Source of the DNA: a virus | Taxonomy: Duplodnaviria; Heunggongvirae; Uroviricota; Caudoviricetes | IMG/VR virus record: IMGVR_UViG_2534681736_000017 | Reading direction: 5' to 3' (one strand) | DNA length: 9,245 nucleotides | Shown here: positions 1 to 9,245 of the stretch, piece by piece | How the letters are laid out: the number at the start of each line of letters is the position of its first letter | Position numbering within the stretch: position 1 is the stretch's first letter | The notes under the pieces: model-generated | Seen by the model: only the letters and a program-made list of their open reading frames with translations | Databases searched by the model: none | Told to the model about the DNA's origin: nothing | Program-made: the position numbers and the translations under genes

Positions 1-11
1 AACTAAGATGA

Positions 12-38
12 AACAAAAAGCCCCACAATATGTGGGGC
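12..38 (-). terminator. Rho-independent terminator downstream of the small cargo ORF
   Basis: Inverted repeat GCCCCACA (20-27) / TGTGGGGC (31-38) with a 3-nt loop; on the minus strand the hairpin is followed by TTTTTGTT (complement of 12-19). Lies about 60 nt past the stop of the 98-283 ORF. Confidence 0.7.
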
Positions 39-97
39 TCCTTCGCGATTTATAGTAAAATAATCGATTCTCTAGCTGAAAAAATCTTTAAAAATTA

Positions 98-283
98 TCA
101 GCAATACGCAAGTTTTTTACCGTCATCCGGTACTAGTTTGATCACTACACCAGGATTCTTACGCTCTAACATCTGAGTTTGACTCCATGTAATACCAAAG
201 GTTTCCATTGGAGATGCATTGCCAGCAAAGAGTTCGGCGACGACTTTAGCTGCCTCAATCTCTATCTGCTCATGATGTTTCAT
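98..283 (-). CDS. Hypothetical small protein (61 aa), second gene of the cargo locus
   Basis: The ORF track gives 98-331 (77 aa). The internal ATG at 283-281 is preceded by AGGGG with about 5-nt spacing, whereas the ATG at 331 has no Shine-Dalgarno, so the shorter form MKHHEQIEIEAAKVV... is preferred. No transmembrane-like segment, so not a holin. No family recognised. Confidence 0.5.
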   Translation of the reverse strand: MKHHEQIEIEAAKVVAELFAGNASPMETFGITWSQTQMLERKNPGVVIKLVPDDGKKLAYC

Positions 284-474
284 AAAAATCCCCTTGTTCA
301 GCACTAAGCTGTAGTTGCTTCTTTGAAGCATAAAGGCAACAAAGTTTGTTACCTGAAGATGTATAAAGTAAAGCGTAGTACATTTTGTGTGTGCTTTGTG
401 TGGATCCAGATTGCATCAACTAAAAGAGGTTTTCAATACTTTTGTAATGATTCTGGAGAAATTAAGAATCTAAC

Positions 475-1017
475 TCACACTGATTGGTTAGGTAAAACGC
501 TCCTAAGCACCATTGCGCAACCACCTCGTTCGTAATCAGCAATGTACTCAAAACCACTTTCAGTATAGTATCTTATTGCCCCATCAACTGGACTAACTAA
601 AGCTATCGAATCAATAGATTCACCCTGAAGGTTCAGAAATCGTGCATATGCAGAGAAGCAATCCAAAACGATACCAAGCATCTGATGGTCTAGGTCTTCA
701 TGTGCATCATTACGTTTTTCCATCCAGCAAATATGCACCGCATTTTTCGGCTTACAGTAACACCCAAATGCAAATCCAATAGGCTCCCCACGATAATAAA
801 CAACTAGTTTTATCGGGTGTTCTTCCATCATATCCATAAACACTCGCGACTTTAGTCCGGGATCCCACCGCAGTTTATTGTTAGCCTTGAGGAACTCCAT
901 ATCTTTTAGTACCAGCTCGTCGGCATATACGAGCCCTAACGACTTATGAGGGAAGCGCCCTTTTAAATACTCTGCAACATTTTTAAATACTGCTGTTTGG
1001 AAGGCTTGAAACATCAT
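475..1017 (-). CDS. GNAT-fold-like putative acetyltransferase (180 aa), first gene after the pR'-like promoter and terminator
   Basis: Intact 180-aa ORF. By eye it fits a GNAT layout: strand-like VVYYRGEPIGFAFGCY, then HQMLGIVLDCFSAYARF (motif-A-like Q-x-x-G-x-V), then C-terminal IRYYTESGFEYI (motif-B-like aromatic-x-x-x-GF). The family assignment is recollection, not a search result. Weak SD (GGAT) before the ATG. Confidence 0.6.
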   Translation of the reverse strand: MMFQAFQTAVFKNVAEYLKGRFPHKSLGLVYADELVLKDMEFLKANNKLRWDPGLKSRVFMDMMEEHPIKLVVYYRGEPIGFAFGCYCKPKNAVHICWMEKRNDAHEDLDHQMLGIVLDCFSAYARFLNLQGESIDSIALVSPVDGAIRYYTESGFEYIADYERGGCAMVLRSVLPNQSV

Positions 1018-1095
1018 GTCGATCCAGACGAGACGAAAGTTTAAATTCTACCTACTCGCCGAATACCATTTCAATGCCACACATCTAAAATTCCG

Positions 1096-1120
1096 AAAAA
1101 AAACCCGCACATCAGCGGGT
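1096..1120 (-). terminator. tR'-like intrinsic terminator of the short late-leader transcript
   Basis: Stem ACCCGC (1103-1108) / GCGGGT (1115-1120), loop ACATCA. On the minus strand it is followed by a run of 7-8 T (complement of the A-run 1096-1102). The plus strand also has a T-rich tail, so it may act bidirectionally. Confidence 0.75.
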
Positions 1121-1168
1121 TTTCTACTTTTTATTAAAGCCGGACACACAATGCCTATCATTGAGAAA

Positions 1169-1196
1169 ATATTATCCATTTTTTTGAAAAATGCAA
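1169..1196 (-). promoter_or_regulatory. Candidate late promoter (pR'-like) immediately downstream of Q
   Basis: On the minus strand: -35 TTGCAT (1196-1191), 16-bp spacer, -10 TAATAT (1174-1169). Predicted start is about 65 nt upstream of the terminator at 1096-1120, which is the lambdoid pR'/short-RNA/tR' arrangement. Sequence-based prediction only. Confidence 0.5.
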
Positions 1197-1227
1197 GCAT
1201 CATGTCGCCATTTTCGTCGAAAATCAT

Positions 1228-1980
1228 TCATCTCGTCACTTTCCTCAATTGTGTCTCAGCATACGCTTCTTCCTGCCAGCACTTTGTAACCAGTTTATCA
1301 ATGACATCTGCATATCCTTTGTACCACTGATAATCCGTCAGGTCTGGTACCAGCTTCTGGACATGAAGCCGCGCCAGTGTGGTTGGTAAACGGCTAAACC
1401 GGTTTCCATTGCAACGCCCACAAACCTTATAAACAGGCGTGCCATGAAGCCTGGTTCTTTTTTCATCCAGGACAATACCTTTACCCTTACACCCTCTGCA
1501 CGCTGTGCTGACTTCTCCCTTACCATGACAATGCTGACACAGTTCCTTCACCCACTCTTCCTTGATAACAGATTCCCCGCTTCTGGAGTGTTTCACCACC
1601 TCGCGCAATACATCATGAAATCCAGTACCAGCACAATGCTCACAGCGAGCCTTACTTGCCGCAGACCTGGAATAATCAGCAAAGGCAAAATTCACAAGGT
1701 AAGGAATGATCTGTAGCCGGGTTTCTTCACTCAATTTGTTCAATGTCGGGTTATCCAGTGCCATCGCGTAATTGAGCAGACCTTCAATCGCAAACTGAGG
1801 ATCCTGAACACCAACTTTTGCCAGGAATAAGGCAAACCCAAGCGGTGCTTTCGACTGCACCATCCCCTGCGCAGCCATTACATCCGTAATTGTTAAACCA
1901 CCAGAGCCTGTCGCCGGTGCGTCATCGCTCAATTTTGGAGATTTTGGGGAGTAATATTTCGGTAAGGCTTCAAAGTTCAT
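1228..1980 (-). CDS. Q-like late-gene antitermination protein (250 aa) with four CxxCxGxG repeats
   Basis: Position is diagnostic: last gene of the early operon, directly upstream of the pR'-like promoter and terminator. Four Cys pairs (CEHCAGTG, CQHCHGKG, CRGCKGKG, CGRCNGNR) indicate zinc binding. Good SD (GGAG, 6-nt spacing) before the ATG at 1980. Resembles the 82-type Q family by recollection. Confidence 0.65.
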   Translation of the reverse strand: MNFEALPKYYSPKSPKLSDDAPATGSGGLTITDVMAAQGMVQSKAPLGFALFLAKVGVQDPQFAIEGLLNYAMALDNPTLNKLSEETRLQIIPYLVNFAFADYSRSAASKARCEHCAGTGFHDVLREVVKHSRSGESVIKEEWVKELCQHCHGKGEVSTACRGCKGKGIVLDEKRTRLHGTPVYKVCGRCNGNRFSRLPTTLARLHVQKLVPDLTDYQWYKGYADVIDKLVTKCWQEEAYAETQLRKVTR

Positions 1981-1993
1981 GCTCGTTCTCCAC

Positions 1994-2989
1994 TTACGCC
2001 AGTACGCCTATTGCCAGCGCACGATCGATAAAACGAAATATCAGCTCCAGCTGGGAGCCATACTTCTCTTCAAATGCCACGGTATCCGCATGCAGCTCGT
2101 CGTGATGCTTTCTGCACAAAGGCAACACAAAGAGGTCATGCGCTTTTGTACCCATTCCTCCCTGACCGTGACCTATCAGGTGGTGGGGATCATCAGCAGG
2201 CTTTCCACAACATGCACACGGCTGTGTCTTAACCCAGCGCGTGTACTTTTCATTAACCCAGCGGCGACGTTTTGGGCGTAACATAAAAGACTCCGGCGAC
2301 TCAGGATCCACTTTCAGCGCCAGCACCTTTTTCGCTTTATCCTGGATGATGCTGGTGGCAGGAACCGAAGGCACAAGGTCACTTTCCCGGGTAACAGACG
2401 GCACAACAGGCTTCGGTAATCTAAGTGCCTTACGGGCTGCACTTTCCGGTAAGGCATCCGCCAGGTCATTACGAATCAGCCACCAGCACAGTTCCGGCAT
2501 TGTCACAACGTGACTGTCATCAAAACCGAGATCCCGACGCACAACAGACAACACCCAGCGGGCACAGTTATCCGTTGCCATTGATTCCAGCCGTTCCGTG
2601 AACTGATCGCGCAGCTGGTTATCGCAGTGCCAGCACAGACGGATTGCGCCCGGAGCGTGTCGCATTGTGGTCATGTTCTCGCTGTGCCAGTCGGAATGAG
2701 GCCACTGGCAGCCTTTTTCACGAAGTAACCAGCTTTCAAGACATTCCACGCCACCAGCACGACGGATCACTGCCTCATTGCGGAACACGGCCCGAACGGC
2801 AGGATCATCCGCCAGCGGTTGTGATGCCGCCGGAACGGCACCACTGGCGAAAGATGAATAACGTTCCGGCTCAGGCTCCAGCAGGACACGCCCCTGCATA
2901 AACAGGGGCATCAGCTCTGAACCTGGCCTGAACAATACGATCCCCATACGCGGGGCAATTTCAGGAGTCAGTAGTGCTCTCACGGTCAC
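1994..2989 (-). CDS. DUF968-like protein with C-terminal HNH-like zinc-binding motif (YdfU-like), 331 aa
   Basis: C-terminal region CACCGKPADDPHHLIGHGQGG...LPLCRKHHDELH (about nt 2090-2218) has a C-x-C-C ... HH ... C ... HH pattern typical of HNH-like modules in lambdoid nin regions. GTG start at 2989 lies one nt after the KilA-N stop (TGAgGTG). Confidence 0.7.
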   Translation of the reverse strand: MTVRALLTPEIAPRMGIVLFRPGSELMPLFMQGRVLLEPEPERYSSFASGAVPAASQPLADDPAVRAVFRNEAVIRRAGGVECLESWLLREKGCQWPHSDWHSENMTTMRHAPGAIRLCWHCDNQLRDQFTERLESMATDNCARWVLSVVRRDLGFDDSHVVTMPELCWWLIRNDLADALPESAARKALRLPKPVVPSVTRESDLVPSVPATSIIQDKAKKVLALKVDPESPESFMLRPKRRRWVNEKYTRWVKTQPCACCGKPADDPHHLIGHGQGGMGTKAHDLFVLPLCRKHHDELHADTVAFEEKYGSQLELIFRFIDRALAIGVLA

Positions 2990-2990
2990 C

Positions 2991-3800
2991 TCAATGAACG
3001 GTATCGAGCAGCTTTAACAGCTCAGGGAATCGGGATTCGAAGAAATGCGGCTGCGTCTCGCGCGGATTTGCGGGACTGGTGATGTTCTTGCCGAACATGC
3101 AGCCTTTCGCTGTCAGCGACCAGAATTTTTTGATGTTGTTAATCGCAGTGCGGCTGTATCGTTCACGTTGTTCAACGATCCCCAGCTTCGCCATCTGGTG
3201 ATATGCCTGATTAGCTGTCAGGCGGATACCATACTGCTTCAGCAGTGCACTCAATGATAGCGTGGGGCGGCTTGAGCCATCAGGCGCGTCAGCAGGAGCA
3301 TCAATGGCATAGCGCGGTGCCAGATTCGGTAAGCCAACAGCCTCCTGGAGTTTCTGACAGGCACCAAGCACTGAAGAGTTAGACAGGTTTAACTCCCGGC
3401 GCATAAAGTCCAGCAGGATCACGCCAGCCTGCATCTTGTCAGCAGCCTGTCCGGATAATTTTTCCGGTGCGCTGGTTACCATATCGAAAGTACGGATCAC
3501 CTTCAGATGGAATGACGGGCTGATCCACATTGCATAGGCATACACCAGTTCCTTGCAGACATACGTTCCCCGTTCATTTCCCCCATGAATCACACTCACC
3601 GGGTCAACACCCAAATTCTGGGTGTTGGTCAATTCATGAACAAGCTCAACAGTTTGTTGGCTGGAAAGAAACTTTCCCGGCTCCTTGGTTCTGGCATTTG
3701 CACCAGATGCTACTGCTGCGCGATGCAGATCGTTCAGGCTGTAACGCCCATAAGCATCACGACGAACTTCAATACCATCAATGACCATCAGATTATTCAT
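2991..3800 (-). CDS. KilA-N domain protein (putative antirepressor or regulatory protein), 269 aa
   Basis: The N-terminal 110 aa carry the KilA-N-type pattern (GRYSLNDLHRAA ... GTYVCKELVYAYAMWISPSFHLKVIRTFD). SD GAGGAG lies upstream of the ATG at 3800. The C-terminal half is unassigned. Confidence 0.7.
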   Translation of the reverse strand: MNNLMVIDGIEVRRDAYGRYSLNDLHRAAVASGANARTKEPGKFLSSQQTVELVHELTNTQNLGVDPVSVIHGGNERGTYVCKELVYAYAMWISPSFHLKVIRTFDMVTSAPEKLSGQAADKMQAGVILLDFMRRELNLSNSSVLGACQKLQEAVGLPNLAPRYAIDAPADAPDGSSRPTLSLSALLKQYGIRLTANQAYHQMAKLGIVEQRERYSRTAINNIKKFWSLTAKGCMFGKNITSPANPRETQPHFFESRFPELLKLLDTVH

Positions 3801-3819
3801 ACTTCGTTTCTCCTCTTAA

Positions 3820-4209
3820 TCAGGCGGCTGCACCCGCCGTTTTCTCGTACTTACTGATAGTGATCTCGACCTTCCCTTCCGGGATAACCGGTCCCCACTC
3901 CACCAGCATTCTTTTCACCTGACTGTCGTCTTCCCACACACCCGCGTGGGTCAGGGCGTCAAACAGCGCCTTGTTATAGTTGTCCAGATCGCGGATCCGG
4001 TTATCCGGAGGAAACAACACGATCTCCACTGAAGCAGGTGCCGACGTTGGTTTCGGCAGACGACGTAACTGCTCAACTATTGCTGCGCACGCCGCGCTCT
4101 GGAATTTTCGCCCCGCCGCGCTTATCAGGCTCTTACCAGCAAACGCCCCTTTGTTGGGGTGTCGCCAGTACGTGTTCACGCTGGGCGGAAAAGGCAGGAT
4201 CAGCTTCAT
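3820..4209 (-). CDS. rusA: RusA-family Holliday junction resolvase (129 aa)
   Basis: LPFPPSVNTYWRH near the N-terminus plus the acidic motifs RDLDNYNKALFDALTHAGVWEDDSQV match RusA by recollection. The start ATG overlaps the upstream stop (ATGA). Confidence 0.85.
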   Translation of the reverse strand: MKLILPFPPSVNTYWRHPNKGAFAGKSLISAAGRKFQSAACAAIVEQLRRLPKPTSAPASVEIVLFPPDNRIRDLDNYNKALFDALTHAGVWEDDSQVKRMLVEWGPVIPEGKVEITISKYEKTAGAAA

Positions 4210-4532
4210 ACTTTCAGGTCCCTCTCATGTAACCAGTGGGTTGCACGCAGCCTTGCGTTTTCCTCACCGGCAAGCAGTGCGCGGATAATCCCGACCGCCT
4301 CGCTGTCGTCGTCCTTCACCGCGATATGAAGCGTTATCCCCCGGGCCACGCCACGCTTTATCGTGATGACGCCTTTTTTCTCCAGTGCGCGAAGATGCTC
4401 CACCGCTGCATTCACTGAACGGTATCCCAGCATGGTTGCCACCTCCTGATTGGTTGGCGGGAAGCCACGTTCTTTCTGATAAGAAATCAGCATATCCAGC
4501 ACCTGCTGCTGGCATTGAGTTAACGTCGTCAT
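4206..4532 (-). CDS. LexA DNA-binding-domain-only protein (108 aa), lacking the S24 peptidase domain
   Basis: Residues 3-70 (LTQCQQQVLDMLISYQKERGFPPTNQEVATMLGYRSVNAAVEHLRALEKKGVITIKRGVARGITL) align position by position with the E. coli LexA N-terminal winged-helix domain as I recall it (LTARQQEVFDLI...[36 protein letters not shown]...SRGIRL). Only about 35 residues follow, with no Ser/Lys dyad. ATGA overlaps at both ends. Confidence 0.8.
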   Translation of the reverse strand: MTTLTQCQQQVLDMLISYQKERGFPPTNQEVATMLGYRSVNAAVEHLRALEKKGVITIKRGVARGITLHIAVKDDDSEAVGIIRALLAGEENARLRATHWLHERDLKV

Positions 4533-5182
4533 GCCGCCATCTCCCTGACCAGTTTTTCTGCCTGCTGGCGAACCTGCGCCAGAAAGGCCTCACCACATGC
4601 CTCAAGTTCATAGCGCCCGATGTAGCTGATTGCCGGTCCCTTCCAGGTCTTGTCGAAAACAGCAATAGCACCAGCGAAGAAAGCGCCTGTCGGCACCTGC
4701 TTCTCATCCTTCGGGATAAACCAGGCAGGCAGTTCAAAACCAATACGCCCGCGAATAAAAGCAATATGATCTGCATCTTCCGGCCACCACACTTCGCTGG
4801 TGGCAGCTTTGATCAGGAAAACATAGCGCCCGCCTTTATCACGCATGGCACTGGCATGCTTCATGATGTAACGCATGCCGGTGATGTATTGCCCCTCATG
4901 CTGACTGGCGCGGCTGTATGGGGGATTACCAAAGGCAGCACCTTTAAGCTCCGCAAGACGTTCTGACCAGTCATGCGCCAGCGCGTTGTCTTCCGCAGTG
5001 TAATAAGCGGCACATTTGGCGTTATCACCGTCAGTGAACAGATCCAGAACAAACGGGCCAAACAGGGTGTTAATTCCCCAGAAAATGTTGTCCGGCGTGC
5101 GCCACTGATCGCCCACTTCCTTCAGTTCATGGGCTGGTTTGTTCCGCAGCTCCACCAGCGCCTGGCAATATTTATTACTCAT
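4529..5182 (-). CDS. Phage Dam-type N6-adenine DNA methyltransferase (217 aa from ATG at 5182)
   Basis: NPPY catalytic motif (FGNPPYS) is encoded at about 4916-4927. The ORF track extends to a GTG at 5215, but the ATG at 5182 has a GGGGG SD and overlaps the upstream stop as TAATG, so 5182 is preferred. Target specificity is unknown. Confidence 0.8.
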   Translation of the reverse strand: MSNKYCQALVELRNKPAHELKEVGDQWRTPDNIFWGINTLFGPFVLDLFTDGDNAKCAAYYTAEDNALAHDWSERLAELKGAAFGNPPYSRASQHEGQYITGMRYIMKHASAMRDKGGRYVFLIKAATSEVWWPEDADHIAFIRGRIGFELPAWFIPKDEKQVPTGAFFAGAIAVFDKTWKGPAISYIGRYELEACGEAFLAQVRQQAEKLVREMAA

Positions 5183-5670
5183 TAAGCCCCCACGTAATTC
5201 CCTGACAGATACCACTCTTCACCCGATACAGCGCGCTTGCTGCTTTTCCGTAAGCACCGCTCACAACGCGCCAGAAAATTGTTTCGTTCTGGCTGGGAGT
5301 GGCTTTCACGGAATGCCGCCATCCACACCGTTGCAGCACGACGGTATAAGCCCCTGGACTCCAGTTCTTCAGCCTGGCGGGTCAGGCACAAAATCACCCG
5401 GGGATCGTTAGTGCCGACATAGAAATTGCGCACAGGTCTGGTTTCACGAACTGGTTGTGGTTCCGGCTCCTGCGCTCTCTCAGTCAGGCGCGGGAAATGT
5501 CTGCGTGTATCCCCTTCACAACGGTGAGCCACACGCCCACTCTGACGTAACTTGCTTGCAGACTGCAGAACGCGCTGCCGTGAGTAACCTGCAAAAGCAT
5601 CCGCAATGTCTCCGGAAGTACAGCCCGGATGGGCTTCAATGAATTTCTGAACGTCATTCAAAAGACTCAT
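5182..5670 (-). CDS. PerC/ANR-family-like transcriptional regulator with an N-terminal extension (162 aa from ATG at 5670)
   Basis: LTRQAEELESRGLYRRAATVWMAAF matches the PerC-type signature (AE-LE--G--RRAA--W) by recollection. ATG at 5670 is preceded by GGGGGTGA; the ORF track starts at a GTG at 5676. Confidence 0.6.
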   Translation of the reverse strand: MSLLNDVQKFIEAHPGCTSGDIADAFAGYSRQRVLQSASKLRQSGRVAHRCEGDTRRHFPRLTERAQEPEPQPVRETRPVRNFYVGTNDPRVILCLTRQAEELESRGLYRRAATVWMAAFRESHSQPERNNFLARCERCLRKSSKRAVSGEEWYLSGNYVGA

Positions 5671-5672
5671 GC

Positions 5673-6614
5673 TCACCCCCTGAATCCTGCCGGGATCTGG
5701 CTGTAGTCCACGTTGTCGTAACTGGCTTTGAAGTACGGGTCCTCGCGTTTTTCGGTGTACGTGCTGACGGACGGCGATAAGCGCAGGGAAAGCTCATCCC
5801 ATTTTTCCCGCAGCTTCGACGGGCTGAGCACGTTACGGCACCAGAACGGATCGCGACTGACGCGGCTGTACATCTCGCAGATTTGTTTATGAGTACGACC
5901 ATCCTGCACACACATCAGGCGAATTTCGTTTGCCCAGGCTGTCCAGTTCGGTTCTTTGGGACGAACCACCTCGCCGTCACATTCGGCGGCATGCTCGTAC
6001 AGGGCGATGATTTTTTTCCAGAGCCACTGTGCACAGGTCAAATCATCCTGCGTCCCCCACTGGCGCTTTTTAGGGCTGAATACAACCGCATCAGGATGGC
6101 GAGTTAAAAAATCCTGTTCATCCGTCTGCGTGTCCGGTTGCGAAGCGTCCGGACGAGAAGGTTTTTTATCTGACGGATCATGTTTTGATTTTACTGACGG
6201 ATCCCCGCCAGATTCTGACGGGTGAAAACCCGCTTTTTTGCCAGATTTCGACGCATCAAATTTTGACGGGTCAGATTTTGATGCGTCAGATTTTGACGGG
6301 TCAGAATCTGACAGTTGAGAAAATGCCGCTGCCTGAAGCTTCGCAACGTTAAGCTGATAAACATTCGACGCATTGCGGTTACCCTGGCGACGCGCCTTAC
6401 GCGTTAACCAGCCTTCTGCTTCCAGCCGTGCGATAGCCGTTCTGACGGTGCTCATCCCCGCGCCAATCTGGCGGGCAATGGTTTCAATTGATGGCCAGCA
6501 CACACCTTCGTCATTACTGAAATCAGCCAGGCGGGCCATAATTGCCACGCTGGATAACTTCATGCCTGACGCAGCGCAACCATCCCATACATAGCCGGTT
6601 AATTTAGTGCTCAT
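5673..6614 (-). CDS. Replication initiator (O-like): N-terminal wHTH, repeat-encoded acidic/Ser-rich linker, C-terminal domain; 313 aa
   Basis: N-terminus (CWPSIETIARQIGAGMSTVRTAIARLEAEGWLTRK) is a winged-HTH of the kind seen in phage replication initiators. The central linker DPSKSDASKSDPSKFDASKS is encoded by tandem DNA iterons. SD GAGG with 6-nt spacing precedes the ATG at 6614. Confidence 0.7.
   Translation of the reverse strand: MSTKLTGYVWDGCAASGMKLSSVAIMARLADFSNDEGVCWPSIETIARQIGAGMSTVRTAIARLEAEGWLTRKARRQGNRNASNVYQLNVAKLQAAAFSQLSDSDPSKSDASKSDPSKFDASKSGKKAGFHPSESGGDPSVKSKHDPSDKKPSRPDASQPDTQTDEQDFLTRHPDAVVFSPKKRQWGTQDDLTCAQWLWKKIIALYEHAAECDGEVVRPKEPNWTAWANEIRLMCVQDGRTHKQICEMYSRVSRDPFWCRNVLSPSKLREKWDELSLRLSPSVSTYTEKREDPYFKASYDNVDYSQIPAGFRG
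6164..6313. repeat. Iteron array (about eight copies of roughly GATTYTGACGGRTCA), putative phage replication origin inside the initiator gene
   Basis: Copies begin near 6164, 6187, 6209, 6242, 6258, 6272, 6287 and 6303. The last four are contiguous at 15-bp period, for example AGATTTTGATGCGTCA, AGATTTTGACGGGTCA, GAATCTGACAG. This is analogous to the lambda ori iterons within gene O. Confidence 0.65.
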
Positions 6615-6623
6615 GACCGACCT

Positions 6624-6962
6624 CTATTTCCCTGAATTTACGACGAAACTGTTCGAGCGGGCTGAAGCACTCATGCTCATAGCCTTCGCGGAGGTAGATA
6701 ACCCGTTGTGTTTCCGGTTCCCAACGAATGACTCTGACGGGCACTCCGTAGTGATCTTTGAACCAGCGGTTAACTTGTCGCAAAGGACTGTCTCCTTTTG
6801 CCTGTTGAAATCACCCACAGCCCACTCTGCAAAGCTGTGGGTTACAATTTCCCTGTCACCTGGTACATTCACTGCATAGCAATACTCCACCTTCGCTTTT
6901 CCACCCGGTACAGGAAGTGCAATCAGTTGCGAGCGACGGTAGTGTGTTGTTAAACTGTTCAT
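6624..6962 (-). CDS. Hypothetical protein (112 aa) between the CII-like and replication genes
   Basis: Start ATG overlaps the CII-like stop (ATGA), and its stop sits immediately before the SD of the replication gene, which fits the coupled operon. No family recognised and the composition is unconvincing. A competing plus-strand ORF (6607-6879) exists. Confidence 0.4.
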
Positions 6963-7510
6963 GCGTTAGTTTCTCCACAGTCACGACACGCCACGGCGCC
7001 CGGAGCTGCACACTCGCGGGCGTCATTACTTTCTGAAATGCAAAAAATTTTGTAGACCAGTGCTGCATGCTCCTGCAGCTTCGAAATTGAGAGGTACAGC
7101 TCGTCGTTAATTGCTGTCTTCTCATGCGGTTCCACTACACCGTCTTCAATTGCTGAACGAATCTGTTTTGAATAACTGCCGATCTGTTCAATGACCTCCA
7201 GCAGGCGTTGGTTGATATCGGCGTTGTCCACATCCTCGACATCAGGAAGAGACACAAAGACGCCATTTGCAGACTGCGCCACAGCGTCAGCAATGAAGTG
7301 AGTTCCACCAGCACGTTGCAAAATCATTGCCCATCCCAGCGGGAAAATCTGATCGCCATCGGCACGAAGGCGGTTAAATAATGCGTTCTCTGTTACATCC
7401 AGCCAGTCAGCAGCTTCAGCGTACCCCCCCGGCAACGCTGCGATAGTTTTTCTGACAGCTTTCACGTACCACTCAGGCTGTTTTTCTACTTTCCAGTGAT
7501 GCTTACCCAC
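6959..7510 (-). CDS. CII-like phage regulatory protein (186-type CII family-like), 183 aa, GTG start
   Basis: [37 protein letters not shown] resembles the phage 186 CII segment (NKLNPEQPHQFTPPELWLL...LVDGFLAQ) by recollection. GTG at 7510 is preceded by AGGAGGT with 6-nt spacing and overlaps the Cro-like gene end. Confidence 0.55.
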
Positions 7511-7763
7511 GGTTCACCTCCTGTTCCTGTGGTTTAAACCCATTCTGGTTTTGGCTAGATTGAAAACGTGCCGGATAAAGAATCTGCATTTCGCTGACTT
7601 CACCCTTAAAAAAATTGGCTAAACGTTCTGCAAGCTCGATAGATGGAATCTGCTCCAGCCTCTCAATACGACTCAACGTCGCTGGATTGACTTGAACACC
7701 CGCAGCAACATGCTGCAAAGTGAAACCATGCGCCTTACGCACATTTCGTAATGGTGATTGCAT
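7503..7763 (-). CDS. Cro-like HTH (XRE-type) DNA-binding protein, 86 aa
   Basis: HTH segment FTLQHVAAGVQVNPATLSRIE. SD GGAGG lies 6 nt upstream of the ATG. It is the first gene of the rightward operon, divergent from the cI-like repressor. Confidence 0.75.
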   Translation of the reverse strand: MQSPLRNVRKAHGFTLQHVAAGVQVNPATLSRIERLEQIPSIELAERLANFFKGEVSEMQILYPARFQSSQNQNGFKPQEQEVNRG

Positions 7764-7860
7764 ACGCCCTCCAAATATTGCGCGTTATGCATGTTATTTC
7801 ACGCAATTATTTTGCGCAAGTTGATTTGCTTATCACGCAATAAAGAAATGTAATAAACGC
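7764..7860. promoter_or_regulatory. Divergent immunity control region (PR-like and PRM-like promoters with repeated operator half-sites)
   Basis: Four copies of a 7-mer CACGCAA or its complement: TTGCGCG 7778-7784, CACGCAA 7800-7806, TTGCGCA 7812-7818, CACGCAA 7834-7840. They include a 19-bp palindrome CACGCAA-TTATT-TTGCGCA (7800-7818). Candidate PR on the minus strand: -35 TTGCGC, 17-bp spacer, -10 TAACAT. Candidate PRM on the plus strand: TTGATT (7821-7826) with an AT-rich -10 near 7849-7856. Confidence 0.6.
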
Positions 7861-8553
7861 ATGAACATAGGAAACCGAGTCAGACAACTTCGCCAAGCGA
7901 AGAACATGAAAATCGCCGATCTCGCTGAAGCGATAGGAGTAGATGCGGCGAACATCTCGCGCTTAGAAACGGGTAAGCAAAAACAATTTACCGAACAAAC
8001 ACTGAGTAATATTGCCAAGAGCTTAGGTGTTGATATTGCTGATCTCTTTACCTCTGCCCACAAAAGTAATACTGTATATAAAAACAGTAATAATGAGGAT
8101 GTTGCGCAGGTGAAGGATGTGTTCCGTATTGAAATGCTGGATATCAGTGCCAGTGCGGGAAATGGCCTTATCCAGGGCGGTGATGTCATTGATGTGATTC
8201 ATGCCATCGAATACAGAACTGATAATGCTGTATCAATGTTCGGCGGACGACCAGCCAATCACATCAAAGTTATCAACGTTCGTGGGGACAGTATGTGTCC
8301 AACCATTGAGCCAGGAGATCTCATCTTCGTTGATGTCAGCATCAATCAGTTTGATGGTGATGGTATATATGTCTTTGGTTTTGATGACAAAATATACGTT
8401 AAAAGACTTCAAATGATTCCTGACAAACTGCTGGTGATTTCTGATAACCAGATTTACCGTGAATGGGGAATTACTAGCGAAAACGAACACCGATTCATGG
8501 TCTTTGGAAAGGTCTTAATCAGTCAGTCGCAAACCCTTAAGAGACATAATTAA
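7861..8553 (+). CDS. cI-like phage repressor (HTH_XRE N-terminal domain plus S24 LexA-like autopeptidase domain), 230 aa
   Basis: N-terminal HTH (MKIADLAEAIGVDAANISRLETGKQ). Candidate Ala-Gly cleavage site A99-G100 (SASAGNG), Ser nucleophile in RGDSMCP (S144) and Lys in YVKRL (K181). No SD before the ATG, so possibly leaderless like lambda cI. Confidence 0.9.
   Translation: MNIGNRVRQLRQAKNMKIADLAEAIGVDAANISRLETGKQKQFTEQTLSNIAKSLGVDIADLFTSAHKSNTVYKNSNNEDVAQVKDVFRIEMLDISASAGNGLIQGGDVIDVIHAIEYRTDNAVSMFGGRPANHIKVINVRGDSMCPTIEPGDLIFVDVSINQFDGDGIYVFGFDDKIYVKRLQMIPDKLLVISDNQIYREWGITSENEHRFMVFGKVLISQSQTLKRHN
8070..8089. promoter_or_regulatory. Near-consensus LexA (SOS) box inside the cI-like coding sequence
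   Basis: TACTGTATATAAAAACAGTA matches the E. coli LexA box consensus TACTGTATATATATACAGTA at 18 of 20 positions, with perfect CTGT-N8-ACAG. It is the only CTGT-N8-ACAG in the window. Function is unproven. Confidence 0.45.
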
Positions 8554-8572
8554 CCTCAATATCCCATCCATC

Positions 8573-8597
8573 GGCCACCGAAAGGTGGCTTTTTATT
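8573..8597 (+). terminator. Rho-independent terminator downstream of the cI-like gene
   Basis: Stem GCCACC (8574-8579) / GGTGGC (8584-8589) with a GAAA tetraloop, followed by TTTTTATT; 20 nt after the cI stop. Confidence 0.8.
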
Positions 8598-8829
8598 ACC
8601 TATAAATTTGCATATCTCGCAATTTAATTTTATCTTTTATTCCAGACCAACTACAGGATTACAACAAAATCTGGTTGCAACACGGTGCATGTGTCGTAAG
8701 CAGTCAGTAAATGTCAAAAACGAACAGGCAGGACGCCCACGAAGTAGCCGCCTGGGGCATATGAAGTCCAGGATGATTCGTTGAGTCATGTTGTGCCACT
8801 AGGCACTCATGTTAAAGCAGGTGTATGAA

Positions 8830-9105
8830 ATGAAAGTCCAGATTTTAAACAATAACTGTGAAGTCGTTTGGTCATACGACATAGCCGCCCCTGTAGATCA
8901 GAGCGGCGATAGCTGGACCAATGGGAAACATCAGATTATGGCTGGAGTTGTGTTCTCTTTACGCCGTGCTTTAGAACAGGCTGAAGTCTTTCCATCAGAC
9001 CCTGAATGGAAATGGCCTTTTTCTATTTGTCCAAATTCGGAGAGTACATTTCAGAAAATTGGTCAGAAAGTCGCACTCGAAGAGCATCAGCCAACTGTTT
9101 CCTGA
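8830..9105 (+). CDS. Hypothetical protein (92 aa from ATG at 8830)
   Basis: The ORF track starts at 8809, but the ATG at 8830 has an AGGTG SD with 6-nt spacing. No family recognised. An antisense reading frame through 9030-9176 also looks protein-like, so the coding strand here is uncertain. Confidence 0.35.
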   Translation: MKVQILNNNCEVVWSYDIAAPVDQSGDSWTNGKHQIMAGVVFSLRRALEQAEVFPSDPEWKWPFSICPNSESTFQKIGQKVALEEHQPTVS

Positions 9106-9176
9106 TTTTTTCAGGTAACTCGTCGGCATCGCAGAAACAACAACGCTCGATCATGTTGAAAGCCGATTCGTAGAAC

Positions 9177-9245
9177 TGAACCGCCCCGGAAATCCTGGAG
9201 ACTAAACTCCCTGAGAAAGAGGTAAACAGGATGACTAAAAATACT
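9177..9245 (+). mobile_element. Probable left end of an IS3-family insertion sequence (IS629-like), truncated by the window edge
   Basis: Sequence begins TGAACCGCCCCGG, as IS3-family terminal repeats begin with TG. About 54 nt later AGAGG-N8-ATG (9231) opens an ORF starting MTKNT, which matches my recollection of IS629-type OrfA (MTKNTRFSPEV...). Only 5 codons are visible; not verifiable within the window. Confidence 0.45.

Follow-up and report, generated by a model that had tools for sequence, protein, structure and literature searches.

A lambda-type late control module followed by an apparently mobile, moron-like two-gene cassette in an SfV-like prophage of Escherichia coli O157:H7

The closest described counterpart of the locus treated here is the late cassette of phage lambda, which shares with it a homologous Q gene, a promoter site directly after Q (pR' in lambda, a pR'-like candidate here), the register of a pause element, a terminator (tR') and the late genes; both the definition of the Q-dependent late cassette and the role of the pause element in Q loading are taken from PMC9388147. 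The pR' promoter is constitutive and yields a short terminated RNA in lysogens (PMC9388147, PMC7547250). Stx2 phages likewise have a constitutive, terminated pR' and a short RNA, StxS, together with a heterogeneous region between Q and the cargo (PMC7547250, PMC6266700). The late control regions of SfV, Ayreon, 2H10 and the Stx2c and Stx2k phages resemble ours in Q, promoter and terminator, but differ from it in the cargo found after the terminator.

Prophages also harbor morons, which Juhala and Hendrix reportedly described in 2000 as autonomous units of promoter, gene and terminator, with lambda bor and lom as examples. Like these, the cargo described below appears from its sequence to have its own promoter and terminator, has an atypical base composition and is present in some only of otherwise similar phages, where it is inserted in the late region at a junction of functional modules. 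It differs from them in comprising two genes with an internal regulatory region. While the regulatory layout in front of it is known biology, the cassette represents an uncharacterised family, and the new elements are the seemingly obligate pairing of its two genes, its apparent mobility, and a conserved promoter and terminator of its own.

The analyzed window (the whole stretch of DNA, 9,245 nucleotides) is part of a lambdoid prophage of the SfV type that is inserted at thrW in E. coli O157:H7. Its relevant features are listed in Table 1. The late genes further downstream (holin, lysozyme, Rz, terminase, portal and capsid) lie on the minus strand, like Q.

Table 1. Features of the late control module and the two-gene cassette, with positions in the window.
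Feature	Position	Strand	Characteristics
Q antiterminator gene, 250 aa	1228..1980	-	lambda-Q family; extra zinc-ribbon insertion
pR'-like late promoter	1169..1196	-	-35 TTGCAT (1196-1191), 16-bp spacer, -10 TAATAT (1174-1169)
-10-like sigma-dependent pause element	1157..1162	-	AATGAT, then AGG/GGG; inferred +1..+6
tR'-like intrinsic terminator	1096..1123	-	stem CCCGC/GCGGG, loop 6, T8 (1103-1096)
Cassette promoter P1 (putative)	1045..1074	-	TTGAAA-18-TAGAAT; sigma-70-type; between tR' and 180-aa gene
Gene for 180-aa divergent GNAT-fold protein (predicted fold)	475..1017	-	phrog_11949, unknown function
Conserved intergenic block	408..436	-	TTGAAA (436-431)-17-CAATCT (413-408); candidate P2 or regulatory site
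Intergenic hairpin, weak and terminator-like	334..354	-	terminator scan
Gene for 61-aa partner protein	98..283	-	phrog_11292, unknown function; SD AAGGGG
Cassette-closing strong intrinsic terminator	15..43	-	13-bp stem and T-run; fold z = -4.2

The product of the Q gene matched PF03589 in Pfam (8e-53), phrog_127 in PHROGs ('anti-termination protein Q-like', 2e-107) and the lambda Q structure 7ubm in PDB (1.8e-37), with the three structures 7ubm, 4mo1 and 7ubj spanning 1.8e-37 to 2.7e-22. By the Pfam and 7ubm matches, what the original prediction had called Q-like is a lambda-family Q, although a longer one (250 aa vs. 207 aa in lambda) that contains an additional zinc-ribbon-like insertion. 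Between 238 and 245 of its 250 residues (95-98%) are shared with the Q proteins of SfV, Ayreon, 2H10 and the Stx2k phage (244 in the last of these). The pR'-like hexamers following the gene were found exactly as predicted. They match the consensus at 7 of 12 positions, which is under the threshold of the promoter scan and, by consensus alone, at chance level; this score is weak, and the case for the promoter is a comparative one. Both hexamers, the spacer and the first transcribed bases, AA(T/C)GAT(A/G)GG, are kept in the same four relatives, in which the exact lambda sequence AACGATGGG is found at the position of the pause element. The register also equals that of lambda pR' (TAAATT-TGACTC-AACGATGGG in lambda vs. 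TAATAT-TTTCTC-AATGATAGG here), AATGAT and AGG beginning 6 nt past the -10 hexamer just as AACGAT and GGG do in lambda. Among the relatives the spacer is invariant except for a 1-nt homopolymer difference; the 16-bp length seen here is a minority variant, and most other copies have 17 bp. Its sequence differs from that of the lambda pR' spacer, and it is a candidate Q-binding region (QBE).

The tR'-like terminator had been placed at 1096-1120 in the original prediction, within a few bases of the hairpin identified here, whose stem (1119-1104) is lengthened by four A-U pairs. Due to its stem-extension rule, the terminator scan listed this hairpin on the plus strand only; the RNA of the minus strand does fold into it. 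Furthermore, a terminator is marked at this position in the SfV and Ayreon records, and terminator-like sites in positions 1-2100 numbered 8, vs. 1.7 +/- 1.4 in shuffled sequences. The lambda terminator is situated ~190 nt past the transcription start, while the distance here is ~40 nt. Since tR' is thus nearer to the start, the short RNA is predicted to be about 65 nt long (64-67 nt from a start at ~1162 to its end at tR'), rather than corresponding to the 194-nt 6S RNA of lambda. A permissive Rfam search of positions 1-1400 yielded no known sRNA or leader; its matches were weak, owed to the terminators and short of the gathering score (best E 0.06), and the short RNA sequence is unrelated to Rfam entries. 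The succession of promoter, pause element and terminator, of which the original prediction had anticipated promoter, short RNA and terminator, matches the Q-dependent cassette described in PMC9388147.

From promoter to terminator the DNA is 82-85% identical to that of SfV, Ayreon, 2H10 and the Stx2k phage, and past the T-tract of tR' the identity to the same relatives falls to 32-38%. The last T of tR' marks the end of the homology (1096/1097; blastn boundary 1097); with SfV it sets in again inside the methylase gene, at a point 165 nt beyond position 1 of the window. The slot so delimited holds orf47 and a DNA methylase in SfV, ORFs of 141 aa and 67 aa plus a methylase in Ayreon, cold-shock genes in 2H10, and ORFs, tRNAs and stx2AB in the Stx2k phage, stx2AB lying ~2.2 kb downstream. 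In our prophage it is occupied by the cassette encoding the GNAT-fold protein and its small partner, followed by a 5'-truncated methylase (a pseudogene). Judging from these alignments, the cassette has taken the place of an SfV-type cargo of orf47 and DNA methylase. The same cargo is found in 98 out of 922 E. coli genomes with the Q-terminator module. The slot is variable among related phages. Its proposed equivalence to the Stx slot was borne out by the Stx2k phage, which has stx2AB after a nearly identical Q and the same promoter-terminator module, a module that also occurs in Stx2c phages. Unlike the Stx2 locus, the cargo here is not a toxin gene, and it has what seem to be a conserved promoter and terminator of its own. 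The suspicion of an AT-rich, foreign block also proved justified in terms of composition, as positions 98-1230 have a GC content of 40.2% vs. 53.2% for positions 1400-7000, with corresponding GC3 values of 0.37-0.38 for the cargo block and 0.54-0.56.

The two genes of the cassette seem to form an obligate pair, present in every locus with enough sequence, a pairing overlooked in the original prediction. In 44 out of 47 loci a mechanical ORF call found the small gene behind the GNAT-fold gene, at a distance of 36-237 nt; measured from the family start codon, the distance was 160-237 nt in the eight copies read (191 nt in our prophage). The three exceptions are one truncated locus and two loci with a 54-aa ORF of similar architecture; the latter two, of ~23% identity, were missed by the HMM and found by eye, their pairing being one of position and architecture. 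A reverse look-up starting at the small protein also recovered the GNAT-fold partner. Intact, full-length homologues of both proteins were found in Escherichia, Proteus, Photorhabdus, Xenorhabdus, Pragia and Aeromonas, with identities down to ~20% for the 180-aa protein and ~23% for its partner.

Comparison of these loci indicates that the cassette is mobile. In several other phages it is positioned directly after a Q gene and terminator, while others are found within tail gene clusters, behind lysis genes, next to an integrase, in the gpA-portal (defense) hotspot of P2, on the strand opposite to a late operon, and also outside phages altogether. About 100 complete E. coli genomes have the cassette, with many O157:H7 strains among the matches listed. 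Of 50,697 phage records searched by tblastn for the 180-aa protein, a single one, near-identical, was recovered. Record ON470584 ('vB_EcoM-689R6') appears in what seems to be a genomic survey of phages located in the genomes of clinical isolates, and it was therefore not taken as evidence of a viable phage. Literature searches on the RefSeq accessions found nothing.

The cassette seems to have a conserved sigma-70-type promoter of its own, P1, which scores 10 out of 12 and is the sole site in positions 1-2100 above the promoter-scan threshold. Over five loci with differing upstream contexts, the pairwise identity is 0.87 and 0.83 for the two P1 hexamers vs. 0.41 for spacer and flank, and equivalent promoter-like sites were found in other cassette groups. 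A second conserved element is the intergenic block, in which TTGAAA is invariant and CA(A/C)(T/G)CT follows at a constant 17 bp in nine loci whose surrounding intergenic DNA has diverged; a relative of 21% identity has TTGACC-17-TAGAAT at the same position. The block may serve the small gene as an additional promoter (P2) or have a regulatory role; its -10 sequence, CAATCT, is a poor match to sigma-70. A sigma-E promoter (AAC-18-TCTG), whose spacing we take to resemble that of degP and rpoH P3, was considered and not adopted, as the last -10 base is not conserved. The weak hairpin between the two genes has clearer counterparts, with a T-run, at four loci (L008, L012, L015 and L017). At the far end, the second terminator, predicted at 12-38, was recovered within a few bases, and a terminator follows the cassette in all 8 copies with downstream sequence read.

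Two readings of how this cargo is expressed have to be weighed. In one of them, it is strictly Q-gated like stx2: all transcripts heading into it would originate at pR' and be cut short at tR', which would keep it silent in lysogens and allow expression after induction only, as the original prediction had it. The position of the cassette directly downstream of pR' and tR', co-oriented with the late operon, agrees with this, as do the identical module ahead of stx2AB in the Stx2k phage and the other phages in which the cassette comes right behind Q and its terminator. Strict gating is nevertheless difficult to reconcile with the conserved sigma-70-type site between tR' and the 180-aa gene (1074-1045), with a terminator of its own that a simple late-operon passenger would not need, and with the copies that are antisense to late genes, next to the integrase, in the P2 hotspot or outside prophages, where Q cannot drive them. 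We consider it unlikely. Owing to the conserved P1 and the occurrence outside Q control, the cassette looks self-contained instead, and it is probably expressed in the lysogen too. The reading that we favor, and hold to be likely, is that a lambda-type late switch is here combined with a self-contained two-gene moron, which has its own P1 and is also boosted by Q on induction.

We infer promoter activity and Q dependence from sequence, and the favored reading would then work as follows. Without Q, constitutive transcription from pR' would be limited to the short RNA ending at tR'. In the lysogen, modest transcription of the cassette would start at P1, and the small gene might also be transcribed from the internal block. 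Upon induction, Q-modified RNA polymerase would pass tR', the cassette and the cassette terminators and proceed into the lysis and morphogenesis genes, and by this read-through the cassette would be strongly expressed late as well.

The 180-aa protein is predicted to be a divergent acetyltransferase-fold (GNAT) protein. Its confidently predicted fold has the GNAT order of elements (beta1-alpha1-alpha2-beta2-4-alpha3-beta5-alpha4-beta6), so the GNAT-like assignment of the original prediction stands at the level of predicted fold; at the level of sequence it does not. Pfam gave no match for the protein itself, and in a per-member Pfam scan of its family 2 out of 39 members touched PF00583, at a non-significant E of 0.11. 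Sequence searches of PDB with the protein and with the profile of the 39-member family returned chance matches only and no solved GNAT, and NCBIfam, PADLOC and PHROGs gave nothing beyond phrog_11949. The protein also departs from the GNAT superfamily in its pyrophosphate loop between beta4 and alpha3, which reads R102-N-D-A105-H-E107 vs. the acyl-CoA motif R/Q-x-x-G-x-G/A; in this degenerate loop the Arg is retained, position 4 is still occupied by a small residue, and a Glu comes last. Y74 and G85 are invariant in the family, and Q7, D39, E100 and P143 are conserved at 90% or more. The conserved Glu E100 on beta4 and a Tyr-Tyr-x-x-x-G-F sequence at alpha4 may occupy places where GNATs often have catalytic residues.

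The partner gene was taken as 98-283 and not as the longer 98-331 (77 aa), as its homologues are 54-65 aa long. The helical N-terminal two-thirds of the 61-aa protein are followed by an unstructured tail that bears a cysteine; the AF2 model (helices 2-20, 25-28 and 33-42) is of low confidence, with a pLDDT of 63 and a shallow alignment. No match was found in NCBIfam, PADLOC or Pfam (one scan used the 77-aa reading), nor was any recognisable DNA-binding domain. Neither protein has a transmembrane segment, in line with the original prediction, the maximum Kyte-Doolittle 19-residue means being 1.05 for the 180-aa protein and 0.76 for its partner. A lysis or structural role was rejected in view of this and of the lysis genes (holin, lysozyme and Rz) found further downstream, so that the first genes after tR' are indeed not lysis genes, as had been predicted.

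Both genes are annotated as hypothetical, neither has a Pfam, NCBIfam or PADLOC family, and a truncated methylase pseudogene lies just downstream, all of which would suit an AT-rich spacer that separates tR' from the lysis genes and in which the ORFs are remnants without function, or annotation noise. Against this stand the intact homologues from Escherichia to Aeromonas at the low identities given above, the kept pairing, the confident fold prediction and the near-invariant residues. This conservation effectively refutes the idea of remnants, which we regard as highly improbable.

Most likely, the GNAT-fold protein is an acyl-transfer-type enzyme that works together with the small protein, the latter being a regulator, inhibitor or substrate; both the enzymatic activity and the interaction are inferred. 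The cassette would most likely serve lysogenic conversion or phage exclusion, as an accessory and not a core phage function, and to assign it to an accessory or defense role in particular is a guess. Tentatively, the pair might constitute an undescribed two-component system, mobile in temperate phages of Enterobacterales and Aeromonas, with its dose raised by Q in lambdoid hosts. It could then be a phage-exclusion or toxin-antidote module, or else an acyl-transfer system; in the latter, the Cys-bearing flexible tail is a candidate substrate, carrier or active-site plug for an enzyme no longer possessing the canonical CoA loop.

More specifically, a toxin-antidote or abortive-infection/phage-exclusion module would have the GNAT-fold protein as effector and the 61-aa protein as neutraliser, separately transcribed from the internal promoter. 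Such an effector could e.g. acylate aminoacyl-tRNA or another essential target. As a sub-hypothesis this is compatible with the autonomous moron favored above, but it appears doubtful: no PADLOC-DB v2 family matched either of the two proteins at E <= 1, the fold matches to TacT and AtaT are no closer than those to dozens of ordinary GNATs, no DNA-binding domain could be recognised in the small protein, and gene order and spacing are unlike those of GNAT/RHH modules. In GNAT/RHH modules the antitoxin gene comes first and overlaps or abuts the toxin gene. TacT and AtaT are accompanied by RHH/DUF1778 antitoxins, whereas the small gene here is downstream, after a gap of ~190 nt, and lacks an RHH/DUF1778 domain, and membership in the GNAT/RHH type II group (TacAT, AtaRT, KacAT) was rejected on these grounds.

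That the O157:H7 thrW prophage uses a Q, late promoter and terminator module of the Stx2c/Stx2k type is an aid to annotation, and the identity of the module tells which cargo SOS-inducing antibiotics will amplify. The cassette, which is absent from current defense catalogues and Pfam and would be cheap to test, is the more interesting part, as it recurs in accessory and defense hot spots of unrelated temperate phages, namely the lambdoid slot between Q and the lysis genes, tail-gene gaps and the P2 gpA-portal hotspot. Cassettes that behave in this way have often proved to be defense or lysogenic-conversion systems.

The window takes in the early-right and late-control part of a prophage whose genes run on the minus strand, and is 100% identical to a prophage beside tRNA-Thr/proA in E. 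coli O157:H7 FRIK944. The organization is the same as in Shigella phage SfV. An S24-type repressor gene is followed by cro-like, cII-like and O-like genes, then by PerC-like, Dam methylase, LexA-like, RusA, KilA-N and DUF968/HNH genes, and by Q and the two cassette ORFs; past the window end lie a 5'-truncated DNA methylase, holin, lysozyme, Rz, terminase, portal, capsid and sheathed tail genes. The O-like replication gene holds 4.3 tandem copies of the 15-bp unit CAGATTTTGACGGGT, which look like origin iterons (cf. lambda ori); the encoded protein shows them as a repeated SKSD/PSK motif. A 13-nt direct repeat and an overlapping palindrome between the repressor and cro-like genes are candidate operators.

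Coordinates of features in the window and of selected comparison loci
Feature	Position	Strand	Remark
S24-type repressor gene	7861-8553	+	
Divergent region	7764-7860		cro-like / S24 repressor
13-nt direct repeat	7794-7806, 7807-7819		
cro-like gene	7503-7763	-	
O-like gene	5673-6614		
15-bp repeats	6242-6305		
Q gene	1228-1980	-	
59-aa mechanical ORF	1048-1227	-	
104-aa mechanical ORF	1016-1330	+	
pR' -35	1196-1191	-	TTGCAT
pR' spacer	1175-1190		16 bp; A-run (A7) 1180-1186
pR' -10	1174-1169	-	TAATAT
Predicted short RNA	1096-1162	-	
tR'	1119-1096	-	CCCGC-N6-GCGGG-T8; A-U extension to 1123
P1	1074-1045	-	TTGAAA-18-TAGAAT; between tR' and 180-aa gene
180-aa gene	475-1017	-	
Intergenic block	408-436	-	TTGAAA-17-CAATCT; between the two genes
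61-aa gene	98-283	-	
Second terminator	43-15	-	
Methyltransferase pseudogene	L002 13461-13775		5'-truncated
Citrobacter cassette	L052-L054 3301-4183		
Aeromonas cassette	L055/L056 3302-4186		
Distant-relative cassette	L019/L020 1775-4881		

Behind Q, the original prediction had placed a pR'-like promoter, a short-RNA terminator and two cargo genes, and on reading the sequence all of these positions were borne out. The pR' hexamers agree with the consensus at 7 of 12 positions, fall below the promoter-scan threshold and are alone no better than chance. The promoter is credible because it is conserved in the relatives SfV, Ayreon, 2H10 and phiSTEC1575-Stx2k, whose Q proteins share 238-245 of 250 residues with the lambda-family Q of the window, and which all keep the -35, spacer and -10 (TAAGAT or TAAAAT) followed by TTT(C/T)(C/T)C-AACGATGGG. 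Lambda pR' has the same layout, its TAAATT-TGACTC-AACGATGGG being in register with TAATAT-TTTCTC-AATGATAGG in the window; the lambda pause element is AACGAT at +1 to +6. Q loading in lambda takes place at the sigma-dependent pause element, a -10-like sequence within the initially transcribed region (PMC9388147). The tR' RNA folds as expected, and a terminator is annotated at this position in the SfV and Ayreon records. The original prediction was right about the switch.

Terminated pR' RNA has a predicted length of ~64-67 nt, comprising an A/U-rich stretch followed by the terminator hairpin and U-tail, and its segment is 82-85% conserved among the relatives. In overall shape it resembles Hfq-binding sRNAs, StxS among them (PMC7547250); no Rfam family matched it. 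The pR' spacer is 17 bp (A8 or A6TA) in all four relatives, as it is in eight of 11 other copies that carry the cassette. Positions 1-1300 differ from ON470584 at three places, all within the promoter-terminator segment, namely the spacer length, the base between -10 and +1 (1167) and a G>T in the terminator stem (1104); such differences could be regulatory polymorphism or homopolymer sequencing error. Two mechanical ORFs across this segment (59 and 104 aa) gave no match in family searches and are almost certainly not genes. Tiny ORFs are annotated over the same segment in the Stx2k phage record.

The conserved module ends sharply: through the last T of tR' (1096) the window and the four relatives are 82-85% identical, and beyond it 32-38%. 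Against SfV, blastn homology ends at 1097 and restarts inside the SfV methylase gene, 165 nt past the window start, so that a ~1.26-kb segment took the place of orf47 and the 5' two-thirds of the methylase gene in SfV. The methyltransferase pseudogene that separates the cassette terminator from the holin gene is the remnant of this displaced SfV-type orf48 methylase. A comparison of related prophages, which had been proposed as a check, found the slot variable, with other cargo in each relative: orf47 and the methylase in SfV, two small ORFs and a methylase in Ayreon, cold-shock genes in 2H10, and ORFs, three tRNAs and stx2AB in the Stx2k phage. The description of an Stx-equivalent slot is therefore literally correct; heterogeneity of this region in Stx phages has been described (PMC6266700). 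The window's cargo was present in 98 of the 922 E. coli genomes matching the region, and positions 1-1300 recur at at least 99% identity in 98 complete E. coli genomes. The block is indeed the more AT-rich, as first noted (40.2% GC for 98-1230 versus 53.2% for 1400-7000).

The cassette appears to carry signals of its own. P1, the candidate promoter between tR' and the 180-aa gene, alone passed the promoter scan of 1-2100, and in five loci with different upstream sequence its hexamers are 0.87 and 0.83 identical, versus 0.41 for the 18-bp spacer and upstream flank, as would be expected of a promoter under selection. In a second cassette group, four of five loci have TTG(A/C)NN-18-TAT(G/C/T)CT, where the geometry is unchanged and conservation is weaker (0.55 and 0.72 versus 0.34), and the Proteus and Pragia/Limnobaculum cassettes have promoter-like sites of their own. 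The second terminator, predicted to close the cassette, is a strong hairpin, and a strong terminator ends all eight copies whose downstream sequence was read. Between the two genes, the block TTGAAA-17-CA(A/C)(T/G)CT holds a fixed position in nine diverged loci, several of which have a hairpin and T-run after it, and a good TTGACC-17-TAGAAT stands at this place in a distant relative; the pattern suggests that the small gene is transcribed separately. The -10 of the block is poor for sigma-70 in the E. coli group. Its AAC-18-TCTG spacing resembles sigma-E promoters (degP, rpoH P3), but the last base of the sigma-E-like -10 varies. The block may serve the small gene as a promoter that depends on an alternative sigma factor or an activator.

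The 180-aa protein had no match in sequence searches of Pfam, NCBIfam, PADLOC and PDB, and its PHROG is one of unknown function. The family is tiny, comprising 28 clusters at 90% identity and 36 representatives at 50% among 1.84 billion proteins, with identified members in Escherichia, Cronobacter, Erwinia, Proteus, Photorhabdus, Pragia, Limnobaculum and Citrobacter, and, outside Enterobacterales, Aeromonas. The earlier label "GNAT-like" holds for the predicted fold, an AlphaFold model from 25 sequences (pLDDT 86.8, pTM 0.85) having the strand and helix order of GNATs, and fails at the sequence level: the family profile found no GNAT among solved structures, and PF00583 was touched by just two of 39 members (E 0.11). 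The pyrophosphate-loop motif is degenerate (R102-N-D-A-H-E107), while E100 (on beta4) and Y150-Y151-x-x-x-G-F are conserved. As modeled, the protein therefore represents a new, divergent GNAT-fold family, with acetyl-CoA use only a possibility. The 61-aa protein, likewise an orphan in family searches, has a helical core, in which LFA-x-G-x-x-PME-x-FG-x-x-W is conserved, and a low-confidence tail with a cysteine always in the last ~12 residues, usually at or adjoining the C-terminus (exceptions: Citrobacter and Photorhabdus). The Citrobacter protein ends in LRLYAY, having lost the terminal Cys and kept one 11 residues from the end. Hydropathy found no membrane segment in either product, as predicted.

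The two ORFs were correctly laid out in the original prediction, which missed that they form an obligate, mobile pair. The small gene lies on the same strand in 44 of 47 loci with a 180-aa family member, 36-237 nt downstream by mechanical ORF call (160-237 nt from the family start codon in eight copies read), and reverse look-up from the small protein found the partner gene upstream. One of the three exceptions comes from a truncated contig; in the other two the HMM missed a 54-aa ORF that is similar in architecture and ends in TAC. This likeness was judged by eye (~23% identity in alignment), so pairing in the distant relatives rests on position and architecture. Between Q and lysis genes, the cassette occurs behind two Q families, i.e. 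PF03589 (E. coli, L014, L039 and L041) and PF06530 (Proteus, L016 and probably L043, whose upstream ORF is Q-like by eye only). It is also found after the lysis genes (Pragia), inside tail-gene clusters (two more, L025 and L045, from reading of flanking ORF sequences), between a host gene and a prophage integrase (Citrobacter, listed in 172 blocks of the collection), in a non-phage context (Limnobaculum), and in a P2-like prophage of Aeromonas between gpA and ogr/portal, the P2 defence hotspot of PMC9122126. In a distant relative (~21% identity), the cassette adjoins umuD/umuC-like genes; both lie antisense to the phage late operon, with a TIGR02642-type Q-like gene on one side and the lysis genes on the other.

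By analogy with lambda-type Q cassettes (PMC9388147, PMC7547250), pR' would fire constitutively, and RNA polymerase would pause at the -10-like element and, without Q, terminate at 1096-1099 to give the short RNA. With Q, it would continue past tR' and across the cassette, both of the cassette's terminators and the methylase remnant to reach the lysis and virion genes. In the lysogen, P1 would also transcribe the cassette; the claim that the cargo is silent there is probably wrong, given the conserved P1, the cassette's own terminators and its occurrence outside Q control. The two proteins probably act together. The regulatory layout is known biology. The cassette belongs to the "moron" class of autonomous promoter-gene-terminator units in prophages, as a member not described before.

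Follow-up and report, generated by a model that had tools for sequence, protein, structure and literature searches.

The 9,245-nucleotide stretch of viral DNA analysed here, referred to below as the window, carries a two-gene cassette in which the gene for a 180-aa protein, a very divergent GNAT-fold protein according to its structure model, is followed on the same strand by a 61-aa ORF that is its obligate, co-diverging partner. Judging by sequence features, the region 15–1097 on the minus strand is a self-contained two-gene ‘moron’ inserted between Q with its late terminator and the lysis genes. We hold these structural and genomic statements with high confidence and consider them well supported.

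Genomic position and architecture of the cassette

The window covers the early-right/nin region of a lambdoid prophage, which is read on the minus strand. Besides the genes given in Table 1, it contains Dam, LexA-like, RusA, KilA-N and DUF968 genes. The Q gene marks the slot of the late operon in which the cassette sits. Positions 1018–1227 represent the Q-dependent late leader and terminator common to SfV-type phages, and the SfV equivalent of the hairpin found there is an annotated rho-independent terminator. Similarity to SfV, mEp460 and Stx2c-converting phages (megablast) stops at ~1097, directly past this hairpin. To the left of this point lies variable cargo, with a GC content of 0.39–0.42 versus 0.48–0.60 in the backbone. 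Full-length relatives have the holin and lysis genes after the cassette, with a DNA-methyltransferase gene that lacks its N-terminus between cassette and holin. The initial annotation of this DNA had described the gene at 475–1017 as phage cargo, which is borne out: the gene lies behind Q and the late terminator, in the position that stx occupies in Stx phages.

Table 1. Positions of the cassette elements and of the neighbouring landmarks in the window
Feature	Position	Strand	Remarks
cI	7861–8553	+	
O-like replication gene	5673–6614		
Q antiterminator gene	1228–1980	−	Pfam Antiterm, E 8e-53; phrog_127; called Q in relatives
Late (tR'-type) terminator hairpin	1100–1123	−	AAAACCCGC...GCGGGTTTT followed by a T-run; right-hand boundary of the cargo insert
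σ70-like promoter (predicted)	1045–1074	−	TTGAAA-18-TAGAAT, 10/12 consensus; between the late terminator and the GNAT-like gene
GNAT-like gene (180-aa divergent product, GNAT fold predicted)	475–1017	−	ATG start; WP_021519681.1, ‘hypothetical protein’; phrog_11949
Spacer between the two genes	284–474	−	191 nt
Possible internal promoter	410–436	−	TTGAAA-N15-TGCAAT, consensus match; in the spacer, upstream of the hairpin
Spacer hairpin	334–354	−	
61-aa partner gene	98–283	−	WP_000680348.1; phrog_11292
Terminator-like hairpin after the partner	15–43	−	13-bp stem and T-run

The gene had also been placed under control of the phage late promoter. The late promoter does not appear to be the sole driver, with a σ70-like site predicted upstream of the gene, past the late terminator. 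An independent prophage, from Morganella, carries a TTTACA-18-TATAAT element in the corresponding position, which matches the consensus at 11/12 positions.

The two genes never overlap in homologous loci, where the spacer measures 82–226 nt throughout. A strong hairpin with a T-run is found at the equivalent spacer site in Erwinia, Pragia, Limnobaculum, Photorhabdus and one further locus (L003), and a hairpin with a T-run separates the genes in at least six lineages. A TTGAAA-N15-(T/G)GCAA(T/G) element is common to the E. coli, Erwinia and L003 spacers, and a promoter-like site, likewise a consensus match, occurs in the spacer of Salinivibrio. The spacer RNA folds with a z-score of −2.2. Terminators equivalent to the one that follows the partner are present in Erwinia, Pragia and Salinivibrio.

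With a similarity breakpoint, a promoter-like site, hairpins, deviant GC and patchy spread, the region has the features predicted for a moron or accessory cassette. The morons known from the Q-to-lysis interval of lambdoid phages, stx in Stx phages and orf47/orf48 in SfV, occupy the same slot directly past the late terminator and share with the cassette a promoter-like site, terminator-like hairpins, lower GC and a patchy distribution. Unlike stx or SfV orf47/orf48, the cassette carries unrelated cargo and moves between quite different slots.

A 59-aa ORF at 1048–1227 (minus strand) was considered as a further gene and rejected; it matches no family and overlaps both the late terminator and the promoter predicted for the cassette. 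Rfam returned only sub-threshold hits (isrK and Trp/Leu leaders, E 0.06–0.14), all at 1095–1191 in the late leader/terminator, and none in the cassette spacer.

The 180-aa protein and its predicted GNAT fold

The ORF at 475–1017 is real and contains exactly the peptide segments quoted in the initial annotation. Its full-length homologues (26–87% identity, in many Gammaproteobacteria), a full-length match to phrog_11949, a family with no assigned function (E 3e-131, the sole family match) and a confident structure model indicate that it is more than a chance ORF. The family is small: a set of 5.8 billion proteins yields 28 clusters at 90% identity, and a set of 1.84 billion yields 25 representatives at 50% identity. 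Its hosts include Escherichia, Cronobacter, Erwinia, Proteus, Morganella, Pragia, Limnobaculum, Photorhabdus, Salinivibrio, Vibrio vulnificus and Psychrosphaera. The family is acidic, with a median pI of about 5.7–6.1.

Single-sequence and profile searches of Pfam, NCBIfam and PADLOC gave no match for the 180-aa protein, and of the curated GNAT profiles, Acetyltransf_1 was touched by just 2 of the 29 family members (E 0.11). When phmmer and the family profile were run against all PDB sequences, chance matches only were obtained; GDP-mannose dehydrogenase and AhpC (E 0.02–1.7) were dismissed as such. An hhalign comparison of the family profile with E. coli RimI yielded 9% probability, with the β2–β3 hairpin alone aligned.

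The family alignment was used to build an AlphaFold2 model, which is confident, with a pLDDT of 86 and a pTM of 0.84. Its elements are αN (2–21), β1, α1, α2, β2 (66–75), β3 (78–88), β4 (93–101), α3 (108–130), β5 (137–141), α4 (145–153), β6 (157–159) and β7. The GNAT core topology is β1-α1-α2-β2-β3-β4-α3-β5-α4-β6(-β7) (PMC4964394). The order in the model is exactly this one, plus an additional N-terminal helix, and thus upholds the GNAT-like order of elements proposed earlier. The proposed relation to GNAT structures holds too: solved GNAT structures are significantly similar to the model, with streptothricin, glyphosate and aminoglycoside-type enzymes among the close matches, while TacT and AtaT are no nearer to it than RimI or Naa enzymes. 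A Foldseek search of viral predicted structures returned essentially GNATs only (TM 0.4–0.58). As the ranking of structural matches is flat, the fold is established and a subfamily is not indicated. We conclude from the model that the 180-aa protein is a very divergent GNAT-fold protein. Its sequence identity to RimI, Naa20/Naa50 and streptothricin-/aminoglycoside-type GNATs amounts to 5–17%. Compared with canonical small GNATs, it adds the N-terminal helix, carries E-K-R-x-D-A-x-x-D instead of the Gly-rich pyrophosphate loop and has an obligate partner gene.

Conservation at the predicted active site

In the model, VVYYRGEPIGFAFGCY forms the β2–β3 hairpin, HQMLGIVLDCFSAYARF lies inside helix α3, after β4, and IRYYTESGFEYI covers α4 and β6. 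The second segment had been proposed to represent motif A. Its position in the fold agrees with this, but the Q/R-x-x-G-x-G/A signature is absent, and no sequence profile gives a GNAT family. In GNATs, the P-loop consensus (Gln/Arg-x-x-Gly-x-Gly/Ala) is located in the loop that precedes α3 (PMC4964394). The corresponding loop, residues 102–107, reads R-N-D-A-H-E and has zero Gly. The ‘HQMLG’ sequence is not the GNAT pyrophosphate loop; it is one turn inside α3, and its Q112-M-L-G115 stretch is not conserved (Q in 16/29 sequences; position 115 is Gly in 9/29 versus Pro in 14/29).

In place of the Gly-rich loop, the family has a hallmark at the β4/α3 junction, E100-K101-R102-x-D104-A105-x-x-D108, whose residues are conserved in 28/29 (E100), 27/29 (K101), 25/29 (R102), 25/29 (D104), 21/29 (A105) and 22/29 (D108) sequences. 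The assignment of motif B to the third segment was sound: Y150 (25/29), Y151 (27/29), G155 (25/29) and F156 (27/29), all in α4/β6, are nearly invariant. A motif B Tyr serves as the general acid in many GNATs. Top conservation falls on catalytic elements, namely the end of β4 (E-K-R), the Tyr-Tyr pair of α4 and P143 after β5. Such a concentration on the standard catalytic elements speaks for a working site, as far as residue conservation can indicate one. Given the missing P-loop and the acidic loop, the acyl donor, and the use of acyl-CoA, are uncertain.

The 61-aa ORF is an obligate partner

The initial annotation rightly noted that there is no RHH gene upstream and that the 61-aa ORF is next downstream, and took this ORF for an unassigned neighbour. 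It is instead an obligate conserved partner, so that the locus is to be read as a module of two genes and no longer as an enzyme on its own.

We examined 13 enzyme lineages (E. coli, Erwinia, Proteus, Morganella, Pragia, Limnobaculum, two Photorhabdus species, Salinivibrio, V. vulnificus, Psychrosphaera and two further contigs), and in every one a partner homologue lies downstream on the same strand. The partner follows the enzyme gene in all 26 of the 26 IMG/VR contigs that carry the enzyme. In E. coli, each gene is present in 98 of 5426 genomes and the partner accompanies the enzyme in 98/98; the E. coli copies of both genes are single, full length and at least 99% identical. Among the loci examined, no enzyme gene without a partner was found; one contig (L016) ends 57 bp past the enzyme gene. 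Divergence runs in parallel in the two proteins: 46–62% identity in the partner goes with 46–65% identity in the enzyme. ORFs of ~140 aa that follow the pair in three loci were considered as a third component; they are mutually non-homologous, which leaves a two-gene unit.

The start of the 61-aa ORF is backed by homologues, by an AAGGGGA Shine-Dalgarno sequence and by RefSeq. The protein is acidic (median pI 4.8 in the family) and helical, with a conserved family core, LFAxxxTPMExFGxxWxQxExLE, given as LFAxxxSPMExFGxxWxQxxMLER for the 61-aa protein of the window. Its model consists of helices 3–18, 25–28 and 33–42, followed by a low-confidence flexible tail that ends in Cys. Pfam and structural searches with the partner gave no match, and neither the partner nor the enzyme was matched in PADLOC-DB v2.0.0. 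A Cys near the C-terminus is common in the family; it is missing in P0089, and the whole tail is missing in gp246 of a virulent phage (see below) and in some Xenorhabdus copies, so that a functional role for this residue was downgraded. A reading of the partner as a bacteriocin precursor with a double-glycine leader was rejected; the ‘AG/AD-N/G’ position is unconserved.

As had been stated earlier, the arrangement is not that of a canonical GNAT–RHH toxin–antitoxin system. In the GNAT/DUF1778 type II systems TacAT, AtaRT, ItaRT and KacAT the antitoxin is an RHH protein, whereas the partner described here is predicted to be all-helical, has no RHH or DUF1778 domain and finds no structural match. 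In TacAT-type systems the antitoxin gene stands immediately upstream in a tight operon, whereas here the partner gene is downstream by 82–226 nt, often with a terminator in between. The GNAT-like protein itself differs from TacAT-type toxins in that it falls outside all GNAT profiles, lacks the P-loop consensus and is acidic.

The cassette occupies five kinds of slot

The same cassette is held by five different kinds of slot. It is found between Q and holin, with three different Q families, in E. coli, Morganella, Proteus and one further locus (L028); after the lysis genes in Pragia; inside the tail operon, between gpK-like and gpI/J-like genes, in Erwinia; and in a non-phage island beside HicB and chloramphenicol acetyltransferase (CAT) genes in Photorhabdus. 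In P2-like prophages of Salinivibrio (beside putAbiC) and V. vulnificus, distant members together with the partner are located between gpA and the portal gene gpQ. In lambdoid settings, the direction of the cassette is always that of the late operon.

The gpA–gpQ interval is a defence hotspot of P2-like phages (PMC9122126, PMC13586616). In these two hosts the cassette thus sits in an experimentally validated hotspot, which is an association only, a case of guilt by association. Neither of these two hotspot papers mentions GNAT or acetyltransferase. The accessions of both proteins are not mentioned in the searchable literature, and our literature search on GNAT and prophage defence turned up nothing specific. 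Both protein families lack an annotation. The fold is of a known kind; the organisation is new in that a GNAT-fold protein with an atypical loop is combined with a downstream partner outside the RHH class, and in that T4-like phages have copies of the partner core.

The partner without the enzyme

The partner is also found alone. In X. poinarii, a full-length partner occupies the Q–holin slot by itself, flanked by HigBA and ParE/HTH modules; in X. bovienii, a truncated partner stands behind a Tad2-like/DUF7823 gene; and two more Xenorhabdus-type viral contigs carry the partner only. These copies, partly truncated, could be remnants of decay.

Virulent T4-like phages of Proteus, Morganella, Providencia and Shigella carry the core of the partner. 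In the T4-like Proteus phage phiP4-3 (Straboviridae), gp246 is a 47-aa protein that corresponds to the conserved core alone, and Shigella phage vB_SdyM_006 encodes the same core-only protein, unannotated. More diverged versions are encoded by the Providencia phages PSTRCR_127 and PSTRCR_121 and by Morganella phage Rgz1, whose gp230 has a different C-terminal extension. The phage core and the partner align over 39 columns with an hhalign probability of 98.2% (E 3.5e-14). The phage cores are nearest to the Proteus and Xenorhabdus/Photorhabdus partner clades, while the partner from E. coli comes 27th and 36th of 37 in closeness to them. In phage records no enzyme homologue was found besides the prophage-derived ON470584. 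The small helical domain of the T4-like phages could have an independent function.

T4 Dmd, which acts against RnlA/LsoA, is a phage-encoded antitoxin-like inhibitor. Similarly to the Dmd case, a T4-like phage here has a small stand-alone protein that matches the partner of a prophage module of the host group. The difference is that Dmd is not homologous to RnlB, whereas gp246 is a true homologue of the partner core.

Possible roles of the cassette

We favour, as the simplest reading, a role of the cassette in phage conflict, with a defence or toxin-like effector and its neutraliser, and regard this as quite possible while stopping short of calling it probable. The effector would be the GNAT-fold protein, which would acylate a cellular or phage target, or at least bind it via its acyltransferase cleft, and thereby harm the infecting phage or the cell. 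The small partner would bind and neutralise the effector by way of its TPMExFGxxW core, which is conserved. Expression of the effector in the lysogen would start from the promoter of the cassette itself, and the spacer terminator would restrain expression of the partner; upon induction, read-through by Q-modified RNA polymerase from the late promoter would raise the partner level. The core-only proteins of T4-like virulent phages from the same host groups would then be a counter-measure that consists of the neutraliser core alone. As the enzyme is never seen without the partner while the partner is sometimes alone, we infer that the effector needs its partner and that the partner is valuable by itself.

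The toxin-first order, the gap between the genes and the frequent strong terminator are unusual for toxin–antitoxin systems and speak against this reading. So do the absence of a match among the PADLOC defence models and the lost Gly-rich loop, as well as the chance that the partner-only Xenorhabdus copies are remnants and that the domain of the T4-like phages works independently. A terminator placed before the antidote would create a risk of effector without neutraliser unless there is an internal promoter, at which the spacers hint at the level of consensus matches. A more specific proposal is that of an undescribed anti-phage system encoded by the prophage, whose effector would be a GNAT-fold enzyme with an atypical cofactor loop. 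The 61-aa protein, as an off-switch held low in the lysogen by the spacer terminator and induced by Q read-through, would spare its own prophage, and Morganellaceae T4-like phages would have captured its core (gp246 of phiP4-3 and relatives) for counter-defence; we find this distinctly doubtful.

If the effector/neutraliser reading is true, a small unannotated family would provide a new GNAT-based phage-conflict module, and GNAT toxin-like biology would extend past the GNAT–RHH paradigm. Roughly 2% of complete E. coli genomes, many O157:H7 strains included, carry the cassette. Virulent phages that are therapy candidates against Proteus, Morganella and Providencia would possess a natural counter-measure, and the cassette would exemplify a defence whose inhibitor is coupled to the antitermination switch of the prophage itself. 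On a conservative view, too, the analysis provides two ‘hypothetical’ families with an assigned fold, a delimited genetic unit and a partner relationship.

As the main rival reading, it is also conceivable, if somewhat unlikely, that the enzyme and an obligate adaptor, activator or substrate serve the phage in host takeover or anti-defence. The small protein alone would bind a host or defence target, and temperate phages would add an enzyme that needs it; in an alternative form, the enzyme would modify the flexible Cys-bearing tail of the partner. That the enzyme never occurs without the partner, and the partner exists alone, is equally expected if the enzyme depends on the partner, and the enzyme-first order, long spacer and terminator fit better here than under a classical toxin–antitoxin operon. 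Such a role would also suit the alignment of the cassette with the late operon in lambdoid contexts and the one X. bovienii partner that follows a Tad2-like protein, from a family named after an anti-defence protein. Phage GNATs that act on host defence exist, AcrVA5 being one. However, the σ70-like promoter past the late terminator suggests expression in the lysogen, the surroundings (the P2 gpA–gpQ hotspot and the TA modules) hold mostly defence rather than anti-defence genes, and the tail Cys is not universal, being absent from P0089 and, with the tail, from gp246.

The lack of the Q/R-x-x-G-x-G/A P-loop, the acidic character of the loop (N-D-A-H-E-D) and the Pro at position 115 in half of the sequences bring up a catalytically inactive GNAT scaffold, a pseudoenzyme that would bind its partner or target without acyl transfer. 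Inactive GNAT domains without P-loop residues are known (the central domain of Eis), but active GNATs with atypical P-loops are documented as well (MtAAC(2')-Ic, HpPseH) (PMC4964394), and the strongest conservation in the family falls precisely on the catalytic elements. The atypical P-loop thus weakens the sequence-based case for activity and leaves activity possible; a pseudoenzyme seems to us improbable.

Many GNATs are small-molecule acetyltransferases, and streptothricin, glyphosate and aminoglycoside-type enzymes are among the close structural matches. The Photorhabdus cassette adjoins a chloramphenicol acetyltransferase gene, and the cassette's own promoter-like site would allow expression in the lysogen. 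The enzyme could accordingly be imagined to serve lysogenic conversion by acting on an antibiotic, a microcin, a metabolite or an envelope precursor; the small ORF would then be a regulator or an unrelated hitch-hiker. We consider this very improbable: a resistance enzyme that works alone would not be expected to show such strict co-inheritance and co-divergence with a small partner over about 13 lineages, the family is very small and restricted to accessory slots of prophages, and the stand-alone partner core of virulent phages would be left unexplained.

Least probable of all is a canonical type II toxin of the TacT/AtaT/ItaT/KacT kind that acetylates aminoacyl-tRNA with acetyl-CoA and has the 61-aa protein as its antitoxin: the cassette departs from such systems in all three features tested (partner domain, gene order with spacing, and profile/P-loop signature), its acidic pI would argue against broad tRNA binding, and the tRNA-acetylating role mentioned in the initial annotation finds little support in a model to which TacT and AtaT are structurally no closer than RimI/Naa.

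Signals in the cassette spacer and the late leader

The spacer between the GNAT-like gene and its 61-aa partner gene contains a TTGAAA-N15-TGCAAT element, which is kept in the E. coli and Erwinia lineages and in that of the compared locus L003; the spacers have diverged elsewhere. This element is a candidate internal promoter that could drive the partner gene. Alternatively, it could be the 5′ start of a short RNA terminating at the spacer hairpin.

Between the Q gene and the late terminator, an Rfam search of positions 1095-1191 (minus strand) returned sub-threshold matches (E 0.06-0.14) to Trp/Leu attenuator leaders and to isrK, an Hfq-binding sRNA of the Gifsy prophage. The searched stretch is probably a short pR'-tR' late leader RNA. 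A 59-aa ORF that overlaps it (1048-1227) appears spurious.

Features mapped in the window and in the compared loci
Feature	Locus	Position	Strand	Remarks
TTGAAA-N15-TGCAAT element	window	410-436	minus	shortly 3′ of GNAT-like stop codon, upstream of spacer hairpin
Small LexA-like winged-helix protein	window	4206-4532	minus	
PerC-family protein, YfdN-like	window	5182-5676	minus	Pfam PerC, E 8e-8
Tandem repeat	window	6242-6305		within O-like replication gene; 15-bp unit ×4.3
DNA methyltransferase gene without N-terminus	L001	5526-5816		between cassette and holin; just past window position 1
DNA methyltransferase gene without N-terminus	L018 (O157:H7 FRIK944)	3526-3840		between cassette and holin
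iss (bor-like serum-survival lipoprotein) gene	L018 (O157:H7 copy of prophage)	1791-2084		shortly after lysis cassette
Partner-core ORF, gp230	L082 (Morganella phage Rgz1)	1483-1803		
Partner-core ORF	L083 (Shigella phage vB_SdyM_006)	1501-1641		unannotated

The partner gene outside the cassette

In a Xenorhabdus poinarii prophage (L026, 4348-5918), an orphan copy of the partner occupies the Q-to-holin slot, flanked on the opposite strand by two gene pairs in the same slot, HigB/HigA and ParE/HTH. The Q-to-holin slot of this prophage has become populated by toxin-antitoxin modules. In a Xenorhabdus bovienii prophage (L025, 4211-4882), the usual position of the GNAT-like gene is held by a gene for a 223-aa Tad2-like/DUF7823 protein, with a truncated partner homologue directly downstream.

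The conserved core of the partner is also encoded in virulent phages. Similarity in Rgz1 gp230 runs upstream beyond the annotated ATG (SLVNRLFDNGKTP...), and no canonical start codon precedes this upstream similarity. The gp230 start is either wrongly annotated or a non-canonical one; failing that, the gene has lost its N-terminal part.

Genes beyond the cassette in related prophages

Just past the equivalent of window position 1, both L001 and L018 carry a methyltransferase gene lacking its N-terminus, whereas in SfV orf47/orf48 are intact at this position. The truncated gene looks like a scar left by the cassette's arrival. Besides the cassette, the O157:H7 copy of the prophage has iss as its second lysogenic-conversion cargo.

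Other features of the window

The PerC-family and LexA-like genes are placed between the replication genes and the nin-type genes, and their products are candidate regulators affecting the host. The tandem repeat, which can also be read as a 30-bp unit (×2.1), is translated into SKSD(A/P)-type peptide repeats; by likeness to lambda, where iterons also lie inside the O gene, it probably represents origin iterons.

Follow-up and report, generated by a model that had tools for sequence, protein, structure and literature searches.

A phage-borne LexA-type DNA-binding domain with a conserved C-terminal hairpin: a candidate RecA-insensitive binder of SOS boxes

The window analysed here is a stretch of 9,245 nucleotides from a tailed phage (Caudoviricetes; IMG/VR record IMGVR_UViG_2534681736_000017). 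It contains a short gene whose product resembles the DNA-binding head of LexA and ends soon after it. The original prediction held that such a protein, beyond the reach of activated RecA, could bind the SOS boxes of the host and clamp or retune the SOS response. Is it a functional gene, what might it bind, and is the host SOS regulon a credible target? The SOS response governs mutagenesis, persistence, colicin release and prophage induction, including that of Shiga-toxin phages. Annotations everywhere already label the gene a 'LexA family transcriptional regulator' or 'LexA DNA binding domain protein'. Literature searches found no functional study of the protein, an absence that is not proof given that subscription journals lay mostly outside their coverage.

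Position of the gene, selection and distribution

The gene and its immediate surroundings are as follows.

4206-4532, minus strand: gene for a LexA DNA-binding domain plus hairpin, 108 aa (coordinates include the stop codon; ORF list, PF01726, PHROG 362, pN/pS)
4541-4546, minus strand: Shine-Dalgarno sequence AGGGAG, 8 nt 5′ of the ATG and within the end of dam (read from the sequence)
4529-5182, minus strand: Dam methyltransferase, upstream and translationally coupled (Pfam Dam, 5e-45)
3820-4209, minus strand: RusA Holliday-junction resolvase, downstream and translationally coupled through ATGA (Pfam RusA, 6e-15)

The frame opens with ATG, closes with TGA and overlaps both of its neighbours, as had been predicted. 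Its start (ATG, 4532-4530) shares an ATGA with the Dam stop (TGA, 4531-4529), and its own stop (TGA, 4208-4206) shares another with the rusA start (ATG, 4209-4207). The proposed placement in the early operon was confirmed as well, the gene being part of the rightward early operon, co-oriented and translationally coupled with genes for a PerC-like protein, Dam, RusA and Q. Dam probably starts with the ATG at 5182, which shares 1 nt with the stop of the PerC-like gene; dam is 654 nt long in the mEp460 annotation. A PADLOC match to MTase_II covered residues 12-228 of the longer Dam ORF. The LexA-domain gene itself returned no meaningful PADLOC match, and its membership of a defence system was rejected.

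The gene had been judged not to be an obvious pseudogene, and the selection data uphold this. Over 48 alleles pN/pS was 0.11. Within the DNA-binding domain it was 0.03 with a pS of 0.09, which is very strong purifying selection, and in the hairpin described below it was 0.25. The gene was found in 2233 of 5426 complete E. coli genomes (about 41%), sometimes in up to four copies per strain, and was full-length in 2223 of them. Proteins 95-99% identical to it are encoded by SfV (orf42), SfII, mEp460, cdtI and Stx2 phages. Across several genera both its length and its tail are retained although identity is only 38-50%.

In the window, in phage records and in distant relatives, the place of the gene is in the nin region, with rusA as the next gene downstream; there it behaves as an optional insert in a slot just 5′ of RusA. 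Among 59 evaluable IMG/VR loci that carry the cI of the window, it was present in 52 and absent from seven. In three of the seven (L030, L039 and L071) Dam abuts RusA directly, and cI, Dam and RusA are identical to those of the window; the gene is therefore dispensable.

A LexA-type head followed by a two-helix hairpin

Three features of the protein bear on what it could do.

4323-4532, minus strand: LexA-type winged helix-turn-helix, codons 1-70 (AlphaFold model, Foldseek match to 3jso, pN/pS 0.03)
4377-4418, minus strand: recognition helix SVNAAVEHLRALEK, codons 39-52 (phmmer alignment to 1lea/1jhh)
4224-4313, minus strand: two-helix hairpin, codons 74-103 (AlphaFold, conservation, pN/pS 0.25)

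That the N-terminal part is a LexA winged helix is well established. PF01726 (LexA_DNA_bind) matched residues 1-65 over the whole of the model (1-65/65) with E=2.9e-19, scoring 69 bits where the cut-off is 23.7. A phmmer search of the PDB aligned residues 2-69 with the N-terminal domain of E. coli LexA (1lea, E=6e-16). The structural superposition was equally clear: the AlphaFold model (pLDDT 84.7) fell on DNA-bound LexA (3jso) with an rmsd of 0.9 Å, Foldseek aligning 68 residues at 50% identity. The model places helices at residues 6-22, 28-35 and 40-52, and wing strands at 56-58 and 66-68. The PHROG 362 profile covers the entire protein (residues 1-108 against 1-106/106, E=2e-58).

The absence of the S24 Ser/Lys autoproteolysis module was likewise borne out. 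No match to Peptidase_S24 (PF00717) was found and the protein ends at residue 108, whereas the cI gene of the same window matched PF00717 at 6e-19. The codon directly after the gene already belongs to RusA. With no S24 match and RusA beginning at the next codon, a cleavage domain is neither present nor hidden behind a frameshift. Against the NCBIfam equivalog model for lexA (TIGR00498) the protein scored 69.3 bits, below the cut-off of 110.95, and aligned only to profile positions 1-91 of 203. The phmmer alignment with LexA places A88-G89 opposite the LexA cleavage site A84-G85; in the structure model the pair lies where a helix ends. In relatives the pair is replaced by AN, ER, TR, DD, CS or DT, and because it is not conserved we rejected it as a LexA-like site for cleavage in trans.

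On one point the original prediction fell short. It had treated the final residues, about 35 of them, as a mere end, and what they form instead is a conserved two-helix hairpin. Its helices (74-88 and 93-102) are predicted with a pLDDT of about 90; the linker to the DNA-binding domain (residues 71-75) has low confidence, with a pLDDT below 50, and the pTM of the model is 0.58. Relatives keep the hairpin at 38-50% identity, with A97 and L101 invariant and the hydrophobic pattern preserved. The tail matched no Pfam family, the best candidate (NIL, E=0.04) lying below the threshold. The hairpin is a probable oligomerisation or partner-binding module.

The recognition helix carries the string RSVNAAVEHL, and in the clade of the window it differs from that of LexA at two positions only. 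Of the five DNA-contact residues listed for LexA (PMC3091678), four are kept (S39, N41, A42 and E45) and the fifth is changed (E44 to V). Across the family there is no variation at S39, N41 or the wing residues G65 and I66 and hardly any at R64, and S39-N41-(A/G)42-(E/D)45 is kept in 7 of 10 tail-bearing lineages despite overall identities down to about 40%. Position 44, a Glu and a listed contact in LexA, is acidic in no family member, and Glu45 is lost from the other three lineages (P0086, P0202 and P0168), where G, I or L replaces it. Specificity is therefore not uniformly LexA-like across the family. For the protein of the window, the four retained contacts make a RecA-insensitive binder of SOS boxes the best reading, one that we hold tentatively and regard as close to an even call.

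Candidate operators and competing readings

The original prediction named a possible site of action within the phage itself.

8070-8089, no strand assigned: predicted LexA operator TACTGTATATAAAAACAGTA in the linker of cI, codons 70-77 (sequence and PWM)

This box is the sole perfect CTGT-N8-ACAG in the window, has the top PWM score (28.7) and is identical to the umuDC (umuD) and sbmC operators, whose box sequences are given in Table 4 of PMC3009722. It is a genuine-looking LexA operator and a possible target of the 108-aa protein, to which it is not specifically linked. A consensus promoter scan around it returned no match under the criteria of the tool. Homologues of cI keep the box at an identical codon position whether or not their phages carry the LexA-domain gene, and on this comparison it is a feature of the cI family. 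The pairing of gene and box that had been proposed did not hold when their co-occurrence was surveyed. The box is present without the gene in Salmonella F1055 and Klebsiella ST147-VIM1phi7.2, the gene is present without the box in SfV, cdtI, 2H10, Stx2c and Lys8385Vzw, and gene-carrying phages mostly have cI alleles that lack it. Co-occurrence was rejected, each being found without the other.

Nor was an enrichment of SOS boxes near the gene demonstrable, since three of the four control phages, which share the backbone but lack the gene, also have a strong box. With strong boxes no commoner beside the gene than in these controls, there is no comparative signal that ties the gene to them. A different layout was seen in a divergent clade (L011 and L012). 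There a terminator is followed by a candidate promoter-like region, identified by reading, which is overlapped by an SOS box (PWM 27.3 and 18.6), and then by a small ORF, the LexA-domain gene and RusA. Such a layout would be expected of a LexA-controlled, possibly self-limiting unit.

Taking these observations as a basis, we propose the following mechanism. The protein consists of two modules, a LexA-type winged helix-turn-helix and then a two-helix hairpin, and is made from the lambdoid rightward early operon in translational coupling to Dam and RusA. Its most likely targets would be CTGT-containing LexA operators (SOS boxes) in the host chromosome, in mobile elements that share the cell and in the phage's own genome; such operators are the ones most likely to be recognised because the recognition helix and wing are nearly those of enterobacterial LexA. 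Lacking both an S24 domain and a conserved Ala-Gly site, the protein cannot be inactivated by activated RecA. The DNA-binding domains of LexA share a dimer interface on the operator (PMC3159453), and the hairpin most likely substitutes for the C-terminal dimerisation domain of LexA or stabilises this contact between DNA-binding domains on DNA. As the expected net effect, LexA-controlled promoters would be repressed again, or retuned, in a RecA-insensitive manner in the course of lytic growth, at a time when host LexA is cleaved.

In its most ambitious form, this proposal makes the protein a RecA-proof LexA mimic that dimerises through its hairpin and re-silences the SOS regulon in lytic growth, and thus a widespread viral anti-SOS factor. 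The genes re-silenced would be those for host repair and mutagenesis, SOS-induced toxins, colicins and rival prophages under LexA control, and in the divergent clade, behind its own SOS-box promoter, the gene would form a self-limiting pulse circuit. We consider this possible but somewhat doubtful.

An unlikely alternative, but one to be taken seriously, is that the protein is a phage-specific transcription factor, its LexA head having been retargeted to one or a few phage operators with no meaningful effect on host SOS. It would then activate or repress a phage promoter, for example in the timing of Q and the late genes or of a moron. A precedent exists in gp6 of phage GIL01, which binds its own site, GaCACAnnTGTGaC, and activates promoter P3 (PMC6182141). 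The failure of any member to keep Glu44, together with the change of Glu45 in three lineages, would fit a drifting specificity, and many small viral 'LexA DNA-binding domain' proteins are found in unrelated phages. However, the recognition helix in the clade of the window keeps the key contacts and is only two positions away from LexA. Scanning the window for CTGT-Nx-ACAG and ACAG-Nx-CTGT (x=0-20) gave single occurrences with no pattern, so that no palindrome of alternative spacing is enriched there. Moreover, the gene is an optional cassette missing from otherwise identical phages, unlike a core timing regulator, and its product has no sequence similarity to gp6.

It is improbable that the protein is instead a recombination accessory, in which RusA or some other recombination protein is bound by the hairpin, the resolvase is anchored on DNA or controlled by the winged helix, and the likeness to LexA merely reflects ancestry. 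What speaks for this is adjacency. In each of the six independent distant relatives examined, the next gene downstream is that for RusA, whereas the upstream neighbour varies (Dam, a Dcm-like methylase or a replication protein). At two of the six loci the RusA comes from a quite distinct subfamily, with only 35-60 aa that can be aligned, and yet the LexA-domain proteins there are still 42-44% identical over about 100 aa. The hairpin also does not dock confidently on the DNA-binding domain (pTM 0.58), as expected if it needed a partner. The same adjacency can, however, be accounted for by a slot for insertions that is fixed within a collinear operon, and the gene is missing from most phages that have RusA. 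An obligate partnership is weakened by the three loci described above, where a 100% identical RusA directly follows Dam, and in F1055, vB_EcoS-716R3, ST147-VIM1phi7.2 and YeP1, whose RusA is of the same subfamily, a methylase likewise directly precedes RusA with no such gene between them. Constraint is also strongest on the DNA-reading surface and not on the tail.

An antagonist of LexA is very improbable. By occupying half-sites, forming mixed complexes with LexA or titrating a partner, such a protein would weaken repression and increase SOS or prophage induction. Tight binding by LexA needs two joined DNA-binding domains, which touch on DNA (PMC3159453), so a foreign domain could interfere with their pairing, and the sequence does not fix the sign of the effect. 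Against this, a protein made early in lytic growth would find little to antagonise, because host LexA is already cleaved during induction, and the free N-terminal domain of LexA represses rather than derepresses (PMC10584840). Finally, a functionless, decaying remnant of a captured lexA would fit the loss of two thirds of LexA and the homology to the lexA model that takes in the linker and reaches as far as about position 91, as in descent from a truncated lexA, but this is effectively refuted by the pN/pS values over 48 alleles, by the length and tail conserved in several genera, by the intact Shine-Dalgarno sequence and coupled start and stop, and by the 2223 full-length copies among the E. 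coli genomes.

Should the protein prove to be a SOS-box binder, it would be a natural LexA-operator binder that RecA cannot remove and an unrecognised modifier of SOS dynamics, and competition among co-resident prophages and antibiotic-triggered toxin production would be affected too. Its carriers are prophages in about two fifths of sequenced E. coli strains, and the family includes Stx2-converting phages.

Comparison with known systems

With E. coli LexA (1lea, 3jso) the phage protein shares the winged helix-turn-helix (rmsd 0.9 Å, about 50% identity over residues 2-69), the contacts S39, N41, A42 and E45, and the wing residues R64-G65-I66. It differs at E44 and P40, both of which are V. LexA has the Ser119/Lys156 S24 protease and dimerisation domain and an Ala-Gly cleavage site, whereas the phage protein lacks the former, has no conserved form of the latter, carries a family-specific two-helix hairpin and is the product of a phage gene within an early lytic operon.

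The free N-terminal domain of LexA keeps some SOS-box binding and repression, and ClpXP must clear it for SOS induction to occur (PMC10584840). Like that cleavage fragment (residues 1-84), the phage protein is a free LexA DNA-binding domain unresponsive to RecA. The degradation signal of the fragment is its newly exposed C-terminus. The cellular fragment is cleared by ClpXP, whereas the phage protein has another C-terminus (…RDLKV) and an extra folded hairpin; owing to this different end and the hairpin, it is perhaps stable and may self-associate more readily than the fragment. In concept it also resembles the lexA(Ind-) mutants, such as LexA G94E, an SOS-insensitive form employed in S. aureus, in which SOS induction is blocked by an operator binder resistant to removal by RecA (PMC10584840). 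Those mutants are full-length, dimeric and point-mutated, whereas the phage protein is natural, truncated and phage-borne. The winged-helix repressors BlaI/MecI, MarR/MepR and MntR, whose C-terminal helices form dimerisation modules, share the general layout and matched weakly in Foldseek over the full length (TM about 0.5), but there is no sequence relation, the full-length rmsd is about 10 Å and the likeness is architectural only.

The closest precedent for a phage-borne LexA head is GIL01 gp6, the only characterised truncated LexA homologue of a phage. This Bacillus tectivirus protein turns on the late promoter P3 and works jointly with host LexA-controlled promoters (PMC6182141). Both proteins are phage-encoded, early-expressed and uncleavable, and each is a LexA homologue cut back essentially to the DNA-binding domain. 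BLASTP of the 108-aa protein against gp6 (GIL01 ORF6) gave no alignment at E<=100. At 66 aa gp6 has no C-terminal hairpin, and it has diverged to its own site as a late-promoter activator in a Gram-positive host. Even if the 108-aa protein should be a phage-specific regulator, it would be a second case, after gp6 and independent of it, in which phages captured the LexA head and put it to a new use.

The LexA-type domain and its place in the early operon

The window comprises the immunity-to-Q segment of a lambdoid prophage and is 95-98% identical to the Shigella phages SfII and SfV, coliphage mEp460 and several Stx2 phages. Its minus strand carries a single co-oriented early operon, from a cro-like gene through Q, with the gene for the LexA DNA-binding domain (LexA-DBD) protein between Dam and RusA.

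Genes of the window (coordinates, strand, product); the minus-strand genes form the early operon
7861-8553, plus, cI repressor (HTH and S24)
7503-7763, minus, cro-like gene
6959-7510, minus, cII
5673-6614, minus, O-like replication protein
5182-5676, minus, PerC-like protein
4529-5182, minus, Dam
4206-4532, minus, LexA-DBD gene
3820-4209, minus, RusA
after RusA, minus, KilA-N protein
after RusA, between the KilA-N protein and Q, minus, DUF968/HNH protein
1228-1980, minus, Q

The ATG of the LexA-DBD gene, with AGGGAG 8 nt 5′ of it, shares ATGA with the Dam stop, and its TGA shares ATGA with the rusA ATG. No strong terminator-like site was seen on the minus strand between the cro end of the operon and the LexA-DBD gene. 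Called mechanically, the Dam ORF begins at GTG 5215. Both the mEp460 annotation and the family profile favour ATG 5182, which shares one base with the PerC-like stop (TGATG; window 5180-5215). With this start, PerC-like, Dam, LexA-DBD and RusA form an unbroken chain of overlapping stops and starts.

The original prediction of a LexA DBD without an S24 domain was confirmed in every particular. Pfam LexA_DNA_bind aligns over its full length with residues 1-65 (E=2.9e-19), and the top PDB hits by sequence are LexA without exception (1lea, E=6e-16, with 1jhh, 3jso and 8trg close behind). An AlphaFold model of the 108-residue protein (21-sequence alignment as input, mean pLDDT 84.7) fits the N-terminal domain of E. 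coli LexA in its DNA-bound form (3jso) to within 0.9 A across 68 residues, at 50% identity. Peptidase_S24 found no match in the protein, whereas cI of the same window matches at 6e-19, and against the NCBI lexA equivalog model it scores 69 bits versus a cut-off of 111, aligning to positions 1-91 of 203 only. Membership of the LexA equivalog family was rejected, three defining features being absent on testing; the phage family PHROG 362 includes the protein.

The existence of the gene is not new, since it is routinely annotated, usually as 'LexA family transcriptional regulator', 'LexA DNA binding domain protein' or 'repressor, lexA family'. A few records (AB285204.1, cdtI orf48; KF030445.1; LR595868.1; LR595862.1) wrongly name the 108-aa protein, which has no peptidase domain, 'SOS-response repressor and protease LexA' or 'RecA-mediated autopeptidase(s)', and the near-identical protein P0031 is labelled 'Rrf2 family transcriptional regulator'. 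A literature search on its function found no paper.

DNA contacts and the C-terminal hairpin

LexA contacts DNA through S39, N41, A42, E44 and E45, as listed previously (PMC3091678). The window's protein has S39, N41, A42, V44 and E45 at these positions and keeps the wing R64-G65-I66. Across ten tail-bearing lineages position 44 is never acidic, S39-N41-(A/G)42-(E/D)45 is retained in seven, and E45 has become G, I or L in three (P0086, P0202, P0168). This pattern makes the window's clade look LexA-like, but the family is not uniformly so. The free LexA N-terminal domain can still bind SOS boxes and repress to some extent, which explains the need for its removal by ClpXP (PMC10584840), and on the operator LexA DBDs make a dimer interface with each other (PMC3159453).

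The tail had been described as some 35 further residues; the model and alignment identify a conserved two-helix module in it. In the AlphaFold model a low-confidence linker (71-75) leads into helices 74-88 and 93-102 (pLDDT about 90), the docking of the hairpin onto the DBD not being confident (pTM 0.58). phmmer, run exhaustively against 1.84 billion representatives, returned 4538 proteins at E<=1e-3; several of these, 105-135 aa long and 38-50% identical, can be aligned across the tail. The aligned sequences all share A97 and L101, and both helices keep their hydrophobic stripes. No Pfam family matched the tail. A88-G89, placed by phmmer opposite the cleavage site of LexA, was rejected as a cleavage site because the pair is not conserved. 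Hairpins of 28 residues that expose hydrophobic stripes usually need a partner, for which self-association would be the simplest candidate.

BFVD contains numerous small viral proteins (65-150 aa) labelled 'LexA DNA-binding domain'. Among other protease-less LexA heads, P0129, P0154, P0159 and P0166 carry two DBDs in tandem in a 140-165-aa chain, possibly a single-chain dimer, and P0141 and P0143 are bare DBDs of 70-82 aa.

We tentatively favour, as the most likely mechanism, a RecA-insensitive binder of LexA-type operators: the protein would be made during early lytic growth, would bind such operators regardless of RecA, and would self-associate through its hairpin. A regulator retargeted to a phage-specific site is possible, but clearly less probable. 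The sole characterised phage precedent, gp6 of the Bacillus tectivirus GIL01, is a truncated homologue of LexA that has evolved to use its own site and turns on a late promoter (PMC6182141); gp6 and the LexA-DBD protein have no sequence similarity. The lineages without E45 could fit such retargeting, and the contacts kept in the window's clade fit LexA-type operators.

SOS boxes in cI and in related loci

The sole perfect CTGT-N8-ACAG in the window, TACTGTATATAAAAACAGTA at 8070-8089, is identical to the E. coli umuD (umuDC) and sbmC operators (PMC3009722 Table 4). A PWM derived from the table's 14 boxes gives it a score of 28.7, the maximum among known sites, against a background of 0.1 hits at score >=12 per 9.2 kb in shuffled windows. 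It sits in the cI linker (codons 70-77), and CTGT-N8-ACAG occupies this position also in mEp460, Stx2a_1447 and 1720a-02 (93% nucleotide identity), in the metagenomic relative L004 (71% protein identity) and in Salmonella phage F1055 and Klebsiella phage ST147-VIM1phi7.2. The surrounding linker is hypervariable with indels and only T71, V72 and S76, encoded by ACTGTA…ACAGT, are invariant there, which argues for selection on the DNA site.

SOS-type boxes in compared phage and prophage loci
L001/L003 6210-6229, cI linker
L002 6210-6229, cI linker
L004 836-855, cI linker
L093 1174-1193, cI linker
L095 2800-2819, cI linker
within L011 4500-5000 and L012 4450-5000, divergent clade, TACTGTTTATATATACAGTG and ACCTGTACATTCATACAGTA, scores 27.3 and 18.6
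SfV (L097) 9584-9603, cdtI (L098) 10649-10668 and Stx2c phage (L100) 10274-10293, TACTGTAAAAATAAACAGTG, PWM 22.1

The proposed pairing of the LexA-DBD protein with the window's cI box did not hold. F1055 and ST147-VIM1phi7.2 have the box but not the gene and, in a co-occurrence survey, most gene-bearing phages lack the box, which therefore belongs to the cI family. Host LexA is presumably its primary ligand; the LexA-DBD protein could bind it too, but nothing links the two. TTTACC-17 bp-TACTGT, upstream of the box, recalls the umuDC promoter with its TTGACA-17-TACTGT layout. The box might be a LexA roadblock on cI transcription, giving incoherent feed-forward upon induction, or might belong to an SOS-controlled internal promoter from which the S24 C-terminal fragment would be made on its own.

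L011 and L012 belong to a divergent clade. In both, a terminator precedes a region, promoter-like on reading, that is overlapped by an SOS box. There follow a ~130-140-nt leader, a small ORF, the LexA-DBD gene, RusA, DUF968 and Q. The small ORFs (75 or 82 aa) are homologous to each other, with no family match. From this layout the nin/Q operon looks directly LexA-controlled, and a self-limiting circuit would be compatible with it if the LexA-DBD protein binds the same box. P0202, the L011 protein, is among the members without E45, and the L011 box may serve host LexA only.

The SOS-like box of SfV and cdtI lies downstream of Q, just within the 5′ end of an annotated late-region DNA methyltransferase gene (9576-10628 and 10641-11693, respectively; the Stx2c record is unannotated there). 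L011 has a similar box at 7739-7758, a short distance upstream of an N6_N4 methyltransferase gene.

Neighbourhood, selection and precedent

RusA lies directly downstream of the LexA-DBD gene in six independent distant relatives, with one small gene intervening in two (L008, L012); the junction is a 4-bp overlap in L004, L005 and L009 and a 2-nt gap in L011. The upstream neighbour differs (Dam, Dcm-like methylase, replication protein or small ORFs). The RusA of L011 and L012 is of a very different subfamily, with only 35-60 residues alignable to the window's RusA, and their LexA-DBD proteins are still 42-44% identical over about 100 residues. In F1055, vB_EcoS-716R3, ST147-VIM1phi7.2 and YeP1, of the same backbone, a methylase is followed directly by RusA without the gene. 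Dam likewise abuts RusA in three IMG/VR prophages that share the cI and whose RusA is 99-100% identical, and the gene is entirely missing from ordinary lambdoid RusA phages. We read the gene as an accessory cassette in a fixed insertion slot, not as an obligate RusA partner. An accessory of the recombination module, next to RusA in the relatives but dispensed with in these phages, is an unlikely role, and that of a LexA antagonist seems slightly less likely again.

A comparison of 48 distinct alleles, taken from 66 full-length copies of the gene in the retrieved loci, gives a pN/pS of 0.11 for the whole gene, with 0.03 in codons 1-70 and 0.25 in codons 71-108 (pS about 0.09), and a dead remnant is effectively refuted. 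This is a working gene and a very common one: 2233 of the 5426 complete E. coli genomes carry it (up to four copies each, almost always chromosomal), as do 61 phage records; there are close relatives in Citrobacter, Salmonella and Hafnia. The protein belongs to a known kind, the phage-encoded truncated LexA homologues. It differs from GIL01 gp6 in its recognition helix, which is host-like, in its private C-terminal hairpin and in its very wide distribution in E. coli.

Follow-up and report, generated by a model that had tools for sequence, protein, structure and literature searches.

A probable replication origin within the initiator gene of SfII/SfIV-type lambdoid prophages

Origins located inside initiator genes were reportedly described by Weigel and Seitz in 2006 for P22 gene 18 and for SPP1 gene 38 (oriL). 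In lambda and Stx phages, the origin is formed by iterons located midway along gene O (PMC7466680, PMC6022878), and in Stx phage origins (933W has six iterons in O) the iteron count varies by unit, with matching insertions in the linker (PMC7466680). Here, we analysed a 9,245-bp stretch of DNA (the window) in which eight copies of a repeat lie at 6165-6314, inside an initiator gene. Judged from sequence comparisons, this array serves in cis, with a probability of about 0.8, as the replication origin of an SfII/SfIV-type lambdoid prophage and is carried within the gene of its own initiator. The initial annotation had already taken the array as the likely phage origin, and this putative assignment gained computational support from synonymous conservation, from a motif kept in another reading frame and from co-inheritance with the N-terminal domain. 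The gene and its parts are as follows:

5673-6614, minus strand: replication initiator gene, 313 aa (ORF list, PHROG, Pfam, DNA identity to phages)
6315-6614, minus strand: coding region of the N-terminal winged-helix domain, residues 1-100 (AlphaFold, Foldseek, codon-position entropy)
6153-6320, strand not assigned: DNA-level conserved element, putative replication origin, residues 99-154 (codon conservation, AlphaFold)
5781-6119, minus strand: coding region of the C-terminal domain, residues 166-278 (homology to the lambda O C-terminal domain, AlphaFold)

By homology, the product of 5673-6614 is a replication initiator, as had been proposed from the sequence alone. It matched PHROG 391 'replication initiation O-like' (4e-135), Pfam HTH_36 at residues 23-70 (4.2e-11) and, by BLASTP, lambda O (7e-26). 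The gene is 98-99% identical in DNA to its counterparts in SfII, SfIV and vB_EcoS-569R4, which are labelled 'replication protein O' or 'primosomal protein'.

Site recognition is presumed to be the task of the N-terminal winged-helix domain. The AlphaFold model of this domain contains helices at residues 43-50 and 54-66 and a beta-hairpin wing (70-73 / 85-88), and its best Foldseek matches in the PDB were MarR/ArsR-type winged-helix proteins, all of them weak (E 2e-3 or higher). A PDB sequence search with the initiator gave only weak MarR matches (E ~0.008) and did not find a solved relative, and Pfam returned only HTH_36, GntR and MarR-type matches for this domain. The fold search on the predicted model confirmed a generic winged helix only. 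The codon-position entropy of the domain (0.52/0.33/1.44) has the pattern usual for a protein-coding domain. The C-terminal domain was modelled with a pLDDT of 87-96. In tblastn, its residues 166-277 were 39% identical to O of lambda, 21 and 933W, and phi80 gene 15 matched at 35% identity.

Between these two domains, residues 103-154 have a pLDDT below 50, and the repeat-encoded segment is predicted to be a disordered inter-domain linker, in agreement with the earlier view that it joins an N-terminal wHTH domain to the C-terminal domain. The minus-strand frame encodes the repetitive peptide expected there, DPSKSDASKSDPSKFDASKS, at residues 105-124. The linker had been called acidic and Ser-rich; it is Ser-rich (16 of the 56 residues at 99-154), but it is not acidic, with 9 D+E against 11 K+R, the only acidic stretch being the 14 residues after residue 154.

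The pattern GATTYTGACGGRTCA, with up to three mismatches, matched eight times in the window, all at 6166-6308. Dinucleotide shuffles gave a mean of 0.74 matches and none of the 200 reached eight, which bears out the original count of about eight repeats. Tandem Repeats Finder reported a period of 15 with 4.3 copies and a period of 30 with 2.1 copies at 6242-6305, and a repeat search of the array returned five in-register copies and many inverted repeats. A tandem-repeat scan of the window did not find a second array of this kind, and all matches to the site in the whole SfII genome (41.5 kb) fall within the initiator gene. The repeat unit is a 13-bp dyad with the consensus GTCAGAATCTGAC, its palindrome being GTCAGAWTCTGAC; among homologues, the dyad consensus is TCAGAATCTGA (379 sites in 67 homologues). 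The initial annotation described direct repeats and did not note that each unit is palindromic; because of this, two of the eight pattern matches lie on the minus strand. Five units rather than four are contiguous at a 15-bp period (6240-6312), with a sixth full unit and two half-units beyond them. The sites, for which no strand is assigned, are:

6300-6312: dyad site 1, GTCAGAATCTGAC, palindromic over all 13 bp (inverted-repeat search, homologue consensus)
6285-6297: dyad site 2, GTCAGATTTTGAC (repeat search, homologue consensus)
6270-6282: dyad site 3, GTCAGATTTTGAT (repeat search, homologue consensus)
6255-6267: dyad site 4, ATCAAATTTTGAC (repeat search, homologue consensus)
6240-6252: dyad site 5, GCCAGATTTCGAC, which closes the 15-bp tandem run (Tandem Repeats Finder, homologue consensus)
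6207-6219: dyad site 6, GCCAGATTCTGAC, 33 bp from site 5 (homologue comparison)
6189-6203: half-site with GATC, coding strand GATCCGTCAGTAAAA (GATC at 6200)
6165-6179: half-site with GATC, coding strand GATCCGTCAGATAAA (GATC at 6176)

Together, the sites span residues 99-151 of the 313-aa ORF, between the N-terminal (1-100) and C-terminal (166-278) domains. Site 6 is the best conserved among homologues. Counted among homologues with the consensus residue at the column in question in a 72-sequence alignment, codons D138 (GAT), S140 (TCA) and V141 (GTA) of the half-site at 6189-6203 are each 100% conserved, as are D146 (GAT) and S148 (TCA) of the half-site at 6165-6179. A terminator-like hairpin with a T-run is present on the plus strand at 6219-6232; over 5600-7000, four terminator-like hairpins were found compared with 1.7 expected, and a promoter scan of the same region did not find a sigma-70-like site.

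Synonymous sites were analysed in 72 distinct homologues, mostly from Enterobacterales genera. The top-codon fraction was 0.92 in the element and 0.53 over the N-terminal domain (p = 2.8e-11 by the Mann-Whitney test, although the homologues share descent, so this and the other p-values overstate independence). Third-position entropy was 0.76 in the linker compared with 1.44 in the N-terminal domain, whereas amino-acid entropy was higher in the linker (1.15 compared with 0.63). Many 4- and 6-fold degenerate codons were invariant among the homologues with the consensus residue at the column in the 72-sequence alignment. Codon choice was counted over the S-D-x-S-K units of 74 distinct homologues (238 units), with the remainder of the same genes as the control. 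The first Ser was TCT in 84% of the units (8% of Ser codons elsewhere) and the second was TCA in 84% (16% elsewhere), while Lys was AAA in 99.5% (61% elsewhere) and Asp was GAC in 82% (46% elsewhere).

In two homologues, P27 L17 and the Citrobacter locus L075, a 20-nt motif, corresponding to dyad site 6, is kept in a different reading frame, where it translates as VLTLQNLD and VFTRQNLT, not FHPSESGG. The element also persists down to 52% identity in the N-terminal domain. In the most divergent lineages, both half-sites shift jointly, from TCAGA...TCTGA to CCAGA...TCTGG, alongside changes in the recognition helix; this covariation, seen in 3-6 lineages only, is suggestive. At the level of these alignments, it was shown that the DNA of the array is under purifying selection that is independent of the protein.

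An overlapping gene as the cause of the synonymous constraint was rejected, as both alternative sense frames contain stops within the conserved element in 72 of the 72 homologues; by the same result, the 60-aa ORF at 6191-6373, which does exist, is spurious, as had been suspected. No antisense frame is consistently open among the 72 homologues, so an antisense overlapping gene was also rejected. An Rfam scan of the whole window gave no family at threshold.

Wherever the gene is complete in the 80 genome loci (~35 genera), homologues of the N-terminal domain have the array without exception, with 3 to ~10 sites between genera. Copy number shifts in whole, in-frame 15-bp steps, by one or two units among close relatives, of which 5 of 80 differ in protein length. 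At least four unrelated types of C-terminal domain, including lambda-O-like and DnaD-like ones, follow the same N-terminal domain and array. In mEp460_4F5 (LR595868), the same C-terminal domain is joined to another N-terminal domain, and another repeat set is found at the same place, consisting of five repeats of 23 nt, spaced 23-24 bp apart, and a triplet of AT-rich 12-mers. For mEp460_4F5, phiNP and YeP3, the breakpoints of such chimeras map to the edge of the element that is 3' in the gene. These sequence comparisons show that the array and the N-terminal domain are inherited together. As the sites lie beside the DNA-binding domain, specificity and origin would therefore move together in phage module swaps.

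From this arrangement, we infer initiator binding, a dimeric binding mode, an unwinding site and origin activity as follows. The N-terminal winged-helix domain would bind the 13-bp dyads, probably as dimers, on a platform of five head-to-tail sites every 15 bp, a sixth site 33 bp further on and then two GATC half-sites in an A-rich stretch. The resulting nucleoprotein complex could destabilise the A-rich end, and the lambda-O-like C-terminal domain would then recruit the helicase machinery. The DNA could carry such a signal because the disordered Ser/Asp/Lys/Pro linker that it encodes is only loosely constrained in sequence. The candidate for the unwinding region is:

6151-6200, strand not assigned: A-rich segment, weak candidate unwinding region (nearest-neighbour free energy)

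This segment adjoins the sites but is only moderately A/T-rich, and its stability differs from the window mean by only ~1.6-1.8 sd. Over 30 bp, the nearest-neighbour free energy reaches -36.0 kcal/mol at 6161-6191, compared with a window mean of -42.4 (sd 3.5), which is the stability minimum within 5673-6614 but falls outside the 12 least stable stretches in the window. Several observations count against the origin reading. A strongly AT-rich unwinding element was not found near the sites in the duplex stability scan; a P-, DnaC- or DnaB-like gene is absent from the window and from the SfII annotation; and, at a spacing of 15 bp, adjacent sites point to roughly opposite sides of the helix. By eye, no convincing match to the IHF-site or DnaA-box consensus was seen in the element.

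The genes downstream of the initiator encode a PerC/YfdN-like protein of 164 aa, Dam, a LexA-like protein and RusA. A large share of the loci have the phage Dam methyltransferase gene directly after the initiator gene or one gene on. The Asp codon, GAC in the tandem units, becomes GAT at both half-sites in every homologue that keeps Asp there. With GATC at both half-sites and a phage Dam gene nearby, firing or sequestration of the origin may therefore hinge on the Dam enzyme that the phage itself encodes. The short C-terminal tail motif [IVL]PxGFR[GS], which reads IPAGFRG in this initiator, is common to initiators with otherwise unrelated C-terminal domains and could directly recruit the host helicase machinery. 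That the replicon is a self-contained, methylation-gated phage origin working without a dedicated helicase loader is a tentative and rather unlikely extension of the origin reading.

The alternative that survives best, although we consider it distinctly improbable, is that the sites are operators or roadblocks bound by the winged-helix protein, or by some other factor of the phage or host, and regulating transcription or translation of the replication operon, with the origin elsewhere. The N-terminal domain does resemble MarR/GntR-type repressors, which bind palindromes as dimers, and the sites have no convincing AT-rich unwinding element beside them. However, the C-terminal domains found in this protein are of the replisome-organiser kind (lambda-O-like or DnaD-like), the array is placed exactly as ori-lambda is in O, and a different N-terminal module brings a lambda-like set of iterons and AT-rich repeats to the same place. 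In addition, the window has no second repeat array of this kind, and no other site was found in the SfII genome.

Less probable still is that the element is a homologous junction for recombination of N- and C-terminal cassettes, or is homogenised by gene conversion, and is not a protein-binding origin. The breakpoints at its gene-3' edge and the at least four types of C-terminal domain that follow it are in keeping with a junction. However, homogenisation predicts equal conservation, whereas the middle codon and several residues vary while the motif positions are fixed. It would also leave the dyad symmetry and the tandem 15-bp phasing without explanation, and the conservation of the element down to 52% identity in the N-terminal domain argues against it.

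Constraint on an RNA or single-stranded DNA structure formed by the palindromes, such as an mRNA fold or an antisense RNA, is given still less credence. For the minus-strand RNA of 6150-6322, the folding energy is -53.2 kcal/mol (z = -5.4 compared with shuffles), and the plus-strand hairpin and T-run at 6219-6232 could be read in the same way. However, the strong fold is uninformative because any array of identical palindromes inevitably gives one. It is the sequence that is conserved, not pairing alone, a stem within a site would close a sterically poor loop of 1-3 nt, and there was no Rfam match and no promoter-like site in 5600-7000.

That the repeats are a by-product, by slippage or duplication, of a low-complexity protein linker and have no function as DNA would fit a Ser/Asp/Lys/Pro-rich repeat that is predicted to be disordered and a copy number that shifts in whole 15-bp in-frame steps, but, on the sequence evidence, this is already contradicted by synonymous sites far more conserved than those of the adjacent folded domain while the amino acids are less so, by the different, fixed codons at the two Ser positions of each unit, by the motif being kept when read in another frame and by palindromic units that are not required at the protein level.

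The putative origin is part of a very common replicon type. The 301-bp stretch at 6100-6400 matched 2059 of 5426 complete E. coli genomes (38%), and prophages of ~35 more genera, most of them Enterobacterales, have the N-terminal domain and array. The annotation under the element in the ten E. coli matches listed is only 'helix-turn-helix domain-containing protein', and an origin feature is absent from these annotations and from the SfII record. Our literature search returned general papers on lambda and Stx origins, but a description of this origin was not found, and there is no mention of an origin or of iterons in the SfIV genome paper. In a search for small plasmids with this gene as the sole replicon, the matches were prophages in large replicons or misassigned chromosomes, a result that gives no support either way on the origin. 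One 15-kb 'plasmid' with icd, mcrA, hin and tfaE resembles an excised e14-type prophage circle, and its copy of the gene is fragmented.

What is new here is a putative lambda-like origin layout in an unannotated replicon type. A defined origin with a 13-bp site would provide a concrete annotation rule for this type and would allow one to predict the replication specificity of co-resident lambdoid prophages and their incompatibility, the Shigella serotype-converting phages SfII and SfIV among them. The array would also be a clean natural example of an origin encoded within the coding sequence of a disordered linker. Possible lessons beyond lambda are the 15-bp head-to-tail dyads, the GATC half-sites near a phage Dam gene and the lack of a P-like loader.

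Plasmid iterons of the RepA, pi and TrfA type are direct repeats of ~17-22 bp with near two-turn phasing, which lie outside rep and are bound by WH1-WH2 Rep proteins. The locus shares with theta plasmid iteron origins an array of repeated sites, a winged-helix initiator (binding being putative here) and a variable number of sites, but its units are palindromes at 15 bp inside the gene. A plasmid iteron origin of the Rep_3/RepA/pi type was ruled out by the 15-bp period, the palindromic units and the location within the gene; Pfam gave no Rep_3 match on the initiator, only a weak RP-C match below its cut-off. The origins in P22 gene 18 and SPP1 gene 38 (oriL) are reportedly similar in having initiator sites embedded in the initiator's own coding sequence, although with other domain families and other repeat sequences. 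The initiator of mEp460_4F5 has an identical C-terminal domain from residue ~153 and a repeat array at the same position in the gene, but its N-terminal domain differs and its own 23-nt repeats and AT-rich triplet have a more lambda-like layout. As in Stx phage origins, the number of sites varies by gain or loss of units; however, the Stx origins combine lambda-type iterons, with sequences unrelated to GTCAGAATCTGAC, with a lambda-type O N-terminal domain.

The comparison with lambda, whose arrangement the initial annotation considered to be reproduced here, is closest in position and differs in several components. The N-terminal domain belongs to HTH_36 and not to the lambda O N-terminal family (the BLASTP alignment does not include residues 1-69), and 13-bp dyads abut every 15 bp, whereas lambda has 18-bp iterons at ~20-24 bp, a roughly two-turn spacing. 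There are six full sites and two half-sites compared with four in lambda, the half-sites contain a conserved GATC, lambda has a 39-bp high-AT tract compared with the only moderately A/T-rich 6151-6200 here, and no P-like helicase-loader gene follows the initiator. Like ori-lambda, however, the locus has repeated dyad sites inside the initiator gene, in the linker segment between the DNA-binding and C-terminal domains (PMC6022878; PMC7466680). The two share a homologous C-terminal domain (E = 7e-26; residues 166-277 are 39% identical), and the relative place of the array equals that of the lambda iterons at O residues 117-144, aligning with the iteron and AT-rich region. In both, the sites come first along the gene and are followed by a less stable part, which is only moderately A/T-rich here.

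The repeats at 6153-6320 are, in our reading, the phage origin, which the winged-helix domain of the phage's own initiator would bind, with unwinding and helicase recruitment following; we put the probability at roughly 0.8. We infer that this domain of the initiator (the 313-aa product of the minus-strand ORF 5673-6614) would bind the element, probably as a dimer on each dyad, that unwinding would proceed toward the A-rich end, where the GATC half-sites lie, and that the origin would fire with the lambda-O-like C-terminal domain bringing in the helicase. The sole rival with appreciable probability is that the repeats are operator or roadblock sites; all site matches in the complete SfII genome fall within the initiator gene. 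The origin reading concerns the following features.

Features of the array and the neighbouring genes
6240-6312, coding strand minus: five abutting dyads, one per 15 bp
6207-6219: sixth dyad
6189-6203 and 6165-6179: two half-units GATCCGTCAG
5676-5708, minus: tail motif of the initiator (residues 303-313, DYSQIPAGFRG)
4529-5215, minus: Dam

The array is real and clearly non-random: GATTYTGACGGRTCA, with up to three mismatches, had eight matches in the window, every one at 6166-6308, against a mean of 0.74 in dinucleotide shuffles, and 0 of 200 shuffles reached eight. Tandem Repeats Finder gave a 15-nt unit in 4.3 copies at 6242-6305, the sole substantial array of the 9.2-kb window, and also a 30-nt unit in 2.1 copies. 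On the coding strand the unit is a 13-bp dyad, GTCA(G/A)A(A/T)TCTGAC, and a repeat search returned many inverted repeats among the units; this palindromic nature was absent from the initial annotation. The "about eight" repeats counted there correspond to six full sites and two half-units, while the contiguous run is of five units at a 15-bp period (6240-6312), not four. Inside the tandem run, a larger near-perfect palindrome (6250-6287; arms of 18 nt, 89% complementary, gap of 2 nt) results from the alternation of Ala and Pro units, and this alternation accounts for the 30-bp period as well. Between sites 5 and 6, the plus strand at 6219-6232, antisense to the initiator gene, carries a terminator-like hairpin, CGGGTGAAAACCCG then CTTTTTTGCC; its stem has 5 pairs only, and the region gave 4 terminator-like matches against 1.7 expected.

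The initiator ORF matched PHROG 391, "replication initiation O-like" (4e-135), and residues 23-70 matched Pfam HTH_36. An AlphaFold model built on 40 homologues predicted a winged-helix N-terminal domain (1-100), unstructured residues 103-154 (pLDDT <50) and a confident helical C-terminal domain (166-278); the best PDB fold matches were MarR/ArsR-type winged helices, with weak E-values. The repeats code for residues 99-151, exactly the predicted disordered linker, in agreement with the earlier proposal that they encode the segment joining the wHTH and C-terminal domains. That linker had been described as acidic and Ser-rich; it is Ser-rich, with a charge near neutral.

Selection on the DNA itself was assessed in 80 genomic loci that share this N-terminal domain and span about 35 genera, most of them Enterobacterales. 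Between 72 and 74 distinct sequences from these loci could be used, according to the analysis; 80 near-identical viral contigs and five annotated phages were also sampled. In 238 S-D-x-S-K units, compared with the rest of the same genes, the first Ser was TCT in 84% (8% elsewhere), the second Ser TCA in 84% (16%), Lys AAA in 99.5% (61%) and Asp GAC in 82% (46%). Translational selection cannot account for this pattern, because one five-residue unit fixes two different Ser codons, and a repeat serving the protein only has no appreciable probability. Entropy at codon positions 1/2/3 was 0.52/0.33/1.44 in the N-terminal domain (residues 2-97), the classic protein-coding signature, but 0.58/0.52/0.76 in the linker (99-154), where the signature is missing; amino-acid entropy was 0.63 and 1.15, respectively. 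In conserved degenerate columns the top-codon fraction was 0.53 in the N-terminal domain (n=63) and 0.92 in the linker (n=23; Mann-Whitney p = 2.8e-11, a statistic that overstates independence as the homologues share descent). The contrast is robust because, in these same sequences, the synonymous sites of the N-terminal domain have reached saturation. Several four- and six-fold degenerate codons, such as V141 GTA and S140 TCA, are invariant wherever a homologue has the consensus residue (72-sequence alignment). The 20-nt motif TTTsACCCnTCAGAATCTGr is even kept, with one mismatch, in another reading frame in phage P27 L17 and Citrobacter locus L075, where it reads VLTLQNLD and VFTRQNLT, not FHPSESGG.

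An overlapping gene was rejected: in 72/72 homologues stops interrupt the two other sense frames, and none of the antisense frames stays open consistently. The 60-aa ORF at 6191-6373, already called spurious, is thus a by-product of the repeats.

All N-terminal-domain homologues whose gene is complete have the array, with 3 to about 10 sites between genera; protein length differs in 5 of 80 close relatives, with whole-unit gains wherever the linker is readable. The C-terminal domain after the array is of at least four types that are unrelated to one another (lambda-O-like, DnaD-like, P27-like and that of loci L082/L084). Phage mEp460_4F5 (LR595868) shares the C-terminal domain of the window from residue ~153 on, but its N-terminal domain is different, and at the same gene position (2068-2222 of its locus, L005) it has five 23-nt repeats at 23-24-bp spacing, then three AT-rich 12-mers (TATTCTCTGTAG), a second, more lambda-like putative origin. 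Because the array stays with the N-terminal domain and is replaced in mEp460_4F5, the repeats and the domain that binds DNA are exchanged as a single module, like the classical specificity pairs of lambdoid phages. The logo of 379 sites, symmetric in its flanks, is TCA(G/A)AATCTGA. The three lineages that diverge most (N-terminal identity 52-58%) show a joint shift of both outer half-site positions to CCAGA...TCTGG and a recognition helix changed from STVR to STVY or STVI, a covariation that is suggestive in these few lineages. We give no appreciable probability to a recombination junction or an RNA structure.

Both half-sites bear GATC (6176 and 6200 in the window) in 55/72 homologues. Where a homologue has Asp at these two columns, its codon is always GAT, whereas the tandem units mostly have GAC. 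In 36/73 loci a Dam-family methyltransferase gene was detected no more than ~1.3 kb downstream of the initiator gene, either immediately next to it or with a YfdN-like gene in between, and it is likewise placed in Klebsiella phage 1 LV-2017, phiNP and YeP3. These sequence patterns may hint at control of the origin by methylation.

The genes of the window make up a lambdoid early region, with cI-like repressor, Cro-like and CII-like proteins, the initiator, a PerC/YfdN-like protein, Dam, a LexA-like protein, RusA and further genes; 5600-6700 shares 98-99% identity with Shigella phages SfII and SfIV and several E. coli phages. No lambda-P, DnaC or DnaB-like gene was found in the window, including after the initiator gene, and the annotation of the whole SfII genome holds no helicase or loader. 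The next gene (5182-5676, minus) encodes the 164-aa PerC/YfdN-like protein, and its start overlaps the initiator stop. The motif [IVL]PxGFR[GS] ends 46/73 initiators sharing the N-terminal domain and array, whatever C-terminal domain type precedes it, and residues 281-313 on their own match replication proteins of cdtI, 2H10 and Stx2c phages. A partner protein may recognise this tail as a short linear motif, which could be relevant to helicase recruitment. As 5600-5748 (149 nt; last initiator codons and start of the YfdN-like gene) is 97-100% identical in many phages with otherwise different initiators, tail and next gene seem to travel together.

Just upstream of the initiator gene, two overlapping minus-strand ORFs (6604-6783 and 6624-6962) encode a 59-aa DUF4222 protein (TTG start) and a 112-aa PHROG 1170 protein, both with strong family matches; DUF4222 is annotated beside the initiator gene in most plasmid and prophage matches. 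One match (OR902851.1, 15.2 kb), deposited as an E. coli plasmid, resembles an excised e14-type prophage circle in gene content (icd fragment, mcrA, hin, tfaE), and its initiator gene copy is apparently broken into several short ORFs.

An origin inside the initiator gene is a textbook principle. This family of sites seems not to have been described: an origin goes unmentioned in the SfIV genome paper, and our literature search returned nothing specific to it. Of 5426 complete E. coli genomes, 2059 contain a match to a 301-bp stretch with the element, and in the ten E. coli matches listed the feature under the array is annotated only as "helix-turn-helix domain-containing protein". The 15-bp packing, the GATC half-sites beside a phage Dam gene and the lack of a loader are the parts worth experimental attention.

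The lambda origin consists of four 18-bp dyad iterons (O residues 117-144) and an adjacent 39-bp high-AT tract, and its DNA encodes the flexible linker between the DNA-binding and P-binding domains of O (PMC6022878; PMC7466680). The initial annotation saw this arrangement reproduced, and it is so in gene position (BLASTP pairs residues 99-160 with lambda O's iteron-bearing linker segment), dyad symmetry of the sites, linker coding and order, the sites coming first along the gene and the less stable part after. The C-terminal domain is also homologous (7e-26 to lambda O by BLASTP; residues 166-277 have 39% identity to the O C-terminal domains of lambda, 21 and 933W, and 35% to phi80 gene 15), whereas the N-terminal domain is unrelated. 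Unlike lambda, there is no P-, DnaC- or DnaB-like gene (window and SfII annotation), and the AT tract has no counterpart beyond a stretch of weakly reduced duplex stability at 6151-6200 (-36.0 kcal/mol per 30 bp; window mean -42.4), which is the minimum of the gene and unremarkable within the window. Lambda's four iterons contrast with six full sites and two half-sites here, with two conserved GATC sites, and the 13-bp sites abut at 15 bp, about 1.4 helical turns, so neighbouring sites face different sides of the helix.

What the first reader, a model, noticed from the sequence alone, without database searches (positions are those of the whole stretch)
8070..8089. Near-perfect SOS box embedded in the inter-domain linker of the cI-like repressor gene
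TACTGTATATAAAAACAGTA is an 18/20 match to the E. coli LexA operator consensus and is the only CTGT-N8-ACAG in the window. The bare pattern is expected about 0.14 times in 9.2 kb at equal base frequencies, and the matching TA flanks and all-A/T spacer make chance less likely still. It lies in the codons for residues 70-76 (the linker between the HTH and S24 domains), not in a promoter. Possible roles are a LexA-dependent roadblock or internal promoter within the repressor gene, or a target for the phage LexA-like protein (4206-4532) that would cut repressor synthesis after commitment to lysis.
Basis: partly seen in the sequence, partly recalled or inferred. Interest (0 to 1): 0.65.

Follow-up and report, generated by a model that had tools for sequence, protein, structure and literature searches.

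The report
SOS-gated short repressor inside cI
A binding site for the bacterial DNA-damage repressor LexA sits inside a prophage repressor gene. It is held constant at the DNA level in dozens of related prophages, and it most likely switches on a shortened, DNA-binding-less copy of the repressor when the cell is damaged.

Summary
TACTGTATATAAAAACAGTA lies at 8070-8089, in codons 70-77 of a cI-type repressor gene (HTH + peptidase S24) of an SfII-like lambdoid prophage. It is identical to the E. coli umuDC and sbmC LexA operators.

It is not chance. In 63 of 66 representative alleles (<95% nt identity) from many Enterobacterales genera, the CTG-N10-CAG core is kept at the same codons. The surrounding linker is the most variable part of the protein. 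Among degenerate codons, only codons 71 and 75 have an invariant third base, and both lie in the box. Codon 75 encodes seven different amino acids but always ends in C.

Three features point to an SOS-inducible promoter inside cI:
- The left arm, TACTGT, lies 17 bp downstream of TTTACC. This is the geometry of the umuDC promoter.
- A Shine-Dalgarno-like run and a GTG/ATG/TTG at codon 87 follow 20-35 nt downstream. Both are maintained by synonymous codon choice.
- Independent gene callers pick that internal start.

The best explanation is that this promoter makes a 144-147 aa protein consisting only of the C-terminal domain. Its role is inferred: a dominant-negative anti-repressor, or else a RecA* decoy. 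No transcript or protein evidence exists. I found no published description.

The parts
8070..8089 (.). SOS box (LexA operator), TACTGTATATAAAAACAGTA
   Evidence: Identical to the umuDC operator and to the umuD and sbmC sites in PMC3009722. The core is kept in 63 of 66 representative alleles. It is the most conserved 18-nt stretch of the gene.
8047..8052 (+). Predicted -35 hexamer (TTTACC) of the internal promoter
   Evidence: PWM scan. TTTACC-17-TACTGT scores 5.09, the best + strand site in the gene and above the 99th percentile of all positions (3.35). These bases also encode the conserved residues F63-T64, so their conservation is not independent evidence.
8070..8075 (+). Predicted -10 hexamer (TACTGT), the left arm of the box
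   Evidence: The umuDC promoter scored the same way gives TTGATC-17-TACTGT, 6.19. A 47-bp synthetic promoter, TTGACA-17-TACTGTATATAAAAACAGTA, is SOS-inducible (PMC9074414). The mean score at this position over 63 alleles is 4.39.
8095..8117 (+). Purine-rich leader with Shine-Dalgarno-like runs (GAGGA 8095-8099; AGGTGAAGGA 8108-8117)
   Evidence: Codon 87 (with the adjacent column 88, which shares the same upstream region) has the strongest mean upstream anti-SD pairing in the gene: -6.6 kcal/mol against a gene mean of -1.6, sd 1.7. E/K/Q codons in 81-86 end in G in 74% of cases, against 40% elsewhere.
8119..8553 (+). Nested in-frame ORF from GTG codon 87 (144 aa). The alternative start is GTG codon 84 at 8110 (147 aa). 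The product is the S24 C-terminal domain with the Ala99-Gly100 site and no HTH.
   Evidence: Codon 87 is GTG, ATG or TTG in 51 of 63 alleles. A start plus an SD of -4 kcal/mol or stronger occurs in 76%; the next best internal column reaches 29%. Gene callers produced 144-aa and 147-aa products.
7861..8553 (+). Full-length cI-type repressor gene (230 aa; HTH_3 + Peptidase_S24)
   Evidence: The product is 100% identical to Shigella phage SfII CI. A-G at residues 99-100, S144 (GDSM) and K181 (VKRL) are invariant.
8573..8590 (+). Intrinsic terminator after cI. It would also end the nested transcript.
   Evidence: Annotated as a terminator in the SfII record.
7503..7763 (-). Divergent cro-like gene. 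The intergenic region 7764-7860 holds the switch promoters and operators.
4206..4532 (-). Phage protein with only the LexA DNA-binding domain. It is a possible second ligand of the box in SfII-like phages and is not required for box conservation.

Best explanation
The 20-mer is a genuine host-LexA operator kept by selection inside the cI linker. It is the operator of an SOS-inducible promoter inside the gene, on the same strand as cI: -35 TTTACC 8047-8052, a 17-bp spacer, and -10 TACTGT 8070-8075, which is the left arm of the box.

In an undamaged lysogen, LexA occupies the box and keeps this promoter silent, while full-length CI is made from the upstream maintenance promoter. When RecA* has depleted LexA, the internal promoter fires. 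The operator is the same as that of umuDC, which is known as a tightly repressed, late SOS gene, so firing should come late.

The short mRNA would start near 8082. It has a roughly 30-nt leader with a Shine-Dalgarno sequence. Translation from GTG 8119 (or GTG 8110) to the cI stop codon gives a 144-147 aa protein. This is the S24 C-terminal (dimerisation and cleavage) domain without the DNA-binding domain.

The most likely role is subunit poisoning: mixed dimers with full-length CI carry only one HTH, so operator binding weakens and induction is reinforced. The alternative is that the protein binds RecA* and acts as a decoy or brake.

Shown here: the site, its identity to known operators, DNA-level selection on it, and conserved start and RBS signals downstream. 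Inferred: LexA binding at this copy, promoter activity, expression of the short protein, and its effect.
For: (1) Identity. The 20-mer equals the K-12 umuDC operator. It also equals the umuD and sbmC sites listed in PMC3009722.

(2) DNA-level selection.
- In 24 homologues, T71 is ACT in 24/24, S76 is AGT in 24/24 and V72 is GTA in 22/24. Other invariant T, V and S columns use 2-4 codons.
- In 20 representatives, 8071-8088 is the most conserved 18-nt stretch of the gene. ACTGT and CAGT are its two longest invariant runs.
- In 63 representatives, only four of 230 codons have an invariant third base: codons 71 and 75 in the box, plus Met145 and Trp202. Codon 75 encodes seven amino acids but is always nnC.
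- There are 47 distinct 20-mers among 154 alleles, and 44 keep CTG-N10-CAG.

(3) Promoter. TTTACC-17-TACTGT is the top-scoring + strand promoter in the gene, at 5.09. The mean at that position over 63 alleles is 4.39. No consistent minus-strand promoter appears. The real umuDC promoter has the same geometry and the same -10. A 47-bp -35 + 17 + box construct is SOS-inducible (PMC9074414).

(4) Nested start.
- Codon 87 is GTG 45, ATG 4 and TTG 2 of 63, while GTG makes up 19% of Val codons elsewhere.
- The strongest upstream anti-SD pairing in the gene lies at this position.
- E/K/Q codons just upstream end in G in 74% of cases, against 40% elsewhere.
- Of the 12 alleles without a start at codon 87, 11 have another in-frame start with a strong SD within -3 to +8 codons.
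- Gene callers chose the internal start even where the full-length frame is intact.

(5) Ligand. Eeyore has the box but no phage LexA-like gene.

(6) Loss. In the Dryocola allele L022 the core is lost, in L023 the box is degraded, and both lack a start at codon 87.
Against: - There is no transcript, start-site, protein or binding data for this locus.
- The predicted promoter is weak: 4/6 and 3/6 hexamer matches. Its -35 lies in codons for conserved residues, so it carries no independent conservation signal.
- The consensus promoter scan found nothing. It also misses the real umuDC promoter.
- mRNA structure is not relaxed around codon 87.
- Twelve of 63 alleles lack a start at codon 87. The alternatives were found by searching a 17-codon window.
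- V, L and M at position 87 are also natural hydrophobic alternatives at the protein level. Acidic and glycine codons in a linker are intrinsically SD-like.
- The sequences are related by descent, so the counts are not independent events.
- The direction of the effect (anti-repressor or brake) is not constrained by any result here.
Confidence: 0.55

Rival explanations
1. LexA roadblock. LexA bound in the linker codons partly blocks elongation of cI transcripts from the maintenance or establishment promoter. Repressor output is then damped in undamaged cells and rises when LexA is cleaved. This buffers the lysogen against weak or transient SOS signals.
For: The site is a high-affinity operator type. 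It lies about 210 bp inside the transcribed gene. DNA-level conservation fits any LexA-dependent role.
Against: It does not explain the conserved SD and start codon 20-35 nt downstream, or the umuDC-like -35/-10 geometry on the + strand. Truncated, stop-less NTD transcripts would be wasteful. The regulatory sign, more repressor during SOS, runs against the usual phage logic. That last point is inference.
Confidence: 0.12
2. The nested C-terminal protein is made as proposed, but it acts as a brake. It binds RecA* filaments or serves as a competing substrate. This slows CI (and LexA) cleavage, so only sustained damage induces the prophage.
For: The evidence for the box, promoter and nested ORF is the same as for the best explanation. 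A monomeric lambda CI C-terminal fragment binds RecA* (PMC6363387, abstract seen). Phage 434 makes a second product from the cI mRNA, Hex, that inhibits RecA-stimulated repressor cleavage (PMC3564112). The nested product keeps the Ala-Gly site and the Ser/Lys dyad.
Against: A brake that is expressed only late, from a umuDC-type tight operator, would act after much CI has already been cleaved. Known LexA-controlled phage functions mostly promote induction (PMC3121763, listed). Nothing here tests the direction of the effect.
Confidence: 0.2
3. The box is mainly the target of the phage's own non-cleavable LexA-DBD protein (4206-4532). This protein would shut the site, and host SOS genes, during lytic growth.
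For: The protein is 43% identical to LexA 1-86, with the recognition helix (RS-NAA-EHL) kept. It belongs to a phage 'transcriptional repressor' family, phrog_362. It is co-resident in SfII-like genomes.
Against: Eeyore has the cI box but no homologue of this gene. The box is kept across many genera with different neighbouring modules. Binding by a DBD-only protein is untested.
Confidence: 0.08
4. There is no regulatory role. The conserved island reflects a protein motif (T-V-x-x-x-S), a recombination junction between domain modules, or an antisense promoter.
For: T71, V72 and S76 are nearly invariant residues. Lambdoid genomes are mosaics. The palindrome reads the same on both strands.
Against: Synonymous sites are frozen: ACT, GTA and AGT only. 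Codon 75 varies in amino acid but never in its third base. The conserved bases are exactly the LexA half-sites, and the site equals two known operators. No consistent minus-strand promoter exists, and the region where its -35 would fall is hypervariable. Eighteen bp is short for homologous exchange; that last point is inference.
Confidence: 0.05

Closest known systems
E. coli umuDC (and sbmC) SOS operator-promoter
   Same: The 20-bp operator is identical. The geometry is the same: a -35, then 17 bp, then TACTGT as the -10. The downstream product is also an S24-fold protein of about 140 aa with an N-terminal cleavable arm. The nested product is 36% identical to UmuD over 83 residues, E = 5e-8.
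   Different: Here the unit lies inside, and in frame with, a larger repressor gene. There is no umuC partner. The -35 is weaker. The proposed function is control of prophage immunity, not translesion synthesis.
LexA-controlled phage anti-repressors (186 Tum; Gifsy GfoA/GfhA, PMC3121763; P22-like Ant)
   Same: Host LexA gates a phage factor that acts on the prophage repressor, so induction is coupled to LexA cleavage.
   Different: Those are separate small genes elsewhere in the genome, unrelated to the repressor. They typically serve repressors that do not self-cleave. Here the candidate factor is the repressor's own C-terminal domain, nested in cI, and the repressor keeps an intact Ala-Gly/Ser/Lys cleavage apparatus.
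Tn5 transposase/inhibitor (Tnp/Inh) type nested in-frame truncated regulators
   Same: An N-terminally truncated protein lacking the DNA-binding end is made from its own promoter and start inside the larger gene, and it can form inactive mixed oligomers. This mechanism for Tn5 is from established knowledge and was not tested here.
   Different: It is a different protein family. In Tn5, LexA acts on the full-length promoter. Here the predicted operator sits on the short form's promoter.
Phage 434 Hex (PMC3564112)
   Same: A second product is encoded partly within or overlapping a cI gene, and it modulates RecA-dependent repressor inactivation.
   Different: Hex is read from the maintenance-promoter mRNA in another reading frame at the 3' end of cI. 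It is not LexA-controlled and is not a repressor domain.
Lambda/P22/434-type self-cleaving CI repressors
   Same: The domain architecture, cleavage motifs, divergent cro and terminator all match.
   Different: No intragenic SOS box or nested start is described for those repressors. That statement rests on my knowledge and on literature searches that found nothing. The more distant relatives checked here, Turner-type cI and e14 YmfK, lack the box.

Membership tests
Gammaproteobacterial LexA operator (SOS box) | 16-bp palindrome CTGT-N8-ACAG with an A/T-rich spacer and TA flanks | tested here: met
   18/20 match to the consensus, with an all-A/T spacer.
Gammaproteobacterial LexA operator (SOS box) | Sequence equals or closely matches an experimentally validated operator | tested here: met
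   Identical to the K-12 umuDC operator and to the umuD and sbmC sites in PMC3009722 Table 4.
Gammaproteobacterial LexA operator (SOS box) | Purifying selection on the half-sites across orthologous loci | tested here: met
   The core is kept in 63 of 66 representatives. Third bases of codons 71 and 75 are invariant. ACTGT and CAGT are the longest invariant runs.
Gammaproteobacterial LexA operator (SOS box) | Overlaps a promoter (-35/-10/start site) of the regulated gene | tested here: inconclusive
   There is a umuDC-like TTTACC-17-TACTGT arrangement with a high PWM score, conserved in position. The promoter is weak, and there is no start-site data.
Gammaproteobacterial LexA operator (SOS box) | LexA binds it, and the downstream gene is induced in a recA/lexA-dependent way | not testable with these tools
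   Needs EMSA or ChIP and expression assays.
CI/LexA-type self-cleaving repressor | N-terminal HTH plus C-terminal peptidase S24 domain | tested here: met
   HTH_3 at residues 7-62 (E = 1.2e-11). Peptidase_S24 at residues 104-218 (E = 6e-19).
CI/LexA-type self-cleaving repressor | Ala-Gly cleavage site and Ser/Lys catalytic dyad | tested here: met
   A99-G100, S144 (GDSM) and K181 (VKRL) are invariant in the alignment. Assigning these residues as the cleavage site and dyad is by analogy to LexA.
CI/LexA-type self-cleaving repressor | Immunity-region context (divergent cro, cII-like gene, terminator) | tested here: met
LexA-controlled anti-repressor module (Tum/Ant/GfoA type) | SOS box at the promoter of the anti-repressor gene | tested here: inconclusive
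   The box is present and promoter-like. Promoter activity is untested.
LexA-controlled anti-repressor module (Tum/Ant/GfoA type) | A separate gene encoding a small protein unrelated to the repressor | tested here: not met
   The candidate product is in frame with cI and identical to its residues 84/87-230.
LexA-controlled anti-repressor module (Tum/Ant/GfoA type) | The product binds and inactivates the cognate repressor | not testable with these tools
   Needs pull-down, immunity and induction assays.
Nested in-frame N-terminally truncated isoform | Conserved internal start codon with a ribosome-binding site, beyond what the protein sequence requires | tested here: met
   Codon 87 is a start codon in 51 of 63. 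Start plus SD occurs in 76%, against 29% or less elsewhere. G-ending codon bias is 74% against 40%. Gene callers choose it.
Nested in-frame N-terminally truncated isoform | The short protein is detected | not testable with these tools
   Needs a western blot, N-terminal proteomics or initiation-site ribosome profiling.
UmuD family | Stand-alone S24 protein with a cleavable N-terminal arm under a LexA operator | tested here: inconclusive
   The architecture and operator match, and identity to UmuD is 36% over 83 aa. But the protein is not a stand-alone gene.
UmuD family | Adjacent umuC-type polymerase gene | tested here: not met
   A terminator follows directly at 8573-8590. No polymerase gene is present in the window.

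The most novel reading that the evidence does not exclude
Many enterobacterial prophages, including those in about one in five complete E. coli genomes, carry a two-key induction switch within a single gene. RecA* cleaves the CI repressor. Separately, LexA depletion turns on a promoter hidden in the cI linker. That promoter makes the repressor's own C-terminal domain, which poisons the remaining CI dimers. The repressor gene would thus encode its own SOS-gated anti-repressor.
Probability: 0.4. Interest if true: 0.85.

Novelty: new variant of a known kind. Interest (0 to 1): 0.72.

Why it matters
Prophage induction by DNA damage is usually described in one of two ways. Either the repressor cleaves itself (lambda), or LexA controls a separate anti-repressor (186, Gifsy). 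This locus appears to combine both within one gene.

It shows that a transcription-factor site, a promoter, a ribosome-binding site and a start codon can all be written into a protein linker and held there by selection.

The allele family is common. It is present in 1040 of 5426 complete E. coli genomes. It also occurs in Shigella serotype-converting phage SfII, in Stx2a-converting phages, and in prophages of Salmonella, Klebsiella, Citrobacter, Pantoea, Serratia and Proteus. It could therefore affect how antibiotics that trigger SOS mobilise toxin and serotype-conversion genes.

It is directly testable. Two or three synonymous mutations would remove the box or the internal start without changing CI.

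Tried and rejected
- **Consensus promoter scan of 7500-8700.** It found no sites. I rejected this as evidence because the same scan also misses the real umuDC promoter.
- **Minus-strand (antisense) promoter.** The PWM scan shows no position with consistent scores, and the region where its -35 would fall is hypervariable.
- **Relaxed mRNA structure around codon 87.** No signal: -6.7 kcal/mol against a gene mean of -6.85.
- **Independent conservation of the -35.** F63 is TTT in 19 of 20, but other Phe columns are similar, so this is uninformative.
- **e14 YmfK as a relative that might link to K-12 LexA data.** It shares only the S24 core and has no box.
- **Widening the box-less outgroup with a Turner-type cI query.** The scan returned 80 identical sequences, so it was wasted. 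The outgroup comparison rests on three sequences.
- **Repeat search for CI operators around the gene.** Nothing clear.
- **Rfam.** No family in the window.
- **Literature.** Seven searches, including the literal 20-mer, found no report of an SOS box or nested product in a cI gene. The library lacks most subscription journals, so absence is weak evidence.
- **Structure prediction and fold search.** Not run. They would only have confirmed the S24 fold.
Full report
**1. The observation**

The window is the early and immunity region of an SfII-like lambdoid prophage. It is 97.6% identical in nucleotides to Shigella phage SfII across the switch, and about 91% identical to mEp460, PhiR47_1 and several Stx2a-converting phages.

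ORF 7861-8553 (+) encodes a 230-aa repressor with an HTH_3 domain (residues 7-62) and a Peptidase_S24 domain (residues 104-218). Its product is 100% identical to SfII CI. A cro-like gene (7503-7763) diverges from it, followed by a YmfL/CII-like gene.

TACTGTATATAAAAACAGTA lies at 8070-8089. It is the only site in the window within three mismatches of the LexA consensus, and none of 200 shuffles gave such a site. It is also the only exact CTGT-N8-ACAG; shuffles give a mean of 0.15.

The 20-mer is identical to the operator upstream of umuD in E. coli K-12. PMC3009722 Table 4 lists the same 20 bases for both umuD and sbmC.

**2. Is it selected?**

I collected homologous repressor genes from four sources:
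- annotated phages;
- one genome per species: Shigella, Citrobacter, Kluyvera, Pseudescherichia, Klebsiella, Trabulsiella, Pantoea, Buttiauxella, Mixta, Rosenbergiella, Dryocola, Proteus, Serratia and Phaseolibacter;
- viral contigs;
- a further set from metagenome assemblies, inspected separately for section 3.

The first three sources gave 154 unique alleles and 66 representatives below 95% nucleotide identity.

The protein segment between the HTH and the S24 domain is hypervariable, with amino-acid entropy of 2-3.5 bits per column. Yet the codons ACT GTA TAT/TGT AAA/AAT/ATA nnC AGT recur at the same place. The CTG-N10-CAG core is present at the homologous site in 63 of the 66 representatives.

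Controls within the same alignment:
- Other invariant Thr, Val and Ser columns use two to four codons each. T71 is ACT in 24/24 and S76 is AGT in 24/24.
- Among all 230 codons, only four have an invariant third base across the 63 box-bearing representatives: codons 71 and 75 in the box, plus Met145 and Trp202, which have no synonymous alternative.
- Codon 75 encodes N, H, D, Y, S, T or P, but always ends in C, the C of CAG.
- In the 20-representative set, 8071-8088 is the most conserved 18-nt stretch of the whole gene. The two longest invariant nucleotide runs are ACTGT and CAGT.
- The spacer drifts. There are 47 different 20-mers, and 44 keep the core.

This is the signature of a DNA-binding-site constraint, not a protein motif. 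The sequences are related by descent, so these counts are not independent events. The saturation of synonymous sites everywhere else in the gene is the relevant control.

**3. What is around it**

*Promoter.* I scored sigma-70 promoters with a simple position-weight matrix. The best + strand site in the whole gene is TTTACC (8047-8052), 17 bp, TACTGT (8070-8075). It scores 5.09, against a 99th percentile of 3.35 for all positions. Across the 63 representatives this is the only position near the box with a consistently high score (mean 4.39; 68% above 4). The minus strand shows nothing consistent.

The real umuDC promoter scored the same way gives TTGATC-17-TACTGT (6.19). That is the same -10, formed by the left arm of the box. 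A published 47-bp construct, TTGACA-17-TACTGTATATAAAAACAGTA, works as an SOS-inducible promoter (PMC9074414).

The session's consensus scan found no promoter here. It also fails on umuDC.

*Start codon and ribosome-binding site.*
- Codon 87 (GTG, 8119-8121) is GTG, ATG or TTG in 51 of 63 representatives. GTG makes up only 19% of Val codons elsewhere in the gene.
- The 15 nt upstream of codon 87 have the strongest mean pairing to the anti-Shine-Dalgarno sequence of any position in the gene (together with the adjacent column 88, which shares the same region): -6.6 kcal/mol against a gene mean of -1.6, sd 1.7.
- The amino acids there are hypervariable. Examples are AGGAGccaaacactATG, GGAGAGGGtgaccctGTG and CAAGGGGGGgatGTG.
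- E/K/Q codons in positions 81-86 end in G in 74% of cases. The figure is 40% in the rest of the gene and 34-35% in the other parts of the linker.
- A start codon together with an SD of -4 kcal/mol or stronger occurs at column 87 in 76% of representatives. The next best internal column reaches 29%.
- Eleven of the twelve alleles without a start at 87 have another in-frame start with a strong SD within -3 to +8 codons. This includes GTG84 in the common 93%-identity E. coli allele.
- In the window itself both GTG84 (8110, preceded by GAGGA) and GTG87 (8119, preceded by AGGTGA) are present.

*Independent gene callers.* A protein search returned 144-aa entries starting exactly at codon 87 (P0059, P0078, P0093) and a 147-aa E. 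coli entry starting at codon 84 (P0001, 231 member sequences). In three metagenome contigs the 144-aa gene was called even though the full-length frame, with its HTH, is intact upstream. This shows the strength of the signal, not expression.

*Other signals.* The full-length ATG has no obvious Shine-Dalgarno sequence, which may explain the callers' choice. A strong terminator follows the shared stop codon. mRNA structure is not relaxed around codon 87; that test was neutral.

**4. Who binds**

The phage encodes a 108-aa protein (4206-4532, -) that is 43% identical to LexA residues 1-86. It keeps the recognition-helix residues and even an LLAGE stretch aligned to the LexA cleavage site, but it lacks the protease domain.

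It could bind the box. However, phage Eeyore keeps the box in its cI (67% identical protein) and has no such gene. The box is also conserved in prophages whose other modules differ. Host LexA is therefore the common ligand. In SfII the cI box is the only strong SOS box in the genome.

**5. Mechanism proposed**

The box is the operator of an SOS-inducible promoter inside cI. With LexA bound, only full-length CI is made. When LexA is depleted, a short mRNA starts inside the box. It is translated from codon 87 (or 84) to the cI stop codon, giving the S24 C-terminal domain alone. This product keeps the Ala99-Gly100 site, Ser144 and Lys181.

That architecture is the one UmuD has. The nested product is 36% identical to UmuD over 83 residues and sits behind the same operator. 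Because umuDC is known as a tightly repressed, late SOS gene, I infer late expression here too.

The direction of the effect is not determined by any result here.
- I favour subunit poisoning. C-terminal domains mediate dimerisation in this family, and mixed dimers would carry a single HTH. From memory, overproduced P22 c2 C-terminal fragment has this negative-dominant effect. Trans-cleavage of CI is also possible.
- The alternative is a RecA* decoy or brake. Supporting examples are the RecA*-binding lambda CI C-terminal fragment (PMC6363387, seen) and 434 Hex (PMC3564112).

**6. Rivals**

- A pure roadblock does not account for the promoter geometry or the downstream translation signals.
- The phage LexA-like protein as sole ligand is contradicted by Eeyore.
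- A protein-motif, recombination-junction or antisense-promoter explanation is contradicted by the frozen synonymous sites, the exact match to known operators, and the lack of a minus-strand promoter.

**7. Comparison and novelty**

The closest known systems each differ in a defining respect:
- the umuDC operator-promoter: same operator and geometry, but a different context;
- LexA-controlled anti-repressors: same logic, but separate and unrelated genes, usually serving non-cleavable repressors;
- Tn5 Tnp/Inh: a nested truncated inhibitor, but a different family and a different target for LexA;
- 434 Hex: a second product from cI, but in another frame and without LexA control.

The SfII record annotates neither the box nor a nested product. 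Seven literature searches, including the literal 20-mer, found no description. I rate it a new variant of a known kind.

**8. Verdict**

- The box is real and under DNA-level selection: confidence about 0.9.
- It gates an internal promoter for a C-terminal-domain-only repressor: about 0.55.
- That product acts as an anti-repressor: about 0.4 overall.

No expression or binding data exist. The decisive experiments are simple, because synonymous mutations can remove the box or the internal start without changing CI.

Noticed in passing
window 4206-4532 (-): A 108-aa protein made only of a LexA DNA-binding domain. It is 43% identical to E. coli LexA 1-86, with the recognition helix kept and an LLAGE stretch aligned to the LexA cleavage site, but no protease domain. 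It would be a non-cleavable LexA mimic expressed from the early right operon. It belongs to phrog_362 and is annotated in SfII only as 'LexA DNA binding domain protein'.
   Followed up: partly
window 6624-6962 (-): A 112-aa ORF that is 97% identical to e14 YmfM, annotated in K-12 as a cell division inhibitor. It lies directly downstream of the YmfL/CII-like gene (6959-7510), so this prophage carries the e14-type ymfL-ymfM pair next to a different repressor.
   Followed up: partly
window 6242-6305: Four to five tandem copies of a 15-bp unit (CAGATTTTGACGGGT) inside the O-like replication gene 5673-6614 (-). They encode the repetitive DPSKSDASKS stretch and are probably origin iterons.
   Followed up: no
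window 7835-7863: The full-length cI ATG (7861) has no recognisable Shine-Dalgarno sequence upstream (gaaatgtaataaacgcATG). This suggests a leaderless or weakly initiated maintenance transcript, and it may explain why gene callers prefer the internal start.
   Followed up: no
L326-L328 (ENA metagenome contigs), gene at 2501-2935 / 841-1275: A 144-aa 'Peptidase_S24' gene was called from codon 87 even though the HTH-encoding frame upstream is intact. These contigs carry the identical 20-mer box, although the C-terminal domain is only about 76% identical to the window's.
   Followed up: yes
L022 and L023 (Dryocola clanedunensis), codons 70-87 of the cI homologue: In these alleles the box is degraded (core lost in TGCGGTGCAAAAGCCAGGGG; G/C-rich spacer in CGCTGTGCAAAAGCACAGCG). 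Codon 87 is also GGT or GGA, not a start codon. This may be a joint loss of operator and nested start.
   Followed up: partly
L244 (phage Eeyore) 3131, 3939, 20325: Three further strong SOS boxes lie outside cI. The box at 3131 lies within the dinI-like gene (2811-3293), the box at 3939 lies between the UmuD-like gene (3455-3733) and the integrase gene, and the box at 20325 lies at the 5' end of a DNA methyltransferase gene (20317-21369). This phage therefore has several LexA-controlled units. SfII has only the cI box.
   Followed up: no
PHROG phrog_6201 and phrog_35195 (hits to window 7861-8553): One PHROG family consists of 121-aa 'CI-like repressor' proteins that match only residues 111-226. 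Another, of 159 aa, matches only residues 1-150. So split or truncated versions of this repressor are annotated in phage genomes.
   Followed up: no
window 8809-9105 (+): A 98-aa ORF downstream of the cI terminator, in the position of the early left operon. It matches only a PHROG of unknown function (phrog_3195) and has no Pfam domain.
   Followed up: no

Follow-up and report, generated by a model that had tools for sequence, protein, structure and literature searches.

An IS629/IS1203 left end in the early-left arm of an SfV-like prophage of O157:H7-type Escherichia coli

Gene content of the window and its host prophage

The window, that is, the whole stretch of 9,245 nucleotides analysed here (IMG/VR record IMGVR_UViG_2534681736_000017), carries a block of minus-strand genes, a cI-like repressor gene on the plus strand, a short early-left segment and, at its right edge, the beginning of an insertion sequence (IS). 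Minus-strand genes were taken from the RefSeq annotation of identical relatives, and five of them together with the cI-like gene were analysed with Pfam.

1228-1980, minus strand: Q-type antiterminator
1994-2989, minus strand: DUF968
2991-3800, minus strand: KilA-N
3820-4209, minus strand: RusA
4206-4532, minus strand: LexA-like protein
4529-5182, minus strand: Dam methylase
5182-5676, minus strand: PerC/YfdN
5673-6614, minus strand: HTH_36 replication protein
6604-6783, minus strand: DUF4222
6959-7510, minus strand: CII-like YmfL
7503-7763, minus strand: Cro-like HTH
7861-8553, plus strand: cI-like repressor (Pfam HTH_3 and Peptidase_S24; WP_001020634.1)
8573-8598, plus strand: terminator-like hairpin with T run, 3′ of the cI-like gene (terminator scan; a terminator is annotated at the equivalent place in SfV)
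8608-8622, no strand: operator-like palindrome TTGCATATCTCGCAA, putative OL (TTGC-N7-GCAA motif)
8830-9105, plus strand: orf33-like ORF, the first on the early-left side, 91 aa (phrog_3195, E 6e-70; SfV orf33 lies at the same position)

The domains found in the six genes submitted to Pfam were Peptidase_S24 together with HTH, HTH_3, Phage_CP76, HTH_36 and Antiterm. Overall, the region shows the features of a lambdoid early region, with divergent cI-like and cro-like genes, operator-like repeats, a cII-like gene, replication genes and Q in the window, and xis and int in the relatives. Between the cI-like and cro-like genes, the TTGC-N7-GCAA motif is found at 7826-7840, and a version with 2 mismatches lies at 7778-7792. 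The palindrome TTGCATATCTCGCAA is single-copy in the window and in strains FRIK944 and BB24-1; in most O157:H7 relatives, e.g., FRIK2455 (L001:9049-9092), it is doubled by a 22-bp tandem duplication. The orf33-like ORF would encode 98 aa if read from the ATG at 8809. A simple promoter scan of 7700-9245 found no sigma-70 consensus, and the position of the promoter PL is presumed. An Rfam scan of the window gave nothing at gathering score.

Positions 1-9178 are 100% identical, in a single piece, to the genomes of E. coli O157:H7 FRIK944 and BB24-1, both of which are devoid of the IS. The FRIK944 region represents a prophage that ends with a xis-like gene and int beside tRNA-Thr (thrW) and proA, and that continues on the opposite side into lysis and terminase genes. 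Beyond the window, the plus strand of the relatives carries yfdR, yfdT, the xis-like gene, int and tRNA-Thr. Judged by this identity, the insertion has hit a lambdoid, SfV-like prophage that occupies thrW in O157:H7-type E. coli. Sp1 of strain Sakai was considered as the host prophage and rejected, as it occupies thrW in Sakai but is another element.

Among phages, SfV, SfII and others like them from E. coli come closest. With the Shigella flexneri phage SfV the window shares the order of Q, dam, replication, cro, cI and orf33 genes and 96% nucleotide identity over 60% of its length. SfV differs, however, in having no IS at the window's site and in carrying orf32 and orf31 at the yfdP/yfdQ positions, whereas this segment between the orf33-like ORF and yfdR is missing from the O157 prophage. 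The gap between the orf33-like ORF and yfdR measures ~0.7 kb in the O157 prophage versus ~2.0 kb in SfV and many E. coli relatives. An SfV-like prophage has been described as the prophage most specific of O157:H7 strains with the tir 255 A-allele, occurring in 87% of them versus 7% of T-allele strains (PMC10758439).

The IS629/IS1203 end at the window edge

The window end reads ...CGATTCGTAGAAC/TGAACCGCCCCGGAAATCCTGGAGACTAAACTCCCTGAGAAAGAGGTAAACAGGATGACTAAAAATACT (the stroke marks the break), and the motif TGAACCGCCCCGG begins at 9177. From there to the last position, the sequence is 100% identical to the first 69 nucleotides of IS629/IS1203, a member of the IS3 family; this portion amounts to 5% of the IS length and contains the following features.

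9177-9245, plus strand: 5′ part of IS629/IS1203, running off the window end (same letters as L002:1501-1569, where a complete 1,310-bp copy begins)
9177-9201, plus strand: left inverted repeat (IRL) TGAACCGCCCCGGAAATCCTGGAGA, 25 bp, identical to the IRL of complete copies
9202-9230, plus strand: leader of 29 nt with a ribosome-binding site
9219-9222, plus strand: Shine-Dalgarno-like GAGG, 8 nt upstream of the orfA start (direct reading)
9231-9245, plus strand: orfA codons 1-5, MTKNT (direct reading; ATG at 9231-9233, then ACT AAA AAT ACT)

Megablast with 9177-9245 yielded full-length matches in 5,731 records and in 3,560 of 5,426 complete E. coli genomes (best match 100%, E 2e-27), and the 69 nucleotides recur at up to 39-40 places per E. 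coli record. The matches fall under the annotations 'IS3-like element IS1203 family transposase' or 'IS3 family transposase'. The first-pass annotation had proposed, from the letters of the window, that an IS3-family, IS629-like element starts at 9177, and had suggested a BLAST comparison of these positions. Performed here against complete E. coli genomes, this comparison clearly confirmed the proposal, as annotated IS1203 and IS3-family transposase regions were matched at 100%. Its reading of a Shine-Dalgarno sequence and an ATG followed by the first residues of an IS629-type OrfA was likewise correct.

As complete comparison copy we used the one present in O157:H7 PV15-279 (locus L002). It is 1,310 bp long, agrees with the window in its first 69 nucleotides and is flanked by a 3-bp duplication, AAG. 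Its termini, TGAACCGCCCCGGAAATCCTGGAGA and the complement of TGAACCGCCCCGGGTTTCCTGGAGA, pair at 22 of 25 positions (IRL/IRR), and the element ends 5′-TG...CA-3′. OrfA consists of 108 aa, starts with MTKNTRFSPEV and contains Pfam HTH_Tnp_1, whereas OrfB (296 aa; Pfam HTH_21, rve and rve_3) overlaps OrfA in the −1 frame, with an ALIL frameshift pseudoknot spanning the overlap (Rfam, 121.5 bits). The transposase CDS is annotated at IS start + 54, and GAGG takes the same position relative to the orfA start as in the window.

In the IS3 family (IS911, IS3 and IS2), −1 frameshifting yields the transposase OrfAB, which forms an IS circle whose two ends abut; the circle then integrates with a 3-4 bp duplication. 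Complete IS629 copies resemble IS911 and IS3 in the −1 frameshifting between orfA and orfB, the TG...CA ends and the duplications of 3-4 bp; circle formation and a junction promoter would apply to the window copy by analogy with these elements.

Taken over all 69 nucleotides, the match goes far beyond chance and identifies 9177-9245 as the left terminus of an IS3-family element of the IS629/IS1203 type. IS1203 and IS3411 count as isoforms of IS629 (PMC3271280), and IRL, leader and OrfA start of the window are all the same as in this IS629/IS1203/IS3411 group (IS3 family, IS51 group; 69 of 69 nucleotides). The subtype is not resolvable from this stretch, over which the reference-type copy equals a copy differing at 64 of 1,310 nucleotides. 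The element is a known IS, E. coli O157:H7 is its best-known host and the insertion is an ordinary one. No IS is more abundant in E. coli O157:H7 than IS629, and the visible window sequence shows no differences from it. IS629 generates duplications of 3-4 bp, and 62% of its copies lie within prophages, making the prophage location observed here typical (PMC3271280).

The insertion point and the interrupted arm

Outside the two strains mentioned above, the window flank is 99.8% identical to many further O157:H7 strains, and every flank match ends at 9178. As the flank matches extend to 9178 and the IS matches start at 9177, two nucleotides (TG) are ambiguous; the insertion point was assigned to 9176/9177 because the termini of IS629 start with TG. 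In FRIK944 and BB24-1 the empty site reads ...CGTAGAAC/TGTTTTTGC, continuing uninterrupted as TGTTTTTGCTGAG after the point. The empty-site consensus of FRIK944, FRIK2455, SfV and ten other loci is ...GATTCGTAGAAC TGTTT(T/C)TGCTGAGTG, with C for the first T in locus L012; at the same point the window reads ...GATTCGTAGAAC TGAACCGCC. Thirteen out of 16 homologous loci are empty (...GTAGAAC/TGTTT), one is the locus with C replacing T and one carries a copy 2 bp away. The sixteenth, from strain NZRM3614, has copies elsewhere in the arm and is empty at the window's site by flank match. With this site uninterrupted in the closest relatives, the presence of the IS at 9176/9177 is the result of an insertion.

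The two features cut or created at this point are the following.

9174-9176, no strand: predicted left copy of a 3-bp target duplication, AAC (proposed from the FRIK944 empty site and the 3-bp duplications of complete copies)
9023-9176, minus strand: 3′ part of an antisense ORF, from the third base of codon 31 through codon 81 to the stop (by comparison with the intact ORF of FRIK944)

None of the 142 complete genomes carrying the flank has an IS at this point. The exact left junction gave no match in IMG/VR, the GTDB representative genomes and the JGI metagenomes. The predicted right junction gave no match as the exact AAC pattern in IMG/VR, nor with any duplication of 0-6 nucleotides in metagenomes and GTDB genomes. 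When both junctions were compared by BLAST with the 5,426 complete E. coli genomes, only the insertions of strain 135 and of the NZRM3614 group (247 bp upstream) were retrieved. A search for the 43-aa truncated antisense product, aimed at IS-interrupted contigs, found it not on record. Since the junction is absent from every collection searched, the insertion counts as a strain-specific polymorphism; as the flank is 100% identical to IS-free strains, it is very recent.

The IS starts 71 nucleotides past the stop of the 8830-9105 ORF, 555 nucleotides past the putative OL and 623 nucleotides past the stop codon of the cI-like gene, and orfA is oriented like the 8830-9105 ORF and the early-left genes. 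By analogy with lambda, and with PL at its presumed position, the IS would lie in the early-left (PL) operon. The earlier suggestion of an IS inserted beside the cI-like gene region, on the early-left side, is borne out in its core by the uninterrupted site of the closest relatives; given the distance from the cI-like stop codon, the element does not abut the immunity region as had been stated. Nor is the 8830-9105 ORF a remnant of what was interrupted: it is intact, full length and identical to WP_021563905.1, known from thousands of assemblies and present in the assembly collection in 7,527 blocks. The alternative idea of an interrupted antisense gene fared better, although this ORF ends at 9023 and not near 9111.

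In FRIK944 the antisense ORF comprises 81 codons at window-equivalent 9023-9268 (MTFDEKELDNAINK...SPNLDK), and the IS splits codon 31. Over its full length it matches phrog_3311 (E 3e-55). The ORF corresponds to WP_000141753.1 in NZRM3614 (PGAP) and is called in loci L009 and L010; in FRIK944 and FRIK2455 it is not annotated. The convergent ORFs at 8830-9105 (plus) and from 9023 (minus) overlap by 83 nucleotides and have a PHROG family each. PGAP annotates the antisense ORF in NZRM3614, where the plus-strand orf33-like ORF is broken by an IS. Of these two ORFs, at most one may be real. Pfam gave no match for either of them, and the only assignments are to PHROG families of unknown function.

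About 170 nucleotides downstream of the site, the relatives contain a GC-rich stretch (56% GC; L003:14348-14570, window-equivalent 9348-9570), which PGAP labels as a frameshifted hypothetical protein. It yields a sub-threshold Rfam match to the STnc100 sRNA (43 bits versus a gathering score of 47, E 1.3e-7), and might represent an RNA gene rather than a pseudogene.

Further IS629 copies are found in the homologous arm of other genomes. In E. coli strain 135 (NZ_CP080260.1, L016:6080-7388) a copy oriented like the one in the window lies 2 bp further right and splits the same antisense ORF. It differs in its duplication (CTG versus the predicted AAC), is 1,309 bp long and is frameshifted; its host does not belong to O157, and the immunity region is not the one seen in the window. 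O157 strain NZRM3614 carries two copies in the same SfV-like prophage and arm (L017:1761-3070 and 3814-5123), both with an AAC duplication. Copy 1 interrupts the orf33-like ORF after window-equivalent 8929 and has plus orientation, as in the window; copy 2 follows window-equivalent 9669, downstream, in minus orientation. Identical match spans indicate the same two copies in strains CV261, AC-3 and AC-5, and in this group the window's insertion site is empty.

Origin of the junction and possible consequences

The junction is best explained by a simple insertion of a full-length IS629/IS1203 copy into the early-left arm of the SfV-like prophage at thrW, to which we assign a probability of about 0.65. 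A copy of the element would have transposed between 9176 and 9177, inside the antisense ORF and with orfA co-oriented with the early-left genes. OrfAB, made by −1 frameshifting, would have produced a circular copy with abutted ends, which would have integrated with a duplication of 3-4 bp, predicted to be AAC. Beyond 9245 we would expect 1,241 more nucleotides of IS629 ending ...CCCGGGGCGGTTCA, followed by AAC (or GAAC) and TGTTTTTGCTGAGTGTCGC.

The most serious competitor, which we nevertheless consider rather improbable, accepts the IS629 end as real and places a deletion, an inversion or another IS-mediated rearrangement on its right side; it corresponds to the defective or rearranged prophage considered in the first-pass annotation. 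No target duplication would then be present, and the early-left arm (yfdR to xis and int) would be partly or wholly missing or moved. Matching duplications were found at only 21 of 47 IS629 sites across four O157 genomes, leaving 26 of the 47 without (PMC3271280), and IS629 excision dependent on IEE is known to generate adjacent deletions of a few nucleotides to more than 40 kb (PMC9943667). It is because so few sites keep their duplications, and because of the deletions made by IEE, that a rearrangement was given this much weight beside a simple insertion. The 39-40 places at which the element can occur in a single record also provide many copies for recombination in an O157 strain, and two of those in the early-left arm of NZRM3614 lie in opposite orientation. 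Against this, nothing in the window suggests a rearrangement, the left flank matches IS-free relatives at 100% as far as the IS end, and all four complete copies checked in the prophage family (three of them in the arm) have clean 3-bp duplications.

Alternatively, only a fragment of IS629 could be present, either its left end by itself or a copy with an internal deletion, which would be non-functional. Partial IS3-family and IS629 pieces are common in E. coli records, e.g., on plasmid p503025_105, and a truncated IS629 is known from pO55 (PMC3271280). We regard this as very unlikely, since the 69 nucleotides show no mismatch to active-type copies and the insertion is a very recent one (the nearest relatives being IS-free and 100% identical over 9,178 nucleotides), and recent insertions are normally complete.

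Less probable still is an assembly or windowing artefact that joined the prophage to the end of a repeat. The window reaches just 69 nucleotides into a high-copy repeat, a stopping point common among short-read contigs, and may itself end where such a contig ended, in which case the IS end explains where the sequence stops; the absence of the junction from all collections searched would also fit an artefact. The break coincides, however, with the very first base of the IS apart from the 2-nt TG overlap, as in true transposition junctions, and a contig ending within a repeat still shows a genuine junction. Moreover, other genomes have independent insertions of IS629 at distances of 2 bp and 247 bp, which shows the stretch to be a real target.

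The least probable explanation is that the window and strain 135 share one ancestral insertion (after ...GAACTG), recombined between prophages with loss of one TG of the junction TGTG. The two copies have the same orientation and lie 2 bp apart, and the strain 135 copy is 2 positions off the O157 reference copy. The window flank is nevertheless identical to that of IS-free O157 relatives, whereas the strain 135 flank differs on both sides of the IS and its immunity region is a different one, with 601 differences over ~1,480 aligned upstream columns. Such an origin would need breakpoints tight around the IS plus a deletion at the junction, whereas an independent insertion needs one event.

A simple insertion would, apart from splitting the antisense ORF, place a 1.3-kb insert between the upstream promoter and yfdR, yfdT, the xis-like gene and int together with the STnc100-like region, so that a polar effect might be expected. 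Such polarity could lower early-left expression and thereby reduce prophage excision. If the IS does block early-left transcription, the prophage could become fixed, and prophage domestication is known to proceed by this route. In practical terms the finding has little value. It adds one further strain-specific IS629 site to those of O157:H7, comparable to the sites that IS-printing and lineage typing already exploit, and records a very recent event in a prophage that is characteristic of bovine-biased (tir 255 A-allele) strains.

Together with the window, strain 135 and the two copies of the NZRM3614 group bring the number of independent IS629 insertions within 740 bp of the arm (window-equivalent 8929-9669) to four, and an AAC duplication is observed or predicted in three of them. 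Only tentatively can the 740 bp beyond the cI-like gene be put forward as a recurrent IS629 target, owing either to a local preference or to selection for silencing the early-left genes and so immobilising the prophage. The clustering may reflect regional preference, silencing selection or ascertainment, and it is the only point that might merit a look on population scale. The target specificity of IS629 has been reported as unknown (PMC3271280). AT-richness was considered as a cause of the clustering and discarded, the GC content around the site (38-45%) being nothing striking. A target resembling the IS ends, as in IS911, was also dismissed, as 1,069 of 2,000 shuffles scored as well. AAC as a general IS629 duplication is unsupported in the small sample available (AAG, CAG, CTG, AAC, AAC and GAT). 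Elsewhere in this prophage family, an E. coli assembly (GCA_037539565.1, L012:2218-3527) carries an IS629-type copy with a CAG duplication in place of the DUF968 gene beside the Q-like antiterminator gene.
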